64,000 nucleotides of DNA from Candidatus Wallbacteria bacterium. Lineage in GTDB: Bacteria; Muiribacteriota; UBA9980. Location of the stretch: contig JAKJHQ010000001.1 of assembly GCA_022703765.1 (NCBI GenBank), positions 145,854-209,853 of the forward strand. The letters run 5' to 3'. Below are positions 1-64,000 of this stretch, in pieces. A program made the position numbers and the translations under genes. Below the pieces are notes generated by a model. That model ran no database searches and had not been told where the DNA came from. It worked only from the letters and a program-made list of their open reading frames with translations. How positions within the stretch are numbered: the stretch's first letter is position 1; each line of letters starts with the position of its first letter.

Positions 1-682
1 TTACCCGCGCAAATTCATTCCAGCTGCAATAACCCTCATTCGTCGCATGGTAAATTCCATACTTATCCGTTTGAACCAACTCTATCAAAAATTTAGCGAG
101 GTCACCGGTATATGTCGGCGAGCCGACCTGGTCGTCAACTACAAACAATTCGCCCTCGCTGCGCGATTTTTTCAATATCGCACGCACAAAATTATTGCCG
201 TTTGCGCCGAAAAGCCACGAGGTCCTCACTATAAAACTGCGCGGACAAATCTGAACGGCATACCTTTCAGCATAATACTTGCTCATGCCGTAAACATTTA
301 TCGGCGACGGCTGGTCGTACTCGGCATATGGCGACCCCTTCTCACCGTCAAATACATAATCGGTGGATAGCAAAGCCAGCTTTATAGACCCTTCCGCGCA
401 TATAACCGCCAGATCCCGAACAGCCATGGCGTTTATTTTAAACGCCTCCTCCTGCCTGGCCTCCGCGGCGTCCACATTCGTAAAGGCCGCGCAATGCACA
501 ATCGCATCCGGCTTAAATCGCGCTATATACGCGGCCGCCGCCTTCGTGTCGAGCAGGTCAAAATCTGCCATATCGACGCCTTGCGCCTCAACCCCGGCCA
601 GACCGCTCGCCGCCTTAAGCACATCAGTGCCCAACATTCCGCACGCACCGGTAACTAAAATTTTAAAAGGTCTGTTATCCAT
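1..682 (-). CDS. rmlD: dTDP-4-dehydrorhamnose reductase (RmlD), C-terminally truncated by the window edge
   Basis: The reverse-strand translation starts MDNRPFKILVTGACGMLGTD... with a Rossmann GxxGxxG motif and overall RmlD-like sequence. ATG at 680-682 (rc) is preceded by AAGGAA. The ORF runs off the window start, so it is missing from the ORF track. Confidence 0.75.
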   Translation of the reverse strand, partial: MDNRPFKILVTGACGMLGTDVLKAASGLAGVEAQGVDMADFDLLDTKAAAAYIARFKPDAIVHCAAFTNVDAAEARQEEAFKINAMAVRDLAVICAEGSIKLALLSTDYVFDGEKGSPYAEYDQPSPINVYGMSKYYAERYAVQICPRSFIVRTSWLFGANGNNFVRAILKKSRSEGELFVVDDQVGSPTYTGDLAKFLIELVQTDKYGIYHATNEGYCSWNEFARV

Positions 683-835
683 AAAATTCCTTTATCTAAA
701 ATAAAATATTAAAAACTGCATACGGTATGCCTGCAAAAACTATTTATATAATTATAGCAAATTTAAGCGATTTTTTGCATTATGACAAAAAACATCTTTT
801 TTTATACAAAATTTAATATTTTTTTGTTTTTGTTT

Positions 836-1124
836 TTTTGATAAGGGAAGGCCAGGGGCCAAAGGCCCCTGCCTTCCCTTAAAATCCCTTCCAACCCCTG
901 AATCGCCTGATGCTTTATTAATGTGAAGTGCCGGCTTTTCTGACTGCGTTTTAATGTTTTAATGCTTAAATTCAGTTATGCAGTTATGCTCTTTTCATAA
1001 ATTGCTTCAAATTTCTTTTTTACATTGTTTTCGTCTTTATTTTTCTTGAGATTTTTTCAAGTTTTTTTTCGAGTTCGCAGACGCGCGCACGCGCGCGTCT
1101 GCGCAGCAATAATGGCTTATTGGT
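836..1124 (+). repeat. Intergenic repeat element, copy 1 (~290 bp): GC-rich hairpin, conserved ~100-nt module, variable T-rich core, terminal palindrome GCAGACGCGCGC..GCGCGCGTCTGC
   Basis: Near-identical ends and similar internal layout to 24056-24343 and 63952-64000. Hairpin at 845-878 and palindrome at 1077-1102 were read directly from the sequence. Confidence 0.7.
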
Positions 1125-1617
1125 AAATCGGCATTATGTTTTATTTTAGGCACTATGGTAAGAAAACTTTTTTAGCTCGCTGCTTTTTATTCATATCAAT
1201 TAACCAAATAAAGTTATGTTTTATGTCACTACTTTTTTATGATAATACACGAAAAAACATGCGTATATACTACCATTATGTGACATATAACGAAAATAAG
1301 TTCGTTTATGCTCCTTCAATAATGAAACAAAAACGAATATATTGACGCGATTTAGGGCGTTGTCTGCCATTCGGGCCGCGCGTCGCAAATCAACATCCTT
1401 GCTTTTATTCTAAATTCTACATTTCATAACACTTTTCCCTATCAAATTCTCCGGCTCTTTTTTAACCGTTTACTTCAGTTAAATTCCTTCTTCCATATAT
1501 TCCATAGCCATTAACTAATGGCCTTCAAAATATTAAGCAGAACGAATCTTTAAGCCCAAAGCAATAAAAACGCCAAAAATCAATTTAACCTCAAGACAAA
1601 ATAACATATACATTGTA

Positions 1618-1646
1618 TTGACATTGACATTTTTGTGTGTTATAAT
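1618..1646 (+). promoter_or_regulatory. Consensus sigma70-type promoter upstream of brnT (TTGACA, 17-bp spacer, TATAAT)
   Basis: TTGACA at 1618-1623 and TATAAT at 1641-1646 sit immediately upstream of the brnT ATG at 1653. Confidence 0.5.
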
Positions 1647-1652
1647 AAAATC

Positions 1653-1925
1653 ATGGATTTAAATGTATTAAACTTTGAATGGGATCAAGGCAATATTGAT
1701 AAAAACATTGTCAAGCACGATCTTTATCCGCTTGAAATCGAAGAAGCATTCTTTAATAAACCGCAGAAAACATTGAAAGGACGCGACGATAGATATTACC
1801 TCTTTGGAAAAACCGACGCCGGAAGATATTTATTTATCGTGTTTATAATTAAAGAGAAAACGATTAGAGTAATTTCAGCCCGTAACATGACTAAAGAAGA
1901 AAAAAGGCAATATCTTAAAAAATAA
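1653..1925 (+). CDS. brnT: BrnT-family (DUF497) toxin of a type II toxin-antitoxin pair
   Basis: The product MDLNVLNFEWDQGNIDKNIVKHDL... has the characteristic FEWD..N..KN..KHG start of BrnT/DUF497 toxins. The track's start at 1635 is GTG, so I moved it to ATG 1653. Confidence 0.75.
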   Translation: MDLNVLNFEWDQGNIDKNIVKHDLYPLEIEEAFFNKPQKTLKGRDDRYYLFGKTDAGRYLFIVFIIKEKTIRVISARNMTKEEKRQYLKK

Positions 1926-1983
1926 CTAAACTAACGCAAACAAGCAATATTAACAACGAAAATTATTAATTCAGGTGATAAAA

Positions 1984-2268
1984 ATGAAAAGCAAAAAAAA
2001 ATTACCAAACTTTAAAAATATGACCGAGCATGAAGAACAAGAATTTTGGGATAAAAATTCTATAATTGATTACGCCGATGAAGTAAAAGAAATTGATTTA
2101 AATTACATAGATCAAAGGCCTCTAAAAAAAACTACTATTAATTTAAGAATTGACGAAAGTTTAAAAAATCAAATCAAAAAAATCGCATTAAAAAAAGGCT
2201 TGCCATATCAAACTTTGATTTATATGTGGCTTAAAGAACACATCGACAATGAAGGAAAAGCCGCTTAA
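1984..2268 (+). CDS. brnA: BrnA-family antitoxin (ribbon-helix-helix/CopG-like C-terminus)
   Basis: This small ORF lies directly downstream of brnT. Its C-terminal RIDESLKNQIKKIALKKGLPYQTLIYMWLKEHI matches the RHH antitoxin pattern. The start was moved to ATG 1984, with AGGTGA 5 bp upstream. Confidence 0.7.
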   Translation: MKSKKKLPNFKNMTEHEEQEFWDKNSIIDYADEVKEIDLNYIDQRPLKKTTINLRIDESLKNQIKKIALKKGLPYQTLIYMWLKEHIDNEGKAA

Positions 2269-2692
2269 TAAACTCTTTCACACAGTTTAAGCGACAACTA
2301 GTAGATCCCGTGATCTCGACTCGGTTACACTCAGGATCAAGAACGCAGCTTTCATAATATCCGTCACCGGTCATTCGTGGCTCCGAAACGACACGAAAAC
2401 CTGCCGAACGCAGCCTTTCTGTCAAAGCGTCCACGCAACCGCGACTTCCAGCCGAAATTGCAATATGTGCAAGACCCGAACGAAGACCACGGTCAATATC
2501 GACACATTTTGCAATTCCGGGTTTTTGCATTAGTTCGAGACGCATCTCACCATCGAAAACCAGAAAATATGATTCAAAGCCTGTTTTCGGATTCAAATAT
2601 TTTTCGCCGGCCGAACAATCAAAATATTCGATATAAAAATCTTTCAATTTTTCAATATTTTCGGACCATATGGCGATATGAACGATCTGCAT
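2231..2692 (-). CDS. VOC/glyoxalase-bleomycin resistance family protein
   Basis: A ~125-aa N-terminal region has the VOC-like pattern (IVHIAIWSENIEKLKDFY...; HIAISAG...). The 3' end overlaps the brnA stop, and the C-terminal tail may be non-native. Confidence 0.55.
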   Translation of the reverse strand: MQIVHIAIWSENIEKLKDFYIEYFDCSAGEKYLNPKTGFESYFLVFDGEMRLELMQKPGIAKCVDIDRGLRSGLAHIAISAGSRGCVDALTERLRSAGFRVVSEPRMTGDGYYESCVLDPECNRVEITGSTSCRLNCVKEFIKRLFLHCRCVL

Positions 2693-2895
2693 TTCAACGC
2701 TCCATTTTTTTATAAATCTTTAAAAAGGTTTACAACGTTATGAAAAAAAGATTATTTACTTACCCTAATCGAGAAATAACCTTAACCATTATTTTATTCA
2801 TATCGATTATAAAATATGTCTGATTAAAAAAGAAGAATTATTTCAAGCATTTTCTTTCAGGGCCATCCATGGCCGGCTACAAAGATCCAATAGTT

Positions 2896-4035
2896 TTAAT
2901 CGCTGAATAACTGCAGGTAATCATTATAAACATAAATTTTATTCCTTTTTCTTTCCACGAACAATTTTAAAATACCAAGATCAATAAATTTATCAATCAT
3001 CTTTTTGGCGTTTGGATAAGTTAAATCAAGCATATTACATACATCACCCACCGCAACAGTTGGTTTGTTAAACAAATTATTATAGAGTTTTATTGCATTT
3101 TCGCTAATTCTTAAAAGCGATTGAACTTTTACCGTGTGAGTTTCTCTAAGTTCTTTTATTTTTCTTGCTTTATTAACCGCTTCTTTAGACATCTCAATTA
3201 TTCCCTCTAAAAAGAATTTGATCCATCTTTCAAAATCACCGCTTACAGTTATGTTATTCAAATATTCATAATACTGTTTTCTATGCTTTTTAAAAAACTT
3301 CGAAATATACATCGTCGGCTTACTTAAAATTCCTTTATGCGCCAGATAAAAATTTATTAATAGTCTTCCAATTCTTCCGTTCCCATCTAAAAATGGATGA
3401 ATTATTTCAAACTGTGAATGAATCAAAGCCGTTTTTATCAATGGATGCGTTTTATCATCAGCATGTAAAAACTTTTCAAAATTATCCAATAATCCATTCA
3501 AATATTGCGGCGCCGGCGGAATATAACTGGCCGTGTTTATCGAATGACCGCCGATCCAATTCTGAGATTTTCTAAATTCGCCAGGACATTTATGCTGCCC
3601 TCTGACATCTTTCAATAAAATCGAATGTATTTCCCTGATCAACCTTAAAGATAACGGCAATTTTTCAAGCCTTTTAAGTCCATATTCAAGAGCATTTATA
3701 TAATTTTCAATCTCTTTAACATCATCCGGAAGTTCATCATTAATTCCAGCTTCCTTCTTAATTAAATCCGAAAATGTCGCTTGCGTGCCTTCAATTTGAG
3801 ATGACAGCGTTGCTTCTTGACGCGCATACATATAAACAAAAAAATTGGGTGCAATCAATATGTCGGTAATTTCATCCAATCTACCTATAAATCTATTAGC
3901 TTCTGATACCAAATATATCAATTCATCATCATAATTCAAAGGTGGACTGGGAGGCAAAAAATTTGGAACGAATGATTTATAAGCACTATCACTTATGCCT
4001 TCCATTATAAACTTTCCCGCTCTATTATTCTTCAT
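2896..4035 (-). CDS. Fic/DOC family protein (AMPylator-type) with C-terminal winged-HTH-like region
   Basis: Canonical Fic motif HPFLDGNGRIGRLL is present. The protein is 379 aa. Confidence 0.85.
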   Translation of the reverse strand: MKNNRAGKFIMEGISDSAYKSFVPNFLPPSPPLNYDDELIYLVSEANRFIGRLDEITDILIAPNFFVYMYARQEATLSSQIEGTQATFSDLIKKEAGINDELPDDVKEIENYINALEYGLKRLEKLPLSLRLIREIHSILLKDVRGQHKCPGEFRKSQNWIGGHSINTASYIPPAPQYLNGLLDNFEKFLHADDKTHPLIKTALIHSQFEIIHPFLDGNGRIGRLLINFYLAHKGILSKPTMYISKFFKKHRKQYYEYLNNITVSGDFERWIKFFLEGIIEMSKEAVNKARKIKELRETHTVKVQSLLRISENAIKLYNNLFNKPTVAVGDVCNMLDLTYPNAKKMIDKFIDLGILKLFVERKRNKIYVYNDYLQLFSD

Positions 4036-4045
4036 ACCCCATCCT

Positions 4046-4155
4046 TATTAACGTTTTAGCATTTATCCATTAATATTATTTTTATATTAACGTAAACAAC
4101 CGCTATGCATTAACACGTTTCGCTTATTAACATTTAAACGCATTATACATTAACA
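4046..4155. promoter_or_regulatory. Five iterated (T/C)ATTAAC(A/G) motifs upstream of the fic gene, a possible operator or iteron array
   Basis: Motif copies begin at 4046, 4086, 4108, 4125 and 4148, read directly from the sequence. Confidence 0.3.
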
Positions 4156-4898
4156 AGAGTAAAATGTCAACTACATAAAATTCATTTTCTTGATATTTCA
4201 ACGCCCTCATCGCATGCCCTTCCATTGGCACGCGATGGGACCGGCAGAGAAAGCGCTACATTACCGTGATAGAAAAAGTTCAACCTAATTCAATCGCCTC
4301 TAATACGGACCGATGCGACGCCGGCAGATAATAAGCGTGTGGCTGCCGCGTCGCCCGCGCAAGTCATCCTGACCGGCGCGGCTTAATTAAAAATTTTCCA
4401 TAAGAATTAGAATTTTGCTTACTCCATTATTCTCACTCAAAATAGAATAACAAAAAAAACGTTTCCCTGTCGGCACGCCGATAAAATTTAAAATATAAAT
4501 CTTTATCATCCATATGTAAATAATAAAATCAGATGGCACCTTACGCCCTTCGTCATCCGTGGCTATAGCGCCCCTGACATGCAATTAACAAATCAATAAG
4601 CTTAAATAACATTCATCCCGAAAATATTTTTTCAAACATCATTTCCGCCAGATGGTCTCTTGCGGCAAATCGCCCGGCTCCGCTCCAGTTTCGGCAACAA
4701 TTTCATTAAAATCGTTACCAGAAATTACTTGCAAAATTTGAGCAAAAATGCTAATATCAAGTATTACAGAAGATGATTTACCTCTTATTTTTGTATAGCA
4801 TTTATCGTATAGTAAGAGGGTTTTTATAAAAATTTGTTTCACTTCAAATTATATTTTGGGCACGTTTGAATAATTCTATGTAAAAAGGATGATTCGTT

Positions 4899-6344
4899 TT
4901 GAAAAAAGTTTATTCGATTCTATTAATAATCATTTTATTGCTTAATTTTAATATTTGCAGGGCAAATTCTGAAACGATAAATTTAAACTACATGAAAACA
5001 GGCATTGACGAGAATAACATTAAAATCAAATCTCTTGATTATAAATTAACTGGCGAAACTTATGAAATCAATTTGATATGCGAAGTTCCCGAAGACATGG
5101 GATATTCATTTTTTAATCCGCCGTTTGCCGACGTGATTAAAATTTTTGATTTAAACGGCTTAAAAAAAGGCGTTAATACTATTAATCTCAAATTTTCAAA
5201 GAAGGCCTGCGAAAGCCTTTCCGACAAGCATCTTATATTTGATTTTATATGGAACTCCGGAGGAAAGGAAGCCTTTTTCTCAACCATTATCGCCGATAAT
5301 AATGAGCTGGCGGATCTGCGAGGCATGGATATATCGAAAAGAAATGTCGCGGACAGGTTTGACGATCTTATTCATTCCGACTTTGACACGGAAACTAAAT
5401 GGCCTTCTAAATTACCCCAAAAGTTTAATCCGGCCAGGATAATGGAACTTGGAAAAATACCGGGATTAAATATCAGACAGCTTCACGAAAAGGGGATAAC
5501 CGGAAAAGGCATTTCGATAGCCGTCATCGATCAGAAACTTCTGAGAGAGCATGACGAATATGCCAATAGGATAAAACATTATGAAGAAATAAAATGCCCC
5601 CCGGGCGAGCCTCAAATGCACTCCGCCGCGGTGTTATCACTTGCGGCCGGCAAAACCGTCGGAACCGCCCCCCAGGCAGATATATATTATATAGCTACGA
5701 CATTCGTGGCCAGCGACGGAGATAAAAAATTTGATATGAATTTTACGCCCCTGGCGGACGCCATTAATAAAATTCTCGACATAAACCTGAAACTATCGAA
5801 ACTTGAGAAGATACGCGCAATATCGATTTCGGTTGGCTGGATGAAAAACTCGAAAGGCTATCAAGAGGTCACAAAAGCCGTCGAGCGCGCAAAAAAAGAT
5901 GGAGTTTTTATAATTTCAACGTGTCTTGATGAAATTTACGGTTTCGAAATACACGGACTCGGACGGACGCCTCTTTCCGATCCCGACGACGTGAATTCCT
6001 ATATGCCCGCAATATTCTGGAGCTCCGATTTTTACAAATATCCCGAACGCTTTTCCAGGCCCATGCTGCTTGTGCCGATGGACGCTCGAACCTACGCTGG
6101 TTGTCAGCATAAAAGCCAGTATTCATTTAACAACGAAGGCGGCCTCAGCTGGGCCATACCATATGTCGCGGGCGTCTATGTTCTAATGTGCCAGGTAAAA
6201 CCTGATTTGACGCCTGAAATTTTCTGGAAGGCAGCGCTTGAAACCGGAAGCGAAATCAACTTGAAAAAAGATGGCAAAGATATAAAATTCGGCAGAATAT
6301 TAAACCCTGTTAAACTGAAGGACGCGCTAGCCAATCTTAAATAA
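4899..6344 (+). CDS. Secreted S8 (subtilisin-like) serine peptidase with divergent catalytic motifs
   Basis: A signal peptide is present. Asp/His/Ser motif regions are recognisable but divergent (AVIDQ, MHSAAV, GLSWAIP versus canonical DTG, HGT, GTSMAAP). The TTG start has AAAAAGGA upstream. Confidence 0.55.
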   Translation: MKKVYSILLIIILLLNFNICRANSETINLNYMKTGIDENNIKIKSLDYKLTGETYEINLICEVPEDMGYSFFNPPFADVIKIFDLNGLKKGVNTINLKFSKKACESLSDKHLIFDFIWNSGGKEAFFSTIIADNNELADLRGMDISKRNVADRFDDLIHSDFDTETKWPSKLPQKFNPARIMELGKIPGLNIRQLHEKGITGKGISIAVIDQKLLREHDEYANRIKHYEEIKCPPGEPQMHSAAVLSLAAGKTVGTAPQADIYYIATTFVASDGDKKFDMNFTPLADAINKILDINLKLSKLEKIRAISISVGWMKNSKGYQEVTKAVERAKKDGVFIISTCLDEIYGFEIHGLGRTPLSDPDDVNSYMPAIFWSSDFYKYPERFSRPMLLVPMDARTYAGCQHKSQYSFNNEGGLSWAIPYVAGVYVLMCQVKPDLTPEIFWKAALETGSEINLKKDGKDIKFGRILNPVKLKDALANLK

Positions 6345-6437
6345 CGGTTTTTTATTTATAAATAAAACAAAAGCTTTAAGCTCGCTAACTTCGGGTATCG
6401 CGCCCTTTATGAGAAACGGCGCCTGTCGCCGGAACTT

Positions 6438-7211
6438 CTACATTTTCTTTCCGATGTAAAATACATAACCGTAATATTGTTTATACTTGTTATAAAGTTC
6501 GGCTCCGTACTTTTCGTATTTTATGAATTCTTCGGCTGATTTATTGCCCCTGTATTTATCCAGAAATATTTTTTGCGCCGCTATTGCCGGAGTGTAAAAA
6601 TTGTCGGTCCAGCAAAATTCGGGCAGTATGAATGACGCCATAACCAGATAGCCGGCTTTTTGCATTTGAGCAATTTTATTTGAAATCGTGTCTATTTGAG
6701 GATATGCGTTATTCCAGAAATCAAATATTTCTTTAGGCCGTTCGTCCGTGAGCCATGTCGCTTCGCTAACTGCCACATAGCCGCCTTTTTTCAAAAACGG
6801 GTTCCAGTAATTCAAGCCTTTTTCGAAACCGATGTTATATATCGAGCCTTCGCTCCAGATAAGGTCCAATTCATTTAATTGAAACTCGAGTTTATCCATC
6901 GAGCCGATAACGCCTTTTACTCTGCTTTGAAGATTCAATTTTCGCACGTTGTCGTTGAGCTTGCCGATAAAGCCGGGAAATAAATCCATGGCAATGATAT
7001 CGCCCGGAGCGTTTTGAGCCAAAATAACCGTTTGACCTCCGGTGCCGCAGCCAAGATCGACTATTTTTGATTTTTCATGCAGATTATCGATAAAACTCAA
7101 TGCTTTCAAAGTCGATTCGGGGCTTCCTGGCCCCTGACGGTCCATGCTGGAAAAGTATTCGCAAATTAACGCAATGTCAAAATCATGAATATTATGCTCT
7201 TTATCGCTCAT
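6438..7211 (-). CDS. Class I SAM-dependent methyltransferase
   Basis: Motif I VDLGCGTGGQT is present, and the length fits a Rossmann methyltransferase. Confidence 0.8.
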   Translation of the reverse strand: MSDKEHNIHDFDIALICEYFSSMDRQGPGSPESTLKALSFIDNLHEKSKIVDLGCGTGGQTVILAQNAPGDIIAMDLFPGFIGKLNDNVRKLNLQSRVKGVIGSMDKLEFQLNELDLIWSEGSIYNIGFEKGLNYWNPFLKKGGYVAVSEATWLTDERPKEIFDFWNNAYPQIDTISNKIAQMQKAGYLVMASFILPEFCWTDNFYTPAIAAQKIFLDKYRGNKSAEEFIKYEKYGAELYNKYKQYYGYVFYIGKKM

Positions 7212-7732
7212 TTTATCTTCCTCCCGAAACTTTATGACGCCGTGGTTGAATATTAAGCAACAATATTATAAACATTGTATCAAATATACAGCTAAAGTCA
7301 ACAAAATTTAAATTTATTTACGCCTCCGTCGTAATGTACTCTGGGCAAGTAAATACGGTAATCGATGAAAAAATTGCCGGTATGCCGAAAAACCAAAATT
7401 ACCATAAAATAATCATTATGTCTTGGAACCCTCGGGCGCGGTAACTAAATATAACAAAAACAAATTTTCAGGGGTGATTGCAAAAAATAAACCGATAACC
7501 TCGAAACAAAACAAAATATATCTTGATTTTTTCATAAAAATTGGTTTATGATTTACCTAAACAAAATATTTCCCATTACAAAGCGCCAGGCAAATTCTGG
7601 TTTTGAAAGGATTTTAAGAGAATATATGACCCGCGGCAATCGCCTGCCCTTATACAAAAAAATATTGTAATTTTAACGATCTTATGATAGAATAATTAAA
7701 GCTAAATAAAATTAAAGGAGAGCAAAATCCGC

Positions 7733-8377
7733 ATGCAGAAAAAACTTATCTTAACCGCCGTTTTAATAATGTTCTTGATTTCCATCAACGCCGCTTTTTC
7801 AAAAGACGCCGCTAATTTAACCGGCGAAGCTTTCAAAGAAGTAGACGCAACCGCATGGCTTAATTCGGAACCTTTAAAAGTAGCCGACCAGAAAGGCAAA
7901 ACCGTGCTTCTCGAATTCTGGGCAACATGGTGCCCGCCCTGCAAAAAATCCATACCTCATTTAATCGAGCTTTATAACAAATACAAAGATAAAAACGTAG
8001 TTTTCATGGCGTTCACCGACGAAGCCAAAGAAACCGCAGAACCGTTCGTAAAAGAAATGAAAATGCCTTATCCCGTGGGCGTGGGCTCAAAATCGGCTAA
8101 CGACTACGGCGTGTCCGGCATCCCTCACGCGGTCATCATAGGACCCGACCAGAAAATCGCATGGGCCGGCCATCCCATGGATCCCGAATTCGAAAAAAAA
8201 CTCGAAAAAGCGGCTTCGGCTTCCGCCGGCGCGGCTAAAACCGAAACGGCAGCCGCCCCCGCTACCACCGGCGAAGTTAAAGTAGAAGCGGCGCCCGCCA
8301 CGGGCGAAGTAAAAGCCGCTCCCGCAGCCGGAGACGCAGGAGCAAAACCGGCCGATGATTGCGGCACCGGAAAATGA
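7733..8377 (+). CDS. TlpA-like thiol-disulfide oxidoreductase (thioredoxin fold), secreted, with a low-complexity Ala/Pro/Glu-rich C-terminal repeat tail
   Basis: Signal peptide, WATWCPPC active site, RBS AAAGGAG, and tail repeats AAPATTGEVKVE/AAPATGEVKAAPAAGD. Confidence 0.8.
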   Translation: MQKKLILTAVLIMFLISINAAFSKDAANLTGEAFKEVDATAWLNSEPLKVADQKGKTVLLEFWATWCPPCKKSIPHLIELYNKYKDKNVVFMAFTDEAKETAEPFVKEMKMPYPVGVGSKSANDYGVSGIPHAVIIGPDQKIAWAGHPMDPEFEKKLEKAASASAGAAKTETAAAPATTGEVKVEAAPATGEVKAAPAAGDAGAKPADDCGTGK

Positions 8378-8491
8378 GGCGGCGGCCACTAAAACCGGCA
8401 GTTTGCCGGTCCAACCGATAGGAAATTGATTTTTGCAGAAGGGCTCCGGCTGAAAAAAGCTCGAGCCCTTTCGCTTAAAAGCGGAGGCATA

Positions 8492-9334
8492 ATGAAAAAA
8501 TATTACGTGTGCTGCGATATGGAAGGAATAACCGGAATATCCAATTTCAAAGAAATGGAAACCCAGAACGCTTACGTTTCAAAAATGATGACCGCCGAAA
8601 TCAGCGCACTGTGCGAATCCATAAACAGGAATTCCACGGGCGAGCGGAGCGACTCTATAGACATACTGGTAGCCGATTCCCACGCGACAGGAACCAATAT
8701 AAACCATTCCGATTTAAGCGAAAACGCGCGTCTGATAAGAGGATTTCCGCGCGCGCAATACATGGCGCCCGGAATCGATTCGTCTTTCGACGCCATGTTC
8801 ATCGCCGGCCATCACGCCAGGGCGGGCACATTAAAAGCCGGCATGGACCATACTTTTTCCGGATCCGCCATATACTCCGTGGAAGTCAACGGAAGCGAAA
8901 TCGGCGAATTCGAACTGAACGCCGGGCTCGCTGGCCATTATAAAGTGCCGGTAGCCTACGTTTCGGGCGACGATAAATTCATCGAGCAGATAAGCGTCTA
9001 TAAAGAAAAACTCGGATTCGAAACTCTTACCACCAAAGAAGCCGTCGCCAGATACTCGGCCGTACTCGAACACCCTAAAAGAGTGTATTCTAAAATAGAT
9101 AAAGCCGTCGAAAAAACTCTGCGCGAAAAAAAATGGGCGGGAAAATACCTTACGTTCGAATACCCGCTTAAAGTTAAGATAACGCTTTTAAATACCGTAA
9201 AAGCCGATATGGCCGCGCTTATTCCGGTCATAAAAAGGCTCGACGGGCGCACTATTTATTTCGAGGCGCCGGATTTCGTTTATTTTTACGACATGTTCTG
9301 CGCCATAACGCTTATCTGCTGGAACGACAGGTAA
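8492..9334 (+). CDS. M55 family D-aminopeptidase (DppA-like)
   Basis: The N-terminus MKKYYVCCDMEGITGI resembles the DppA start MK.Y.S.D.EG..G. The start was moved from 8426 to ATG 8492, with GGAGG upstream. Confidence 0.7.
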   Translation: MKKYYVCCDMEGITGISNFKEMETQNAYVSKMMTAEISALCESINRNSTGERSDSIDILVADSHATGTNINHSDLSENARLIRGFPRAQYMAPGIDSSFDAMFIAGHHARAGTLKAGMDHTFSGSAIYSVEVNGSEIGEFELNAGLAGHYKVPVAYVSGDDKFIEQISVYKEKLGFETLTTKEAVARYSAVLEHPKRVYSKIDKAVEKTLREKKWAGKYLTFEYPLKVKITLLNTVKADMAALIPVIKRLDGRTIYFEAPDFVYFYDMFCAITLICWNDR

Positions 9335-9358
9335 TATAACATTCAGAAAGGGCTGTCC

Positions 9359-10693
9359 ATGAAAAATATCGATATGGAAAAATTAAAGAAAAAACTGGAT
9401 AATGAAATAAATTCAGAATATTGCATATATGGCCGGAGCCACGCAGTACAGAAGATATGCGATATAATAAAAAAAGTCGCGAAATCCGAATCCACCGTCA
9501 TGGTCCTCGGCGAATCCGGAACCGGAAAAGAACTCGTCGCCAGCGCCATACACCTTAATTCAAAGCGGGCCGCAGGCTCCTTCGTAAAGATAAACTGCGC
9601 GGCCTTGAACGACAACCTTCTCGAATCGGAGCTGTTCGGCTACGCCCGCGGCGCGTTCACCGGCGCTTATTCCGACAAGGCCGGAAAATTCGAGGCCGCA
9701 AGCGGCGGAACGATCTTTCTCGACGAGGTGGGAGACGTATCGCAGGCCATGCAGGCTAAATTATTGAGGGTGCTTCAGGAACGCGAATTCGAGCGGGTGG
9801 GCGAAACCAGGACCAGAAAAAGCGACGTGCGCGTAATATGCGCCACTAACCGCGACCTCGCCGAAATGGTCGAAGCCGGCAAATTCAGGCTCGACCTTTA
9901 CTACAGGCTCAACGTCGTTTCTATCTATCTGCCGTCGCTCAAAGAAAGGCGCGAAGACATAGCCGGCCTCGTAAATTTTTTCATCAAAAAATATAACGAA
10001 CGCGAAAACCGCGATATAAAAGGCGTAAGCGACGAAGTGATGCTCAAACTTAAAAATCACGACTGGCCCGGCAACGTGCGCGAGCTCGAAAACGTCATAG
10101 AAGCCGCGGCGGTAATGGCTTCGGGCGATATTATAGAAAACGTCTGGCTCAACAATAAAAGCAAAAGGCCCGTTGTTATCAGCAGGCCCGTTCACGACGC
10201 GGTGTCGCTTAACCACGACTATATGAACACCAACGCCAGCCCCGGCGCTCAAAGTTTGATAAATTCAGCTTCGGGCCGCATAACGCGCGGTTCCAGTTCC
10301 GGCGGCGAAGAAGAAGGCGGCTCCGAAATGGATTATGTATCCAAAGTCGGAGGCCACTTTCCGATCAGCGGCGCGCCCGTCGCCAGAGACGGTTTCGATT
10401 CGAGGGCTTATCACGAAAAAAGAGAAGGGTTCGGCGCCCCGGTGAAAAAAAGCGGCGCAAAACAGCCGGATTCTTCGAATAATTCAGCGTCACTTAAACC
10501 CGGCGCGGACGGCGGATTGGTCATAAAAATTCCGTGCACGCTCGAAGACGCCGAAACTATGATAATAATAAAAACCATGGAAATGGTTTCAGGCAATAAA
10601 ACAAGGGCCGCAAAACTTCTCGGGATATCGCTTCGCAGCCTCCAGCTTAAATTAAAAAAAATAACGGTGACGGATGAACCAGAAAATATCTGA
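9359..10693 (+). CDS. Sigma54-dependent transcriptional activator (AAA+ domain and Fis-type HTH; no N-terminal receiver or sensor domain)
   Basis: Walker A GESGTGKE and the GAFTGA motif are present. The C-terminal HTH is AAKLLGISLRSLQLKLKK. A ~150-aa low-complexity Gly/Ser-rich linker sits between the AAA+ domain and the HTH. Confidence 0.85.
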   Translation: MKNIDMEKLKKKLDNEINSEYCIYGRSHAVQKICDIIKKVAKSESTVMVLGESGTGKELVASAIHLNSKRAAGSFVKINCAALNDNLLESELFGYARGAFTGAYSDKAGKFEAASGGTIFLDEVGDVSQAMQAKLLRVLQEREFERVGETRTRKSDVRVICATNRDLAEMVEAGKFRLDLYYRLNVVSIYLPSLKERREDIAGLVNFFIKKYNERENRDIKGVSDEVMLKLKNHDWPGNVRELENVIEAAAVMASGDIIENVWLNNKSKRPVVISRPVHDAVSLNHDYMNTNASPGAQSLINSASGRITRGSSSGGEEEGGSEMDYVSKVGGHFPISGAPVARDGFDSRAYHEKREGFGAPVKKSGAKQPDSSNNSASLKPGADGGLVIKIPCTLEDAETMIIIKTMEMVSGNKTRAAKLLGISLRSLQLKLKKITVTDEPENI

Positions 10694-12545
10694 GGTCCTC
10701 GCCACGCTTACAGACCGGCCGGGCGTTTATATGATGAAATCCGCCGACGGCGCCGTCATTTACGTGGGAAAGGCCAAAAACCTTAAAAATCGCGTAAAAT
10801 CGTATTTTTTAAACGCGGGCGGACACGACGTTAAAACCGAAGCGCTGGTTTCGAATATCGACGAAATCGAATATATTATAACGGCCAGCGAACATGAAGC
10901 TTTCATTTTAGAAAACTCGCTCATAAAAAAACACCGTCCAAGATACAATATCATGTTCAAGGACGATAAAACCTATCCGTTCATCAAACTGACCGTAAAC
11001 GAAGAATGGCCGCGCGCCGTTCTTTCGCGCAGGGTCGAATCAGACGGCGCACAGTACTTCGGGCCGTTCAGCGACCAGTGGTCGGTAAGGGTCATAATAA
11101 AAATGGCGCAGGACATATATAATATAAGATCGTGCAACCTCAACCTCACTGTACCCAGGAAAAAACCCTGCCTCCAGTATCATATAGGCAGGTGCGTCGC
11201 GCCGTGCGTGAGATATATAAGCGAAATAGAATATTCAAATATCGTAGACCGCGTCAGGGAATTCATAAAAGGCGACTACGACAGGGTTATAGAAAATCTC
11301 AACGCCGCCATGAAAAAAGCCGCGGCCGAATTCAAATTCGAAAAGGCCGCCGTCATAAGAGACCAGATACGGGCCATCGAAAATATATCTAAAAAGCAGA
11401 ATATAGTCTGCGCCGACCTGCTCGACCGCGATATAATAGTCGAAGCGAAAGGCACGCTCATAGACGTTATAGAAGTTTTCTGCGTCAGGCGCGGCGTGCT
11501 TCTCGGCCACAGCCCGTTTGTGATAGAAGGCGACAAAGTCGCCGGAATCGCCCTGCTCGACGATTTCGCGCAGAGGTATTATTCGCAGGACGCGCCCGCA
11601 CCGGACGAAGTGATAACGTCGAGCGCGCTCTCGCCGCAAACCACGGCCCTCATAGCAGAAAATTTCAAAAACTCCGGCCGCAAAACACCGCGATTCATAA
11701 CGGCATACGATTCCGCGCAGACCGAGCTTATCGCCATGGCGCACAAAAACGCTTTAAACACGCTCAAAATCAGGGAGGCCGAAATAGCCGACAAAAGCGT
11801 AAAATCAAGGACCGCGCTCGCCGAAATCCAGAAAGCCCTCAAACTCGGCGGCCCGCCCGCCAGGATAGAATGCTACGATATATCCAATATCTCGGGCACC
11901 CTCGCGGTCGGCTCCATGGTAGTCGCCATAAACGGAAGTATGCAGAAATCAGAATACAGAAAATTCAAGATAAAAACCGTAGATAAAATCGACGATTACA
12001 TGATGATGAAAGAAGTCCTCCGGCGCCGGTTCACGCGCGCCATGAACGAAGGGCAGACGCTCCCCGATCTGGTTATGATCGACGGCGGCCTGGGGCACCT
12101 TTCGGCCGCGTGCGAGGCCATGAGCTCGATCGGGCTCAACGGCAAAGTGGCGCTTTGCTCCATAGCCAAGCAAAACGAAGATATTTACGAGCCGGCGAAC
12201 CCCCTGCCGGTGTTTCTCAATAAAAAATCGCAGGGCCAGTACCTTCTTATGCGCATAAGAGACGAAGCGCACCGTTTCGCCATAAGCTACCATAAAAAAC
12301 TGCGCAAGGGCAAAATGACGCTGTCGCTTCTTTCTTCGATAAAAGGCCTTGGAAAAACGAGAATTTCCTCTCTTTACGATCATTTCGAGACCATCGAACG
12401 AATAAGGGCCGCCAGCGTCGACGAACTGACTCTGGTAAGCAATATAAACAGGCCCATAGCGCAAAAAATATACGACTACTTCCACGAAAGCGAAAAAAAC
12501 GCCGGCGAAGGGGCACCGCCAGGCGCTCAGTCGGATAGCCCTTAA
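10674..12545 (+). CDS. uvrC: Excinuclease ABC subunit C (UvrC)
   Basis: N-terminal GIY-YIG (GVYMMKSADGAVIYVGKAKNLKNRVKSYF), a 623-aa product, and a C-terminal HhH. The start overlaps the upstream gene by 20 bp. Confidence 0.9.
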   Translation: MNQKISEVLATLTDRPGVYMMKSADGAVIYVGKAKNLKNRVKSYFLNAGGHDVKTEALVSNIDEIEYIITASEHEAFILENSLIKKHRPRYNIMFKDDKTYPFIKLTVNEEWPRAVLSRRVESDGAQYFGPFSDQWSVRVIIKMAQDIYNIRSCNLNLTVPRKKPCLQYHIGRCVAPCVRYISEIEYSNIVDRVREFIKGDYDRVIENLNAAMKKAAAEFKFEKAAVIRDQIRAIENISKKQNIVCADLLDRDIIVEAKGTLIDVIEVFCVRRGVLLGHSPFVIEGDKVAGIALLDDFAQRYYSQDAPAPDEVITSSALSPQTTALIAENFKNSGRKTPRFITAYDSAQTELIAMAHKNALNTLKIREAEIADKSVKSRTALAEIQKALKLGGPPARIECYDISNISGTLAVGSMVVAINGSMQKSEYRKFKIKTVDKIDDYMMMKEVLRRRFTRAMNEGQTLPDLVMIDGGLGHLSAACEAMSSIGLNGKVALCSIAKQNEDIYEPANPLPVFLNKKSQGQYLLMRIRDEAHRFAISYHKKLRKGKMTLSLLSSIKGLGKTRISSLYDHFETIERIRAASVDELTLVSNINRPIAQKIYDYFHESEKNAGEGAPPGAQSDSP

Positions 12546-12587
12546 AACGGCCGCAGCAAAATAATTAAAAATAAAAGGAGATATAAA

Positions 12588-13754
12588 ATGAATAAAAATT
12601 ATTTGACCACGAAACTTCAGCCTTTCGGCACGTCGGTATTCGCCGAAATGACCAAAATGGCGGTAGATAACAACGCTATAAATCTGTCGCAGGGATTTCC
12701 CGATTTCGACGGCCCCGAATTCATTAAAGAAGCCGCCTGCGAAGCTATAAAAGCCGGGCACAACCAGTACGCCAACACTTTCGGCGTACCGGCCTTGAGA
12801 AAGGCCATATCGGAAAAATATAAAAAATTCTACGGCCTCTCATATAACCCGGACACTGAAATTTCCATACTGGCGGGCGCAACCGAAGCCATATTCACGA
12901 CCATAATATCCATCATCAACGCCGGCGACGAAGTTATAATACTGGAGCCTTATTACGACAGCTATCCCGTAGCCGTAACTATGGCGGGCGGAATATGCAG
13001 ATACCTCACGCTCGAATTTCCCGATTTTAAAGTGGATTTCGAAAAACTCGAAGCGCTCGTCACTAAAAAAACCCGCATGATAATAATAAATACGCCGCAT
13101 AACCCGAGCGGCAAGGTTTTCACACGCTCCGAACTCGAAGCGCTCGCTAAGATAGCCATAAAGCACGACTTGATAGTCATGTCCGACGAAGTTTACGAGC
13201 ACATCACTTTCGACGGAGTAAAACACATACCTACCGCTACTATAGATGGAATGTTCGACCGCACCATCACCATATCTTCTACCGGAAAAACCTTCAGCAT
13301 GACCGGATGGAAAATAGGAACCGTATGCGCGCCCGCTTCTATGTGCGCGGCCGTAAGGACCGCCCATCAATATGTGATATTCGCCGTGGCGACCCCTTTT
13401 CAGCACGCAATGATAAAAGGGTTCGAGGCGCCCGATTCTTTTTACAGGGAATTGATAGAATTTTATACCGCAAAGCGCGATATGATGGCTAAATCGCTCA
13501 CGCAACAGGGCTTCGATATAGTCATGCCGAAGGGCTCTTATTTTATAATGGCCGATTTCACTAAATTCGGGTTCACGAACGACGTGGAGTTCTGCAAATA
13601 TCTCACTTCGCAAATAAAAGTGGCCGCTATCCCGCCTACATCGTTTTACTTCAATAAAAAATACGGTGAAAAACTCGTCCGCTTCGCGTTCTGTAAAAAA
13701 GAAGAAACGCTCGCGGCCGCGGCTGACCGCTTGAAAAATTTAAAGGCAAAATAA
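12588..13754 (+). CDS. PLP-dependent aminotransferase, class I (YbdL/kynurenine-aminotransferase-like)
   Basis: Fold-type I aminotransferase pattern with SxxGKTFSMTGWKIG around the lysine. RBS AAAAGGAG. Confidence 0.85.
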   Translation: MNKNYLTTKLQPFGTSVFAEMTKMAVDNNAINLSQGFPDFDGPEFIKEAACEAIKAGHNQYANTFGVPALRKAISEKYKKFYGLSYNPDTEISILAGATEAIFTTIISIINAGDEVIILEPYYDSYPVAVTMAGGICRYLTLEFPDFKVDFEKLEALVTKKTRMIIINTPHNPSGKVFTRSELEALAKIAIKHDLIVMSDEVYEHITFDGVKHIPTATIDGMFDRTITISSTGKTFSMTGWKIGTVCAPASMCAAVRTAHQYVIFAVATPFQHAMIKGFEAPDSFYRELIEFYTAKRDMMAKSLTQQGFDIVMPKGSYFIMADFTKFGFTNDVEFCKYLTSQIKVAAIPPTSFYFNKKYGEKLVRFAFCKKEETLAAAADRLKNLKAK

Positions 13755-13792
13755 AAATCCGCAGAACTCGCTACAACTTAATACCGCGCAGG

Positions 13793-13990
13793 CTATTCGT
13801 ATTTAATCGCGTTGACAGGGCATCCCATGGCTGCCCTCTGGATGCAGGCCTCGTTTTTTTCAAAATCCGCGCCGGGAAGGACGCTGGATTTTCCGCCCCT
13901 TATCTTGAAAACTTCAGGGCAGGTCAATTCGCATGCCATGCAGGCGATGCAATCGTCGGTAATATAAACCTTTTTTATCATAACGCGCAC
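13793..13990 (-). CDS. Small 4Fe-4S ferredoxin
   Basis: CIACMACELTCP and a second Cys cluster. It sits 8 bp downstream of the radical-SAM gene on the same strand. Confidence 0.7.
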   Translation of the reverse strand: MRVMIKKVYITDDCIACMACELTCPEVFKIRGGKSSVLPGADFEKNEACIQRAAMGCPVNAIKYE

Positions 13991-13997
13991 CTCACAT

Positions 13998-16058
13998 TTA
14001 TTGTTTGACTATTATACCATATTCCGCCAATTTTTCAACGAGCCCTAAAATCCTTCCGGCCGCGGCTTCCGCCTCCCGGTCCCCGCCGGATTCTTCAACG
14101 GAAGCAGGCATTTTATTTTTGTCGGCGTAATAAAAATAATCCAGCGCCGAAAAATCGGCGGGAGCGTTAAACCAGTATTTTTGCGTATCGAAAGTGCCGT
14201 CGCCGTTGACTATATGCCGAAGCGCCATATAAGCCCCGCGATGCGGCGCGCCGGACAGATCGAACGGGGCCTTCCCGCCTTTGCCTATTTCTTTCCCCGA
14301 CGAAGTTTCGATAATATCGTTATCGAAGCGGAACAAAGAAAAAGTTTTAGATAATTTCAACCGGATTCCCGAACGGGAAATCGCGGCCTGAACCGCGCCG
14401 TAAAAATCCGCGTCGCGCTTCATCCTGGACGGCTTTAAAAATTCGGGAAGCGAAAACCTTTTAGATTCGCCGTTTATGAAATCATATCTGAGGCAGTCGA
14501 GAAATATCGAGTATTTTTTGTCGCTTTCAGTTTTGATGAATTCCTCCCCGAACTTCTGGATATATAAAAACAAATTCTGGCGCGAAACGGCCGTTTCGGA
14601 AATGGCGTTGCGCTCGAAATATTCGCTCAGCTTGAAAAAAAGATCGGAAGGCTTTTTAAAAAAATCGAAAAGCAGCTTCAGAGTTTGCCGGACATGCCCG
14701 TGATTATAAAAAAGATCGAGATAACGCCCGAGCTTCTGCAGCCGAAACATTTCAAAAATACTTATATCTGAAGTTTTTATCACCGCGTAAGGCGGGTTCG
14801 GGTCGTAAACCAGGCCCGACGCTTCGGCCTTTTCGCGAAGCTTCGTGCCGCGCAGGAGCTTTAACTGCCAGAATTGCACGCTGTCTGGCATCTTTAAAAG
14901 CAGCTTGTCGAAAGAATAAATGCAGTCCTCGTAGCGGTCGCCAGGAAGGCCGTACATGAGATCGGCATGGATATTTACGGCCGTTTCGTTTATTAAAACG
15001 TCGAGCACGTCGCCGGCGCGCCCGCCGGAATCCTTTTCGGGCCGGCCGCTTCCTTCGCCGTGGGCGCGGCCTACGGAGTCGAGCGCTTTTTTGTTGAAGG
15101 ACTGAACGCCTATTTCAAATTGAAAATATTGCCTGTCAAGGCTTTTTAAATACCCGATAATCTCCGGAGTGAATTTATACGGGCTGATTTCGAACTGAAA
15201 CATCGTTTCAGGGCCCGCCTTCGAAACTATATATTTGAATATCGCCAGGGCCCGGGCCGGATCGTCGTTGAACGTGCGGTCTATAACCCTCACCTTGTCT
15301 ATCTTCATAACGCTTATAATCCGGTCTATATCGGCGAAAACCCTTTCCAGCGAAAAATACCTCACCGCCGGGCCGTTCTTCGGCTTTATGGAGCTGAGGC
15401 AGTAATGACAGTGATTGGGACAGCCCCGCGACGTCTCCATATATACGAAGTTCTTCTCCTGCCTGCCGGAAACCCCCGCGGGCCTTTCGAACAGCGTGGG
15501 TATTTCGTCCAGATTATTTACTACGGCAGGTTCTGATGAATATATAAACTTGCCGCCGTTTTCGCGGGCGATGCCTTCTATTTCCATAAGCCTGTTTTCG
15601 TCTAACGCGCCGGCGCGCCCGCACGCGTTAAAAGCGTCCAGAGCCAGTTCGACGAAACGCGCGAAAGATATTTCGCCCTCACCGGCGATCGCGTATTCCG
15701 CGCCGCACATCGCTTCCGCGTCGCCCTTTGAAACGGAGATGACCTCCGGGCCGCCGGCTATAGTGACCGGGTCGTCAAACGCCCGCCTTATAAACGATAT
15801 TATTTTTTTGATATATTCGCGGTTCCATATATATATAGAAAACGCGTATATGTCGGCGGCGTCGGAACAAAGCGTCCTGGTAACATATTCATGCGTATCG
15901 TTGAGGTTGAATTCATAAATCTTCAATTCATAGCGAGCGCGGTCGATATTTTTTGAATCCAGATGCTTATAAAGATAACCGCTCAAATAATAAAGCGCGG
16001 CGGCGTTCTGGCTGTAGCGCGTATTCACTGTGCAAAGCGCTATTTTAAGTTTTTTCAT
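13998..16058 (-). CDS. B12-binding domain radical SAM protein (DUF4080-type)
   Basis: CxxxCxxC radical-SAM motif SRGCPNHCHYC and an N-terminal cobalamin-binding-like region. The start was moved from the TTG at 16103 to ATG 16058. Confidence 0.85.
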   Translation of the reverse strand: MKKLKIALCTVNTRYSQNAAALYYLSGYLYKHLDSKNIDRARYELKIYEFNLNDTHEYVTRTLCSDAADIYAFSIYIWNREYIKKIISFIRRAFDDPVTIAGGPEVISVSKGDAEAMCGAEYAIAGEGEISFARFVELALDAFNACGRAGALDENRLMEIEGIARENGGKFIYSSEPAVVNNLDEIPTLFERPAGVSGRQEKNFVYMETSRGCPNHCHYCLSSIKPKNGPAVRYFSLERVFADIDRIISVMKIDKVRVIDRTFNDDPARALAIFKYIVSKAGPETMFQFEISPYKFTPEIIGYLKSLDRQYFQFEIGVQSFNKKALDSVGRAHGEGSGRPEKDSGGRAGDVLDVLINETAVNIHADLMYGLPGDRYEDCIYSFDKLLLKMPDSVQFWQLKLLRGTKLREKAEASGLVYDPNPPYAVIKTSDISIFEMFRLQKLGRYLDLFYNHGHVRQTLKLLFDFFKKPSDLFFKLSEYFERNAISETAVSRQNLFLYIQKFGEEFIKTESDKKYSIFLDCLRYDFINGESKRFSLPEFLKPSRMKRDADFYGAVQAAISRSGIRLKLSKTFSLFRFDNDIIETSSGKEIGKGGKAPFDLSGAPHRGAYMALRHIVNGDGTFDTQKYWFNAPADFSALDYFYYADKNKMPASVEESGGDREAEAAAGRILGLVEKLAEYGIIVKQ

Positions 16059-16220
16059 AGGTATTATTCTCTCTATCGAGGCCGGAAACCGGCGTAAATT
16101 CAAATTAAATATTATAATACTTTCGAATTATATCATTAAGAAGAGAAAAAAGTCAATTCACAAACCGCATAAAGAAAAATTAACTGAAAATAATATTATT
16201 TTGATAATTAATTAAATTAC

Positions 16221-16249
16221 TTGATTTAATTATCCCCGTATTGTATAAT
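16221..16249 (+). promoter_or_regulatory. Sigma70-like promoter (TTGATT, 17 bp, TATAAT) upstream of the TVP38-family gene
   Basis: Read directly from the sequence. TTGATT is at 16221-16226 and TATAAT at 16244-16249. Confidence 0.4.
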
Positions 16250-16259
16250 ACGCTTTATT

Positions 16260-17054
16260 ATGGACAAAATGAAAAAAGACAAAATCAAAACTATAGCGTT
16301 CGTTCTAATAGCCATAGGATTGCCCCTGCTGGCTTACTTTACCGGCATGGACAAGTATATGACGCGCGATAAAATAAGGCATTTTGTAGAATCGTACGAA
16401 ACTCTCGCCCCCATAGTGTATATCGTGGGAATGACGCTGCTGCCTATAATAGGCGCGCCCCGCCTCATACTCACTGCGGTGGGCGGAGCTCTTTTCGGCC
16501 TTCTATGGGGCACGGTATTCGCCATGATAGGATCCACCACGGCCGGCGTTCTCGGTTATTACCTTGCCTACTATTCCACGGCCGATTATTTCGAAGCCTC
16601 TACGGCTAATAAGCACAATAAACTTATGTCGATGCTCGACTTTACCAAACGCAACAATTTCTGGCTTATATTTTTAGCCAGAATCTGCCCCATAACCCAT
16701 TACGAAGCCATAAACTACATATGCGGCACTTCTAAAATACCGTTCGGATCTTTTTTCTGGTCCACTTTCTTCGGCATTATTCCCGGCACCTTCGTTTACG
16801 TCATGATGGGCGACGCCATAATGGAAATATCCGATAAAAAAGGCATATTAAACCTCATATCAGATATGACCGTGGGCGGCAAGTTTAACGAACTTATCGT
16901 TGATAAAGACGTAAAAATGCTTATATGGGTGATAATACTTCTCGCGATATTTTTAGTCGGAACGCTGACCGGCTTTTATTATATAATCAAGGGCGAAAAA
17001 AAAGAAACGGGCGCAACCCCCGCGCCCATGGCCGAAAATCAAATTACAAATTAA
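16260..17054 (+). CDS. TVP38/TMEM64 (DedA-related) family membrane protein
   Basis: Multiple transmembrane helices and the family-typical G..LFG..G region (GGALFGLLWG). Confidence 0.75.
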   Translation: MDKMKKDKIKTIAFVLIAIGLPLLAYFTGMDKYMTRDKIRHFVESYETLAPIVYIVGMTLLPIIGAPRLILTAVGGALFGLLWGTVFAMIGSTTAGVLGYYLAYYSTADYFEASTANKHNKLMSMLDFTKRNNFWLIFLARICPITHYEAINYICGTSKIPFGSFFWSTFFGIIPGTFVYVMMGDAIMEISDKKGILNLISDMTVGGKFNELIVDKDVKMLIWVIILLAIFLVGTLTGFYYIIKGEKKETGATPAPMAENQITN

Positions 17055-17072
17055 TGCATTTTTTAAAATTTC

Positions 17073-17933
17073 TTATTGAACCAGTTCGACCGAAGCGCTG
17101 TCTCTTATATAATTAAAAGACACGCCTACTTCGTCCGTTCCGATAATATTAGGCGCGAAATAATACCCGTCGTCCGTTATTTTACCTTTTAATGCGGTAA
17201 AACGGAACCCGAGATCGTCTTCGATTCGGTTATTGTAGATATCGAAAGCGGAGGCGGAAAATTTCGTTACGCCGAGAGCTTTTACGCTCGCTTTAGCGGG
17301 CGATATAAAGATTTTATAAGCCTCTCGCGGCTTGATTTCAACCGGAAGAGCTCCAGTGGCCGAAAGAGTTTTAGCGCCAATCGCGTCGGCCGTGGGATGA
17401 AGCGGCGCGCTGTATTCGCCGTCCGCGCTTATCACGCCGTTGCGGCTTTCCCAGCGGACGCTCACGGGAACTTCCTCGCCGAAAGCGTTAAAACCTACGG
17501 CCCTGAATTTTTGCTTCTGGCCGCAGGAAAGATATTTTAATTCGGGATATATTTTAATAGTTTCAGCTTCCGGATAAGTTTTAACATTTACCACGGCCGT
17601 GGCCAGTTTCGAACCCACGAACGCGGAAACCCTGTCCACGGTGGCAAAATTAGGCGCTATATAAACGCCTTCGGAATCGATTCGGCCGTCGTGCGCTTCC
17701 CATATCGGCGAAATTATCATCTTTCCGCCTTTATCGTCAAGGCCGGAAGCGCTGAAATTGAGCTTTCCTCCGGCCGTCACGTCCGGCTTATCGGGAGTAA
17801 TTTTTATATAGGCAAGCGTTTTTTCGTCGTTAAGATAGTTTCCGCTGCAGGCCTCCAGGCCGATAGCCGTAAAAACCATCGCGGCCAGAAGCAAAAATAC
17901 TTTAAAACCTTTTGCCGGAAATTTGTTTTTCAT
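17073..17933 (-). CDS. Lipoprotein of unknown function
   Basis: Signal peptide with lipobox LEAC. Beta-rich, Ig-like repeat composition. Confidence 0.6.
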   Translation of the reverse strand: MKNKFPAKGFKVFLLLAAMVFTAIGLEACSGNYLNDEKTLAYIKITPDKPDVTAGGKLNFSASGLDDKGGKMIISPIWEAHDGRIDSEGVYIAPNFATVDRVSAFVGSKLATAVVNVKTYPEAETIKIYPELKYLSCGQKQKFRAVGFNAFGEEVPVSVRWESRNGVISADGEYSAPLHPTADAIGAKTLSATGALPVEIKPREAYKIFISPAKASVKALGVTKFSASAFDIYNNRIEDDLGFRFTALKGKITDDGYYFAPNIIGTDEVGVSFNYIRDSASVELVQ

Positions 17934-18136
17934 AATTTTAAAATTTTTCTGGCGTTTTAACGGTAATTTGTGATATAAATATAATATTAATGTTCCATCT
18001 GTTTTTTTAGTGTGTCTACATGCTCGCGTCTAAACCGCTGATGCCGCGGTAATAGATTATAAACATGCAATTAGTGCATTTTAAAGAGTTATGGCTGTTT
18101 TTCATGCTGCGATCGGCGCTTTTTACCATGGATTGA

Positions 18137-18499
18137 TTGCACAGTGGACATTGCATTGTAAATTCCTCCGTTTATTTAATTTTTTTCGTTAATAATAAAA
18201 TTATCGGTATTATTTCCCGGCAAATTAAGGGGAGAATTAAAATTAAAAATAACTTTCGCAATACCGGCCTCAAAGAGACCGAGCTGTCGCTCGAAGAGCT
18301 AAAAAACGCGGCCTCCGTTCATAAAAAAGAATTAAAACTTCTCAAATTTATGACCGACGCGCAATACGTAATATTCAGAAAAAACCTTTCAATCGGCATC
18401 AACGAGCCCTCGAGGGAAAAAGCCATTAAAGTCATAGAATCTATGATAGCTCTGAATATGAAAATGCAGTCTGAAATAGTCAATAAAAAACTTAAATAA
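18137..18499 (+). CDS. Hypothetical small protein (start uncertain)
   Basis: ORF only. There is no clear RBS and no recognisable domain. Confidence 0.25.
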   Translation: MHSGHCIVNSSVYLIFFVNNKIIGIISRQIKGRIKIKNNFRNTGLKETELSLEELKNAASVHKKELKLLKFMTDAQYVIFRKNLSIGINEPSREKAIKVIESMIALNMKMQSEIVNKKLK

Positions 18500-18674
18500 A
18501 TTTCATAAAAATCCCGCCCTGTCCATAAGACATTATTTCTTTTTATTTTTTCTTCCATAAATTAATTTTTCACAAAAACTTTCCGATATTATCAACGTGT
18601 TATAATAAGTTTTACTTTTTTAATAACGGCATTCATTTTATTTTATAGACGTAATAAGAAGGAAAGTGATCGAA

Positions 18675-19970
18675 ATGACAGTTAACAAAAAGGCTTTTAA
18701 AAAGAGTTTTTTCGTTTTAATCGCTCTGATCGTAAGTTTCGCGCTGATGGCCCCCGGGGGCGCCGCATATTCGAAAGACGCGGTGGAAGAACAACTTCGC
18801 GATTCAGGCTTCAACGACGACATGATTCAGAAAATCATGAATAAAAACACCGACAACACTCTTAAAAAATCCGCTAAAGAAAAGGTTTATCCTGCGCTCA
18901 AACCTTCTCCCGGCGATAAATCCGGCGCCGATAAAAGCGCCGACGAACTTCTCGCCGACACCATTTTAATAGCCGAAAATACCGCGGGCGACGGCGCGAC
19001 CGCATCCGACGCGGGCGCTAAAGTTCCGGCCGCTAAAAAAAGCGCGCCTAAAAAAGACGGCAAAAGCACGCAGGTTCTATCCGTAGACGAACTCTACGGC
19101 GGCAACTTATACACCGAAGACGAATCGGACGTTAAAAAAATAAAGGCCCGCGACGAAAAGATTTATTACCCCGGCGTAATTTCTTCCAGCATAACCGGCA
19201 CTACCGGCTTAATTTACACGCAGACAGCGCATACGCTCAAAAAAGGGCAGTTCAACATCGGCGCGCACATAGTATATAACACTATCTCAAAGCAAAACAA
19301 CAACAAGATATCGTTTTTGAACGACGAATACGCTCACCAGTACCAGTTCCCTATTAACGTAACCGTCGGCGCGCTCGATAACTTCGAACTAGGCTTTATC
19401 TTTCCCGGCCAGTCGTGGAAAATCAACTGCTCCTCGCTTAAGCCTCAAAACGACAGCGGCTCGGGCATGGGCGATATAGGCATGAAAATGAAATATAAAC
19501 TTCCCATGCAGCCGGAATCGCCCACTTCGCTCGCGGTAGGCTGGGGCGTTAAATTTCCGACCGCGGACAAAAAGACGATGTATGTCATGGGCGCCACCGG
19601 CGAAGCCGACTACGACGTATTCGCGGCGCTTTCGCAAAAACTTTCATCGGCCAACGTCCATATCAACCTGGGCTACACCTCCACCGGCGACCCGCGCTCT
19701 TCTCAGGCCGGCCAGAGGCTCTTCGTCGACGATAAATTCGTATATAACCTCGGCGTGGATTTTTCCAAAACCGACGACCTGACGCTCAGCTTCGAATTGA
19801 ACGGCGAAAACTGGGGCGCCATGGGCACAAAGCTTGATTTCACCCCCGCGCTCAGAACGCGCGTAAATAAAGACCTTATTCTCGACGCGGCGCTGCCCGT
19901 ATCGTTTTATAACGATCAGGAATACGGATATAACTTTAAATTCATAATGGGCGCCACTTACATGTTCTAA
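18675..19970 (+). CDS. Outer-membrane beta-barrel protein (porin-like)
   Basis: Signal peptide, C-terminal ...YMF aromatic terminus, and alternating beta-strand pattern. The start was moved from the GTG at 18666 to ATG 18675, with AAGGAAAG upstream. Confidence 0.6.
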   Translation: MTVNKKAFKKSFFVLIALIVSFALMAPGGAAYSKDAVEEQLRDSGFNDDMIQKIMNKNTDNTLKKSAKEKVYPALKPSPGDKSGADKSADELLADTILIAENTAGDGATASDAGAKVPAAKKSAPKKDGKSTQVLSVDELYGGNLYTEDESDVKKIKARDEKIYYPGVISSSITGTTGLIYTQTAHTLKKGQFNIGAHIVYNTISKQNNNKISFLNDEYAHQYQFPINVTVGALDNFELGFIFPGQSWKINCSSLKPQNDSGSGMGDIGMKMKYKLPMQPESPTSLAVGWGVKFPTADKKTMYVMGATGEADYDVFAALSQKLSSANVHINLGYTSTGDPRSSQAGQRLFVDDKFVYNLGVDFSKTDDLTLSFELNGENWGAMGTKLDFTPALRTRVNKDLILDAALPVSFYNDQEYGYNFKFIMGATYMF

Positions 19971-20049
19971 CCTTAAAGCAAAATTAAAGCGTAAATTAAA
20001 GAAAATATAAATTCTGTAAATCGAGTATGAAGTAAAAAGACGGCGTCGC

Positions 20050-20082
20050 CCCAAAGGCGCGCCGTTTTTTAATTTCCGCTTT
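20050..20082 (+). terminator. Rho-independent terminator after the outer-membrane protein gene
   Basis: GC-rich hairpin GACGGCGTCGCC..GGCGCGCCGTC followed by TTTTTT. Confidence 0.5.
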
Positions 20083-20231
20083 CGCTTTTTAAAAACGCCG
20101 CCGCCGCGATTATAAGCGCCGCTGCGGACCATTTGATTTTACCCGTTCGTTGTGTTATAATATTATCCAGTTAAAAATTCATGGCGTAAAAAACAATCAC
20201 AGATCTTTAAATAAAATCGGAGGTTTTATCA

Positions 20232-21263
20232 ATGTCGTTTATTTCCAGAAGTTATCGTTCGATCATAATCGCCGTTATAACCGTCATCCTCGCGGCGTCG
20301 GCCGCGTACTGCCAGCAGGCTAAAAAAATCACCGTCGGCGTTTCCCTTCCCACACAGCGTGAAGAACGCTGGGTGCGCGACGCCAGGCAGCTCGAAGATG
20401 AAGCTAAAAAACGCGGAATCGAGATAAAAATGCAGATTTCCGACAACGACGCCATGAAACAGGTCGCCCAGTGCGAAAATTTAATCGCGGGCGGAATCGA
20501 TATTCTCATACTCGCCCCTCACGACGCCACCGGCGCCGCCCCCATCGTAGAAAACGCCCATAACGCCGGAATAAAAGTCATATCCTACGACAGGCTCATA
20601 TTAAACGCCGACTGCGACCTCTACGTTTCATTCGATAACGAAAAAGTCGGCGAGCTCCAGGGAGAATTCATAACCAGAACCGTGCCCAAAGGCAATTATA
20701 TAATACTTTCAGGCTCGCCCACCGATAATAACGCCGCTATGTTTAAAGCCGGCGCCATGAAGATTATAAAACCGCTCGCAGATAAGGGCGATATCAAAAT
20801 AGTTATGGAACAGGCAGTTAAAGACTGGCAGCCCTCCGAAGCCATGAAAATCGTAGAAAACGCCCTCACGGCCAACGATAATAAAATAGACGCCGTGCTC
20901 GCGCCAAACGACGGCACCGCCGGCGGCGCAATACAGGCCCTCGCCGCGCAAAAAATGGACGGCAAAGTAACCGTAACCGGTCAGGACTCGGAACTTTCCG
21001 GCGCGCAGAGAATCGCCGAAGGCTCCCAATCCATGACCGTCTTTAAAGACACCCGCAAACTGGCCATAGCCGCAATCGACGCCGCGGAAAAAATCCTTTC
21101 TTCAAAAGAAGTCGAAATCACAAAAAAAATCAATAACAATAAAAGCGATATCCCGGCGCTGCTTCTCACCCCCGTCGCCGTCGATAAAAGCAATATAGAC
21201 AAAGAACTGATAGAAAGCGGTTACCTCACTAAAGAAGAAGTCTATAAAAACGTTAAAAAATAA
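20232..21263 (+). CDS. Sugar ABC transporter periplasmic binding protein (CUT2, XylF/ChvE-like)
   Basis: Signal peptide and periplasmic-binding-protein type I pattern. It is the first gene of a binding-protein/ATPase/permease operon. Confidence 0.85.
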   Translation: MSFISRSYRSIIIAVITVILAASAAYCQQAKKITVGVSLPTQREERWVRDARQLEDEAKKRGIEIKMQISDNDAMKQVAQCENLIAGGIDILILAPHDATGAAPIVENAHNAGIKVISYDRLILNADCDLYVSFDNEKVGELQGEFITRTVPKGNYIILSGSPTDNNAAMFKAGAMKIIKPLADKGDIKIVMEQAVKDWQPSEAMKIVENALTANDNKIDAVLAPNDGTAGGAIQALAAQKMDGKVTVTGQDSELSGAQRIAEGSQSMTVFKDTRKLAIAAIDAAEKILSSKEVEITKKINNNKSDIPALLLTPVAVDKSNIDKELIESGYLTKEEVYKNVKK

Positions 21264-21302
21264 CGAGAGTTGATAAATTTGAACGAAACTAACGCACTCG
21301 CA

Positions 21303-22802
21303 ATGAAAAATATTACCAAAACTTTTCCCGGCGTCAAAGCGCTTTCCGAAGTGAGCTTCAGCGTGAAAAAAGGCGAAATACACGCGCTGGTCGGCGAAAA
21401 CGGCGCCGGCAAATCCACGCTTATGAAAGTGCTCAGCGGCGTATATCCCGGCGGAACCTTCGAAGGCGAAATAACGGTCGGCGGCGCCGCAAAGGACTTT
21501 CAAGGCATAAAAGACAGCGAAGCGGCCGGAATAGCCATAATTTATCAGGAACTGGCCCTGGTAGGACAGTTGAGCGTATGCGAAAATATCCTTCTGGGAC
21601 ACGAAATATGCGACGGCTTCGGTAAAATCGACTGGAACGCTTCGTTCGAAAAAGCTTCGCGCGCCCTGAAAAAAGTCGGCCTGAACATCAGCCCGGCCCA
21701 TAAAACCATGAACCTGGGAGTCGGCGAGCAGCAGCTGGTAGAAATAGCCAAGGCGCTGGCCAAAAACAGCGATATACTTATACTTGACGAGCCTACCGCC
21801 GCTCTCACCGAAAGCGAATCCAACAGGCTCATCGCGATATTAAAAGAACTCCGTAAAGAAGGAATAACGTGCATTTACATATCGCACAGGCTTAAAGAAG
21901 TTTTCGAACTGGCCGATACCATAACGGTTTTAAGAGACGGCCGGACCGTCGCTACCGCGGCTGCGAAGGATTTCGACGAACAAAAACTCATAGCCACCAT
22001 GGTCGGACGCGAACTCAAACAAATATACCCGCGCAAAAAACGCGAATGCGGAAAAATAATATTCGAAATCAAAGATTACACAGTCTACGACCCCGCGCGC
22101 GGCGCCGACTCGGTCAAAAATGTCAGCTTCACGCTGCACCAGGGCGAAATACTCGGCTTTTCAGGCCTGGTGGGCGCGGGCCGCAGCGAACTTTTCATGA
22201 ATTTAATTAACGCCTCCGGCCGAAAAACCGGCGGAGAAGTTTTTCTCGAAGGCAAAAAAATCGATATACGCGACGTAAACGACGCCATCCAAAAGAAAAT
22301 CATGCTCGTTTCAGAAGACCGTAAACGCTACGGCCTCGTTTTAATGATGGATATCAATAAAAATATATCCCTGGCAAGCCTCGAAAAAGTTTCGAGACAT
22401 TCAGTCATTAACGCTAACGCCGAAATCAAAAACGCCGAAAAATACACCGCCGCGCTTAAAATCAAAACGCCCTCCGTCGAACAGAAAACCCGTAACTTGA
22501 GCGGCGGCAATCAACAGAAAGTCGTGCTGGCAAAATCGCTGATGATCGAACCCCGCATCCTGATACTCGACGAACCCACGCGCGGCATAGACGTCGGAGC
22601 AAAATTAGAAATTTATAATATTATTAACGAACTCGTCGATTCGGGAGTGGGCGTCATAATCATATCTTCCGATCTTCCGGAAATAATCGGCATGAGCGAC
22701 CGTGTGGCGGTTATGCACGAAGGGCGCCTTAAAGCCGTGCTGGATATTTCCGAAGCCACGCAGGAAAATATTATGCGCCACGCCACCGGAACGGCGGCAT
22801 AA
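21303..22802 (+). CDS. Sugar ABC transporter ATP-binding protein with two fused ABC domains (XylG/RbsA-like)
   Basis: Two Walker A motifs (GENGAGKST, GLVGAGRSE) and two LSGG signatures. The start is uncertain, being either TTG 21270 or ATG 21303. Confidence 0.85.
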   Translation: MKNITKTFPGVKALSEVSFSVKKGEIHALVGENGAGKSTLMKVLSGVYPGGTFEGEITVGGAAKDFQGIKDSEAAGIAIIYQELALVGQLSVCENILLGHEICDGFGKIDWNASFEKASRALKKVGLNISPAHKTMNLGVGEQQLVEIAKALAKNSDILILDEPTAALTESESNRLIAILKELRKEGITCIYISHRLKEVFELADTITVLRDGRTVATAAAKDFDEQKLIATMVGRELKQIYPRKKRECGKIIFEIKDYTVYDPARGADSVKNVSFTLHQGEILGFSGLVGAGRSELFMNLINASGRKTGGEVFLEGKKIDIRDVNDAIQKKIMLVSEDRKRYGLVLMMDINKNISLASLEKVSRHSVINANAEIKNAEKYTAALKIKTPSVEQKTRNLSGGNQQKVVLAKSLMIEPRILILDEPTRGIDVGAKLEIYNIINELVDSGVGVIIISSDLPEIIGMSDRVAVMHEGRLKAVLDISEATQENIMRHATGTAA

Positions 22803-22854
22803 CGAAGGCTTATAATTATAAGCCGCTTAAAATAATAAAACGAAAGGGTAATTT

Positions 22855-24039
22855 ATGCAGGATAACGAAACGTCCCTATATCAAACCGCCGTAAATTCGT
22901 TCAAAAACAATTTCCGGCAGTACACCATGATAATAGCCCTGGCGGCCATATGGATAATATTCACTTTCGCCACGAACCACATATTTATCACGCCCCGGAA
23001 CCTTTCAAATCTATTCCTGCAGACCGTTCCGGTCGCAATACTGGCCGCCGGAATGACGCTTATCATAGTCACCGGCAATATTGACCTTTCGGTCGGCGCG
23101 CTCGCCGGATTTTGCGGCGCCGTGGCCGCCGTTTTACAGGTCAAATACCAGTTCGGCACTTTCAGCGTTATCCTCGCCGCGCTCGGCGTCGGATTGGTAA
23201 TAGGCCTCTGGCACGGTTTCTGGATCGCATATCAGAAGGTCCCGGCTTTCATAGTTACGCTTTCAAGCATGCTCGCCCTGCGCGGCGCAGTGCTCGGCGT
23301 CACCGACGGAATGACCATCGGACCCATGCAGGACTCGTTCAAGGCAATCGGCCAGAAATACCTGCCGCCTTACTTTTCCGCCGGAGCCGGTTTTAACGAT
23401 TCAAGCCTCGCGGTGGCCCTGATATGCATAACGCTTTTTCTAATATTCGACTGGAACGGCCGCAGAGCCAGAATTAAATTCGGTTTCGAAGTCCTTCCAC
23501 TCAACGCCCAGATCCTCAGAATGACGCTTATAGCTCTGGCCATGGCGGCTTTCTTTTCAGTAATGATCTTCTACCAGGGCATAGCCTACAGCGTCCTGCT
23601 GCTTATCGCCATAACGGTTGTTTTCAGCTTCGTCTCCACCGACACCGTATTCGGCCGCAGGCTTTATGCGATAGGCGGAAACGCCGACGCCGCCAGGCTC
23701 TCCGGAATAAATATCGAGAAAAATATCCTGATGCTATACCTGATCTACGGCGTCCTCACCGCCGTGGCCGGAGTCGTCCTCACCGCACGCCTCAACGCCG
23801 CCACAACATCGGCCGGCACTAATATGGAACTCGACGCGATCGCCGCCGCCGTTATAGGCGGAACAAGCCTGCTCGGCGGCGAAGGTACCATCGTCGGCGC
23901 GATAATCGGCGCGCTTATAATGGCAAGCCTCGATAACGGAATGAGCCTTATGAATATGAATATCACTTACCAGTATATAATAAAGGGCATGATCCTGCTG
24001 TTCGCGGTCTGGCTCGATATTTACAACCGCAGAAAATAA
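22855..24039 (+). CDS. Sugar ABC transporter permease (XylH/GguB-like)
   Basis: Polytopic membrane protein of ~394 aa, typical of CUT2 permeases. Confidence 0.85.
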
Positions 24040-24055
24040 GCCGTTTTAAATACTT

Positions 24056-24343
24056 TGTTTTTTGATAAGGGAAGGCAAGGGACCAAAGGCCCCTTCCTTC
24101 CCTTAAAATCCCTTCCAACCCCAAATCAGCCTGACGCTTTATTAATGTGAAGTGCCGGCTTTTCTGCCGGATCTTTAATTCTGCTATGCTTTTTTCTTAA
24201 ATCGCTACAAATTCTTTTTTGATTATCCTTTATTTTCCTTAACTGCCAAAATTTCTTTTCGCTTTGTTTTTCTGTTTTTTGTTTCTGTTTTTTGCAGACG
24301 CGCGCTTACGCTCGCGTCTGCGCTGCAATAATGGCTTGCTGGT
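24056..24343 (+). repeat. Intergenic repeat element, copy 2
   Basis: Hairpin at 24069-24102 and palindrome at 24295-24321. It is collinear with copy 1. Confidence 0.7.
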
Positions 24344-24394
24344 TAGTTAACTTAAGGGTTTTATATTTACTTTTCGGTTAATCAACTTTTATTT

Positions 24395-24592
24395 AATTTG
24401 CTTTTAAGCTTGTAGCAGGGGCCAGACAAAATTTTTGAGGAGCGTTGCGGAGGCCCTGGAGCCCAGGGAGGGGCGAGAAGGGCCGAGCACGAGCGGCAAA
24501 AATCCCGGAGGGATTTTTGAACGAGTCTCCGAAAAAACTTGTCTGGTACCCTGCCCAAAACTACCAGCTAAAATACAAAAGTTCTTGTTTAA
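24395..24592. ncRNA. Candidate structured ncRNA, unit A of a tandem pair (strand undetermined)
   Basis: Long-range closing helix GCAGGGGCCAGACAA...TTGTCTGGTACCCTGC and an internal perfect hairpin AAAATCCCGGAGGGATTTT. The flanks are conserved with unit B. Confidence 0.4.
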
Positions 24593-24642
24593 AAAACGAT
24601 AAATTTTTATAAAAAAACTTTCAGGTTAAAATCCATTGTTTA

Positions 24643-24894
24643 AATTGTTTTTAAGCTTTTAGCAGGGGCCAGAATAATTTTTGAAGGGGTGTAGCGGAAT
24701 CGCCGGAGCCCAGGGATGGGCGAGATCGGGGCACGGATGCCCTAATGCAGCACGCGCCATGGACGGCAACGGCGTGCTGCGGCGCTGAGCTCAAGCGGCT
24801 AAAATCCCGGAGGGATTTTAGAACGCGTCCCCTAAAAAAATTATCTGGCGCCCTGCCCAAACTACTAGCTAAAATGCAAAAGAACCTGTTTTAA
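24643..24894. ncRNA. Candidate structured ncRNA, unit B, a paralogue of unit A with an inserted ~55-nt helix
   Basis: Same closing helix, with compensatory differences (GCAGGGGCCAGAATAA...TTATCTGGCGCCCTGC), and the same internal hairpin. The extra hairpin is GCAGCACGC..GCGTGCTGC. Confidence 0.4.
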
Positions 24895-25151
24895 GTTTTA
24901 ATAATGGTCATATAAAATTTTAAGAGCTGATACATGAAGCGTTTTAATTTATATAAAGCTCGCTGGGCGAGCCCCAGCCTTAACTATTCACTATCCACTC
25001 TGCACTATTCACTGATAAATTTCCCGAAAGAACCTGTTTTAAGTTTTAATAATGAAAATAAAACAATAATTTAACTCGTAAATTTTAATTGAAATTAAAG
25101 ATAATTCAAAGTATAATATACTGATTAATTTTATAAAATTTCGGAGGCGCA

Positions 25152-26468
25152 ATGTATATTAAAAACGAAAAACTCGGCAGCGAAAAACTTAGATTATATA
25201 ATCTTTTCCCTCGCCTCGCCGGCAATATGACCGAGTGGGCCAAACACCTGCCACGCATCGCGGCGATGAACTTCAACTCCGTTTATATCAACCCTTTTCA
25301 CTATGCCGGATTTTCGGGTTCCCTTTACAGCCCTTCGGATTACTACCGTTTTAATGATCTTTTTATCGACGGCTCTTCAAAATTAAAGCCGGTGGAGCAG
25401 CTTAAACGCTTTATAGACGAGGCGCATAAACTCAACCTGAAAGTCATAATGGACCTGGTAATAAACCACACGGCCATCGATTCGCCACTTACTAAAGAAC
25501 ACCCCGACTGGTATCTGAAAAACGCCGAAGGAAAGATAAAAAACCCCGGCGCCATGCACGACGGTAAAATGGTCCTGTGGGGCGATCTCGCCGAAATCGA
25601 TAACGCCGCTTCTAAAGATATCGATAACCTCTACGAATTCTGGCGCAAACTTGTAATGTACCACCTGGACCTCGGTTTCGACGGGTTCAGATGCGACGCC
25701 GCATACCAGGTGCCTTCTAAATTATGGAAGTTTTTAACGCGCCACGCCAAAAGCAAATATCCCGAAACTTTATTTATCGCCGAAAGCCTCGGCTGCACTA
25801 TAGAAGACGCTATCGTCCTCGCGGAATCCGGCTTCGACTACACGTTCAACAGCTCGAAATACTGGAACTTCAACGAACCATGGCTCATCAAACAATATAA
25901 AGACTCTTTCGAAAAAGTCCGCGGCGTGCCTTCTATCGGTTTCGCCGAATCGCACGATACGCCGAGGCTCTTCAACGAATTAAAAGGCAATGTGGACGCG
26001 ATTTACCAGCGCTGCCAGTTCGTTTCGTTCTTCGCCAGCGGCCTCATGGTCCCCTGCGGCCTCGAATTCGGCTTCAAAAAAGAAATGAACGTAGTCACCA
26101 CCATGCCGTCCGACTGGGAAAACACCGGCATAGACATAAGCGGTTTCTTCAAGAAAATCAACGATATCAAAAACCGTTACAAAATTTTAAACGAGGAATG
26201 CGAGCTTCAGGTGGTAGATCAACCCAACTGGATGAACGTTTTCTGCTTCAGAAAAATATCTTTCGACTCCTCCGAACGCATACTTTGCATTGTAAATAAA
26301 GACGTTCATAGCCATCAGTTCGTGCAGTTCAGCGATATAAACGCCGCCATCGGCTCCGCCGGCGAAGTTATCGACATTTCTCCGCTTTATACGCTCGAAT
26401 CCGTTAATAGAAATTTCGAATATAATCTCAGGCCCGGACAGCTGATATTGCTTTACGCAAAAAATTAA
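25152..26468 (+). CDS. GH13 family alpha-amylase-like protein (GlgE-related catalytic domain)
   Basis: GH13 regions DLVINH, GFRCDAA, IAES and FAESHD are present. The N-terminus resembles the maltosyltransferase (GlgE) catalytic domain, but the 438-aa product is too short for a full GlgE. Confidence 0.75.
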   Translation: MYIKNEKLGSEKLRLYNLFPRLAGNMTEWAKHLPRIAAMNFNSVYINPFHYAGFSGSLYSPSDYYRFNDLFIDGSSKLKPVEQLKRFIDEAHKLNLKVIMDLVINHTAIDSPLTKEHPDWYLKNAEGKIKNPGAMHDGKMVLWGDLAEIDNAASKDIDNLYEFWRKLVMYHLDLGFDGFRCDAAYQVPSKLWKFLTRHAKSKYPETLFIAESLGCTIEDAIVLAESGFDYTFNSSKYWNFNEPWLIKQYKDSFEKVRGVPSIGFAESHDTPRLFNELKGNVDAIYQRCQFVSFFASGLMVPCGLEFGFKKEMNVVTTMPSDWENTGIDISGFFKKINDIKNRYKILNEECELQVVDQPNWMNVFCFRKISFDSSERILCIVNKDVHSHQFVQFSDINAAIGSAGEVIDISPLYTLESVNRNFEYNLRPGQLILLYAKN

Positions 26469-26486
26469 AGCCGGACGGTATATGCT

Positions 26487-26870
26487 ATGAAGAAAAAAAT
26501 CGCGGTTTTCATTACAGGGCTTCTCGTTATAATCGCAGTATATATTTTAGAAGTTAAGCCGCGGCTCCAGGCTTATGAATACGTTAGAAATATGCCCATA
26601 GGCGCCGTAGATATCCAAAAACTCGCGGACGCCACAAAAGAAGGCGAATTCAGCCTTTCCGACATTTATTGCAAGGTAAGGGTGCGCGTCAAAAACAAGA
26701 AAATAGAAAGCATCGAAATCGTTAAAAACGCGACTAACGACCTGGCTAAAAAAGCCGAAAAAGTTACGGAAAAAGTCATAGCCGCTCAATCCTTGAACGT
26801 AGAATGCATAACAGGCGCCACAGCCACTTCGAAAGCCATATTAAAAGCGGTCGAAAACGCTTTAAAATAA
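26487..26870 (+). CDS. FMN-binding domain protein (NqrC/RnfG-like FMN_bind), membrane-anchored
   Basis: N-terminal transmembrane helix and a C-terminal TGATATS flavin-attachment motif. Confidence 0.65.
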   Translation: MKKKIAVFITGLLVIIAVYILEVKPRLQAYEYVRNMPIGAVDIQKLADATKEGEFSLSDIYCKVRVRVKNKKIESIEIVKNATNDLAKKAEKVTEKVIAAQSLNVECITGATATSKAILKAVENALK

Positions 26871-26931
26871 AAAACCAAAAATAAAAATATACAATTTAAA
26901 AGAAATTTAAGGAATAGCTAATTATTAAGAT

Positions 26932-28332
26932 ATGAAAAAATATAACGCGTTAAACGAATCTATTATCAGTCAACTAAAAGCCATAGCGGGCGAAAAATCA
27001 GTTATCACCGAAACCGAAAGAATGGAAGCGTACTCTCACGACGAGCTTCTGGAACCAGCCTGCATGAAATATCCAGAAGCGGTTGTTTTAGCTAAAAACG
27101 CCGGCGAAATTTCTGAAATATTAAAACTTGCCAACCGCGAAAACATTCCGGTAATACCGCGGGGCGCCGGAACCGGACTCACTTCGGCGTCGGTAGCCTG
27201 CTTCGGCGGCATCGTCCTGTCGCTCGAAAAAATGGATAAAATAATCGAAATAGATTCCAGCAATATGTTCATGACGGCGGAAGCCGGAGTTCGCACCGCT
27301 GAAATACAGCGCGCCGCGCGCGAACACGGCATGCTCTACGCCGGAGACCCGTGCAGCGGGGAAAGTTCGTTTATCGGCGGAAACGCCGCCACTAACGCCG
27401 GCGGAAATAAAGCCGTAAAATACGGCACCACGCGCAGGCAGATATACGGCCTTGAAATAGTGACCGCAACGGGTGAAATATTAAATATCGGCGGCAAATG
27501 CATGAAAGATTCCACCGGATACAGCCTTTTAAACCTCATAATAGGCTCCGAAGGCACGCTCGCCGTTATAACGAAAGTATGCCTTAAATTAATGCCGCTT
27601 CCGCCCAATTCCATAGACCTTCTGATAGTATTCGACGATTTCCAAAAAGCCATCGGAACCGTCCCTGAAATAATAAAACTCGGAGTAAACCCCACATGCG
27701 TCGAATTTATGGATAACACGGTGGTTAAAAACTGCGAAAAATTCTTAAAAGAAAAACTGCCGCACAGCGAAAACGGGCACTATATCATAGTCAAAATCGA
27801 GGGCCCGGGCATGGAAGCGCTCGAAGAAGACTCGGTTAAAATCGACGAACTCTGCTCTAAAAGAGGATCGCTCGAAACGCTTGTGGCCGATCCCGCCAGA
27901 ATATGGAAAGCCCGCAACGCCTTCGCGGAAGCGGATAGGGCCGAAAGCCCCGTTTTTTCGGCCGAAGACCTGGTCGTCCCTCCGGCGATGATACCCGAGG
28001 CGGTTAAATATATATCAGAACTCGCCGCAAAATACGGCCTCGTCGTCCACTGCGCCGGACATGCCGCGGACGGCAACGTCCACGCCCATATTTTAAAAGG
28101 CGCGCTCGCCGAAGGCGACTGGCGTGAAAAATTAAACTCGCTTCAAAAAGAACTATACGCAACAGTATATTCAATGGGCGGAAAACTGTCCGGCGAACAC
28201 GGAATCGGATATAAACGCGTAGAACTTATGAGTCAATTCTGCCCGGAGCATGAATTGAACATGATGAAATCTATCAAACAAGCTCTTGATCCTAATTTAA
28301 TCTTAAATCCAGGTAAAATATTTAAAATTTAA
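26932..28332 (+). CDS. FAD-linked oxidase (GlcD/D-lactate dehydrogenase family)
   Basis: FAD-binding PCMH-type pattern, a 466-aa product and a C-terminal oxidase domain. Confidence 0.85.
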   Translation: MKKYNALNESIISQLKAIAGEKSVITETERMEAYSHDELLEPACMKYPEAVVLAKNAGEISEILKLANRENIPVIPRGAGTGLTSASVACFGGIVLSLEKMDKIIEIDSSNMFMTAEAGVRTAEIQRAAREHGMLYAGDPCSGESSFIGGNAATNAGGNKAVKYGTTRRQIYGLEIVTATGEILNIGGKCMKDSTGYSLLNLIIGSEGTLAVITKVCLKLMPLPPNSIDLLIVFDDFQKAIGTVPEIIKLGVNPTCVEFMDNTVVKNCEKFLKEKLPHSENGHYIIVKIEGPGMEALEEDSVKIDELCSKRGSLETLVADPARIWKARNAFAEADRAESPVFSAEDLVVPPAMIPEAVKYISELAAKYGLVVHCAGHAADGNVHAHILKGALAEGDWREKLNSLQKELYATVYSMGGKLSGEHGIGYKRVELMSQFCPEHELNMMKSIKQALDPNLILNPGKIFKI

Positions 28333-28348
28333 ACAACGGAGCTTAATT

Positions 28349-28702
28349 ATGGAAGAATTAAAAACATTCGACGCCGAAAAATTTATGAAACATGTCTTAA
28401 ATAAAAAAGACCTGGCTAACGAAATAATTAATATATTCTTCGAAGACCTTAATATGTTCATGGGAATCATCCGCTCGTCAATCGAATCCGGAGATTATGC
28501 GACGCTGCGTAAAACCGCTCACCGTTTAAAAGGCTCTTCCATCAATGTAAGCGCCGAAAAATTAAGCGCGCTGTTTTTTAAGCTTGAAACTATCGGAAAA
28601 GCCAATTCAATTGTTGGCGCAAATGCTGTTCTCGATGAACTGTTCACCGAAATTGAGGGCTTTAAAGCAGAAATCTCTTCATGGAAAACCGCCTCTCATT
28701 AG
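28349..28702 (+). CDS. Stand-alone Hpt (histidine phosphotransfer) domain protein
   Basis: HRLKGSSINVSAEKL matches the Hpt H-x-x-K-G motif. The product is 117 aa. Confidence 0.7.
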   Translation: MEELKTFDAEKFMKHVLNKKDLANEIINIFFEDLNMFMGIIRSSIESGDYATLRKTAHRLKGSSINVSAEKLSALFFKLETIGKANSIVGANAVLDELFTEIEGFKAEISSWKTASH

Positions 28703-29019
28703 CCTTTAACATTTTATTTCGCTCATAAAATCAGCATAAAAACGTATGATCGAATCACGATGACTGAATTTTAATCAACAAAATGTGTTTTAATTCATAC
28801 TCTTCAGTATTGCGTTTTTGACGATAAACATAGTATAAGCGTTTTATTTACAGGTGTTTTGCAATTATGGCATGTTAATTGCCTAATAAAATGCAGAAGC
28901 GCAAATTATCGAGAATGCAGAATAAAATCCACTATATACACCTGAAGTAATACGCTGAAAATTTTTATCGGTTAAAAGCGATTGATCGAATCAACCGCAA
29001 AGAAAGAGAGTGAAATTAA

Positions 29020-29580
29020 ATGTTCAATTATATCAATTACAATGTTTTAAATGCGATCCTAATGGCGGCAGTTTTATTTAACGCCATGATGGTTTATACT
29101 TCCAGCGCCGCCGCTGAAACTTTAAGCAAAATTAGAAACGGAATGCCGGCCCTTTACTTTACCTATAGCGGCGAAAACCAAAAATACAGCCACTTCACGG
29201 CCGAAGGCAGCCTTGTGGCCGGCCGGAACGCCAGAATCGTTTACGACGTTAAAAGAAAAGATGTTTTATTTAAAAATAACTCCGTCGTTTATATGAGATA
29301 TTCCTTTGATTTCTGGCAAACCTGCCAGGACGTGGAATTAAAGCGCTCCGCTTCCGGCGGCCTCGAAACGGTAATAAAGTTGCCGGCTAACGTAAGCACC
29401 ATACAGATAGCCTTTTTCGCGGCTTACCCCTACGACAATTACAGGGCATGGGGCTTTATATGGGATTCTAATTACGGTAAAAATTTCAGCGCTAACATCA
29501 TATCCGTAAAAGAACTCGAAGATAAGAAAAAATTCGAAAGTTTAAACGGCGCCGCGGAAAAATTTACGGAGAATATTTAA
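29020..29580 (+). CDS. Hypothetical membrane-anchored or secreted protein
   Basis: N-terminal hydrophobic segment and RBS GAGTGA. No recognisable domain. Confidence 0.5.
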   Translation: MFNYINYNVLNAILMAAVLFNAMMVYTSSAAAETLSKIRNGMPALYFTYSGENQKYSHFTAEGSLVAGRNARIVYDVKRKDVLFKNNSVVYMRYSFDFWQTCQDVELKRSASGGLETVIKLPANVSTIQIAFFAAYPYDNYRAWGFIWDSNYGKNFSANIISVKELEDKKKFESLNGAAEKFTENI

Positions 29581-30128
29581 TGGCTCTAAAAAGGCTATTT
29601 ATCGCTAGCTTTGTCGATTCAAAACTTCTCGCCGATTTTTATAAAAATATCAAAACCGATTTTAAAAACGCGGTCGGCGGAAAATGGGTTGACGAAAATA
29701 ATCTGCACATTACGCATAAATTTCTCGGCGATGTCGAAGAAAATAAAATAGCGTCTATTAAAGAAGCTTTAATGCCGGAGATAGACCGCGCGCATGAATG
29801 CGAACTATATTTCAGCGGCCCTGATACTTTCAGTTTGAAAAATCCAAGAATTTTATTTATTAAAGCCGAAGATAAAAAAAATACGCTTGCCGGATTAAAT
29901 TCGGCCTGTGAACGCGCGATGGTTAAAGCGGGCTTTCCGCCCGAAGACAAGCCCTTTAATCCTCATATAACCATCATGCGCATGAAAAGCGTCAACGCAA
30001 ATGTTTTTTGCGAGCTTATAAATAAGCGCCGGGCTGAAACATTTAAGAAAGGCCCGCAGCGCGAAATCAAGCTGAGCCTTATAGAAAGCCTTCTAACCCC
30101 CGCCGGGCCGGTTTATAAAATAATCTGA
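29580..30128 (+). CDS. 2H phosphoesterase (LigT/ThpR-like RNA 2',3'-cyclic phosphodiesterase)
   Basis: Two H-x-T/S-x motifs, HITHKF and HITIMR. The start overlaps the upstream stop. Confidence 0.75.
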   Translation: MALKRLFIASFVDSKLLADFYKNIKTDFKNAVGGKWVDENNLHITHKFLGDVEENKIASIKEALMPEIDRAHECELYFSGPDTFSLKNPRILFIKAEDKKNTLAGLNSACERAMVKAGFPPEDKPFNPHITIMRMKSVNANVFCELINKRRAETFKKGPQREIKLSLIESLLTPAGPVYKII

Positions 30129-30175
30129 CGTTCAGGCCGCGCTGCTAAGTAAAAAAATTTAATCAATACATAAAG

Positions 30176-30213
30176 AAAGACCGCCGGAAATTAATCCGGC
30201 GGCTTTTTTATTT
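30176..30213. terminator. Bidirectional rho-independent terminator between convergent genes
   Basis: CCGCCGGAAATTAATCCGGCGG hairpin with an A-run upstream and a T-run downstream. Confidence 0.5.
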
Positions 30214-30241
30214 TACTCGATATATAAACTTTATAAGGCTC

Positions 30242-30853
30242 TTATTTCATAAGTTTTATAGTATTCAATCCAGATTCGAAACCGGCGATTTTATAATTCA
30301 ATTCAGGTTTATAGAGCTCGATTCCCGAAATGATAGTAGCGATATTATTTAAAGCGGTTTCTTTAACATGCGCGGTTTTTTCTTCCCTGACGCCGCTTAA
30401 TATCGAATCCCCGAAAACGTATATTACGTTGGCATATTTTTCATAATTCACGGACTTCGCCGAAGCCAGATCGTCGTTTGAAAACAAAGAATATGCGCGG
30501 TTTTTCAGACTCATCTGTTCGTTTTCGATATTTTTCAAAGCGGTGATGGAAGCGTTTTGTTTTTCAATTTCATATAATAAAAAATCGTTGATTTTTATCT
30601 GGGTCTGCCTGTGATATTTGGAGATAACGACGTGAAAAAACTCCACCATGCCGTTAATGCCGTTTATTTTAACGTATTCCACTTTTTCGACCCTTACTTT
30701 TACGCTCGGGCTTTCATATAGTTCGGAAAAATTTTTGTAACAGTGCGACATGGCTATTTTAGCGGCGTCTTCTTCGCAGATATTCGCGAAACTCTGGCTG
30801 GAACTCAAAAGGACTATTAAAAGAGAAAAAACTAAAAATCTGAATTTAAACAT
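30242..30853 (-). CDS. Hypothetical secreted protein
   Basis: Signal peptide MFKFRFLVFSLLIVLLSSSQSFA. No recognisable domain. Confidence 0.55.
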   Translation of the reverse strand: MFKFRFLVFSLLIVLLSSSQSFANICEEDAAKIAMSHCYKNFSELYESPSVKVRVEKVEYVKINGINGMVEFFHVVISKYHRQTQIKINDFLLYEIEKQNASITALKNIENEQMSLKNRAYSLFSNDDLASAKSVNYEKYANVIYVFGDSILSGVREEKTAHVKETALNNIATIISGIELYKPELNYKIAGFESGLNTIKLMK

Positions 30854-30966
30854 AAAATCTCAACCCCTCTTATTTTTATATATAAGAGTAGTATCGAAAA
30901 TTTTTTTTGAAAATTTAGCGAAAATCGAAAAAAATATTAAATAAAAATTTGCTTTGCGTCAATCAA

Positions 30967-33702
30967 TTACTGGCCGCAGTGCCTTTTTAAAGCCTCCATA
31001 AGCGTAGATTTTTTTATCGGCTTGGCCAGGTAATCGGTGCAGCCCGAATCAAGGCTCTTTTGAACGTCTTCCTTGAAAGCGAAAGCCGTTAAAGCTATAA
31101 TAGGTTTAGGCGGCCTGCCGTTTTCCGCTTCGAATTCCCTGATCAGTTTTGTAGAAGTATATCCGTCCATAACCGGCATCTGCATATCCATAAATACCAG
31201 ATCGTAATCGCCGCTTTTATATTTTTCAAGCGCCGCCAAACCGTTTTCGGCAACGTCAAGAACGTGCGAAGTGTTTTTAAAATATGCCTGCACCAGCATT
31301 TTATTGGTTTCTGAATCTTCGGCCAGTAATATCTTCAAAGGCCTTATTTCCGGCGTTTCTTTATCCTGGCGGACATTATAGAACGCCCTGGCGTCAAGGT
31401 CGGCCACTTTTCTTTTCTTAAGCGACGTATATAAAGTTTCAAACAGCGCCGAATATTTTACGGGCTTAATTATATAAAATTCTATCTCGTGATTTTTAAG
31501 CAGCGTTATTTCATCGCTCAATTCGTCCGTAGTAAGCATTAATATTATTATCCTGGATAATTCGTTATGTTTTTTTAAATAATATATTTCTTCTTTGTTG
31601 TCCTTAAAAATATGATTATCTACAAAAACGAAATGATATGCCTGCCCGGAAGAAGCGGCCGACTTAAGAGCCTGCATGCCGGCGTATATATTTTGCGTAC
31701 AATCTACGGCCGCGCCAAGAACTTCGAGCGTGGATTTTATGAAAGCCGCGCTCGAAGTGTTATGATCTATTATAAGAGATCTTAAACCGTTTAATTTGAA
31801 TTCCGCCGTCGAAGATATGGTGTTCGAATCCTTCGCCGCGCCGAAACAAGCCGTAAAGAAAAACTCGCTGCCGCTTCCCGGAACGCTTTTCACCCATATT
31901 TCGCCCTGCATCATCTCCACGAGCCTCTTTGAAATAGAAAGGCCGAGCCCGCTGCCTCCGTGCTTGCGGGTAGTCGAAGAGTCGGCCTGCGTGAATTCGT
32001 TAAAAATATTCTCCAGCTTTTCTTCGGAAATGCCTATGCCGGTATCCAGTATTGAAAATATCAATTTATACCCTTTTGTTAAATCTTTCTGCGTTTTAAC
32101 CTTGAATACTATTTCGCCCGATTCCGTAAATTTAATCGCGTTTCCGACCAGATTTATTATAATCTGCCTGAGCCGCAGCGGATCGCCCGTCAGGTTCAAT
32201 TTAACGTCGAAATCAATAAAATACAATAATTCCAGGCCTTTTTCATGCGCCTTTATGGACAGGACCTCGAAAGCTTTTTCTATGAGCTCGAGCAGGTTGA
32301 ATTCGATACTTTCCAGCTCGAGATGGCCCGATTCGATTTTGGATATGTCGAGTATATCGTTTATCAGGTCTAGAAGGGACTGGCCGGCTGTCCGGAATAT
32401 CTGCACGTATTTCTGCTGCTCTTCCGTGAGCGCGGTATCCCATAAAAGCTCGGCCATACCTATTATGGCGTTAAGCGGAGTCCTTATCTCGTGGCTCATC
32501 CCGGCCAGAAAATCGCTTTTCGCGCGGTTCGCCTCGTCGGCGGCGCGTTCGGCCAGCTTTCGCTCGGTAATGTTCTCATGCGAAACCACTACCCTGATCG
32601 TACCGGATGACGCGAACCTGGTAATATTTACCATAAACCACATTTTTTCGCGCGTAAAATCGCTCTGATATTCAGTTCTGTAATTATTTATTTCGCCTTT
32701 AATTATTTTATTTATATTTTCGGCCACCAGGCCGGCCGTTTCCACACCGTCGCGCGCCGCTCTGAGGCAGACGTCCAGGTAGTTGACCCCTATCCATGAA
32801 AACAGCGCGTCGTTTTGATGCGCGAAATTTTTCCACGCCGTATTAGCGTGCACTATAACGCCTTTTTCATCGAGTATCACAATATTAGCCGTCAGAGAGT
32901 CTATTACGTTTTTTAAAAATTCCCTTGATTTCTGGAGCTCTTTTCCGCTTTTGACCGCTTCGCTTATGTCCCTTATTACGCCTACTATTTCAATTAAAGC
33001 GCCGCTTTCGTTTTTTGCCGCGGTAAGAGAAAGGCTGGCCGGAAACTCCCTGCCGTCTTTTTTTATGCTGCTTATATCGCCCTTCCAGCCGGCGTTATAG
33101 TCTTTTAAAAACATTTCTTTAACGCGCTCGGCTTCGCAGGCGTCGGCGAATATTAATTCAAAAGCGTCGACGCCCGTGATTTCATTTTCGCGAAAGCCGT
33201 ATGAATCGCAAAACGCTTTGTTGGCGAATAAAATGCCGCAGTGCTGGTCGAAAATAAATACGCAGTCGCTGATAGTCGCTACGGCGTGGGAAACCATCCT
33301 GGATTTTTTTTCCGACAGCTTTTTGTTTATAGCGCGTTCTATGCTTAAAGGCAGGACTTTTATATAATTTCTTTCGATGTCTTTTATTAAATATTCGTCG
33401 GCGCCTGACTGAAGGGCCTTAACCGCGACGGCTTCGTCTCCCACGCAAGTAATGAATATGACCGGATAATCCATTATAGATTCCATTAAATCAAATGAAG
33501 TTCCGTCCGGCAGAATATAGTCGGTTATTACCGCGTCATAAAAATTTTTAGATAATAATTCAAAAGCGGCCTTGATAGACGAAACCATATCGAGGCTGAA
33601 ATTGAGATTTTCAGCCTTGATATAGCGTTTGAAAGCTATCTGGTCTATGATGTCGTCTTCGATCATCAATATTTTAAGGGGATTGCCGTTATTGCTCATC
33701 AT
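30967..33702 (-). CDS. Hybrid sensor histidine kinase/response regulator (N-terminal receiver, PAS domains, HisKA-HATPase, degenerate and canonical C-terminal receivers)
   Basis: H-box MSHEIRTPLNAIIGM. Receiver motifs are at the N-terminus (DAVITDYILPDG) and C-terminus (DLVFMDMQMPVMDG). Confidence 0.9.
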   Translation of the reverse strand: MMSNNGNPLKILMIEDDIIDQIAFKRYIKAENLNFSLDMVSSIKAAFELLSKNFYDAVITDYILPDGTSFDLMESIMDYPVIFITCVGDEAVAVKALQSGADEYLIKDIERNYIKVLPLSIERAINKKLSEKKSRMVSHAVATISDCVFIFDQHCGILFANKAFCDSYGFRENEITGVDAFELIFADACEAERVKEMFLKDYNAGWKGDISSIKKDGREFPASLSLTAAKNESGALIEIVGVIRDISEAVKSGKELQKSREFLKNVIDSLTANIVILDEKGVIVHANTAWKNFAHQNDALFSWIGVNYLDVCLRAARDGVETAGLVAENINKIIKGEINNYRTEYQSDFTREKMWFMVNITRFASSGTIRVVVSHENITERKLAERAADEANRAKSDFLAGMSHEIRTPLNAIIGMAELLWDTALTEEQQKYVQIFRTAGQSLLDLINDILDISKIESGHLELESIEFNLLELIEKAFEVLSIKAHEKGLELLYFIDFDVKLNLTGDPLRLRQIIINLVGNAIKFTESGEIVFKVKTQKDLTKGYKLIFSILDTGIGISEEKLENIFNEFTQADSSTTRKHGGSGLGLSISKRLVEMMQGEIWVKSVPGSGSEFFFTACFGAAKDSNTISSTAEFKLNGLRSLIIDHNTSSAAFIKSTLEVLGAAVDCTQNIYAGMQALKSAASSGQAYHFVFVDNHIFKDNKEEIYYLKKHNELSRIIILMLTTDELSDEITLLKNHEIEFYIIKPVKYSALFETLYTSLKKRKVADLDARAFYNVRQDKETPEIRPLKILLAEDSETNKMLVQAYFKNTSHVLDVAENGLAALEKYKSGDYDLVFMDMQMPVMDGYTSTKLIREFEAENGRPPKPIIALTAFAFKEDVQKSLDSGCTDYLAKPIKKSTLMEALKRHCGQ

Positions 33703-33820
33703 AATTTATAAATCTTTTTTTATAATATCATAACTCGATAATTAACACGGGTAAATTATAAAAACAAAAACCCGTAACATCAATTATCGGCAGGCATTTA
33801 TTAATGATGAGCCGCAAAGG

Positions 33821-36800
33821 TTATTTATCGATGAAAAATTCGGAAACGCTCACTTCGTTTTTATATATGTCGATTTGCTCCACCAGTTTTGAATAAAGCG
33901 AAACGCATTCTTCGACGCTGCCGCTCTTGGAGATTATCTCGATTTTTAAAAGCAGGTTCGCGACCCTGAGCGCGCAGGCGTTAAGAGAAGTGCCTTTAAA
34001 TTTATGAGCGGCGCGCTTGATCCTTTCCGGATTTTTTTCATCCAGGGCGTCTTTGACTTCTTTAAGATAAGCGGCGCTGTATTCTAAAAACATATTGACG
34101 GAATCCACGGCGAGTTCTTTAATTCCGCCCATATTAAACATCAGCTTTTCCGGATCGAATATTTTAAGGTCGCTTTCATCGGCAGGCTGGGAAACCAGGC
34201 CTGGTATTTTCGCGGCCGCGCGCTCCAAAGCCGCGTCGTTATGCGAAATATCGCGGGGTTTTTCATCTTTTTGCTCTGCCGGAAAGGCGGGCAAGGATTT
34301 TTTCGCGCCCGCCTTAAGGCTCGTGCGGGCTAATACGGTTTCGATAGTGGCGTTGATTTCCGTAATATTAATCGGCTTGGGAATATAACCGTCCATTCCG
34401 ACCGCCATGCACGCTTCATGATCGCCTTTCATGGCGGACGCCGTCATGGCTATTATAGGTATTTCGTCGCCGCGGCTTCTTATAGCCCTGGTGGCCTCAA
34501 AGCCGTCCATAACGGGCATTTGAATATCCATCAAAATAAGGTCGTACGAATGCTTCAAGCTCATAGACACGGCTTCTTCGCCGTTTACCGCCACGGCTAC
34601 GTTATGGCCGAATTTAATGAGCACCTTTGTCGTAAGCGCGATATTGGAGGGATTGTCTTCGACGAGCAATATATTAAATTTCTTACGGTACGGCGCTTTT
34701 GCAAAAACCGCTCCGCCATGGCCTGAATCGGAATAATTTATGGCGCTTCCCTTTTTCATCCTGAGCGTAAAATAAAAATCGCTTCCCGCCCCTTCCGCGC
34801 TTCTGACTTTTATGCCTTCGGCGCCCATGAGCTTGATTATATGATTGGAAATCGTAAGGCCCAGGCCGGTACCGCCATATTTTCTGGTTATGGAAGTATC
34901 GGACTGCATGAACGACATAAAAATCGTGCCTATTTTACTTTCCGGTATTCCGATCCCTTCGTCTGAAACCATAAATTTCACATCGGCCGTTTCAGGCGTT
35001 TCGGACTCCAGAGATATTATTATCTTGACGTTTTTAGTGGTTTCGGTAAATTTAATCGCGTTATCCACGAGGTTTAAAAGCACCTGCCTGAGCCTGGTGG
35101 GGTCAGAAAAAACCCTGAAATTTATGGCGGAATCGAGCATATATGTGAATCTTATGCCTTTTTTTGCCGCATTAACGCGGGTAATGCCTATGACCTGGTC
35201 TAAAATGGAGTTCAGCTCGAATTCCGCGTTATCTATTTCAAGTTTTCCGGCCTCGATTTTTGAAAGGTCGAGTATGTCGTTGATTAAAGAAAGCAGCGCG
35301 CCGGAGCTTGTTTTAACATATTCAAGCAGCTCCTGCTGCTCTTCGTTTAAAGCCGTCGAAGAAAGCATATCGGTAAATCCTATTATGCTGTTCATCGGAG
35401 TCCGTATCTCATGGCTCATATTGGCCAAAAACCGGCTTTTGGCTGTGCTGGCGTCTTCGGCGGCCACACGGGCCTCGTCGGCTTCGAGTTTGGATTTTTT
35501 CAGTTCCTCTTCGATCGATTTTTTTATGCCTATATCTTCTTTAAGGGCTACGAAATGAGTTATAAGGCCTTCGTCTCCCACGATAGGAGTTATAGAAGCG
35601 GATTCCCAATAAAGTTCGCCGTTTTTCCTTTTGTTGCGGAACTCCCCTCTCCACTCCATTCCGGATTTAATGGTCCGCCAGAGGTTGGAATAATAATCCG
35701 CGCCATGAAAACCTGATTTTAAAAATCGCGGAGTTTGCCCGACGGCCTCTTCGAGACTGTATTGAGTTAAATCGACGAATTTTTGATTCACGTATTCGAT
35801 CACGCCTTCTGAATCGGTTATGATAACCGCTGCAGGACTCTGTTCTACGGCCATGGAAAGTTTTCTTATTTTTTCTTCGGACTGCTTGCGCAGAGTAATA
35901 TCTTCAAACGCGAGTATAGTTCTGTACGTTTCCGGCCATTCAAAAAGGCGCGGGGTAACGCGGAAATAGCCGTCGCCAATCTTCACTTCACGCGATACGT
36001 CGAGACTTTTAGCGAGCATCGTTTCTTCTATAAGCGTTTCGATAATTGTGGCGGCCTGGGCTAACGCCCCATCGCCATGAACGCCTTTTACTGCTTCATT
36101 GCACAATTCGAAATAATTCATCCCGACGCGGCAATCCGGCCCCAGCAGATAACAGCCGGCTTTCTGCCGCTTCCATGAATCGTTCAACTGCACTATCATT
36201 CCGTTTTCATCCAGAATGGCTATGGATATATGCAGAGTATTGAATATTGATTTTAAAAATTGGTGGGACTCGCTTAAAGATTTTTCAAATAGTTTCTGGC
36301 TGGTGACGTCGTTTATCATCACGACGAAATATCCGTGAGCGGGGCTGAAATAATTAATTTTAAGCCATTTATCGATGCACGAAAAATATTTCACGCTGTG
36401 CGCGGGCTCGCTCAAAGTATTCACGGCGCATAAAAGAGGCGCTATATCTTCGGAGAGTTCCCTCAGGCGCGGAATAGCTTCGGCAAAATCGCAGTTGAGT
36501 ATTTCTTCGGCTTTAACGTTAAATAATTCTTCAAACGCGTCATTGACTTCGAGTATTTCGAACTTCATCGAGCTTTTATCGGTACGGCTAAAACTCTTGC
36601 AGTACGCGAAGGCTTCCGACATATTTTTGAAAAGCTGCCTGTATCTTTGCTCGGAATTATATAGTTCTTTATAAACCCTGTTTCTTTCGGTTATATCTAT
36701 TATGGCCGACTGAATATAAATTTTTTCCTGGACCGGCACTATATTAGTATAAACCTCTACGTCGCGGATATCGCCGGACGCCAGGCGGTGCCTGAAATAA

Positions 36801-37039
36801 AAAACCTGCGGACCGGTTTTGGCCTTTATAGCGGCTTTTTTAACCTGATCCTCCGAAAGAGTGTTAATCTGGCTGACTTTCATATTCAACAAATCGTCGC
36901 CATATCCGTAAAACTTAACGGCGGCGCCGTTTGCGTCGACAATTCTAAGGCTTTCCGGATCGGTCATTATTTTAGGTATCGATTCGTTATAAAAAAACTG
37001 GATATATAAGTCGTCTTTGATCAGATGATTTTCTTTCAT
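33821..37039 (-). CDS. Hybrid sensor histidine kinase (multiple PAS, HisKA-HATPase, two receivers, C-terminal Hpt)
   Basis: H-box MSHEIRTPMNSIIGF, receiver DLILMDIQMPVMDG, and a C-terminal Hpt region (HKFKGTSLN). The product is 1072 aa. Confidence 0.9.
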   Translation of the reverse strand: MKENHLIKDDLYIQFFYNESIPKIMTDPESLRIVDANGAAVKFYGYGDDLLNMKVSQINTLSEDQVKKAAIKAKTGPQVFYFRHRLASGDIRDVEVYTNIVPVQEKIYIQSAIIDITERNRVYKELYNSEQRYRQLFKNMSEAFAYCKSFSRTDKSSMKFEILEVNDAFEELFNVKAEEILNCDFAEAIPRLRELSEDIAPLLCAVNTLSEPAHSVKYFSCIDKWLKINYFSPAHGYFVVMINDVTSQKLFEKSLSESHQFLKSIFNTLHISIAILDENGMIVQLNDSWKRQKAGCYLLGPDCRVGMNYFELCNEAVKGVHGDGALAQAATIIETLIEETMLAKSLDVSREVKIGDGYFRVTPRLFEWPETYRTILAFEDITLRKQSEEKIRKLSMAVEQSPAAVIITDSEGVIEYVNQKFVDLTQYSLEEAVGQTPRFLKSGFHGADYYSNLWRTIKSGMEWRGEFRNKRKNGELYWESASITPIVGDEGLITHFVALKEDIGIKKSIEEELKKSKLEADEARVAAEDASTAKSRFLANMSHEIRTPMNSIIGFTDMLSSTALNEEQQELLEYVKTSSGALLSLINDILDLSKIEAGKLEIDNAEFELNSILDQVIGITRVNAAKKGIRFTYMLDSAINFRVFSDPTRLRQVLLNLVDNAIKFTETTKNVKIIISLESETPETADVKFMVSDEGIGIPESKIGTIFMSFMQSDTSITRKYGGTGLGLTISNHIIKLMGAEGIKVRSAEGAGSDFYFTLRMKKGSAINYSDSGHGGAVFAKAPYRKKFNILLVEDNPSNIALTTKVLIKFGHNVAVAVNGEEAVSMSLKHSYDLILMDIQMPVMDGFEATRAIRSRGDEIPIIAMTASAMKGDHEACMAVGMDGYIPKPINITEINATIETVLARTSLKAGAKKSLPAFPAEQKDEKPRDISHNDAALERAAAKIPGLVSQPADESDLKIFDPEKLMFNMGGIKELAVDSVNMFLEYSAAYLKEVKDALDEKNPERIKRAAHKFKGTSLNACALRVANLLLKIEIISKSGSVEECVSLYSKLVEQIDIYKNEVSVSEFFIDK

Positions 37040-37110
37040 TTCTATCCCGCGTCAATATTTATTTGGCAGCTTAACGCTCGGCAGGCGCGTAAAATACGCG
37101 CTTTTTTTTA

Positions 37111-37881
37111 TCAATATTTAACTTTGTACAAATATAGGCCGGAAGGCGGCGCAGTTACGTAAATGGACCTCATTTTATAATCCGACATTATTTTTTTCGC
37201 CGTATCCATATCGAAACGGCCCGTAGAATAATCCATCAAAAAGCCTATCAGGCGCCTCACCATTTTATATAAAAATCCCCGGGCTTTTATTATAAAAACT
37301 ATCATCGAGCGCCTTCTTAATTTATAAAACCTGAAAAAAAATATATTTTTATAATACGATTCCAGATTAAGCGTATCTATTTCGCCGTCGCAGAAAGGGG
37401 CGCAGAAAACTTCGCCCTTTATTAGCGAGATCAATTCCTTCAGCCGGCCGAAATCTATCTTCTTATTCATCTGCCATGCGTATCTTGGCGTGAACGCGTC
37501 CGGCGGGCCGTATTTCACGACGTAAACGTAGGATTTAACCTTCGCGCAGCCGCGGGCGTGAAAATCGCCGTCCACGATATCGACGTTTCTTACCACTATG
37601 GCAGGGCCGAGTTTATTGTTTAAAAGCTTTTTAAGCCCCGCCGGCGGTATTTTAAGCTCAAAATCCTCTCCCAGATTAACGCTTACGATCTGGCCAAGGG
37701 CGTGCACTCCGCTGTCGGTGCGGCCGGAGCCTTTGGTATCGAAGTGACGCCCCAGTATTTTATCCAGGGCCGCCTCTATCCTTCCCTGCACCGACGGCGT
37801 CGTGTCTTCATTGCCCGTCTGCTTTTGAAAGCCGTAATAATCGCTTCCGTCGTATTCAACCTTTAAAACAATGGTTTTCAT
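37111..37881 (-). CDS. truA: tRNA pseudouridine(38-40) synthase TruA
   Basis: Catalytic Asp motif RTDSGVHA, and length and layout typical of TruA. Confidence 0.85.
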   Translation of the reverse strand: MKTIVLKVEYDGSDYYGFQKQTGNEDTTPSVQGRIEAALDKILGRHFDTKGSGRTDSGVHALGQIVSVNLGEDFELKIPPAGLKKLLNNKLGPAIVVRNVDIVDGDFHARGCAKVKSYVYVVKYGPPDAFTPRYAWQMNKKIDFGRLKELISLIKGEVFCAPFCDGEIDTLNLESYYKNIFFFRFYKLRRRSMIVFIIKARGFLYKMVRRLIGFLMDYSTGRFDMDTAKKIMSDYKMRSIYVTAPPSGLYLYKVKY

Positions 37882-37943
37882 TAAAAGGAACCGCTTTCTT
37901 CTTTAAATAGTATATTCCGTTTTTTTTATATTCACGCCGCGCG

Positions 37944-47081: not shown

Positions 47082-48482
47082 ATGGACAAATTTTATAAAA
47101 ATTTAAAAATAGCTTTGCTCGTTTTATTATTAACGGCGGTTATAGGAATAATTTTTCCTTCCTACGCTCAGAACGCCGGGCAGGACATTAATTTACATGC
47201 AGGATTTAATTTCGTATGCTTCAGCGTAAGCCCGCAAACAACTCCCCTGGAACTTATGCAAAAATATAGTTCGCTCATAGAAGACATTTATCTTTTCAAC
47301 GCCGCGGCAGGATCTTTTTTAAGCCTTTCCGACGGTTCGCTTTCTTCTATCTCTTCTGGAAAAGGATATATTATAAAATCCAAAGCCTCTGGAATTATAA
47401 ATGTGCCGGGCACAGAAGCTTCCGGGTCAGACCTTCCGCTTAAACCAGGCTTTAACCTGATCGGAGTCACGGGACAAACTTCCGCCATTACTTTTTCTCA
47501 AGTCATGAAAAATTATCATTTCATTAAAGGCATTTACAAATGGAACCCCGCGGCGGGTTCTTTTATATCAGTCATAACTGACGGCACCGGTTCTACGCAC
47601 TTAGTCGACGGCGCCGACCCTCGCTTCAGCCCCGCTACATCATATTTTATCAATATCAGCGACGGATGCTTTTTAAGATTCACAGAAAACGGTATAAGTT
47701 TTTATGCGGCATCTTCGACCGCGGCCGAAAAAATAAAAATAGAACTGTCACCAAAAGTAACGCTCGAAATGGCAAAAATCTACTCGGCCGGAAAAAGTTT
47801 TAAAATGGGAAGCCCCGAAAACGAGCAAGGCCGCGAATCATTTGAAGGTCCTGAACGGCAGGTTTCATTTACCAGAAATTTTTATATGGGAATATATGAA
47901 ATAACGCAGGCGCAATGGCTTACTATATACGGAAAATGGCCAGAAACGGCCCCTACGGCCGCTTACGGCGCCGGGGACTACTATCCGGCATATAACGTTT
48001 CATGGGACGACATCAACGGCGCCGGAGGATTTCTCGAAAAAATAAACGCTTTAAAGCCTTCCGGTTACAGCGGTTTTAGATTGCCCACGGAGGCCGAATG
48101 GGAGTTCGCGGCGCGAGGCGGATCTCAAAGCAGGTATTTCTGGGGCGATGATACCGATAACATAGAAATTCAAAATTATTCCTGGTATTATACAAACTCA
48201 GGTTTAAAAACTAACCCGGCCGGTTCGAAGCGCCCTAACGCTTTCGGTTTATACGACACTTCAGGCAATTTAATGGAATGGTGCTCCGATTACTGGTACG
48301 GAAGTTACGACAGCCTTTCCGTCATAGATCCGGCCGGCCCTTCGTCAGGTTATGCGCGCGTAAGACGCGGAGGCGCGTGGGGAAATGAAGCTTCGTTTTG
48401 CCGCAGCGCGGCGCGAGGTGGCGGACCGCAGAACACGAGAAGCATACGATACGGCTTTCGTATCGCAATTACGGCCGACTGA
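47082..48482 (+). CDS. Secreted formylglycine-generating-enzyme (FGE/SUMF1)-fold protein with N-terminal extension
   Basis: Signal peptide. The C-terminal ~250 aa carry FGE-sulfatase hallmarks (GLYDTSGNLMEWCSDYW, RVRRGGAW). Confidence 0.8.
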   Translation: MDKFYKNLKIALLVLLLTAVIGIIFPSYAQNAGQDINLHAGFNFVCFSVSPQTTPLELMQKYSSLIEDIYLFNAAAGSFLSLSDGSLSSISSGKGYIIKSKASGIINVPGTEASGSDLPLKPGFNLIGVTGQTSAITFSQVMKNYHFIKGIYKWNPAAGSFISVITDGTGSTHLVDGADPRFSPATSYFINISDGCFLRFTENGISFYAASSTAAEKIKIELSPKVTLEMAKIYSAGKSFKMGSPENEQGRESFEGPERQVSFTRNFYMGIYEITQAQWLTIYGKWPETAPTAAYGAGDYYPAYNVSWDDINGAGGFLEKINALKPSGYSGFRLPTEAEWEFAARGGSQSRYFWGDDTDNIEIQNYSWYYTNSGLKTNPAGSKRPNAFGLYDTSGNLMEWCSDYWYGSYDSLSVIDPAGPSSGYARVRRGGAWGNEASFCRSAARGGGPQNTRSIRYGFRIAITAD

Positions 48483-48537
48483 ACCGAGCTAAAATCATAA
48501 AAATTGCATATTTTAACCCGGCAAGGCGCATTATAAT

Positions 48538-48573
48538 AAAAACCCCCGCAAATATTTATTCGCGGGGGTTTTT
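48538..48573. terminator. Bidirectional rho-independent terminator between the FGE-like gene and rplL
   Basis: AAAACCCCCGC-loop-GCGGGGGTTTTT. Confidence 0.6.
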
Positions 48574-48609
48574 ATATTAGAGCTTTAATTTACCACAAAA
48601 AAAGCCGAA

Positions 48610-48972
48610 TTATTTAAGGGTAACTTTCGCGCCAGCGGCTTCGAGTTTGCCTTTTATGTCTTCTGCGTCTTTCTTAGCGATGCCTTCTTTTACCGGCTTC
48701 GGAGCGCCGTCAACGAGGTCTTTCGCGTCTTTCAGGGCGAGGCCGGTGAGTTCGCGAACTACTTTAATGACGTTGATTTTGTTTGCGCCTGCATCGGTAA
48801 GGATAACGTCAAATTCTGTTTTTTCAGCTGCCGCTGCTGCGGGTGCTGCTGCTGCTACCGCTACCGGAGCTGCTGCGGAAACTCCCCATTTTTCTTCGAG
48901 GGTTTTCACTAAATCGTTAACTTCGAGTAATGTCATTTTTTCAAGCGCCTGGATTAATTCATCTTTTGTCAT
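48610..48972 (-). CDS. rplL: 50S ribosomal protein L7/L12
   Basis: [31 protein letters not shown]... with an Ala-rich hinge. AGGAGGA RBS. Confidence 0.9.
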
Positions 48973-49073
48973 TGTAATCATTTCCTCCTGATAATTTTTA
49001 TTGTTTTATTTATTTTTTTATGCCGCCGCGCCGCAATTAAATGCCTGACGCGTTGGAAAGGCTTTTATCAAGC

Positions 49074-49601
49074 CTATGCAGCCTGTCCTTCTTCCATTTT
49101 CTTCGCGTGCTGCGCGAGGACCTGAACGAGACCTCTCGATCCGGCCGAAAGAACGGTAACGATACCGCGGGCAGGAGACTGCAATACCGACAGGAACATG
49201 GAGCGCAATTGCGGCATAGCCGGAATGCTGCGCATAACCGTGAGCTGTTCGGCATCGTAAATTTCACCGTTGATAACGCCGGCTTTTAAAGGTATTTTTT
49301 TAATTTTTTCAAATTCGTGCAATACTTTCAAAGGCGCTATCGGATCGCCATAAGCTATAGCTATAGCGGTCGTGCCGGTCATGTGTTTTTCGATCGCCGC
49401 AAATCCGAATTCGGAGATGGCGATACGCGCGAGATTGTTTTTGAATATGCGATATTCGACTTTTTCGGCTCTGAGCTTGCGGCGGAGAGCTGAAATGTCT
49501 TTAACTGTGACGCCTTTAAAGTCCGTTAAAATAAATCCCTGCGCCTGACCCAGTTTTTCTTTGATCAATTTAACTTTTTGCTCTTTTTGTGGTGTTGGCA
49601 T
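49074..49601 (-). CDS. rplJ: 50S ribosomal protein L10
   Basis: MPTPQKEQKVKLIKEKL... with AAGGAGGTG RBS. The start was moved to ATG 49601. Confidence 0.9.
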   Translation of the reverse strand: MPTPQKEQKVKLIKEKLGQAQGFILTDFKGVTVKDISALRRKLRAEKVEYRIFKNNLARIAISEFGFAAIEKHMTGTTAIAIAYGDPIAPLKVLHEFEKIKKIPLKAGVINGEIYDAEQLTVMRSIPAMPQLRSMFLSVLQSPARGIVTVLSAGSRGLVQVLAQHAKKMEEGQAA

Positions 49602-49613
49602 TAATGTGTACAC

Positions 49614-49950
49614 CTCCTTTAGATTTTATTTATTCCGATTTATGGATAACTTGGTTTTTTGCATACGCTTTTGTTTTAAGAGGCTTCCAAAGCGAGGTTA
49701 AAAAAACCCTGCGTTGAAGGCATTGGCATATCCGAAACAACACAGGGTTTTAATATCTTGAACAATCGCGCCGGCGGGCGGTTAAATAATCAAACGATCC
49801 GCAGGGCGTCATCCGCAAAATTTCTATGCTTGTTTCGGCCGGCCGCCGGTTTTTAAAAACCTGGCGATTAAAGGCTATGCCTGCCATGCTGTCTTTAACA
49901 AATTCTTATAAAAGAACCGCCCTTTTATAAGGGCATAATGTCTATATAAA
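49614..49950 (-). promoter_or_regulatory. rplJ (L10) leader region with attenuator-like hairpin
   Basis: A ~337-nt untranslated leader lies between rplA and rplJ. On the minus strand a 10-bp stem hairpin (plus-strand 49707-49747) is followed by a 7-T run. Confidence 0.45.
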
Positions 49951-50640
49951 TTAGTTTACCATCGAAGCGGGGTTGATACGGAGTCCGGGGCCCATCGTGG
50001 TAGCGATGGTAACGGTCTTTATGTACTGGCCCTTAGCGCCTGTAGGTTTAGCTCTCAATACGGCGTCGTAGAAAGCTCTGAAATTTTCATTTAATTTATT
50101 GTCGTCGAAAGACGATTTTCCGAAAGGTCCGTGGATTATACCGTTCTTTTCGGTTCTGAACTCGATACGGCCGGCTTTTAATTCTTTTACCGCTTTAGCG
50201 ATATCGAATGTAACGGTTCCGGTTTTCGGGTTCGGCATTAAGCCGCGGGGACCTAATATTTTACCGAGCTGACCGACGATTTTCATCATATCGGGCGTAG
50301 CTACCACGAAATCAAAATCGGTCCAGCTTTCTTTTTTGATTTTTTCGGCGTAATCGTCAGCGCCTACGTAATCTGCGCCGGCCTGTTCGGCTTCTTTGGC
50401 TTTTTCGCCTGCGGCGAAAACTAAAACTTTAACTTTTTTGCCCGTGCCGTGAGGAAGAACGACTGTGCTTCTAACCTGCTGATCGGCATGTTTCGGGTCA
50501 ACGCCAAGCTTGATGGCAATTTCGAATGAAGAGTCGAATTTGGTATAAGCGATTTCTTTAGCGAGCTTTATAGCGTCCTGAAAGTTATAAAGTTTGTTGG
50601 GTTCCACTTTTTTCAAAGCGGCTTCGAATTTTTTTCCCAT
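49951..50640 (-). CDS. rplA: 50S ribosomal protein L1
   Basis: [29 protein letters not shown]... Confidence 0.9.
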
Positions 50641-50726
50641 TTAAAATAAACCTCCTCGTGGTAATAGCGGATTAAATCCTTCCACAAATTGCGGCGCGTC
50701 AAAGCGCCATTGCAAAAGTTGCGTAA

Positions 50727-51155
50727 TTAATCTTCGATGACGTCGATGCCCATCGAGCGAGCGGTGCCGCCGATGATTTTCGCGCCCTGAACTTCGTCGT
50801 AAGCGTTAAGATCGTTGAGTTTTTTCTTGGCGATCTCTTTGAGCTTCGACATGGTAATTTTGCCGACTTTCGTTTTATTAGGAACGCCGGAACCTTTTTC
50901 GAGTTTTAAAGCTTCGCGCAATAAGATAGCCGCGGGCGGGGTTTTGCATATAAAATCGAAACTCTTGTCGGCGTAAACCGTAATAATAACCGGGATGATA
51001 GTTCCAGCCTGCGCCGAAGTGCGGGCGTTGAACTCTTTGCAGAATGCCATGATGTTAACGCCGTGCTGGCCGAGAGCGGGACCTACTGGAGGCGCAGGAT
51101 TCGCTTTGCCGGCGGGGCATTGCAGTTTAACATAAGCAACAACTTTTTTAGCCAT
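50727..51155 (-). CDS. rplK: 50S ribosomal protein L11
   Basis: [36 protein letters not shown]... Confidence 0.9.
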
Positions 51156-51214
51156 GATAATTCTCCTTCCGAGTGTGTGTTATATCTTTATTAAAACTAA
51201 ACGTGATTTAATAA

Positions 51215-51745
51215 TTAAGCTTCTTCTATCTGGGCGAAATCCAGTTCGACCGATGTGTCGCGCCCGAATATCTTGAGCATGATTTTAACAAGATGCTTTT
51301 CGGGGCTGATGCTGTCGATCGTGCCGTTGAAACCGGAGAACGGGCCTTCGATAACGCGGACTTTCTGGCCGACCTTAAACGTGATTTTATCTTCGGGCTT
51401 CTGTTCGCCGTAACCGAGAAGCTTCATGATGCCCTGAACGTCTTTTTCAGTGAGCGGGGTCGGCTTGTTTCCGAAACCGATAAATCCGGTAACGCCGGGC
51501 GTGTTGCGCACGACATACCATGAATCGTCGGTAAGTATCATTTCTACATAAATGTAGCCTGGATAAACTTTGCGCTCGATTTCAACGCGTTTGCCGTCTT
51601 TAATTTCAACGACTTTTTCTTTCGGAACGACAACCGTAAATATCTGGTCTTTCATACCCATGCTTTCAATACGCTGGCGTATGTTAGCCTTTACTTTGTC
51701 TTCCGACCCGGAATAAGTGTGAACAACGTACCAGGATCTTTCCAT
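51215..51745 (-). CDS. nusG: Transcription termination/antitermination factor NusG
   Basis: WYVVHTYSGSEDKV N-terminal NGN domain and a C-terminal KOW. The start was moved to ATG 51745. Confidence 0.9.
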   Translation of the reverse strand: MERSWYVVHTYSGSEDKVKANIRQRIESMGMKDQIFTVVVPKEKVVEIKDGKRVEIERKVYPGYIYVEMILTDDSWYVVRNTPGVTGFIGFGNKPTPLTEKDVQGIMKLLGYGEQKPEDKITFKVGQKVRVIEGPFSGFNGTIDSISPEKHLVKIMLKIFGRDTSVELDFAQIEEA

Positions 51746-51874
51746 ATAATATCGCACAAAAAGCTAAACTGAAAAATAATTAAAAGTCGCTTTCTGTTTA
51801 AAGCGGCACCCCATTTCCTATTAAAATAAACCCGCGCCGTAAACACCCCCGGGCGAGATCGGCGCTGAAAATAA

Positions 51875-52096
51875 CTATTTAACCTTTAATATCACTTCGA
51901 AAAGGCGGTTGAAAACCGTATCTACAACCGCTATATAAACGGATATCATCAATACCGAAACGACTACGGCTTTCGTTGAAGAATAAACGCCCTGCTTGTT
52001 GGGCCAGGAAACTTTTTTCATTTCAGCGGGAACTTCGATGCCAAGAAATTCTTTTAATCTCGCGTATCCGCCTTTTATTGATTCGCTTAAACTCAT
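51875..52096 (-). CDS. secE: Preprotein translocase subunit SecE
   Basis: 73-aa product with a single C-terminal transmembrane helix, positioned between nusG and tRNA-Trp. Confidence 0.8.
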   Translation of the reverse strand: MSLSESIKGGYARLKEFLGIEVPAEMKKVSWPNKQGVYSSTKAVVVSVLMISVYIAVVDTVFNRLFEVILKVK

Positions 52097-52151
52097 TGTT
52101 ACAATTCACCACCAAATAAATTCTTTTTATCTTATGTTTAAAAACCTGAAA

Positions 52152-52222
52152 CAGGGCCAGACGGATTCGAACCGCCATCAACGGTTTTGGAGACCGCTAT
52201 TCTACCATTGAACTATAGCCCT
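52152..52222 (-). tRNA. tRNA-Trp (anticodon CCA)
   Basis: Manual fold of AGGGCTATAGTTCAATGGTAGAATAGCGGTCTCCAAAACCGT..., giving anticodon loop CTCCAAA. CCA is not encoded. Confidence 0.85.
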
Positions 52223-52331
52223 AACATTGCAATAACAAACGCTGAACCTAATCAAGAGCGCGACGCCGCCGGCTTAAATTGCACTATCAAACCGTCTTGC
52301 GCCGCCGCAAAGTAGCCGCCAGACGGCAATG

Positions 52332-52481
52332 CTATTTAGCTTCTTTGTGTTCGGTGTGCTTGCGATCGTATTTGCAGTATTTGTTCAACACAAGGCGATC
52401 CGTCGTCTTGCGTTTGTTTTTTGTTGTCGAATATGTCCTGTTTTTGCAGGTGGTGCATTCGAGTGTAATAATTTCGCGCAT
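52332..52481 (-). CDS. rpmG: 50S ribosomal protein L33
   Basis: [49 protein letters not shown]. It is not in the ORF track because it is under 60 aa. Confidence 0.8.
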
Positions 52482-52636
52482 GATAACTCTCCTGTCTTAA
52501 CTTTTTAGTTTAATATAAACCGTATTTTTAGTTTGCTTAAGCCTGAAACGACATTTCTCTGCCGCTTCAGGCTTAATTTAATAACATCTGTTAATTATAT
52601 CACACTAATCAGCTTGTTGTCAAGCTTTTTTTAAAA

Positions 52637-53842
52637 TTAGTCGATAACTTCTGAAACGATGCCTGCGCCTACGGTTCTGCCGCCTTCGCGGATAGCGAAG
52701 CGAAGCTCTTTTTCCATAGCGATAGGCATAATGAGTTCTACGCCGATCGATACGTTATCGCCGGGCATAATCATTTCTGCGCCTTCAGGAAGTTCGATCG
52801 AGCCGGTTACGTCGGTCGTTCTGAAATAGAACTGGGGTCTGTAGCCTTTGAAGAACGGCGTATGACGGCCGCCTTCTTCTTTGGACAGTATGTAAACCTG
52901 GGCCCTGAATTTCGTGTGCGGTTTGATCGAACCGGGTTTTGCGAGAACCTGGCCGCGTTCGATGGCTTCTTTATCTACGCCGCGCAGAAGCAGACCTACG
53001 TTGTCGCCGGCCTGGCCTTCGTCGAGGAGTTTTCTGAACATTTCTACGCCCGTAACAACCGTTTTCGAGCTTTTTTCTTTGAGGCCGATAAGTTCGACTT
53101 CTTCGCCGACTTTTACTATGCCGCGTTCGATTCTGCCGGTTGCGACCGTGCCGCGGCCGGTTATCGAGAACACGTCTTCGACGGGCATTAAGAACGGTTT
53201 ATCTACTTCACGGGCGGGAAGCGGGATATAAGCGTCTACCGCGTCCATGAGCTCGTATATTCTCTTGCACCAGTCGCTTTCGTAATCGTTAGCCGTGGCG
53301 GCTTCCATAGCTTTGAGAGCGGAGCCGCGGATTATCGGTATTTCGGAGCCGGGGAATTCGTATTTGGAGAGAAGGTCGCGGACTTCGAGTTCTACCAGGT
53401 CTAACAATTCGCTGTCGTCAACCATGTCTACTTTGTTGAGGAACACTACTATTCTCGGAACGCCGACCTGGCGGGCGAGAAGGATGTGTTCACGGGTCTG
53501 GGGCATCGGGCCGTCGGCTGCCGATACTACCAGGATGGCGCCGTCCATCTGTGCCGCGCCGGTGATCATGTTTTTGATGTAATCCGCGTGGCCCGGGCAA
53601 TCAACGTGTGCGTAGTGGCGGGTTTTGGTCTGGTATTCAACGTGAGCGATAGCTATCGTGATACCGCGTTCGCGCGATTCAGGCGCTTTATCGATATCGT
53701 AGAAGTCTTTCGCTTCGGCGAAACCGATGTGCGAGAGAACTTTCGTTATAGCTGAAGTCAGCGTGGTTTTACCATGATCAACGTGTCCGATCGTGCCTAT
53801 GTTAAGATGCGGCTTATTTCTTTCGAATTTTTCTTTTGCCAT
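52637..53842 (-). CDS. tuf: Elongation factor Tu
   Basis: [29 protein letters not shown]... in a 401-aa product. Confidence 0.95.
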
Positions 53843-53907
53843 TTTAAATTGCCCTCCTTAATTTAACGGAAAATTACTTAAAAATTAAACTGTTACCTAT
53901 GATAAAA

Positions 53908-53980
53908 AGCCCACCATCGGTATTGAACCGATCACCTTATCCTTACCAAGGATACGCTCTACCATCTGAGCTAGGTGGGC
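53908..53980 (-). tRNA. tRNA-Thr (anticodon GGU)
   Basis: Manual fold, anticodon loop TTGGTAA. Confidence 0.85.
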
Positions 53981-53994
53981 TTAAGGTTAGAATA

Positions 53995-54078
53995 TGGTGG
54001 GAGAAGGATTTGAACCTTCGAAGACCGGAGGTCGACGGATTTACAGTCCGTTCCCTTTGACCACTTGGGAATCCCACC
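53995..54078 (-). tRNA. tRNA-Tyr (anticodon GUA), long variable arm
   Basis: Manual fold, anticodon loop CTGTAAA, class II variable arm. Confidence 0.85.
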
Positions 54079-54093
54079 TGAATCTCTTTTTAA

Positions 54094-54166
54094 AGCCGAC
54101 AATGGGACTCGAACCCTCAACCCCCGCATTACAAGTGCGGTGCTCTACCAATTGAGCTATGTCGGC
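54094..54166 (-). tRNA. tRNA-Thr (anticodon UGU)
   Basis: Manual fold, anticodon loop CTTGTAA. Confidence 0.85.
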
Positions 54167-54474
54167 ATTAAAATCAAAGTAAAAAAATTATATCATAGTT
54201 TAAAGGAAAAGTAAATTCTGAATTTAGCCAATTTAATCAGTTTATATTAAAAATAATTTGTTTTTCTTTATTTTTTTATTTAATACTTCATTTTTCTTCT
54301 TTTATTTATCGATATTTTAATTTCAATCGTGCATTATAATGAAGTAAATAATTCTTGAATTAATATTACCGCTATTGTATAATACACTCAATATTTAAAC
54401 GGGAAGCCCTTGCAGAAGCTTTAACGCGGACGCGGCGGCCGGGCCATCTTAAAAATTATTACGGAGATAAAACA

Positions 54475-55986
54475 ATGAACGCTGAACGCATTAAAGAAAA
54501 TAAGATACCCTTAGATAAAAATACCTGGCATGAAATACTTTCGGAAATGAGATCGGCATTTTTCAATAACAGGTTCGACGATTATTTTTCATTTCTTTCA
54601 GGCTGCTACATGAGCGAAAAAGAGATATCCGAAAGGAATGATTTTTATTTAAGCCTGGCGGCGATGATTTCGAGGCATTTAAGAATGACGCCTCAAATTA
54701 TCGGCGCTTACCCTTATCTGAACTATTTATCAGAAGATATGGCCGCGGCCGGCGGGGAAGACCTCGTTAAAGCCGCTTCGGTTCTTTCGTCGGCGTGCGA
54801 ACGGGCCTCAAAAAGGCTCGAGGAAAAAGACGCCAAAAAGCCCGCCGCCCTTTTCGCGAAACCGGGCGCAATAGAAGACGCCGGCGCTTTCATAGAAAAA
54901 TACCGTGCGAGCGTCGAATCGCTTTTTATAGAAGAGCTCGATAAAAAATGGTTTCTGGAAGGCGATATAGATTCCACGCTGGCGCTCATTTGCGAATTAT
55001 TCCATCTCGAGCGCGCCGAAGCCGAAGCCGTAACTTCTCTCTGGTTCAACAATAAAGCCGACTTCAACCAGATCGTGAACTGGTTCCTGGACGATTTCTG
55101 CTTTTTGCTGCGTTCGGCGGAAGAAAACGAGTGGATAAAAATTTTCTGCCGCCTGGCGCTCGCTTACGGATACGAATCGGCCAATTTTTATTCCTACCAG
55201 GCCGAAGCCGGTTTCAAGCTGCGCGACTATCCGGCCGTAATAGAACTGGTATCCGCGCTGGAAAAAAAATATAAAATTACGCCTTTTTTAGAGCATTTAA
55301 AATGCTTTTCCCTGTGGCAGGTTTCAAAAACCAGGGAGTGCATGTCTATAATCAGGCGCAGGCTGGAAAACGATCCGCGCGACATACTGGCGGCCCTTCT
55401 CGCCGGCGACGTGCTGCTCAGCCTTTCCATGTTCGAACCCGCCTTAAAATCCTACGCTTACGCATACCACATAGAGCCCACGGCCGCGGACATTTTATAT
55501 TCGCTCGCGCGCGGATTTCACGCCTGCTATTTCGCCGCCCAGACCGATTTATGCGCAAAAAAAGCCATGGCGGCCGATCCCGCAAGCGCCGGTTATTTCA
55601 AGTTCGGCGTCGAATTATATATCAAGTGCGACGAGCCCGGCGCTAAAGCGCTGCTGGACGGCAAAAACGCCGGCGACTGCCCCGTCTGCATAAGGGGAGT
55701 AAAAGAAGGAACACACGTCATCGAATGGCTGACAGCCGACGGCAAAAAAAAGCGGCTCGAAACCGAGCTCAAAGACGGGTTCATTCATAAATTCAAATAT
55801 ATTCCGGATATGAAAAAAGTCGAGCGTGAAGAAAGCCGCGACGGCGACATAACGGTTTACCGCAACAGCGCCGCGGTCCGGCTCGAGGAACTGCTCGCTG
55901 ATTATCTGGTCGAAGACCTCGATAAATTGCCGAAACCGGCCATAGACGAATTCGCCGGCGCCGCGGTTCTCGGGGCAATGCGCTGA
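54475..55986 (+). CDS. Hypothetical protein, helical (TPR-like) with a possible C-terminal PEGA-like beta domain
   Basis: RBS GGAGATAAAACA-ATG. No confident domain assignment. Confidence 0.5.
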   Translation: MNAERIKENKIPLDKNTWHEILSEMRSAFFNNRFDDYFSFLSGCYMSEKEISERNDFYLSLAAMISRHLRMTPQIIGAYPYLNYLSEDMAAAGGEDLVKAASVLSSACERASKRLEEKDAKKPAALFAKPGAIEDAGAFIEKYRASVESLFIEELDKKWFLEGDIDSTLALICELFHLERAEAEAVTSLWFNNKADFNQIVNWFLDDFCFLLRSAEENEWIKIFCRLALAYGYESANFYSYQAEAGFKLRDYPAVIELVSALEKKYKITPFLEHLKCFSLWQVSKTRECMSIIRRRLENDPRDILAALLAGDVLLSLSMFEPALKSYAYAYHIEPTAADILYSLARGFHACYFAAQTDLCAKKAMAADPASAGYFKFGVELYIKCDEPGAKALLDGKNAGDCPVCIRGVKEGTHVIEWLTADGKKKRLETELKDGFIHKFKYIPDMKKVEREESRDGDITVYRNSAAVRLEELLADYLVEDLDKLPKPAIDEFAGAAVLGAMR

Positions 55987-56001
55987 TTTTTATAGGCGCC
56001 T

Positions 56002-58686
56002 TTATTTTTGGTGCGCCAGACCTATTTCCACGACGAATTTCCGGCCGCAGAATAAAAACTTCGTGTAATAATAAAAAATCCTTGAGTTCCGCTCGCAAAT
56101 TTCATCCGGCGGGCATGATACGTAAACCGCTTTTAAATCCGCAGGAAAGCTTATTACTATTCCCGTAAACGAGCCGTTGGAATTAGGCTTTTCTCCTGTT
56201 GTAAATTTAAATATTTTTGTTTTTTCATCCGGCTTGAATTCGGAAGGCTCGAACTGCGCCATGAAAAACATGAATTCTCCGTTTTTTTGAGGCGGCTTAT
56301 AATCTATAAGAGCGTAATAATTTCCGTTAGGCGAAGAAAATTTTTTCAGCGCCGCATCGTAAATATCTCCCTTATACGATATAAAAGGCGAAATCGGAAC
56401 GGAATCCAGGCAAACCATATTTTTAGTGACCGGATAAGGTTTGAAGTGATAATCCGAATAAATCACGGCTTTTTCGCAGCTCAAAATTTCGGCGCCGCGC
56501 TGCTCTAAATGGTAATAAGCGGTTTCGCTCAATAACGACAGTTTGACATGCGTAAGCGGATCCAGGGTTTTAAAGCATATTTTTTTAGCGTGTTCGAACG
56601 CCGCCGCCAGGCAATCATGGCTTATATTTTCAAACGCCGTTTTAACCGGCGCGATATTTTTAATTTCTTCCGATATCCGTGAAAAATCCTTAAAATCATG
56701 TCCTGGCGACAGCTTATTCGCCATCTGCAGATGCTCGGCAGCTTTTTCGCTTTCTCCGGCGAATTCGCAAATTCTATAAAGCCTGTAATAATGATAGGAT
56801 TTAAAAAGAGGGTTCGTTTCGAGCGCTATAAGCTTTCTGGTTTCAACGACGCTTTCTTTTATCATGCCGCGGCACATATAGTAAGACGCTTTCTGGTAGC
56901 TCTCTTCGCCGTCGGAAGTCATTTGCGATATCATTTTTTCCGCTTCGTCCAGGCGGCCGTAAACTATATAATTTTGTAATAGCAGGAATTTATGATTGGT
57001 ATTTTCCGGATAGCGCGCTATAAGTTCTTTTCCTATTTCGACGCTCCTGTCTATATCGCCCGTGGTCGCATAAATATCCGCCTTAATAAGATGCATCAGC
57101 AAAAAGTCGCGGCGTCGGGACAATACCTTATCGCAGCACTGCAGGGCCTGAGTGAAATTGCCCTGCATCATCTCGGCCAGGCAGACGAAAACCGTCATTA
57201 AAAGGTCGTCAGGGTAAAGATTTATATAACGAAATCCGGCCGAGGAAGCCGATTTTACGTCGTCGTCCGAATAAAAGGCTATTATAGCGTCCAGTATCAG
57301 TTTTTCACGGGAATCGAGCGAGCTTTCACCTTCGCGCGATAATTTCAATTTGGCGTTGAACTCGGTGCGGGTTATTATGCCGTGGTTAAGAAAAAGAAAA
57401 AATAAAAGAAGCGCGTCTACATTGGCGGGGTCCAGATCGAAAGACTGGTTTAATTTTTCGCGGACGGCGTCGGTCACGAAATTTTTAAAATACTCTTCCC
57501 TGGCCTCTTCTAAGAGCGCCCTGGAAACTTTCGAACGGCCGGCGGCGGCGAGCGGCGCATTCAATCCCCCGCTCGAAAGCGTTTTGCCGTTTTCAAAATT
57601 CTCTCCGGCCGTAGGTTTATTCGCCTCGACACGCGCAACAGGAGGCGGCGCGGAATTATCGAAGCCCTGCGAGGAAAAAAGCCCGAAGAAAAAATTTTTA
57701 ATATCGGACATTATGCCTTCGGAAACGTTCTTTTTCAAATCCCGCACGGCGCGCGCGAGTTCACGCGCATTCGCGAAGCGGTCCGAAGGATTTTTTTTAA
57801 GGCATTTGAGTATTATTCCGGCGCGGGCGGCCGAAATTTCAGGATTGTATTCCCGCGGATCGGCCGGCTCCTTAGAAGTTACGGCGCCTATCAGCGAAGC
57901 CGGGTCGTCGCCTTCGAAAGGCTTTACCAGCGCCGCCATTTCGTAATAGACGACGCCCAGACTGTAAATATCGACGGCGGGGGATATTTTTGAGCCTTTG
58001 CCGCCGAACTGCTCGGGCGCCATATAATCGAAAGTGCCTACGAAATGGTTGGCCTGCGTGATATCGCGGTCTACCGACTGTTTTACCAGCCCGAAATCCA
58101 CTAGCTTGACGCGGCCGTCGGCGGTTATCATTATATTCGACGGCTTGATGTCGCGGTGGACCGAATCCAGGGAATGCACCGCTTCGAGAATATCGGCTAT
58201 CGAGGCTATCAAGTCGTCGACGCGCGCCAGGTAATCAGGATCGCCGAAAGGCGGGGCTATAAGGTCGCGCAAAAAATAAGGCGCGCCCGGGTCCGGCTGT
58301 TTCAAATAGCCCGCCCGCAGAAGTTCGGCCGCATCGCCCGCGTGCGTTTTTATAAAAAGCGCCTTTTTCAGAAACGAGCTCAGCGCGCCTCCGTCCACAT
58401 ACTCCATTACATAATAAAGAAGGTTTTCAAGTTCGCCCGCCTGATAGACTTGAGCCACTCCGGGATGGACGACCCTGGCCGCGAATTTAGCCTCCCGCCG
58501 GAAACGCTCGCGCCAGGACTCGCTGCAGGCGTCGCCGCGCATCAGTTTCACGGCCGCCCTGCGGTCGAGCGCCTCGTCGAACGCTTCGTAAACCGAGCCC
58601 ATGCCGCCTTCGCCGATCTTGCCTCGGATGGCGAGGCCGCGAGCGGCCATTTCTTTTTTGAATTTTTCGAAAGCTTCGTTCGGCAT
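56002..58686 (-). CDS. Ser/Thr protein kinase with TPR region and uncharacterised ~250-aa C-terminal domain
   Basis: Gly-loop GEGGMGSVY, VAIK-like AVKLM, catalytic HRDIKPSNIM and DFGL. Helical TPR-like repeats lie downstream. Confidence 0.85.
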   Translation of the reverse strand: MPNEAFEKFKKEMAARGLAIRGKIGEGGMGSVYEAFDEALDRRAAVKLMRGDACSESWRERFRREAKFAARVVHPGVAQVYQAGELENLLYYVMEYVDGGALSSFLKKALFIKTHAGDAAELLRAGYLKQPDPGAPYFLRDLIAPPFGDPDYLARVDDLIASIADILEAVHSLDSVHRDIKPSNIMITADGRVKLVDFGLVKQSVDRDITQANHFVGTFDYMAPEQFGGKGSKISPAVDIYSLGVVYYEMAALVKPFEGDDPASLIGAVTSKEPADPREYNPEISAARAGIILKCLKKNPSDRFANARELARAVRDLKKNVSEGIMSDIKNFFFGLFSSQGFDNSAPPPVARVEANKPTAGENFENGKTLSSGGLNAPLAAAGRSKVSRALLEEAREEYFKNFVTDAVREKLNQSFDLDPANVDALLLFFLFLNHGIITRTEFNAKLKLSREGESSLDSREKLILDAIIAFYSDDDVKSASSAGFRYINLYPDDLLMTVFVCLAEMMQGNFTQALQCCDKVLSRRRDFLLMHLIKADIYATTGDIDRSVEIGKELIARYPENTNHKFLLLQNYIVYGRLDEAEKMISQMTSDGEESYQKASYYMCRGMIKESVVETRKLIALETNPLFKSYHYYRLYRICEFAGESEKAAEHLQMANKLSPGHDFKDFSRISEEIKNIAPVKTAFENISHDCLAAAFEHAKKICFKTLDPLTHVKLSLLSETAYYHLEQRGAEILSCEKAVIYSDYHFKPYPVTKNMVCLDSVPISPFISYKGDIYDAALKKFSSPNGNYYALIDYKPPQKNGEFMFFMAQFEPSEFKPDEKTKIFKFTTGEKPNSNGSFTGIVISFPADLKAVYVSCPPDEICERNSRIFYYYTKFLFCGRKFVVEIGLAHQK

Positions 58687-58692
58687 AAAAAA

Positions 58693-60366
58693 CTATTTAT
58701 TCCTTATATATTTCGAGTGTTTTTCAACGAACAGCCCGCGCATCGCGGCTAATTTTTTAATCTGCGAATCGCCAAGCGAAGGCACTTTGCGTAAATCTTC
58801 GACGCACGAGAAAAAACCTTTGTTGTCCCTGCGGCTGACGATATCCGCCGCCTGGCCCTTTGTTAGAAATGCTATAGATGCCAGTTCGTATTCTTCCGCC
58901 GCGTTGAGGTTGATCGAAACGAAAAACTTTTCAGTTTCATCGCCTAAATTAAAAGTATCGTTGACGATCCATAGCGGAACTCCTGCGTGTTTTAGCTTAA
59001 GCTCTACACCGGAAGTTCCCATGGCGTCGATCGTTTTCTGCATACGCTGAAACGATTCGCTAAAAGTCTTCTGCATCGTATCGGGCTCGAAGAGCGTCAG
59101 GTGCGCCGCCCGATAATTTTTACGGTAAAAGGCCGAAGCGTCTTCCCATGTTCCGGCGAAATAAGCGTTAGCGCAAAAGCCGCCCAGCGCGGCACGGGCG
59201 TCGGTGGGAAAGGCGGCCGCGTACTCCCGGATAAAATCGGCGAATACCATCGCTTCTTCGAGCGCTTCATGCGTTTCATATTTTTTGAAAAGGTTTCGTT
59301 TAGCGAATATGATTTTCAGGTAAGCGTTTTCGAGAGGTGAGAAAACTTCGCGCGGTTCGGTTTCGAGTTTGCGGCCGTAAAATTTTTCGTAAAAAGATTT
59401 ATCGGGAAGATAGCCTGCCCCGATTCCCGCGTCTTTGACCATCCTGTAAAATAAAGTGGCGACAAATCCTTCCGTGGAAAGCATCTGCTGAATATTTTTC
59501 AATTCAGAAAAATCGAAGTTGGCGTTGAAATGATTATAAAGATAAATCTCGAGAGTGCCGGCCCGCATTTCCAGCTCCCGCGAAACGGGGGTCCTTTTGA
59601 AAGCGAACATATTGCTTTTCACCCATTGGTATCTCTTGGACTTATGCGATAGATTCGCTATATCCTGCAGCTGCGAAAAATACTCGCGCCCCCTCGCGTC
59701 TTCGAAAGTGTATAAGTTCCTGCAGGCGGCATTTTCGGTCATATCCGCCATCATGGTTTCAAAATGCTCCCCCCAGCCTTCTACAAACGCCGTCCAGAAA
59801 TCGGATACGACCGGCGCGGTATGCACGAAGCGGTCCGGCGAGAAGCCGAATTCGGAATCCTGTAAATATGCGTCTATAAGATGACCGTTTTCATGCGCGA
59901 AAATAGATTCGAACGCAGAAGGATCAGGCGGCATTTCTATATAATGAGCGAACGATTTATCCGTAACGGCGGCGCCGTTTTTTAAATAGAAGCCGCGTTT
60001 GGGCATATTGCCGCCCCTTACGAGATGAATATAAAGCGGTTCGCGGAAAACCTCGCTTTTCTGGGAGCTTCTTCCTGCCTCAACCTCGCCGAGCATAAAG
60101 TTTTTAGCATAACCGCCGAGGGCGAGAGAAATTTTTGACATTCCGCCTTTGAGGGTGCCGGCGATTTCGGCCGCCGCGGTGTCGCCGGACGGTATAATCT
60201 CTAAAAGCGGAAGTTTCCGGGTTTTTTCGCCGACAAAAACGGGCGTAGTTCCGTCGAAGGACTGCCTCACGAAAACGAAAGAATCGCTGGAAGAGGCATC
60301 ACACCATCCGGGACGGGCCGAAAAAAATAAGGAAAAAAACATTACGATCAATAAAAGCCTTTTCAT
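58693..60366 (-). CDS. Secreted protein with HExxH (putative zinc metallopeptidase) region and C-terminal ComEA-like helix-hairpin-helix domain
   Basis: Signal peptide, a HENGH motif, and a C-terminal LNAAEEYELASIAFLTKGQAADIVSRR...LRKVPSLGDSQIKKL HhH pattern. Confidence 0.55.
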   Translation of the reverse strand: MKRLLLIVMFFSLFFSARPGWCDASSSDSFVFVRQSFDGTTPVFVGEKTRKLPLLEIIPSGDTAAAEIAGTLKGGMSKISLALGGYAKNFMLGEVEAGRSSQKSEVFREPLYIHLVRGGNMPKRGFYLKNGAAVTDKSFAHYIEMPPDPSAFESIFAHENGHLIDAYLQDSEFGFSPDRFVHTAPVVSDFWTAFVEGWGEHFETMMADMTENAACRNLYTFEDARGREYFSQLQDIANLSHKSKRYQWVKSNMFAFKRTPVSRELEMRAGTLEIYLYNHFNANFDFSELKNIQQMLSTEGFVATLFYRMVKDAGIGAGYLPDKSFYEKFYGRKLETEPREVFSPLENAYLKIIFAKRNLFKKYETHEALEEAMVFADFIREYAAAFPTDARAALGGFCANAYFAGTWEDASAFYRKNYRAAHLTLFEPDTMQKTFSESFQRMQKTIDAMGTSGVELKLKHAGVPLWIVNDTFNLGDETEKFFVSINLNAAEEYELASIAFLTKGQAADIVSRRDNKGFFSCVEDLRKVPSLGDSQIKKLAAMRGLFVEKHSKYIRNK

Positions 60367-60505
60367 TTTACCTCCGGCATTTAATTAAATAAAAAACTTT
60401 CTTAGTAATTATATTATACGAAGCTTTTTTTAGCAACTAAATTTGAAAAAATCAAAAACTTTCCGGTTATATAAAAATTGATTTCTATAACGGCGGCCTT
60501 TATAT

Positions 60506-62422
60506 TTAAAACAATTCAAAGCCTGCGGCTATTTTTTCAAATTCCTTTTCATATTTTTCATACTCGCCTTCCGGCGCGATAAAGGCAAAAAGAAACCCTG
60601 AACCGTTTTCGGCGAGCATCGTATTGTCGTTTATCAGAGTCATTTTGTTCTTCCGGCCGGCGGTATGCGAAAAGCGGGCGCGGGCGGCCTTACGGCCGGC
60701 GATCGAGGCGCCGCCCTCCGAAATCTTTTTAAAATCCTTTACCATGGACGAAATCGCCGAAAGACGCCCGTCCAGAATAATCTTCGACGTCATGCCGGCG
60801 GGCGCCGAAAACATAACCAGCGCGAAATCGACGCCTTCCGCACCGTCCGGCTTTGCGCTCACCGTCACTATGTCGCCCTTGCCGTCTACTTTTATCTTCC
60901 ATCCCTTTTCAGGCAGTTTCAACCGGCAGCCGTATTCGGCGCTGGTATAGACGCCGCCTTCAAGGCCCGTCTTAAGGCCGGCGGGCGCGGGCATGGTTTC
61001 AAAGCCGGCAACCGATATGCCTAGATTATCTATGAGCTTGATTCTGACGTTCTGCGTTCCGTCGACGGTATCCGAATCGGTGAACTTGATGTGAGTGGGG
61101 CCCGACACGAAACCGCCCGTGCTGGGATCCACCGCTATCCACCTTCCGCCGAGCCGTACCTCGTTCCACATATGCCCCATCCAGCGGCCGCCGGCATTCA
61201 TCACGCCGAGCGATATCTTCACCGGGATCTTCAACGACCTGGCAAGAGCCGCGAATATTATGGCATGTTCACTGCACTTGCCGCGTTTTTTCTTGAGAAT
61301 TTCCGGGGCCGAAAGGGTTTCGGCTATAAAGTCGGTTTCGATATTTAAATCGACCCATTCAAGGAGTTTTTTGACGATAACGACGCAGTCAGACTCTCCC
61401 GCGGCTATTTTTGCCGCAAGCTCCACGACGGCGGCGTCGGCCGGAGTAATATATTCAGATTCACTTATATATTTTTCCATGCCTTCGGATAAGGAGGCCG
61501 GAAAAGTTACGGGGCTCGTATCTTTTGCGGCCATTGACATTTCAAGCATCACTTCATAGACGCCGTTTTCAAATTTTGTAGAAACTATTTTCTGGCGGTT
61601 GTCTTCAAGGCAAAAATCCGAAAGCGGTATGCTCATCCACCTTACCGCTATCATGGCTTTTTTTATCTTATTGACGTTTCCCAGAGGCTTATCAATATCT
61701 ACAGTCAGGTCGCTGTCGTCATTCATTAAAACGGCGATCTTCGACTTTATCCTTTCGTCGGCCTGCCATATTCTGTTATCGACCTTTTTCAGCGTTTCGA
61801 CGGCGCGGGTCGAATTAATTATGCGCCCGTCGGGCGAGATCGTAACGAGTTCGGGCATGCTTCCGGCGACGGTAACTTCGGCCTCTACGGTACCTGCATT
61901 TTTAAGCACTTTTACGTTCACCCGACGAATATTACGAAGATCGAATATATTAAAATCGAAAGTCTTTTCGGGCGATCTTTTTATTATCACGTCAGGAATG
62001 CATGCATCGAAATAAACGCCGGCCGCTTCGAAAGAACTTTCACTTACGCCGCCGCACGTATCGTCGCGGCGCACCTTCAATTTCCGATTCTCGATGGTTC
62101 CGGTCACTTTTTCGGCTTTTACCTTGTAAGCGCTCGATTGCTCGAAAGATAAGGGCGCAAAATCTTTATCGACGATCAGCGAAACGCTTTCGGTAATGTC
62201 CTGCTGTGACATTCCGACAACATCTATTTTAAAAGCTTTTTCGATCTCATAAATGAAACCGCCGCCGTCGAGTCCGCGCATTTTAAGATGCTCATAACCG
62301 TACACGACGCCTTTTCTTTCAAACGCCAGCCAGCTTTCCTTTATAGCGCGGGCGTATGCCGAATTTAACTGCGTTAAAAACAATAAAACAGTCAGCAAAA
62401 TAAAAAAGATTTTTCTTCTCAT
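60506..62422 (-). CDS. Secreted transglutaminase-like domain protein
   Basis: Signal peptide. Cys-His-Asp core candidates are GKCSEHAIIF, GHMWNEV and AVDPS. The start was moved to ATG 62422, with AAAGGGGAG upstream. Confidence 0.65.
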   Translation of the reverse strand: MRRKIFFILLTVLLFLTQLNSAYARAIKESWLAFERKGVVYGYEHLKMRGLDGGGFIYEIEKAFKIDVVGMSQQDITESVSLIVDKDFAPLSFEQSSAYKVKAEKVTGTIENRKLKVRRDDTCGGVSESSFEAAGVYFDACIPDVIIKRSPEKTFDFNIFDLRNIRRVNVKVLKNAGTVEAEVTVAGSMPELVTISPDGRIINSTRAVETLKKVDNRIWQADERIKSKIAVLMNDDSDLTVDIDKPLGNVNKIKKAMIAVRWMSIPLSDFCLEDNRQKIVSTKFENGVYEVMLEMSMAAKDTSPVTFPASLSEGMEKYISESEYITPADAAVVELAAKIAAGESDCVVIVKKLLEWVDLNIETDFIAETLSAPEILKKKRGKCSEHAIIFAALARSLKIPVKISLGVMNAGGRWMGHMWNEVRLGGRWIAVDPSTGGFVSGPTHIKFTDSDTVDGTQNVRIKLIDNLGISVAGFETMPAPAGLKTGLEGGVYTSAEYGCRLKLPEKGWKIKVDGKGDIVTVSAKPDGAEGVDFALVMFSAPAGMTSKIILDGRLSAISSMVKDFKKISEGGASIAGRKAARARFSHTAGRKNKMTLINDNTMLAENGSGFLFAFIAPEGEYEKYEKEFEKIAAGFELF

Positions 62423-62509
62423 AAGCTCCCCTTTCATTTTTTCAAGTTCCACAGGCAGTTTTCAGCCGCAGAACCGTAATTTCATATAAAAATAAAATAT
62501 ATTCGCCTA

Positions 62510-63532
62510 TTAATTCGACGGGACCGCGCCCGGCTTACCTACCCTGTCGATTCTATTCGTCCATATATAACCCGAAAAGCCGGCCGGAATTTTTTTTATA
62601 TCTTCGGCCGTATCGAAGCCCTCCGAAAACTTTCCATCGCCGGCGACCAGCACGACGCCGGTGCCGGAGTCTTCCATCCGCTTCATGAATTTATGCGGCC
62701 ATCCCCACAAAAAAGGCGCATATTTCAAAGGAATATGAAGCCACGCTTTCCTGCACGACTCCGGAACATAGCCGCTCCAGCCGATAAGTTCGTAATCGCC
62801 GAGCGCCTTGAAAAGAGTTTTCTTCGACAAAACGGGCAAATCCGGAATTTCCGTTTTCAGCGTTTGCATTGGCAGATCGCCGCCGTAAGCCCTTATTCCT
62901 TTAAGCCGCCACGCCGGGAGCGATTTCAAAAACTTCGCCAGAATGGCGCCTTCTGCCGGATCATTGCTTTTAATGTTCACAAGAAGAGTTTCAGCGGTAA
63001 AACGCTCCATTATTTCGTCCAGGGAAGGCATCAAGCCGATTCCTTTTCCCCTGAACGGAAAGGTCATTCCGCCATCTGCGGTATAACCGTAACCCACGTC
63101 AAGTTTTTTGAGTTCGGCCATGGTAAAATCTCTCACACGCCCTTTTCCATCGGTGCGATATTGCAGCGTATGATCGTGAAAAACCGCTAACTTGTCGTCC
63201 TTCGTCATTTGCACGTCAAGTTCGACAATTGCCGCGCCGTATTTAAAAGCTTGTTCCATGGATGATATGGTATTTTCAAGATAATGATGTTCGGGAGGAA
63301 ATATACGCTTGGAAGTGTCGGTATCGTTAGTTATCCCTTCCATACCGAAAGTCTGAGCAAGTCCGCGGTGGGCTAACAATAAAGGTTTTACGCCGGAACG
63401 CCCGCAGAATATCGTCGTATTGTTAAAAAAAAGAAAAATTACGAAACCAATAAAAATATATAATAATATTTTAATTTTTTTACGCACTTTAACCACTCCA
63501 TAAAGTTTATAACGGCCTGAAACTAAGTACAA
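62510..63532 (-). CDS. Glycerophosphodiester phosphodiesterase family protein
   Basis: LAHRG..VELDVQMTKDDKLAVFHD catalytic pattern. The TTG start is uncertain. Confidence 0.75.
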   Translation of the reverse strand: MYLVSGRYKLYGVVKVRKKIKILLYIFIGFVIFLFFNNTTIFCGRSGVKPLLLAHRGLAQTFGMEGITNDTDTSKRIFPPEHHYLENTISSMEQAFKYGAAIVELDVQMTKDDKLAVFHDHTLQYRTDGKGRVRDFTMAELKKLDVGYGYTADGGMTFPFRGKGIGLMPSLDEIMERFTAETLLVNIKSNDPAEGAILAKFLKSLPAWRLKGIRAYGGDLPMQTLKTEIPDLPVLSKKTLFKALGDYELIGWSGYVPESCRKAWLHIPLKYAPFLWGWPHKFMKRMEDSGTGVVLVAGDGKFSEGFDTAEDIKKIPAGFSGYIWTNRIDRVGKPGAVPSN

Positions 63533-63557
63533 AAAAGAAAAAGCGCTTTAAACTGGC

Positions 63558-63941
63558 TTAAGTAAAAAAGTTATAAAAATATATAGTAATAAAATAAATC
63601 AAAATAAGCCATATCGCGATTATAACAACCGCCATGATCCAGTTGTTTTTAAGAACGGGAGGCTCCTTTTCGGCTTTTTGACGGCATTCCAACATTATAT
63701 CTTCCGGTATGAACAGCAACGATAAATAAATCAAAACGGGAACGATCAAAATATCGTCGAGAAACCCTATGACAGGTATAAAATCAGGGATCAGATCGAT
63801 CGGGCTCAAAGCATAAGCCAGCGCAGTAAAAATTAAAATTTTAGGCATAACGCCGACCAGCGGATGCCTGTAAGCATAATAAACAACCACAAGATCGCGT
63901 TTTATGGATTTCGCCATTTCAGCCAATCGTTCCAAAAACAT
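63558..63941 (-). CDS. DUF1232 (YkvA-like) membrane protein
   Basis: LSPIDLIPDFIPVIGFLDD signature. The track start at 63980 is TTG and sits inside the repeat hairpin, so I moved it to ATG 63941. Confidence 0.6.
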   Translation of the reverse strand: MFLERLAEMAKSIKRDLVVVYYAYRHPLVGVMPKILIFTALAYALSPIDLIPDFIPVIGFLDDILIVPVLIYLSLLFIPEDIMLECRQKAEKEPPVLKNNWIMAVVIIAIWLILIYFITIYFYNFFT

Positions 63942-63951
63942 ATCGTAATCC

Positions 63952-64000
63952 TTTTTTGATAAGGGAAGGCGAGGTGCCAAAGGCCCCTCCCTTCCCTTAA
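63952..64000 (+). repeat. Intergenic repeat element, copy 3 (left end only, truncated by the window)
   Basis: TTTTTTGATAAGGGAAGGCGAGGTGCCAAAGGCCCCTCCCTTCCCTTAA is collinear with the left ends of copies 1 and 2. Confidence 0.6.

Follow-up and report, generated by a model that had tools for sequence, protein, structure and literature searches.

The REP/BIME and REPIN-RAYT elements of Enterobacteria and Pseudomonas are high-copy, strictly intergenic and non-coding sequences without terminal inverted repeats (TIRs) or target-site duplications (TSDs), in which GC-rich hairpins, made imperfect by bulges or mismatches and showing compensatory changes, are combined as mosaic modules with variable linkers. 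A single-copy HUH/Y1 enzyme is believed to process them as single-stranded DNA, and REPIN-RAYT systems have been passed on vertically over very long periods (PMC3116915; bioRxiv 10.1101/2021.07.10.451892). Such a single-strand hairpin logic is established for IS200/IS605 and proposed for REP/BIME with RAYT, and IS200/IS605 transposition targets the lagging-strand template and leaves a genomic orientation bias (PMC5027513, PMC3333891). The repeat unit described here, from a 64,000-nt stretch of DNA (the window), shares with the REP/BIME elements the high copy number, the intergenic and non-coding character, the type of hairpin, the mosaic make-up and the lack of TIRs and TSDs and, as in REPIN-RAYT systems, long vertical persistence at orthologous sites. 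Like IS200/IS605 elements and their miniature derivatives (PATEs), it has hairpins near both ends instead of inverted repeats and no target duplication, and like IS200/IS605 it shows a replication orientation bias, with its putative active strand in the lagging-strand template (PMC5027513). REP/BIME, BOX and REPIN elements are known from a few well-studied phyla, and their maintenance is still debated. The BOX elements of Streptococcus pneumoniae, the Correia elements of Neisseria and the bcr1 elements of the Bacillus cereus group are modular intergenic repeats of 100-400 bp, which also resemble the unit in their variable numbers of internal modules, stable predicted structure and lack of coding capacity. 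These families either have TIRs and/or TSDs (Correia, bcr1) or are not known to show replication polarity, and their sequences are unrelated to the unit. Integron attC sites are similar in being recombination sites that act as a folded single strand with replication-linked strand choice, in being characterised by structure, extrahelical bases and a variable hairpin top instead of sequence, and as targets of group IIC introns. Unlike attC sites, however, the unit does not have the R''/R' core (RYYYAAC / GTTRRRY) at the foot of its first hairpin, it is dispersed, without cassette arrays or an integrase nearby, and it is far longer.

The repeat constitutes a new, clade-restricted family of structured, non-coding, dispersed intergenic repeats. 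An exact, invariant 23-mer from the unit occurs 94 times and is confined to 2 of 185,579 species genomes, the unclassified anaerobic-digester MAGs ADurb.Bin243 (43 copies) and JPNA_metabat.86 (51 copies); since these are exact-seed counts, there are at least 43-51 copies per genome. A looser hairpin pattern recovered 97 further stretches from digester and activated-sludge metagenomes, mostly from the same clade. Three loci (L120, L186 and L195) were set aside as unrelated hairpins with only the lower stem in common with the family. A viral origin was likewise rejected: a giant-virus bin gave a single chance partial match, with zero for the 3' module, and viral contigs are without copies. Searches against Rfam returned no relevant match, either for the whole window at gathering score, where the sole matches were four tRNAs, or for both full copies at E<=10.

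The window holds three intact copies on the + strand, at the positions given in the preliminary description and with the third cut by the window end, plus a decayed and truncated fourth on the - strand (7573-7659), found by profile search and in the minority orientation, whose orthologue in JPNA_metabat.86 (L090) is intact. The pattern of the 34-nt hairpin matched three times, compared to none in 100 shuffles, and a 31-nt conserved block twice, with none expected. The repeat is as discrete as had been proposed, but the original length of 290 bp proved too short: homology extends ~70 nt past the 3' end first assigned, to ~1170 in copy 1 and ~24387 in copy 2, and the unit measures ~340 bp. Copy 1 (833-1170) is located between rmlD (- strand, start near 691) on one side and the brnT promoter (1618-1646) on the other, and nhmmer places its 5' module at 834-955 and its 3' module at 1062-1176. 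Copy 2 (24058-24387) begins 19 nt 3' of the stop codon of an ABC permease gene and carries hairpin 1 at 24069-24102 and hairpin 2 at 24294-24321. Copy 3 (63952-64000), represented in the window by the T-run, GATAA and hairpin 1 (63963-63996), lies 10 nt upstream of a - strand DUF1232 gene; its complete sequence comes from contig JAKQIG010000031 (locus L001), which has the same DUF1232 gene.

The unit is a mosaic of modules in a fixed order on the + strand. Its 5' part, which has a sharp edge, comprises an optional ~55-nt upstream module, a run of 5-9 T, GATAA and hairpin 1. In copy 1 the T-run occupies 833-839, GATAA 840-844 and hairpin 1 845-878, the latter composed of GGGAAGG, a bulged C852, the pair C853:G871, an A:T pair, the top GGGGCC-AAA-GGCCCC and CCTTCCC. 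The conserved T-run and GAT at this edge could belong to the target or to the element. The middle part consists of the invariant TTAAAATCCCTTCCAACCCC, a free hexamer, GCCTGACGCTTTAT, a weak third hairpin, a semi-conserved stretch and a T-rich spacer. In copy 1 it starts with a conserved single-stranded block at 879-918 (TTAAAATCCCTTCCAACCCC, the variable hexamer 899-904 and GCCTGA(T)GCTTTAT), whose complement reads as a run of G-tracts in a canonical array, followed by the weak hairpin 3 region at 919-950 (GTGAAGTGCCGGC TTTTCT G.C..GCGTTTTAAT) and the spacer at 951-1076, of which the first ~70 nt are semi-conserved and the remainder is microsatellite-like. The 3' part is made up of hairpin 2 (GCAGACGCGCGC / GCGCGCGTCTGC), GC(A/T)GCAATAATGGC and one to four repeats of a ~30-nt tail unit that contains GGTTAATCAACC, the last ending in GGTTAATCAAC, which is also the terminus of copy 2. 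In copy 1 hairpin 2 (GCAGACGCGCGC-AC-GCGCGCGTCTGC, with a 12-bp stem) lies at 1077-1102, about 85 nt from the 3' edge in the family, and the 3' block with its tail at 1103-1170 (GCAGCAATAATGGC, then tail units ..TGGTAA.TC.. / ..ATGGT.A..AAC). The distance from the 5' to the 3' module, 121-382 nt with a mode of 154, is set by the spacer, whose length differs among copies and among orthologues; this range, about 120 to 380 nt, comes from microsatellite slippage. Partial forms also exist, with hairpin 1 alone (L101, L139) or the tail alone (L076). As noted before, the unit has no conserved ORF. A coding role was considered and rejected for the conserved ATGCTCTTTTC, which could open a hydrophobic peptide: in copies 1 and 2 the frame runs into a stop after four codons, and the spacers do not come in lengths divisible by three.

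A further repeat, B, lies 3' of the main unit in about half of the loci, in the same orientation and at a spacing of 101, 131, 160 or 191 nt; 51 of the 57 B matches in the loci are found within 1.2 kb downstream of a unit. B is a 140-nt predicted three-way junction with 50 predicted pairs, ten of which show compensatory double changes with wobble almost absent. Behind copy 2 of the main unit, B occurs on the + strand at 24415-24554 and, in tandem, as a longer variant at 24662-24856.

The three-way change that had been reported at one stem pair of hairpin 1 is exact (C:G at 853/871, A:T at 24077/24095 and G:C at 63971/63989), and the covariation extends to the whole family. Among 93 copies this pair is GC in 70, CG in 10, AU in 5, UA in 2, GU/UG in 2 and unpaired in 3, and the observed number of double changes was reached in none of 500 shuffles. 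Among 114 distinct copies it is the top mutual-information pair (GC 86, CG 12, AT 5 and TA 4, with 5 exceptions), with wobble in only three. Maintenance of structure by compensatory change, as first claimed for this hairpin, holds for both GC-rich hairpins, which have no sequence in common (GGGAAGG.. in hairpin 1, GCAGACGCGCGC.. in hairpin 2). Hairpin 2 is perfect in 55 of 75 independent copies, and its multi-base variants CGGGCCGCGCGC/GCGCGCGGCCCG and GCAAAC../..GTTTGC are fully compensated. Some of what looks like repeated covariation goes back to a single hairpin top that gene conversion has carried from locus to locus. For hairpin 3 two registers were tried and rejected: its consensus is self-complementary, but neither covariation nor a gain over shuffles supports it.

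Hairpin 1 is imperfect in a highly specific manner. A bulged C on the 5' arm adjoins the covarying pair, and 89 of the 93 copies contain exactly one mismatch, which falls among three consecutive G:C pairs (24, 19 and 48 copies at the three positions) and always arises by G-to-T or G-to-A on the 5' arm while the 3' arm is constant. The remainder of the stem does not vary. Copy 1 of the window lacks a mismatch at these positions, a condition that it shares with just one other copy. The divergent metagenomic copies L159 and L180, with compensated changes in the upper stem, have kept both the bulged C and a single 5'-arm mismatch. The 5' GGGAAGG arm and the second CCCTTCC, earlier suggested as its alternative partner, are both invariant, and mismatch position shares no mutual information with the variable hexamer. 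On the + strand the mismatches are T.C (80) and A.C (19), compared to three of purine or wobble kinds, and are therefore G.A and G.T on the complement; the common mismatch of hairpin 2 shows the same strand asymmetry. Computed as DNA, the complement forms the more stable hairpin in each of the three variants tested, by a margin of 1.0-1.8 kcal/mol.

The copies are old. About 20 of them reside at orthologous sites in the two MAGs, with flank identities of 78-99%. For pairs with 85-95% flank identity, divergence amounts to 31-35% of positions in the free parts of the unit and in the intergenic DNA next to it, and to 0-2% in the conserved blocks. The search patterns had fixed some of these blocks, though not the 3' module, GCCTGAC or GCTTTAT. 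The low divergence of the blocks next to such high divergence of free positions indicates that copies are ancient and that specific positions have been held constant in each of them. Sequence is also exchanged between copies by gene conversion: three non-orthologous loci of one MAG have an identical hairpin top from which their orthologues in the other MAG differ, and at two loci the body type tracks the genome and not the locus. Programmed hypervariation of the hairpin top was rejected, as 2 differences in 1074 nt were counted between alleles with flank identity of 99% or more, and the excess divergence in the seven pairs with 95-99% flank identity is better explained by gene conversion.

The orientation of the element follows the direction of replication and not that of nearby genes. 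When each locus is read in element orientation with the element itself excluded, 59 of the 71 independent loci that span at least 5 kb have negative GC skew in their flanks (p=1.3e-8). Since the skew is equally negative within ORFs of either strand (means of -0.039 and -0.044), gene direction does not account for the asymmetry, which is of the replication type. Within the window, C exceeds G on the + strand in every 4-kb bin, coding sequence is split evenly between the strands, and the tRNA-tuf-nusG-rplK-rplA-rplJ cluster is on the - strand. As a general rule, leading strands are G-rich and carry translation genes. By this rule, the skew and the translation cluster identify the - strand as leading, the direction of replication being read here from GC skew and the tuf/ribosomal-protein cluster rather than from a closed genome. 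The T-/C-rich strand of the element is therefore on the lagging strand and its G-/A-rich complement in the lagging-strand template, which spends a short time in single-stranded form at the fork. Copies in the minority orientation are not significantly more decayed. Such replication-type orientation points to an element that acts at the level of DNA, and the repeat is probably neither an RNA nor a classic MITE.

Every copy is intergenic, with neighbouring genes that are divergent (17), tandem (18 and 10) or convergent (8). The statement that copies always sit in a promoter-proximal or operon-end position is correct as to intergenic location, but otherwise merely restates it. A role as promoter of the downstream gene was rejected, as each of the right-hand genes is served by a near-perfect sigma-70 promoter of its own outside the element (1618-1646 and 25089-25117). 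No recurrent neighbour protein emerged from clustering all MAG-locus ORFs of 120 aa or more, which yielded ordinary host paralogues only. When 196 loci were compared all against all for collinear alignments interrupted by a gap of element size, none proved to be a clean empty site; the gaps observed correspond to other repeats or small genes, and the candidate L020 versus L076 retains the tail module.

Hairpin 1 has also been used by what is apparently a separate mobile element. In two different copies, GTGCGCCCGGCATGGGCG... starts directly after ...CCTTCCCTTAA, the end of hairpin 1, and for one of the intron-bearing copies the intact locus is present in L039. From its GTGCG start and its first 100 nt, which appear similar to an Oceanobacillus group IIC intron, we take the insert to be of this type; the 100-nt fragment, which is short, gave no match in Rfam. 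Group IIC introns home after terminator motifs or other inverted repeats (PMC1702495). The position of a group IIC-type intron directly after hairpin 1 thus implies that this hairpin is recognised as a stem-loop by an independent mobile element.

It is possible, if unlikely, that the unit, perhaps together with B, is transcribed and represents a structured non-coding RNA family or a set of RNA-level cis elements. The hairpins would then be RNA structures, the invariant C-rich block (CCCUUCC, CCCC) might serve as a seed for pairing with purine-rich ribosome-binding sites and, if the transcript came from the G-rich strand, the orientation bias might reflect the co-orientation of highly expressed RNA genes with replication, as the tRNA and tuf genes show that highly expressed genes lie on the strand with G>C. 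Compensatory changes in hairpins 1 and 2 and throughout B are consistent with an RNA, as is the folding of the + strand, which exceeds shuffles more strongly than that of the complement (z = -5.6 versus -3.0), and the variable arm of candidate hairpin 3 forms mostly G.U or A-U pairs with the invariant arm on the + strand (86% of cells paired). However, helix 3 is no better than shuffles, a transcript of the better-folding + strand would run head-on to replication, and the spacer varies in length by slippage over the wide range given above. The structured RNA that had been suggested earlier is also at odds with the near absence of wobble among compensated pairs, with the lack of an Rfam family even at E=10, with the missing link to gene orientation and with the finding that no promoter- or terminator-like site occurs at a conserved position on either strand. 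Nor do T-tracts follow the main hairpins: T-runs sit 5' of hairpins 1 and 2, and a U-tract comes after neither in either direction. This arrangement equally disfavours the quite improbable scenario that the units are terminators, insulators or stabilisers of mRNA 3' ends, REP-like at the RNA level and spread by duplication of gene ends. It is true that a co-oriented left neighbour has its stop codon 3-90 nt ahead of the unit (e.g. copy 2), that a group IIC-type intron, typically a post-terminator insertion, is found directly after hairpin 1 (PMC1702495), and that hairpin 3 with CTTTAATT scores as terminator-like in copy 2. Yet a terminator scan was negative at hairpins 1 and 2 and flagged only this weak hairpin 3 of copy 2, and 57 of the 88 left neighbours are directed away from the unit. 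Moreover, the flanks outside the unit are unrelated between non-orthologous copies, so gene ends have not been duplicated; with a sharp 5' edge and copies in divergent, tandem and convergent regions, the duplicated terminator or 3' UTR named in the preliminary description as the competing outcome does not fit.

Alternatively, the unit could be a host chromosomal signal with replication polarity, kept by purifying selection as a binding or structural site, which might take the form of a cruciform or hairpin, a G-quadruplex on the G-rich strand or protein sites in the 30-nt tail units, and which might serve in replication restart or priming or in chromosome organisation or segregation. The tracking of replication by orientation would be expected of such a signal, and so would the conservation of orthologous copies, whose blocks are invariant while adjacent bases are saturated. 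The G-tract array opposite the invariant C-tract block and the one to four tail units with GGTTAATCAACC would offer suitable sites. On the other hand, some copies are decayed (7573-7659) or partly missing in one species, and a core replication function would not usually be restricted to two species-level genomes among 185,579. The polar chromosomal signals known to us are short motifs and not 340-nt mosaics, and we know of no candidate binding protein for the unit, so that this possibility appears rather doubtful. It is hardly credible that the family is an ordinary MITE, a deletion derivative of an insertion sequence with a DDE transposase, even though high copy number, intergenic location and a length of 300-400 bp would suit one. 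The only inverted match between the ends is a weak one of 7 nt (TTGATAA ... TTAATCAA), which does not amount to a usable TIR, and TSDs do not exceed a flank-swapped control at any plausible boundary offset, which leaves the classic MITE mentioned in the preliminary description unsupported. In addition, no autonomous parent was encountered, as in 1.3 Mb neither the stretches that separate the 5' and 3' modules nor those beside the copies contain a transposase-like ORF, and strong replication-linked orientation and ancient orthologous copies are atypical of MITEs.

A more appealing scenario, which we favour tentatively and at somewhat less than an even chance, is that the unit is a REP/BIME-like or IS200/IS605-like element that works as single-stranded DNA. 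It would then be a mosaic, non-coding and non-autonomous intergenic element, active at the DNA level when folded in single-stranded form. Its two GC-rich hairpins would be recognition structures that form when their strand is exposed at the fork. The purine-rich complement of the window's + strand, lying in the strand with G>C, would be on the lagging-strand template, where the mismatches are of the mild G.A and G.T types and the hairpin would be more stable. A single-strand-specific enzyme acting in trans may have spread the units, as HUH/Y1 nuclease-transposases do with REP/BIME and with miniatures of IS200/IS605, and an enzyme of this kind would leave neither TIR nor target duplication. Occasional gene conversion and selection on the recognition sequences could then keep old, vertically inherited copies alike. 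We infer both the folding as single-stranded DNA at the fork and the type of enzyme; the DNA-level hairpin itself is suggested by the replication polarity, the independence from gene orientation, the near-pure Watson-Crick compensation and the mosaic make-up, as well as by the absence of promoter, terminator, ORF, TIR and TSD. Our reserve towards this scenario stems from the two hairpins being unlike each other, from the lack of an empty site and from a limited search for an HUH/Y1 gene, in which tblastn with approximate IS200, IS608-like and RAYT queries gave nothing at E<0.1 in 1.3 Mb. The strong conservation of old copies equally accommodates a host function, and the conserved orthologous copies fit a host-useful element as well as a selfish one.

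REP/BIME-RAYT and IS200/IS605-derived elements thus appear to be the closest analogues, but as some defining features of each were not seen here, we assign the unit to neither. Unlike REP elements, which are 20-40-nt palindromes or inverted pairs thereof, the unit is ~340 nt long with two unrelated hairpins and long conserved single-stranded blocks, and a conserved 5' GTAG-type tetranucleotide was not recognised. The order and orientation of its hairpins are fixed, whereas the inverted pairs of one hairpin that characterise REPIN/BIME were not seen. In REPIN systems the RAYT gene is single-copy and usually flanked by repeats, yet approximate RAYT query sequences found none in 1.3 Mb, and strong replication polarity does not feature in those passages of the REP literature that we searched. 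In IS200/IS605 elements one TnpA binds both the left and the right hairpin; here these are dissimilar, and hairpin 2 is well removed from the edge. IS200/IS605 elements also insert immediately 3' of a fixed 4-5-nt target, but the orthologous and allelic loci compared here include no clean empty site that would define one, TnpA, TnpB and a parent IS were not seen, and the copies are ancient and conserved rather than recent.

For the genomes that carry it, the family is a homing site for a group IIC-type intron, and, as many copies are at contig ends, it also breaks MAG assemblies. It provides an unusually clean natural experiment, with dozens of orthologous pairs that combine saturated free positions with constant recognition positions, with a hairpin confined to one mismatch at three positions of the same arm, and with an orientation set by replication and not by transcription. 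It is conceivable, albeit unlikely, that the family represents a second, independent, long-lived vertical population of DNA hairpin elements in an uncultured lineage, comparable to REPIN-RAYT but with a much larger two-hairpin unit, a strict one-mismatch rule and strong replication polarity. If so, there would be an undescribed single-strand DNA enzyme, or a host function at the fork, that reads structures in the lagging-strand template. Should no enzyme exist, the family would be a candidate host signal at the replication fork; should there be a partner enzyme, this would represent a novel single-strand DNA nuclease or recombinase, specific for structure and acting on a well-defined substrate.

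The main repeat carries an invariant C-tract block, CCCC T. CCTTCCC TTAAAAT CCC TT CC AA CCCC (window 866-898), which is present in all copies. Since the complementary strand is consequently a canonical G-tract array, it is possible that this strand could fold into a G-quadruplex. Under the one-mismatch rule of hairpin 1 (exactly one mismatch in 89 of 93 copies, always in the 5' arm), the G-run of this 5' arm, which faces the C-tracts, is always interrupted.

The main repeat is accompanied by other elements. A second family, B, occurs on the plus strand of the window as a 140-nt unit at 24415-24554 and as a second stretch at 24662-24856, and it also lies downstream of about half of the main-repeat copies in the loci L005-L098, nearly always just 3' of the main repeat and in the same orientation. 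B is predicted to fold into a three-way junction with a closing stem of ~27 bp; compensatory double changes affect 10 of the 50 predicted pairs and wobble pairs are almost nil. Units are tandem at some loci, longer variants contain inserted hairpins, and no match to B was found in Rfam. On the other side of the main repeat, about 25 loci (for example L007, L039, L062, L088 and L097) feature an optional module ~55 nt upstream of the T-run, GCTCTTTTTCATTTT(N6-7)GGTAAAATAAAATT(N4-8), with a TAAAAT box inside it, yet neither a consistent -35 element nor a conserved ORF was found in this module. It is common to non-orthologous copies whose flanks show no kinship beyond it. A third intergenic repeat, ..ATATAAAGCTCGCAGGGCGAGCC..AACTATTCACTATCCACTCTACACTATTCACT.., was observed 3' of the main repeat at L082 and L088 and at L133:2860-3060; it is present in L133 and missing at the orthologous site of L006/L051. 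Within the main repeat itself, the T-rich spacer contains a microsatellite-like unit, TTTTTTTTGTTCTGTTCTG, that is about four-fold expanded in one MAG versus the other (orthologous copies at L006:1600-1720 and L051:5225-5290), despite flanks that are 98.5% identical.

As to the surroundings of these elements, the plus strand of the window has a negative GC skew in all of its 4-kb bins. The two strands share the coding sequence evenly (27.3 kb versus 28.1 kb), and this organism therefore shows little overall gene-strand bias; four tRNA genes followed by tuf, nusG, rplK, rplA and rplJ (49077-54166) all lie on the minus strand. Just downstream of main-repeat copy 1, at 1635-4035, are brnT-like (DUF497-type) and brnA-like ORFs with a perfect TTGACA-17-TATAAT promoter, followed on the other strand by a protein with the Fic motif HPFxDGNGRxGR, all identified by eye only. 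A 33-nt (11-codon) tandem repeat in four imperfect copies lies within a coding region at 46464-46661 (plus strand).

Hairpin 1 is also an insertion site. Two distinct main-repeat copies (L127, position 102 down to 1, minus strand; L152:7702-7730) carry a group IIC-type intron, whose 5' end reads GTGCGCCCGGCATGGGCGATAAC..., exactly after this hairpin, ..CCTTCCCTTAA|. Because both contigs stop ~30-100 nt inside the intron, it is suggested to be multi-copy.

A decayed, truncated copy in the minority orientation (window 7573-7659, minus strand) has an intact orthologue in the MAG JPNA_metabat.86 (L090:2775-3040), in which hairpin 2 is a fully compensated variant, GGGCCGCGCGC..GCGCGCGGCCC. At two loci, one of them the DUF1232 locus (L001, L066, L044 and L067), the body type of the main repeat tracks the genome, not the locus: JPNA_metabat.86 has one body variant at both loci, and the window genome and the MAG ADurb.Bin243 have another. 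This pattern indicates that dispersed copies of the main repeat undergo gene conversion or exchange with one another.

Follow-up and report, generated by a model that had tools for sequence, protein, structure and literature searches.

A probable family of structured mobile repeats, with a core that may act as RNA, in an intergenic region of a Candidatus Wallbacteria bacterium

Organisation of the intergenic region

The window analysed here (64,000 nt of a Candidatus Wallbacteria bacterium; contig JAKJHQ010000001.1, positions 145,854 to 209,853 of the forward strand) contains a 1.1-kb intergenic gap, which has a sugar-type ABC operon (Peripla_BP_4, ABC_tran, BPD_transp_2) on one side and a GH13 operon on the other. 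The original prediction placed two tandem structured units in this gap and took them for candidate paralogous non-coding RNA genes. Two collinear units are present, with every quoted feature in place, and they are accompanied by other repeat pieces. The features of the gap are the following.

24046..24388, + strand: 'U' repeat, with a long hairpin GGGAAGGC..GCCTTCCC, a hairpin GCAGACGCGCGC..GCGCGCGTCTGC, then CAATAATGGCTTGCTGG...
24369..24584, + strand: unit A, entire copy, basic form with no extra module; arms eroded (5' ACTTTTCGGTTAATC..., 3' ...AAAATACAAAAGTTC)
24415..24554, + strand: core of unit A
24616..24886, + strand: unit B, entire copy, fused head-to-tail to unit A (5' arm AACTTTCAGGTTAAAATCC..., 3' arm ...AAAATGCAAAAGAACC)
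24662..24856, + strand: core of unit B, one-module form
24879..24906 and 25027-25054, + strand: 28-nt direct repeat AAAGAACCTGTTTTAAGTTTTAATAATG, the pair bracketing the D remnant
24912..25013, + strand: 'D' remnant, ...ATAAAATTTTAAGAGC (an end like a terminal inverted repeat, TIR), a hairpin GCTCGCTGGGCGAGC at 24958-24972, then CCCCAGCCTTAACTATTCACTATCCACTCTGCACTATTCACT
25014..25034, + strand: outer 3' TIR relic GATAAATTTCCCGAAAGAACC, with the counterpart GATAAACTTACCCACATGAAATGAATAAGAGC in locus L048
25089..25117, + strand: sigma-70-type promoter of the GH13 operon, TTGAAA-17-TATAAT (11/12), downstream of all repeats

Unit A (~215 bp) and unit B (~270 bp) align with a column identity of 80%, unit B being longer by a 55-nt insertion. 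The closing strands are GCAGGGGCCAGACAA (24415-24429) with TTGTCTGGTACCCTGC (24539-24554) in unit A and GCAGGGGCCAGAATAA (24662-24677) with TTATCTGGCGCCCTGC (24841-24856) in unit B. The conserved internal segments GGAGCCCAGGGA.GGGCGAGA lie at 24458-24478 and 24705-24725 (two matches in the window vs 0.01 expected), the hairpin AAAATCCC-GGA-GGGATTTT is identical in both units (24499-24517, 24801-24819), and the conserved flanks of both units were found. The insertion present only in unit B (24726-24780) holds GCAGCACGC...GCGTGCTGC and folds on itself. As proposed, the units are non-coding: copies vary by 1-nt indels that break the frames, and the ORFs within them (55-69 aa) are therefore not kept.

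The U repeat is the upstream part of a composite that usually precedes copies of the window type, and the regions 5' of the cores in loci L009, L095, L097, L064 and L045 resemble it with 78-83% identity. A lone U copy is located at 836-1160 of the window and the start of another at 63945-64000; in L017 an ISL3-like 5' TIR lies immediately before the U repeat. The D block is also found 3' of the cores in L009, L010, L034 (twice), L086, L092 and L093, and in L048 it is followed by a 3' TIR. The gap is a 'graveyard' of related repeat pieces, made up of the U repeat, units A and B, the D remnant and the TIR relic. The tandem of A and B occurs also in L068 with 91% identity, whereas a sister strain (L008) has unit B only.

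A dispersed family of intergenic copies

The cores of units A and B match a covariance model of the family (R1) with 166 bits (E = 9e-42) and 150 bits (E = 1.5e-37). The same model has more than 80 matches, corresponding to 65 unique cores in 39 distinct intergenic contexts of anaerobic-digester genomes. One metagenome-assembled genome, ADurb.Bin243, has at least 10 contigs with matches to the 21-mer described below, and the pattern of hairpin P7 matched 64 metagenome contigs. All copies are intergenic and occur in both orientations, with tandem as well as truncated clusters in L009 and L034. No recurrent protein is encoded within 3 kb of the copies, where the genes are ordinary and of mixed orientation, and collections of plasmids and phages gave no BLAST match to unit B or to a gammaproteobacterial element.

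Four relatives carry the orthologous operon (GH13, FMN_bind, FAD-oxidase, Hpt) with GH13 proteins 73-88% identical; the nearest named relatives of the GH13 protein are from Riflebacteria and Brevinematales (~50% identity). The element is absent upstream of GH13 in those four relatives, where the spacers are 180-360 nt long. These data bear on the possibility that the units form a cis-regulatory leader of the GH13 operon (a tandem riboswitch or attenuator) or a 6S-like RNA. The units do lie upstream of the operon, in the same direction, and a closing stem is present. However, the near-consensus GH13 promoter is located downstream of the units, copies elsewhere adjoin unrelated genes in either orientation, and no 6S or riboswitch model matched at E <= 10. 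Moreover, the stem of the consensus fold ends in a three-way junction and there is no central bubble, which contradicts the 6S-like rod that had been mentioned as a possibility. Taken with the promoter and the empty orthologous loci, the distribution speaks strongly against the leader and 6S interpretations, which we regard as effectively refuted.

Transposon-type ends of compact relatives

Six compact non-coding copies of the family measure 208-227 bp. L043, L053 and L070 have 27-bp TIRs that start with GG(C/T)TCTT and are similar to GGCTCTTATTCATTTCGTATGGGTAAA, the members with such ends being 218-227 bp long, and the eroded arms of the window units align with these TIR arms. The 218-bp copy in L043 is bordered by a perfect candidate target-site duplication (TTATAATT/TTATAATT), and the flanks are TAAAAAAG/TAAAAAGG in L053 and AAATTACT/AACTTACT in L070. 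AT-rich 8-bp duplications are seen in three of the six compact copies (8/8, 7/8 and 7/8 matches), each pair being matched by just 0.1-0.4% of the 8-mers of its own locus; in the other three no duplication is recognisable.

In ISL3 elements and an ISL3-derived MITE the inverted repeats begin with GGCTCTTCG and are flanked by 8-bp direct repeats (PMC6305408, Table 3; PMC11448079); the present family agrees with these published ends in its 8-bp duplication and its initial 7 nt (GGCTCTT) only. A fuzzy TIR search found no intact TIR in the window, and in ~0.8 Mb of fetched DNA it gave MITE-associated ends only and no transposase with matching ends. Target-site duplications of units A and B and of other window-type copies are not demonstrable; because the flanks of these copies are further conserved repeats, we infer their mobility from that of their relatives.

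In sum, the elements are short (below ~500 bp) and non-coding, compact members carry TIRs, and many dispersed copies differ by presence and absence between related genomes, which are characteristics of a MITE. A pair of paralogous RNA genes specific to this locus is contradicted by the dispersed family, and also by the TIRs of intact members, with 8-bp target-site duplications in three of six compact copies, the empty orthologous sites and the failure of consensus scans to find a promoter or terminator belonging to the element (see below).

Fold of the core and covariation of its helices

The consensus fold, derived from 40 copies, assigns the following elements to the two cores.

24415-24429 / 24539-24554, + strand: closing helix of unit A (whole core of unit A, MFE -76.6 kcal/mol)
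24432-24436 / 24532-24536, + strand: U5/A5 helix of unit A
24439-24442 / 24527-24530, + strand: GGAG/CUCC helix of unit A
24442-24448 / 24487-24494 and 24452-24457 / 24479-24484, + strand: helices P4 and P5 of the three-way junction of unit A
24461-24474, + strand: P6 hairpin of unit A, loop AGGGAG
24499-24517, + strand: P7 hairpin of unit A, loop GGA
24708-24721, + strand: P6 hairpin of unit B, loop AGGGAU (whole core of unit B, -104.6 kcal/mol)
24801-24819, + strand: P7 hairpin of unit B
24726..24780, + strand: module M, an optional insert within P5 of unit B
24728-24742, + strand: hairpin Ha of module M, loop ACGGAU
24747-24755 / 24772-24780, + strand: outer stem of hairpin Hb of module M, with the inner part GCC-AUGGAC-GGC at 24756-24767
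24458..24478, + strand: invariant 21-mer GGAGCCCAGGGANGGGCGAGA (GGA / GCCC-AGGGAG-GGGC / GAGA) of unit A, with its copy in unit B at 24705-24725

Across the family, the core between the arms measures 135-250 nt: a long stem closes it, a three-way junction follows, helix P5 surrounds GGA/P6/GAGA, and the P7 hairpin completes the fold. Module M is present zero, one or two times per element, and the second module is a reversed and diverged version. Both units fold more stably than shuffled sequences on either strand, with z = -5.8 (unit A) and -5.1 (unit B) on the + strand and -4.6 and -6.9 on the - strand.

The differences between units A and B had been described as compensatory, and this holds: CAA/TTG in one corresponds to TAA/TTA in the other, GGCCCT/AGGGCC is replaced by a CGCC/GGCG helix in the same place, and the closing pair of a hairpin is swapped (A:T vs T:A). 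Support for the core fold is strong. When 40 distinct copies were aligned with MAFFT, 98.0% of the cells were paired; the corresponding values were 89.2% for shuffles and 28-57% for slid controls, and double changes occur at 13 pairs (127 cells vs 2-10 cells in slid controls). The compensatory upkeep of the helices is now seen in 40 distinct copies instead of two. Helix P5 alone exists in eight sequence variants, all fully paired, many of which arose by transversions on both sides, and columns that pair show fewer private mutations (6 in 74 columns) than columns that do not (10 in 38). As for the closing helix, its pairing is real; what had been taken for the long-range closure of an RNA corresponds to the inner portion of a mobile element's inverted-repeat arms.

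Covariation of this kind could also be produced by a selfish or neutral DNA repeat without RNA function, the structure of which is a by-product of its inverted-repeat architecture. The compensation would then result from quasipalindrome correction by template switching, from gene conversion between copies, or from the descent of subfamilies from a few master copies. The hallmarks of a MITE agree with such an origin, and so do the variation, which is mostly common to whole subfamilies (16 singletons in 112 columns among 38 copies), and the near lack of G.U intermediates (9 cells vs 127 cells with double changes). The occurrence of the module in both orientations, the inconsistent orientation of neighbouring genes and the failure to find a promoter or terminator point the same way. 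On the other hand, the C-A(N)GGAN-G loops are fixed above varying stems, which is not predicted by a mutational mechanism that acts on pairing only. The two-sided transversions in the perfectly paired versions of P5, the depletion of private mutations in paired columns, and the invariant 21-mer discussed below also speak against it. We consider a purely selfish or neutral repeat rather unlikely.

G.U pairs (9 cells) are as rare as A.C mismatches (~13 cells), so that no strand is favoured, in agreement with the original view that the strand cannot be assigned. The same near absence of G.U, together with two strands that fold equally well, would suit a structure formed by single-stranded DNA, such as the hairpins of HUH/Y1 enzymes (REP/RAYT, IS200/IS605-like), a rolling-circle element or an attC-like site; the module in either orientation and the clustered mosaics recall BIMEs. 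However, the 8-bp duplications of some compact copies and the 27-bp TIRs of double-strand type indicate a DDE transposase rather than an HUH enzyme. No RAYT, TnpA(Y1), integrase or recurrent protein adjoins any copy, neither GTAG nor GTTRRRY is conserved at the ends (ahead of the stem, copies read GTAGC, ATAGC, TTAGC, AGAGC and others), and the neighbours are unlike cassette arrays. A structure used as single-stranded DNA is very improbable. The absence of reverse transcriptase, toxin, integrase and Y1 transposase genes within 3 kb led us to reject a retron, a type III toxin-antitoxin system, an integron cassette site and REP/RAYT. A CRISPR-like array was rejected as well, there being no Cas protein within 3 kb and whole units, not repeat-spacer units, being repeated.

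GGA loops, the invariant 21-mer and the relation to Csr/Rsm RNAs

Hairpins of the type stem-A(N)GGAN-stem are found on the + strand 0.95 times per basic copy and 2.6 times per one-module copy; the - strand has only 0.1-0.2 of them and shuffled sequence 0.10, and the closing pair of GGA-loop hairpins is C-G in 81 of 82 cases. In two-module copies the two strands have 2.2 and 2.0 such hairpins, owing to the reversed module; an insertion at the DNA level explains this no less readily than a function as RNA. Only one hairpin of unit A is canonical, accompanied by the P7 GGA triloop and two GGAs in internal loops, and unit B has three canonical hairpins in addition to the same triloop and two internal-loop GGAs. 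Several GGA motifs are thus exposed in loops, as is characteristic of CsrB/Rsm RNAs. In the CsrA site selected by SELEX (RUACARGGAUGU), GGA lies in a hexaloop closed by C-G (PMC7652899), and the C-A(N)GGAN-G loops of the variable hairpins agree with the CsrA/Rsm binding consensus.

The 21-mer is matched exactly 45 times in a GTDB species set, at 33 loci that belong to 14 genomes; about one match is expected for a set of that size. The 21-mer is found in repeats with other boundaries in Proteobacteria and Bacillota, together with covarying GGA-loop hairpins; the elements of Gammaproteobacteria and Desulfuromonadaceae have the ends CTAGCAGCCTGTTGAAAAA, and the copies in a Bacillota metagenome-assembled genome possibly form a stand-alone array. 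A 21-mer common to elements with unrelated ends in different phyla points to sequence-specific selection.

No Rfam model matched the window or 18 related loci at gathering thresholds, in line with the statement that the units do not resemble SRP RNA, RNase P RNA or tmRNA. When the limit was relaxed to E <= 10 for the gap, the Bacillota array and a five-module gammaproteobacterial array, only weak matches to TwoAYGGAY and CsrB appeared: module M scored 18.8 bits (E = 8.5; gathering score 43) against positions 49-107 only of TwoAYGGAY (RF01731), and the Bacillota locus L029 scored 15.7 bits (gathering score 71) against CsrB. When four CsrA proteins and FliW were used as tblastn queries, neither csrA nor fliW turned up among the fetched loci or in the window. 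Consensus scans, which cover promoters of the sigma-70 type, found neither a promoter nor an intrinsic terminator borne by the element. The downstream gene is co-directional with window-type copies in a ratio of 16:6, whereas compact copies face a convergent gene (9:2), and the orientation of copies relative to genes is therefore contradictory between subfamilies.

The properties of the loops raise the question of whether the units are genes of trans-acting sponge sRNAs of the Csr/Rsm type, multiplied by gene duplication, each transcribed from a promoter within the conserved upstream arm, the inverted-repeat ends being incidental. Several loop GGA motifs per unit and a modular number of hairpins are reminiscent of the CsrB family, the tandem paralogues have conserved 5' flanks of 55 to >110 nt, and the sub-threshold matches are to families of clan CL00106. 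This explanation is nevertheless improbable. It is at odds with dozens of copies, many of them truncated or nested, with the ISL3-like TIRs of intact members and the target-site duplications of some of them, and with the syntenic absence in relatives; furthermore, no recognisable promoter or terminator was found, Rfam models fail, and some copies have GGA hairpins on both strands.

Discussion

Our results suggest, with a probability of roughly 0.6, that a structured non-autonomous mobile repeat (MITE), the core of which possibly acts as RNA, has left two neighbouring copies here, units A and B, which are arranged head-to-tail and eroded at their ends. An ISL3-family transposase would move such copies in trans, and unequal recombination would multiply them locally; the latter would explain both the A-B tandem and the sister strain with one unit.

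That the core acts as RNA upon transcription, with binding sites for a CsrA/Rsm-type protein, is proposed tentatively, as a possibility that we judge well short of probable. In the window, a + strand RNA could be generated by read-through from the ABC operon, and it would present a single C-A(N)GGAN-G hairpin in the case of unit A and three in the case of unit B, in addition to further unpaired GGAs. These sites would titrate a CsrA/Rsm-type protein or place neighbouring transcripts under CsrA/Rsm control. An unlikely extension of this idea is that one RNA module (GGA / GCCC-AGGGAN-GGGC / GAGA with C-A(N)GGAN-G hairpins), serving as a CsrA/Rsm decoy or recruitment site, was captured by unrelated MITE families across phyla.

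Palindromic intergenic repeats with a similar architecture are well known. ERIC/IRU, BOX (boxA-boxB(n)-boxC), Correia/NEMIS and RUP elements are imperfect palindromes of 100-300 bp that exist in many intergenic copies in either orientation and contain variable internal units; when co-transcribed with neighbouring genes they fold as RNA and can change the stability of the neighbouring mRNA. According to this general description the architecture is common to the present family, but the sequences are not known to be related, the host lineage is a different one (that of an uncultured digester bacterium), and the loops of the present family agree with a specific protein-binding consensus.

The closest resemblance in the ends is to MITEs of the ISL3 family. 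A MITE of Microcystis aeruginosa carries inverted terminal repeats of the GGCTCTTCG type and direct repeats of 8 nt (PMC11448079), and ISArsp7 is an ISL3 element (PMC6305408). Like these MITEs, the present elements are short and non-coding, with TIRs beginning GGCTCTT, many dispersed intergenic copies and, in three of six compact copies, 8-bp target-site duplications. In contrast to them, the interior is no anonymous filler: it is a conserved core of several covarying helices, in which the GGA loops are fixed and modules are optional; the window copies are eroded at their ends and lie within a larger U-core-D composite, and the ~0.8 Mb examined holds no matching transposase.

Among RNA families, tandem paralogues are found for the CsrB/Rsm-type sRNAs of some pseudomonads (rsmX/Y/Z). 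CsrB, RsmX, RsmY and RsmZ (clan CL00106) share with the present family repeated GGAs in short C-G-closed loops and a variable number of hairpins. However, the present elements fall below the model thresholds, are without a GacA/UvrY-type upstream site, promoter and terminator, and form dozens of copies with transposon-type ends and only one to three canonical hairpins each. TwoAYGGAY (RF01731, of the same clan), for which CsrA binding has been proposed (PMC4333381), resembles module M in its adjacent AYGGAY-loop hairpins (ACGGAU and AUGGAC, 24728-24767); unlike it, the hairpin pair of module M is an optional insert in a larger element, can also be reversed, and scores 18.8 instead of 43 bits.

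For annotation, the lesson is that a structured non-coding RNA with compensatory changes, when seen at a single locus, may be a mobile repeat, and the two can be distinguished only by counting the copies and examining their ends and the empty sites. The units described here may represent a novel family of structured MITEs, possibly with a role at the RNA level. What is unusual for MITEs is that the interior is also under constraint: the stems covary while the GGA loops and the 21-nt scaffold are fixed. If the core does not work as RNA, the family is a clean test case of how processes at the DNA level mimic RNA covariation. If it does, these would be transposable elements with a protein-binding RNA cargo, and they would give the first lead to a Csr-type decoy beyond Gammaproteobacteria, the only group in which CsrB/Rsm sponge sRNAs have been described (PMC7652899, PMC4333381). 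Should the capture of one module by different MITE families prove true, mobile elements would spread post-transcriptional control sites or sponges through genomes, including those of a lineage far from the sole group with known Csr sponge RNAs.

The locus and the two units

All features quoted in the original prediction were located again at their positions in the window, and units A and B are collinear as it had described, with 80% column identity in a pairwise alignment and a single 55-nt insertion in B (module M). Within the 64 kb there are exactly two copies each of the 21-mer GGAGCCCAGGGANGGGCGAGA and of the hairpin AAAATCCCGGAGGGATTTT, where 0.01 and 0.06, respectively, would be expected. 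Both strands fold much better than dinucleotide shuffles (z = -5.8 for A and -5.1 for B on the + strand, -4.6 and -6.9 on the - strand). The two units lie in the intergenic gap 24040-25151, which is arranged as follows.

Features of the gap and its borders
24039: stop of the sugar-type ABC transporter operon (domains Peripla_BP_4, ABC_tran, BPD_transp_2)
24046-24388: U, repeat block upstream of the cores
24369-24584: unit A (core 24415-24554)
24616-24886: unit B (core 24662-24856), carrying module M
24879-24906 and 25027-25054: 28-nt exact direct repeat AAAGAACCTGTTTTAAGTTTTAATAATG, on either side of the D remnant
24912-25013: remnant of D, the downstream repeat block
25014-25034: relic of the outer 3' terminal inverted repeat (TIR), all that the window retains of the outer TIR
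25152: start of the GH13-FMN_bind-FAD-oxidase-Hpt-CBM53 operon

The 28-nt direct repeat looks like a recombination joint of two 3' arms and not like a target-site duplication. The U repeat, which consists of two hairpins, a long one of GGGAAGGC..GCCTTCCC and one of GCAGACGCGCGC..GCGCGCGTCTGC, and of the tail CAATAATGGCTT, has further copies at 836-1160, with no core element behind it, and at 63945-64000, where it is truncated by the window end.

A dispersed family with terminal inverted repeats

A covariance model trained on 11 copies gave more than 80 matches, representing 65 unique cores in 39 distinct flanking contexts. In place of the proposed paralogous ncRNA genes, the units are best described as two copies of a structured family of MITE type (short non-autonomous mobile repeats). 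Every family copy is intergenic, they occur in both orientations, and no recurrent protein family adjoins them among the loci examined. The unclassified digester MAG 'bacterium ADurb.Bin243' has full homologues on 10 contigs or more, frequently as tandem or truncated clusters, and the pattern of the core hairpin P7 was detected on 64 additional contigs in a metagenome scan. A diverged core without recognisable TIRs is found on a 38.8-kb viral contig, adjoining tail-fibre-like genes (IMGVR_UViG_3300037047_000294; L042, 4750-4884, - strand).

The ends are best defined in compact elements of 208-227 bp, a diverged subfamily in other digester species, where the core is bordered by 27-bp inverted repeats, 5' GG(C/T)TCTTATTCATTTCGTATGGGTAAA ... 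TTTACCCATACAAAATGAAAAGGA(A/G)CC 3'. Three copies retain both ends, and 8-bp direct repeats stand immediately outside them; only 0.1-0.4% of 8-mers per locus match as well as each flank pair.

8-bp flanks of the three intact copies
L043: 5' TTATAATT, 3' TTATAATT
L053: 5' TAAAAAAG, 3' TAAAAAGG
L070: 5' AAATTACT, 3' AACTTACT

Base for base, the arms of units A and B can be aligned with the TIR arms of the compact elements, but their terminal bases are gone. Window-type copies mostly lie within a larger composite, with U upstream and D downstream, and the compact-type TIR is also found outside U (L017) and outside D (L048). The family is a dispersed, non-coding, TIR-bounded repeat with probable target-site duplications in its intact members, and A and B are eroded tandem members of it. 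We put the probability that it is a MITE-type mobile repeat at about 0.8. ISL3 elements and an ISL3-derived MITE are reported to have inverted repeats starting with GGCTCTT and duplications of 8 bp (PMC6305408 Table 3; PMC11448079). Because no transposase with matching ends was found in the loci examined, this agreement is a lead and not a proof.

In four relatives that share the operon (GH13 73-88% identical), the spacer before GH13 measures just 180-360 nt, and the covariance model has no match across about 9 kb in each. It follows that the element was inserted in the lineage of the window and is not a conserved operon partner. The GH13 protein was found on 16 digester contigs, most with an identical gap. 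The sister strain L008 (ENA ERZ27257431 k141_293072, 1-900) has an identical GH13 protein, a single B-type unit and a diverged upstream repeat, which is a natural polymorphism of one unit versus two. Downstream of an identical GH13 protein, L004 (JGI 3300025855 Ga0209717_1017543) has Cupin_2, CN_hydrolase, DUF1801 and DinB_2, not FMN_bind and FAD oxidase; either the strain is rearranged or the assembly is chimeric.

Fold of the core

For 40 distinct basic copies (without the module), aligned by MAFFT and not fitted to structure, the structure predicted by RNAalifold has one U/A and one GGGG/CCCC helix and a three-way junction formed by P4, then P5 around GGA, the P6 hairpin and GAGA, plus the P7 hairpin. 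Paired cells amount to 98.0%, against 89.2% in shuffles and 28-57% with slid partners, and 127 cells (in 13 pairs) are changed on both sides, against 41 and 2-10. P5 exists in eight versions, all perfectly paired, and the outer closing helix covaries among subfamilies (CCAGACAA/UUGUCUGG, CCAGAAUAA/UUAUCUGG, CAUACAA/UUGUAUG, GACGGAAAA/UUUUCCGGC). Paired columns are depleted of private mutations, with 6 in 74 columns compared with 10 in 38 unpaired columns. The earlier structural inference was sound: compensatory changes across the 40 copies keep the core fold, while the GGA loops are fixed. As in the original prediction, neither strand is favoured: G.U pairs (9 cells) occur no more often than A.C mismatches (about 13).

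On the other hand, the apparent covariation may originate at the DNA level, through template switching in quasipalindromes or the history of a master copy, although this would leave both the fixed loops and the cross-phylum 21-mer unexplained. A fold without any RNA function is rated improbable.

GGA loops and known RNA families

Copies fall into three size classes (135-141, about 193 and about 245 nt). Of the two inserts, the first is the module M of unit B, with hairpins C-ACGGAU-G (Ha) and C-AUGGAC-G (Hb); the second is M in reverse complement, diverged, and its loops read AUCCAU on the + strand. Family-wide, the loops of P6, Ha and Hb follow A(N)GGAN, where N is free or missing, with a C-G closing pair in 81 of 82 loops of this type. 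On average, a basic copy has 0.95 such hairpins on the + strand and a one-module copy has 2.6, against 0.1-0.2 on the - strand and 0.10 in shuffles; two-module copies have about 2 on either strand. The CsrA SELEX site is RUACARGGAUGU, with GGA within a hexaloop (PMC7652899). The A(N)GGAN loops match this consensus and are candidate CsrA sites. In two-module copies (L045, L046, L052, L063, L065, L067, L071) the AUCCAU loops are the exact complement of the forward module's AUGGAU loops, which might allow a kissing (loop-loop) interaction or reflect an ambisense design.

At gathering thresholds, Rfam 15 finds four tRNAs in the whole window and nothing else; four clustered tRNA genes lie at 52152-54166 (- strand). 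At E <= 10 the gap has no SRP, RNase P or tmRNA match, in agreement with the original prediction, and no riboswitch match; the 6S-like RNA that it had kept as an option is likewise without a match. The sole suggestive match there is that of the unit B insertion (24724-24777) to TwoAYGGAY, a member of the CsrB/RsmZ clan, which scores 18.8 bits where 43 is the gathering score. TwoAYGGAY was earlier proposed as CsrA-binding (PMC4333381).

The 21-mer in other lineages

A collection with a single genome for each species has 45 exact occurrences of the 21-mer, at 33 loci, where about 1 occurrence is expected from the collection size and 20 specified bases. In uncultured Gammaproteobacteria it forms the core of a 51-nt module, [GGGC-AGGAC-GCCC] AAAUG CCGC [21-mer] GCGG, present in 1-5 tandem copies in elements whose ends are CTAGCAGCCTGTTGAAAAATCCTCAG inverted repeats next to CTAG or CTAA. 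This is a second repeat family (L012, L013, L016, L020, L023-L025, L031, L033, L036, L037, L039), with at least 12 such loci in one MAG, and a Desulfuromonadaceae copy (L040) has the same ends. Two gammaproteobacterial MAGs (L027, 2437-2644; L015, 2431-2699) each have a single module at a distance of about 100-160 nt from a tRNA gene with a long arm (86-88 nt).

The Bacillota MAG JAMCQP010000089 (L029, 3193-3357) has, at a single locus, three 53-nt modules in an array that lies between the end of a gene and a consensus promoter; each module contains the hairpins CGAC-AGGAU-GUCG and GCCC-AGGGAG-GGGC. From genome to genome, the stem of the first hairpin of the module covaries (GGGC/GCCC, GGAC/GUCC, GCACA/UGUGC, CGAC/GUCG, GUGC/GCAC) with the GGA loop kept. 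None of the 21-mer loci of Gammaproteobacteria, Desulfuromonadaceae and Bacillota reaches any Rfam threshold; the L029 array matches CsrB weakly (15.7 bits, E = 0.033). Compared with the window units, this array is the better candidate for a genuine Csr-type sRNA.

What the element may do

A role of the core at the RNA level, as a binding site for a CsrA-type protein, is possible but doubtful. Against it, element scans found no promoter or terminator, the orientation biases of subfamilies conflict, wobble pairs carry no strand signal and the module is present in both orientations. A tblastn search with four CsrA proteins and FliW gave no match in the window or in the other loci examined. As a mobile repeat, the family would be mobilised in trans by an ISL3-type transposase, and the A-B tandem would have arisen by unequal recombination. 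More speculatively, the core, as an RNA, may offer CsrA-type sites.
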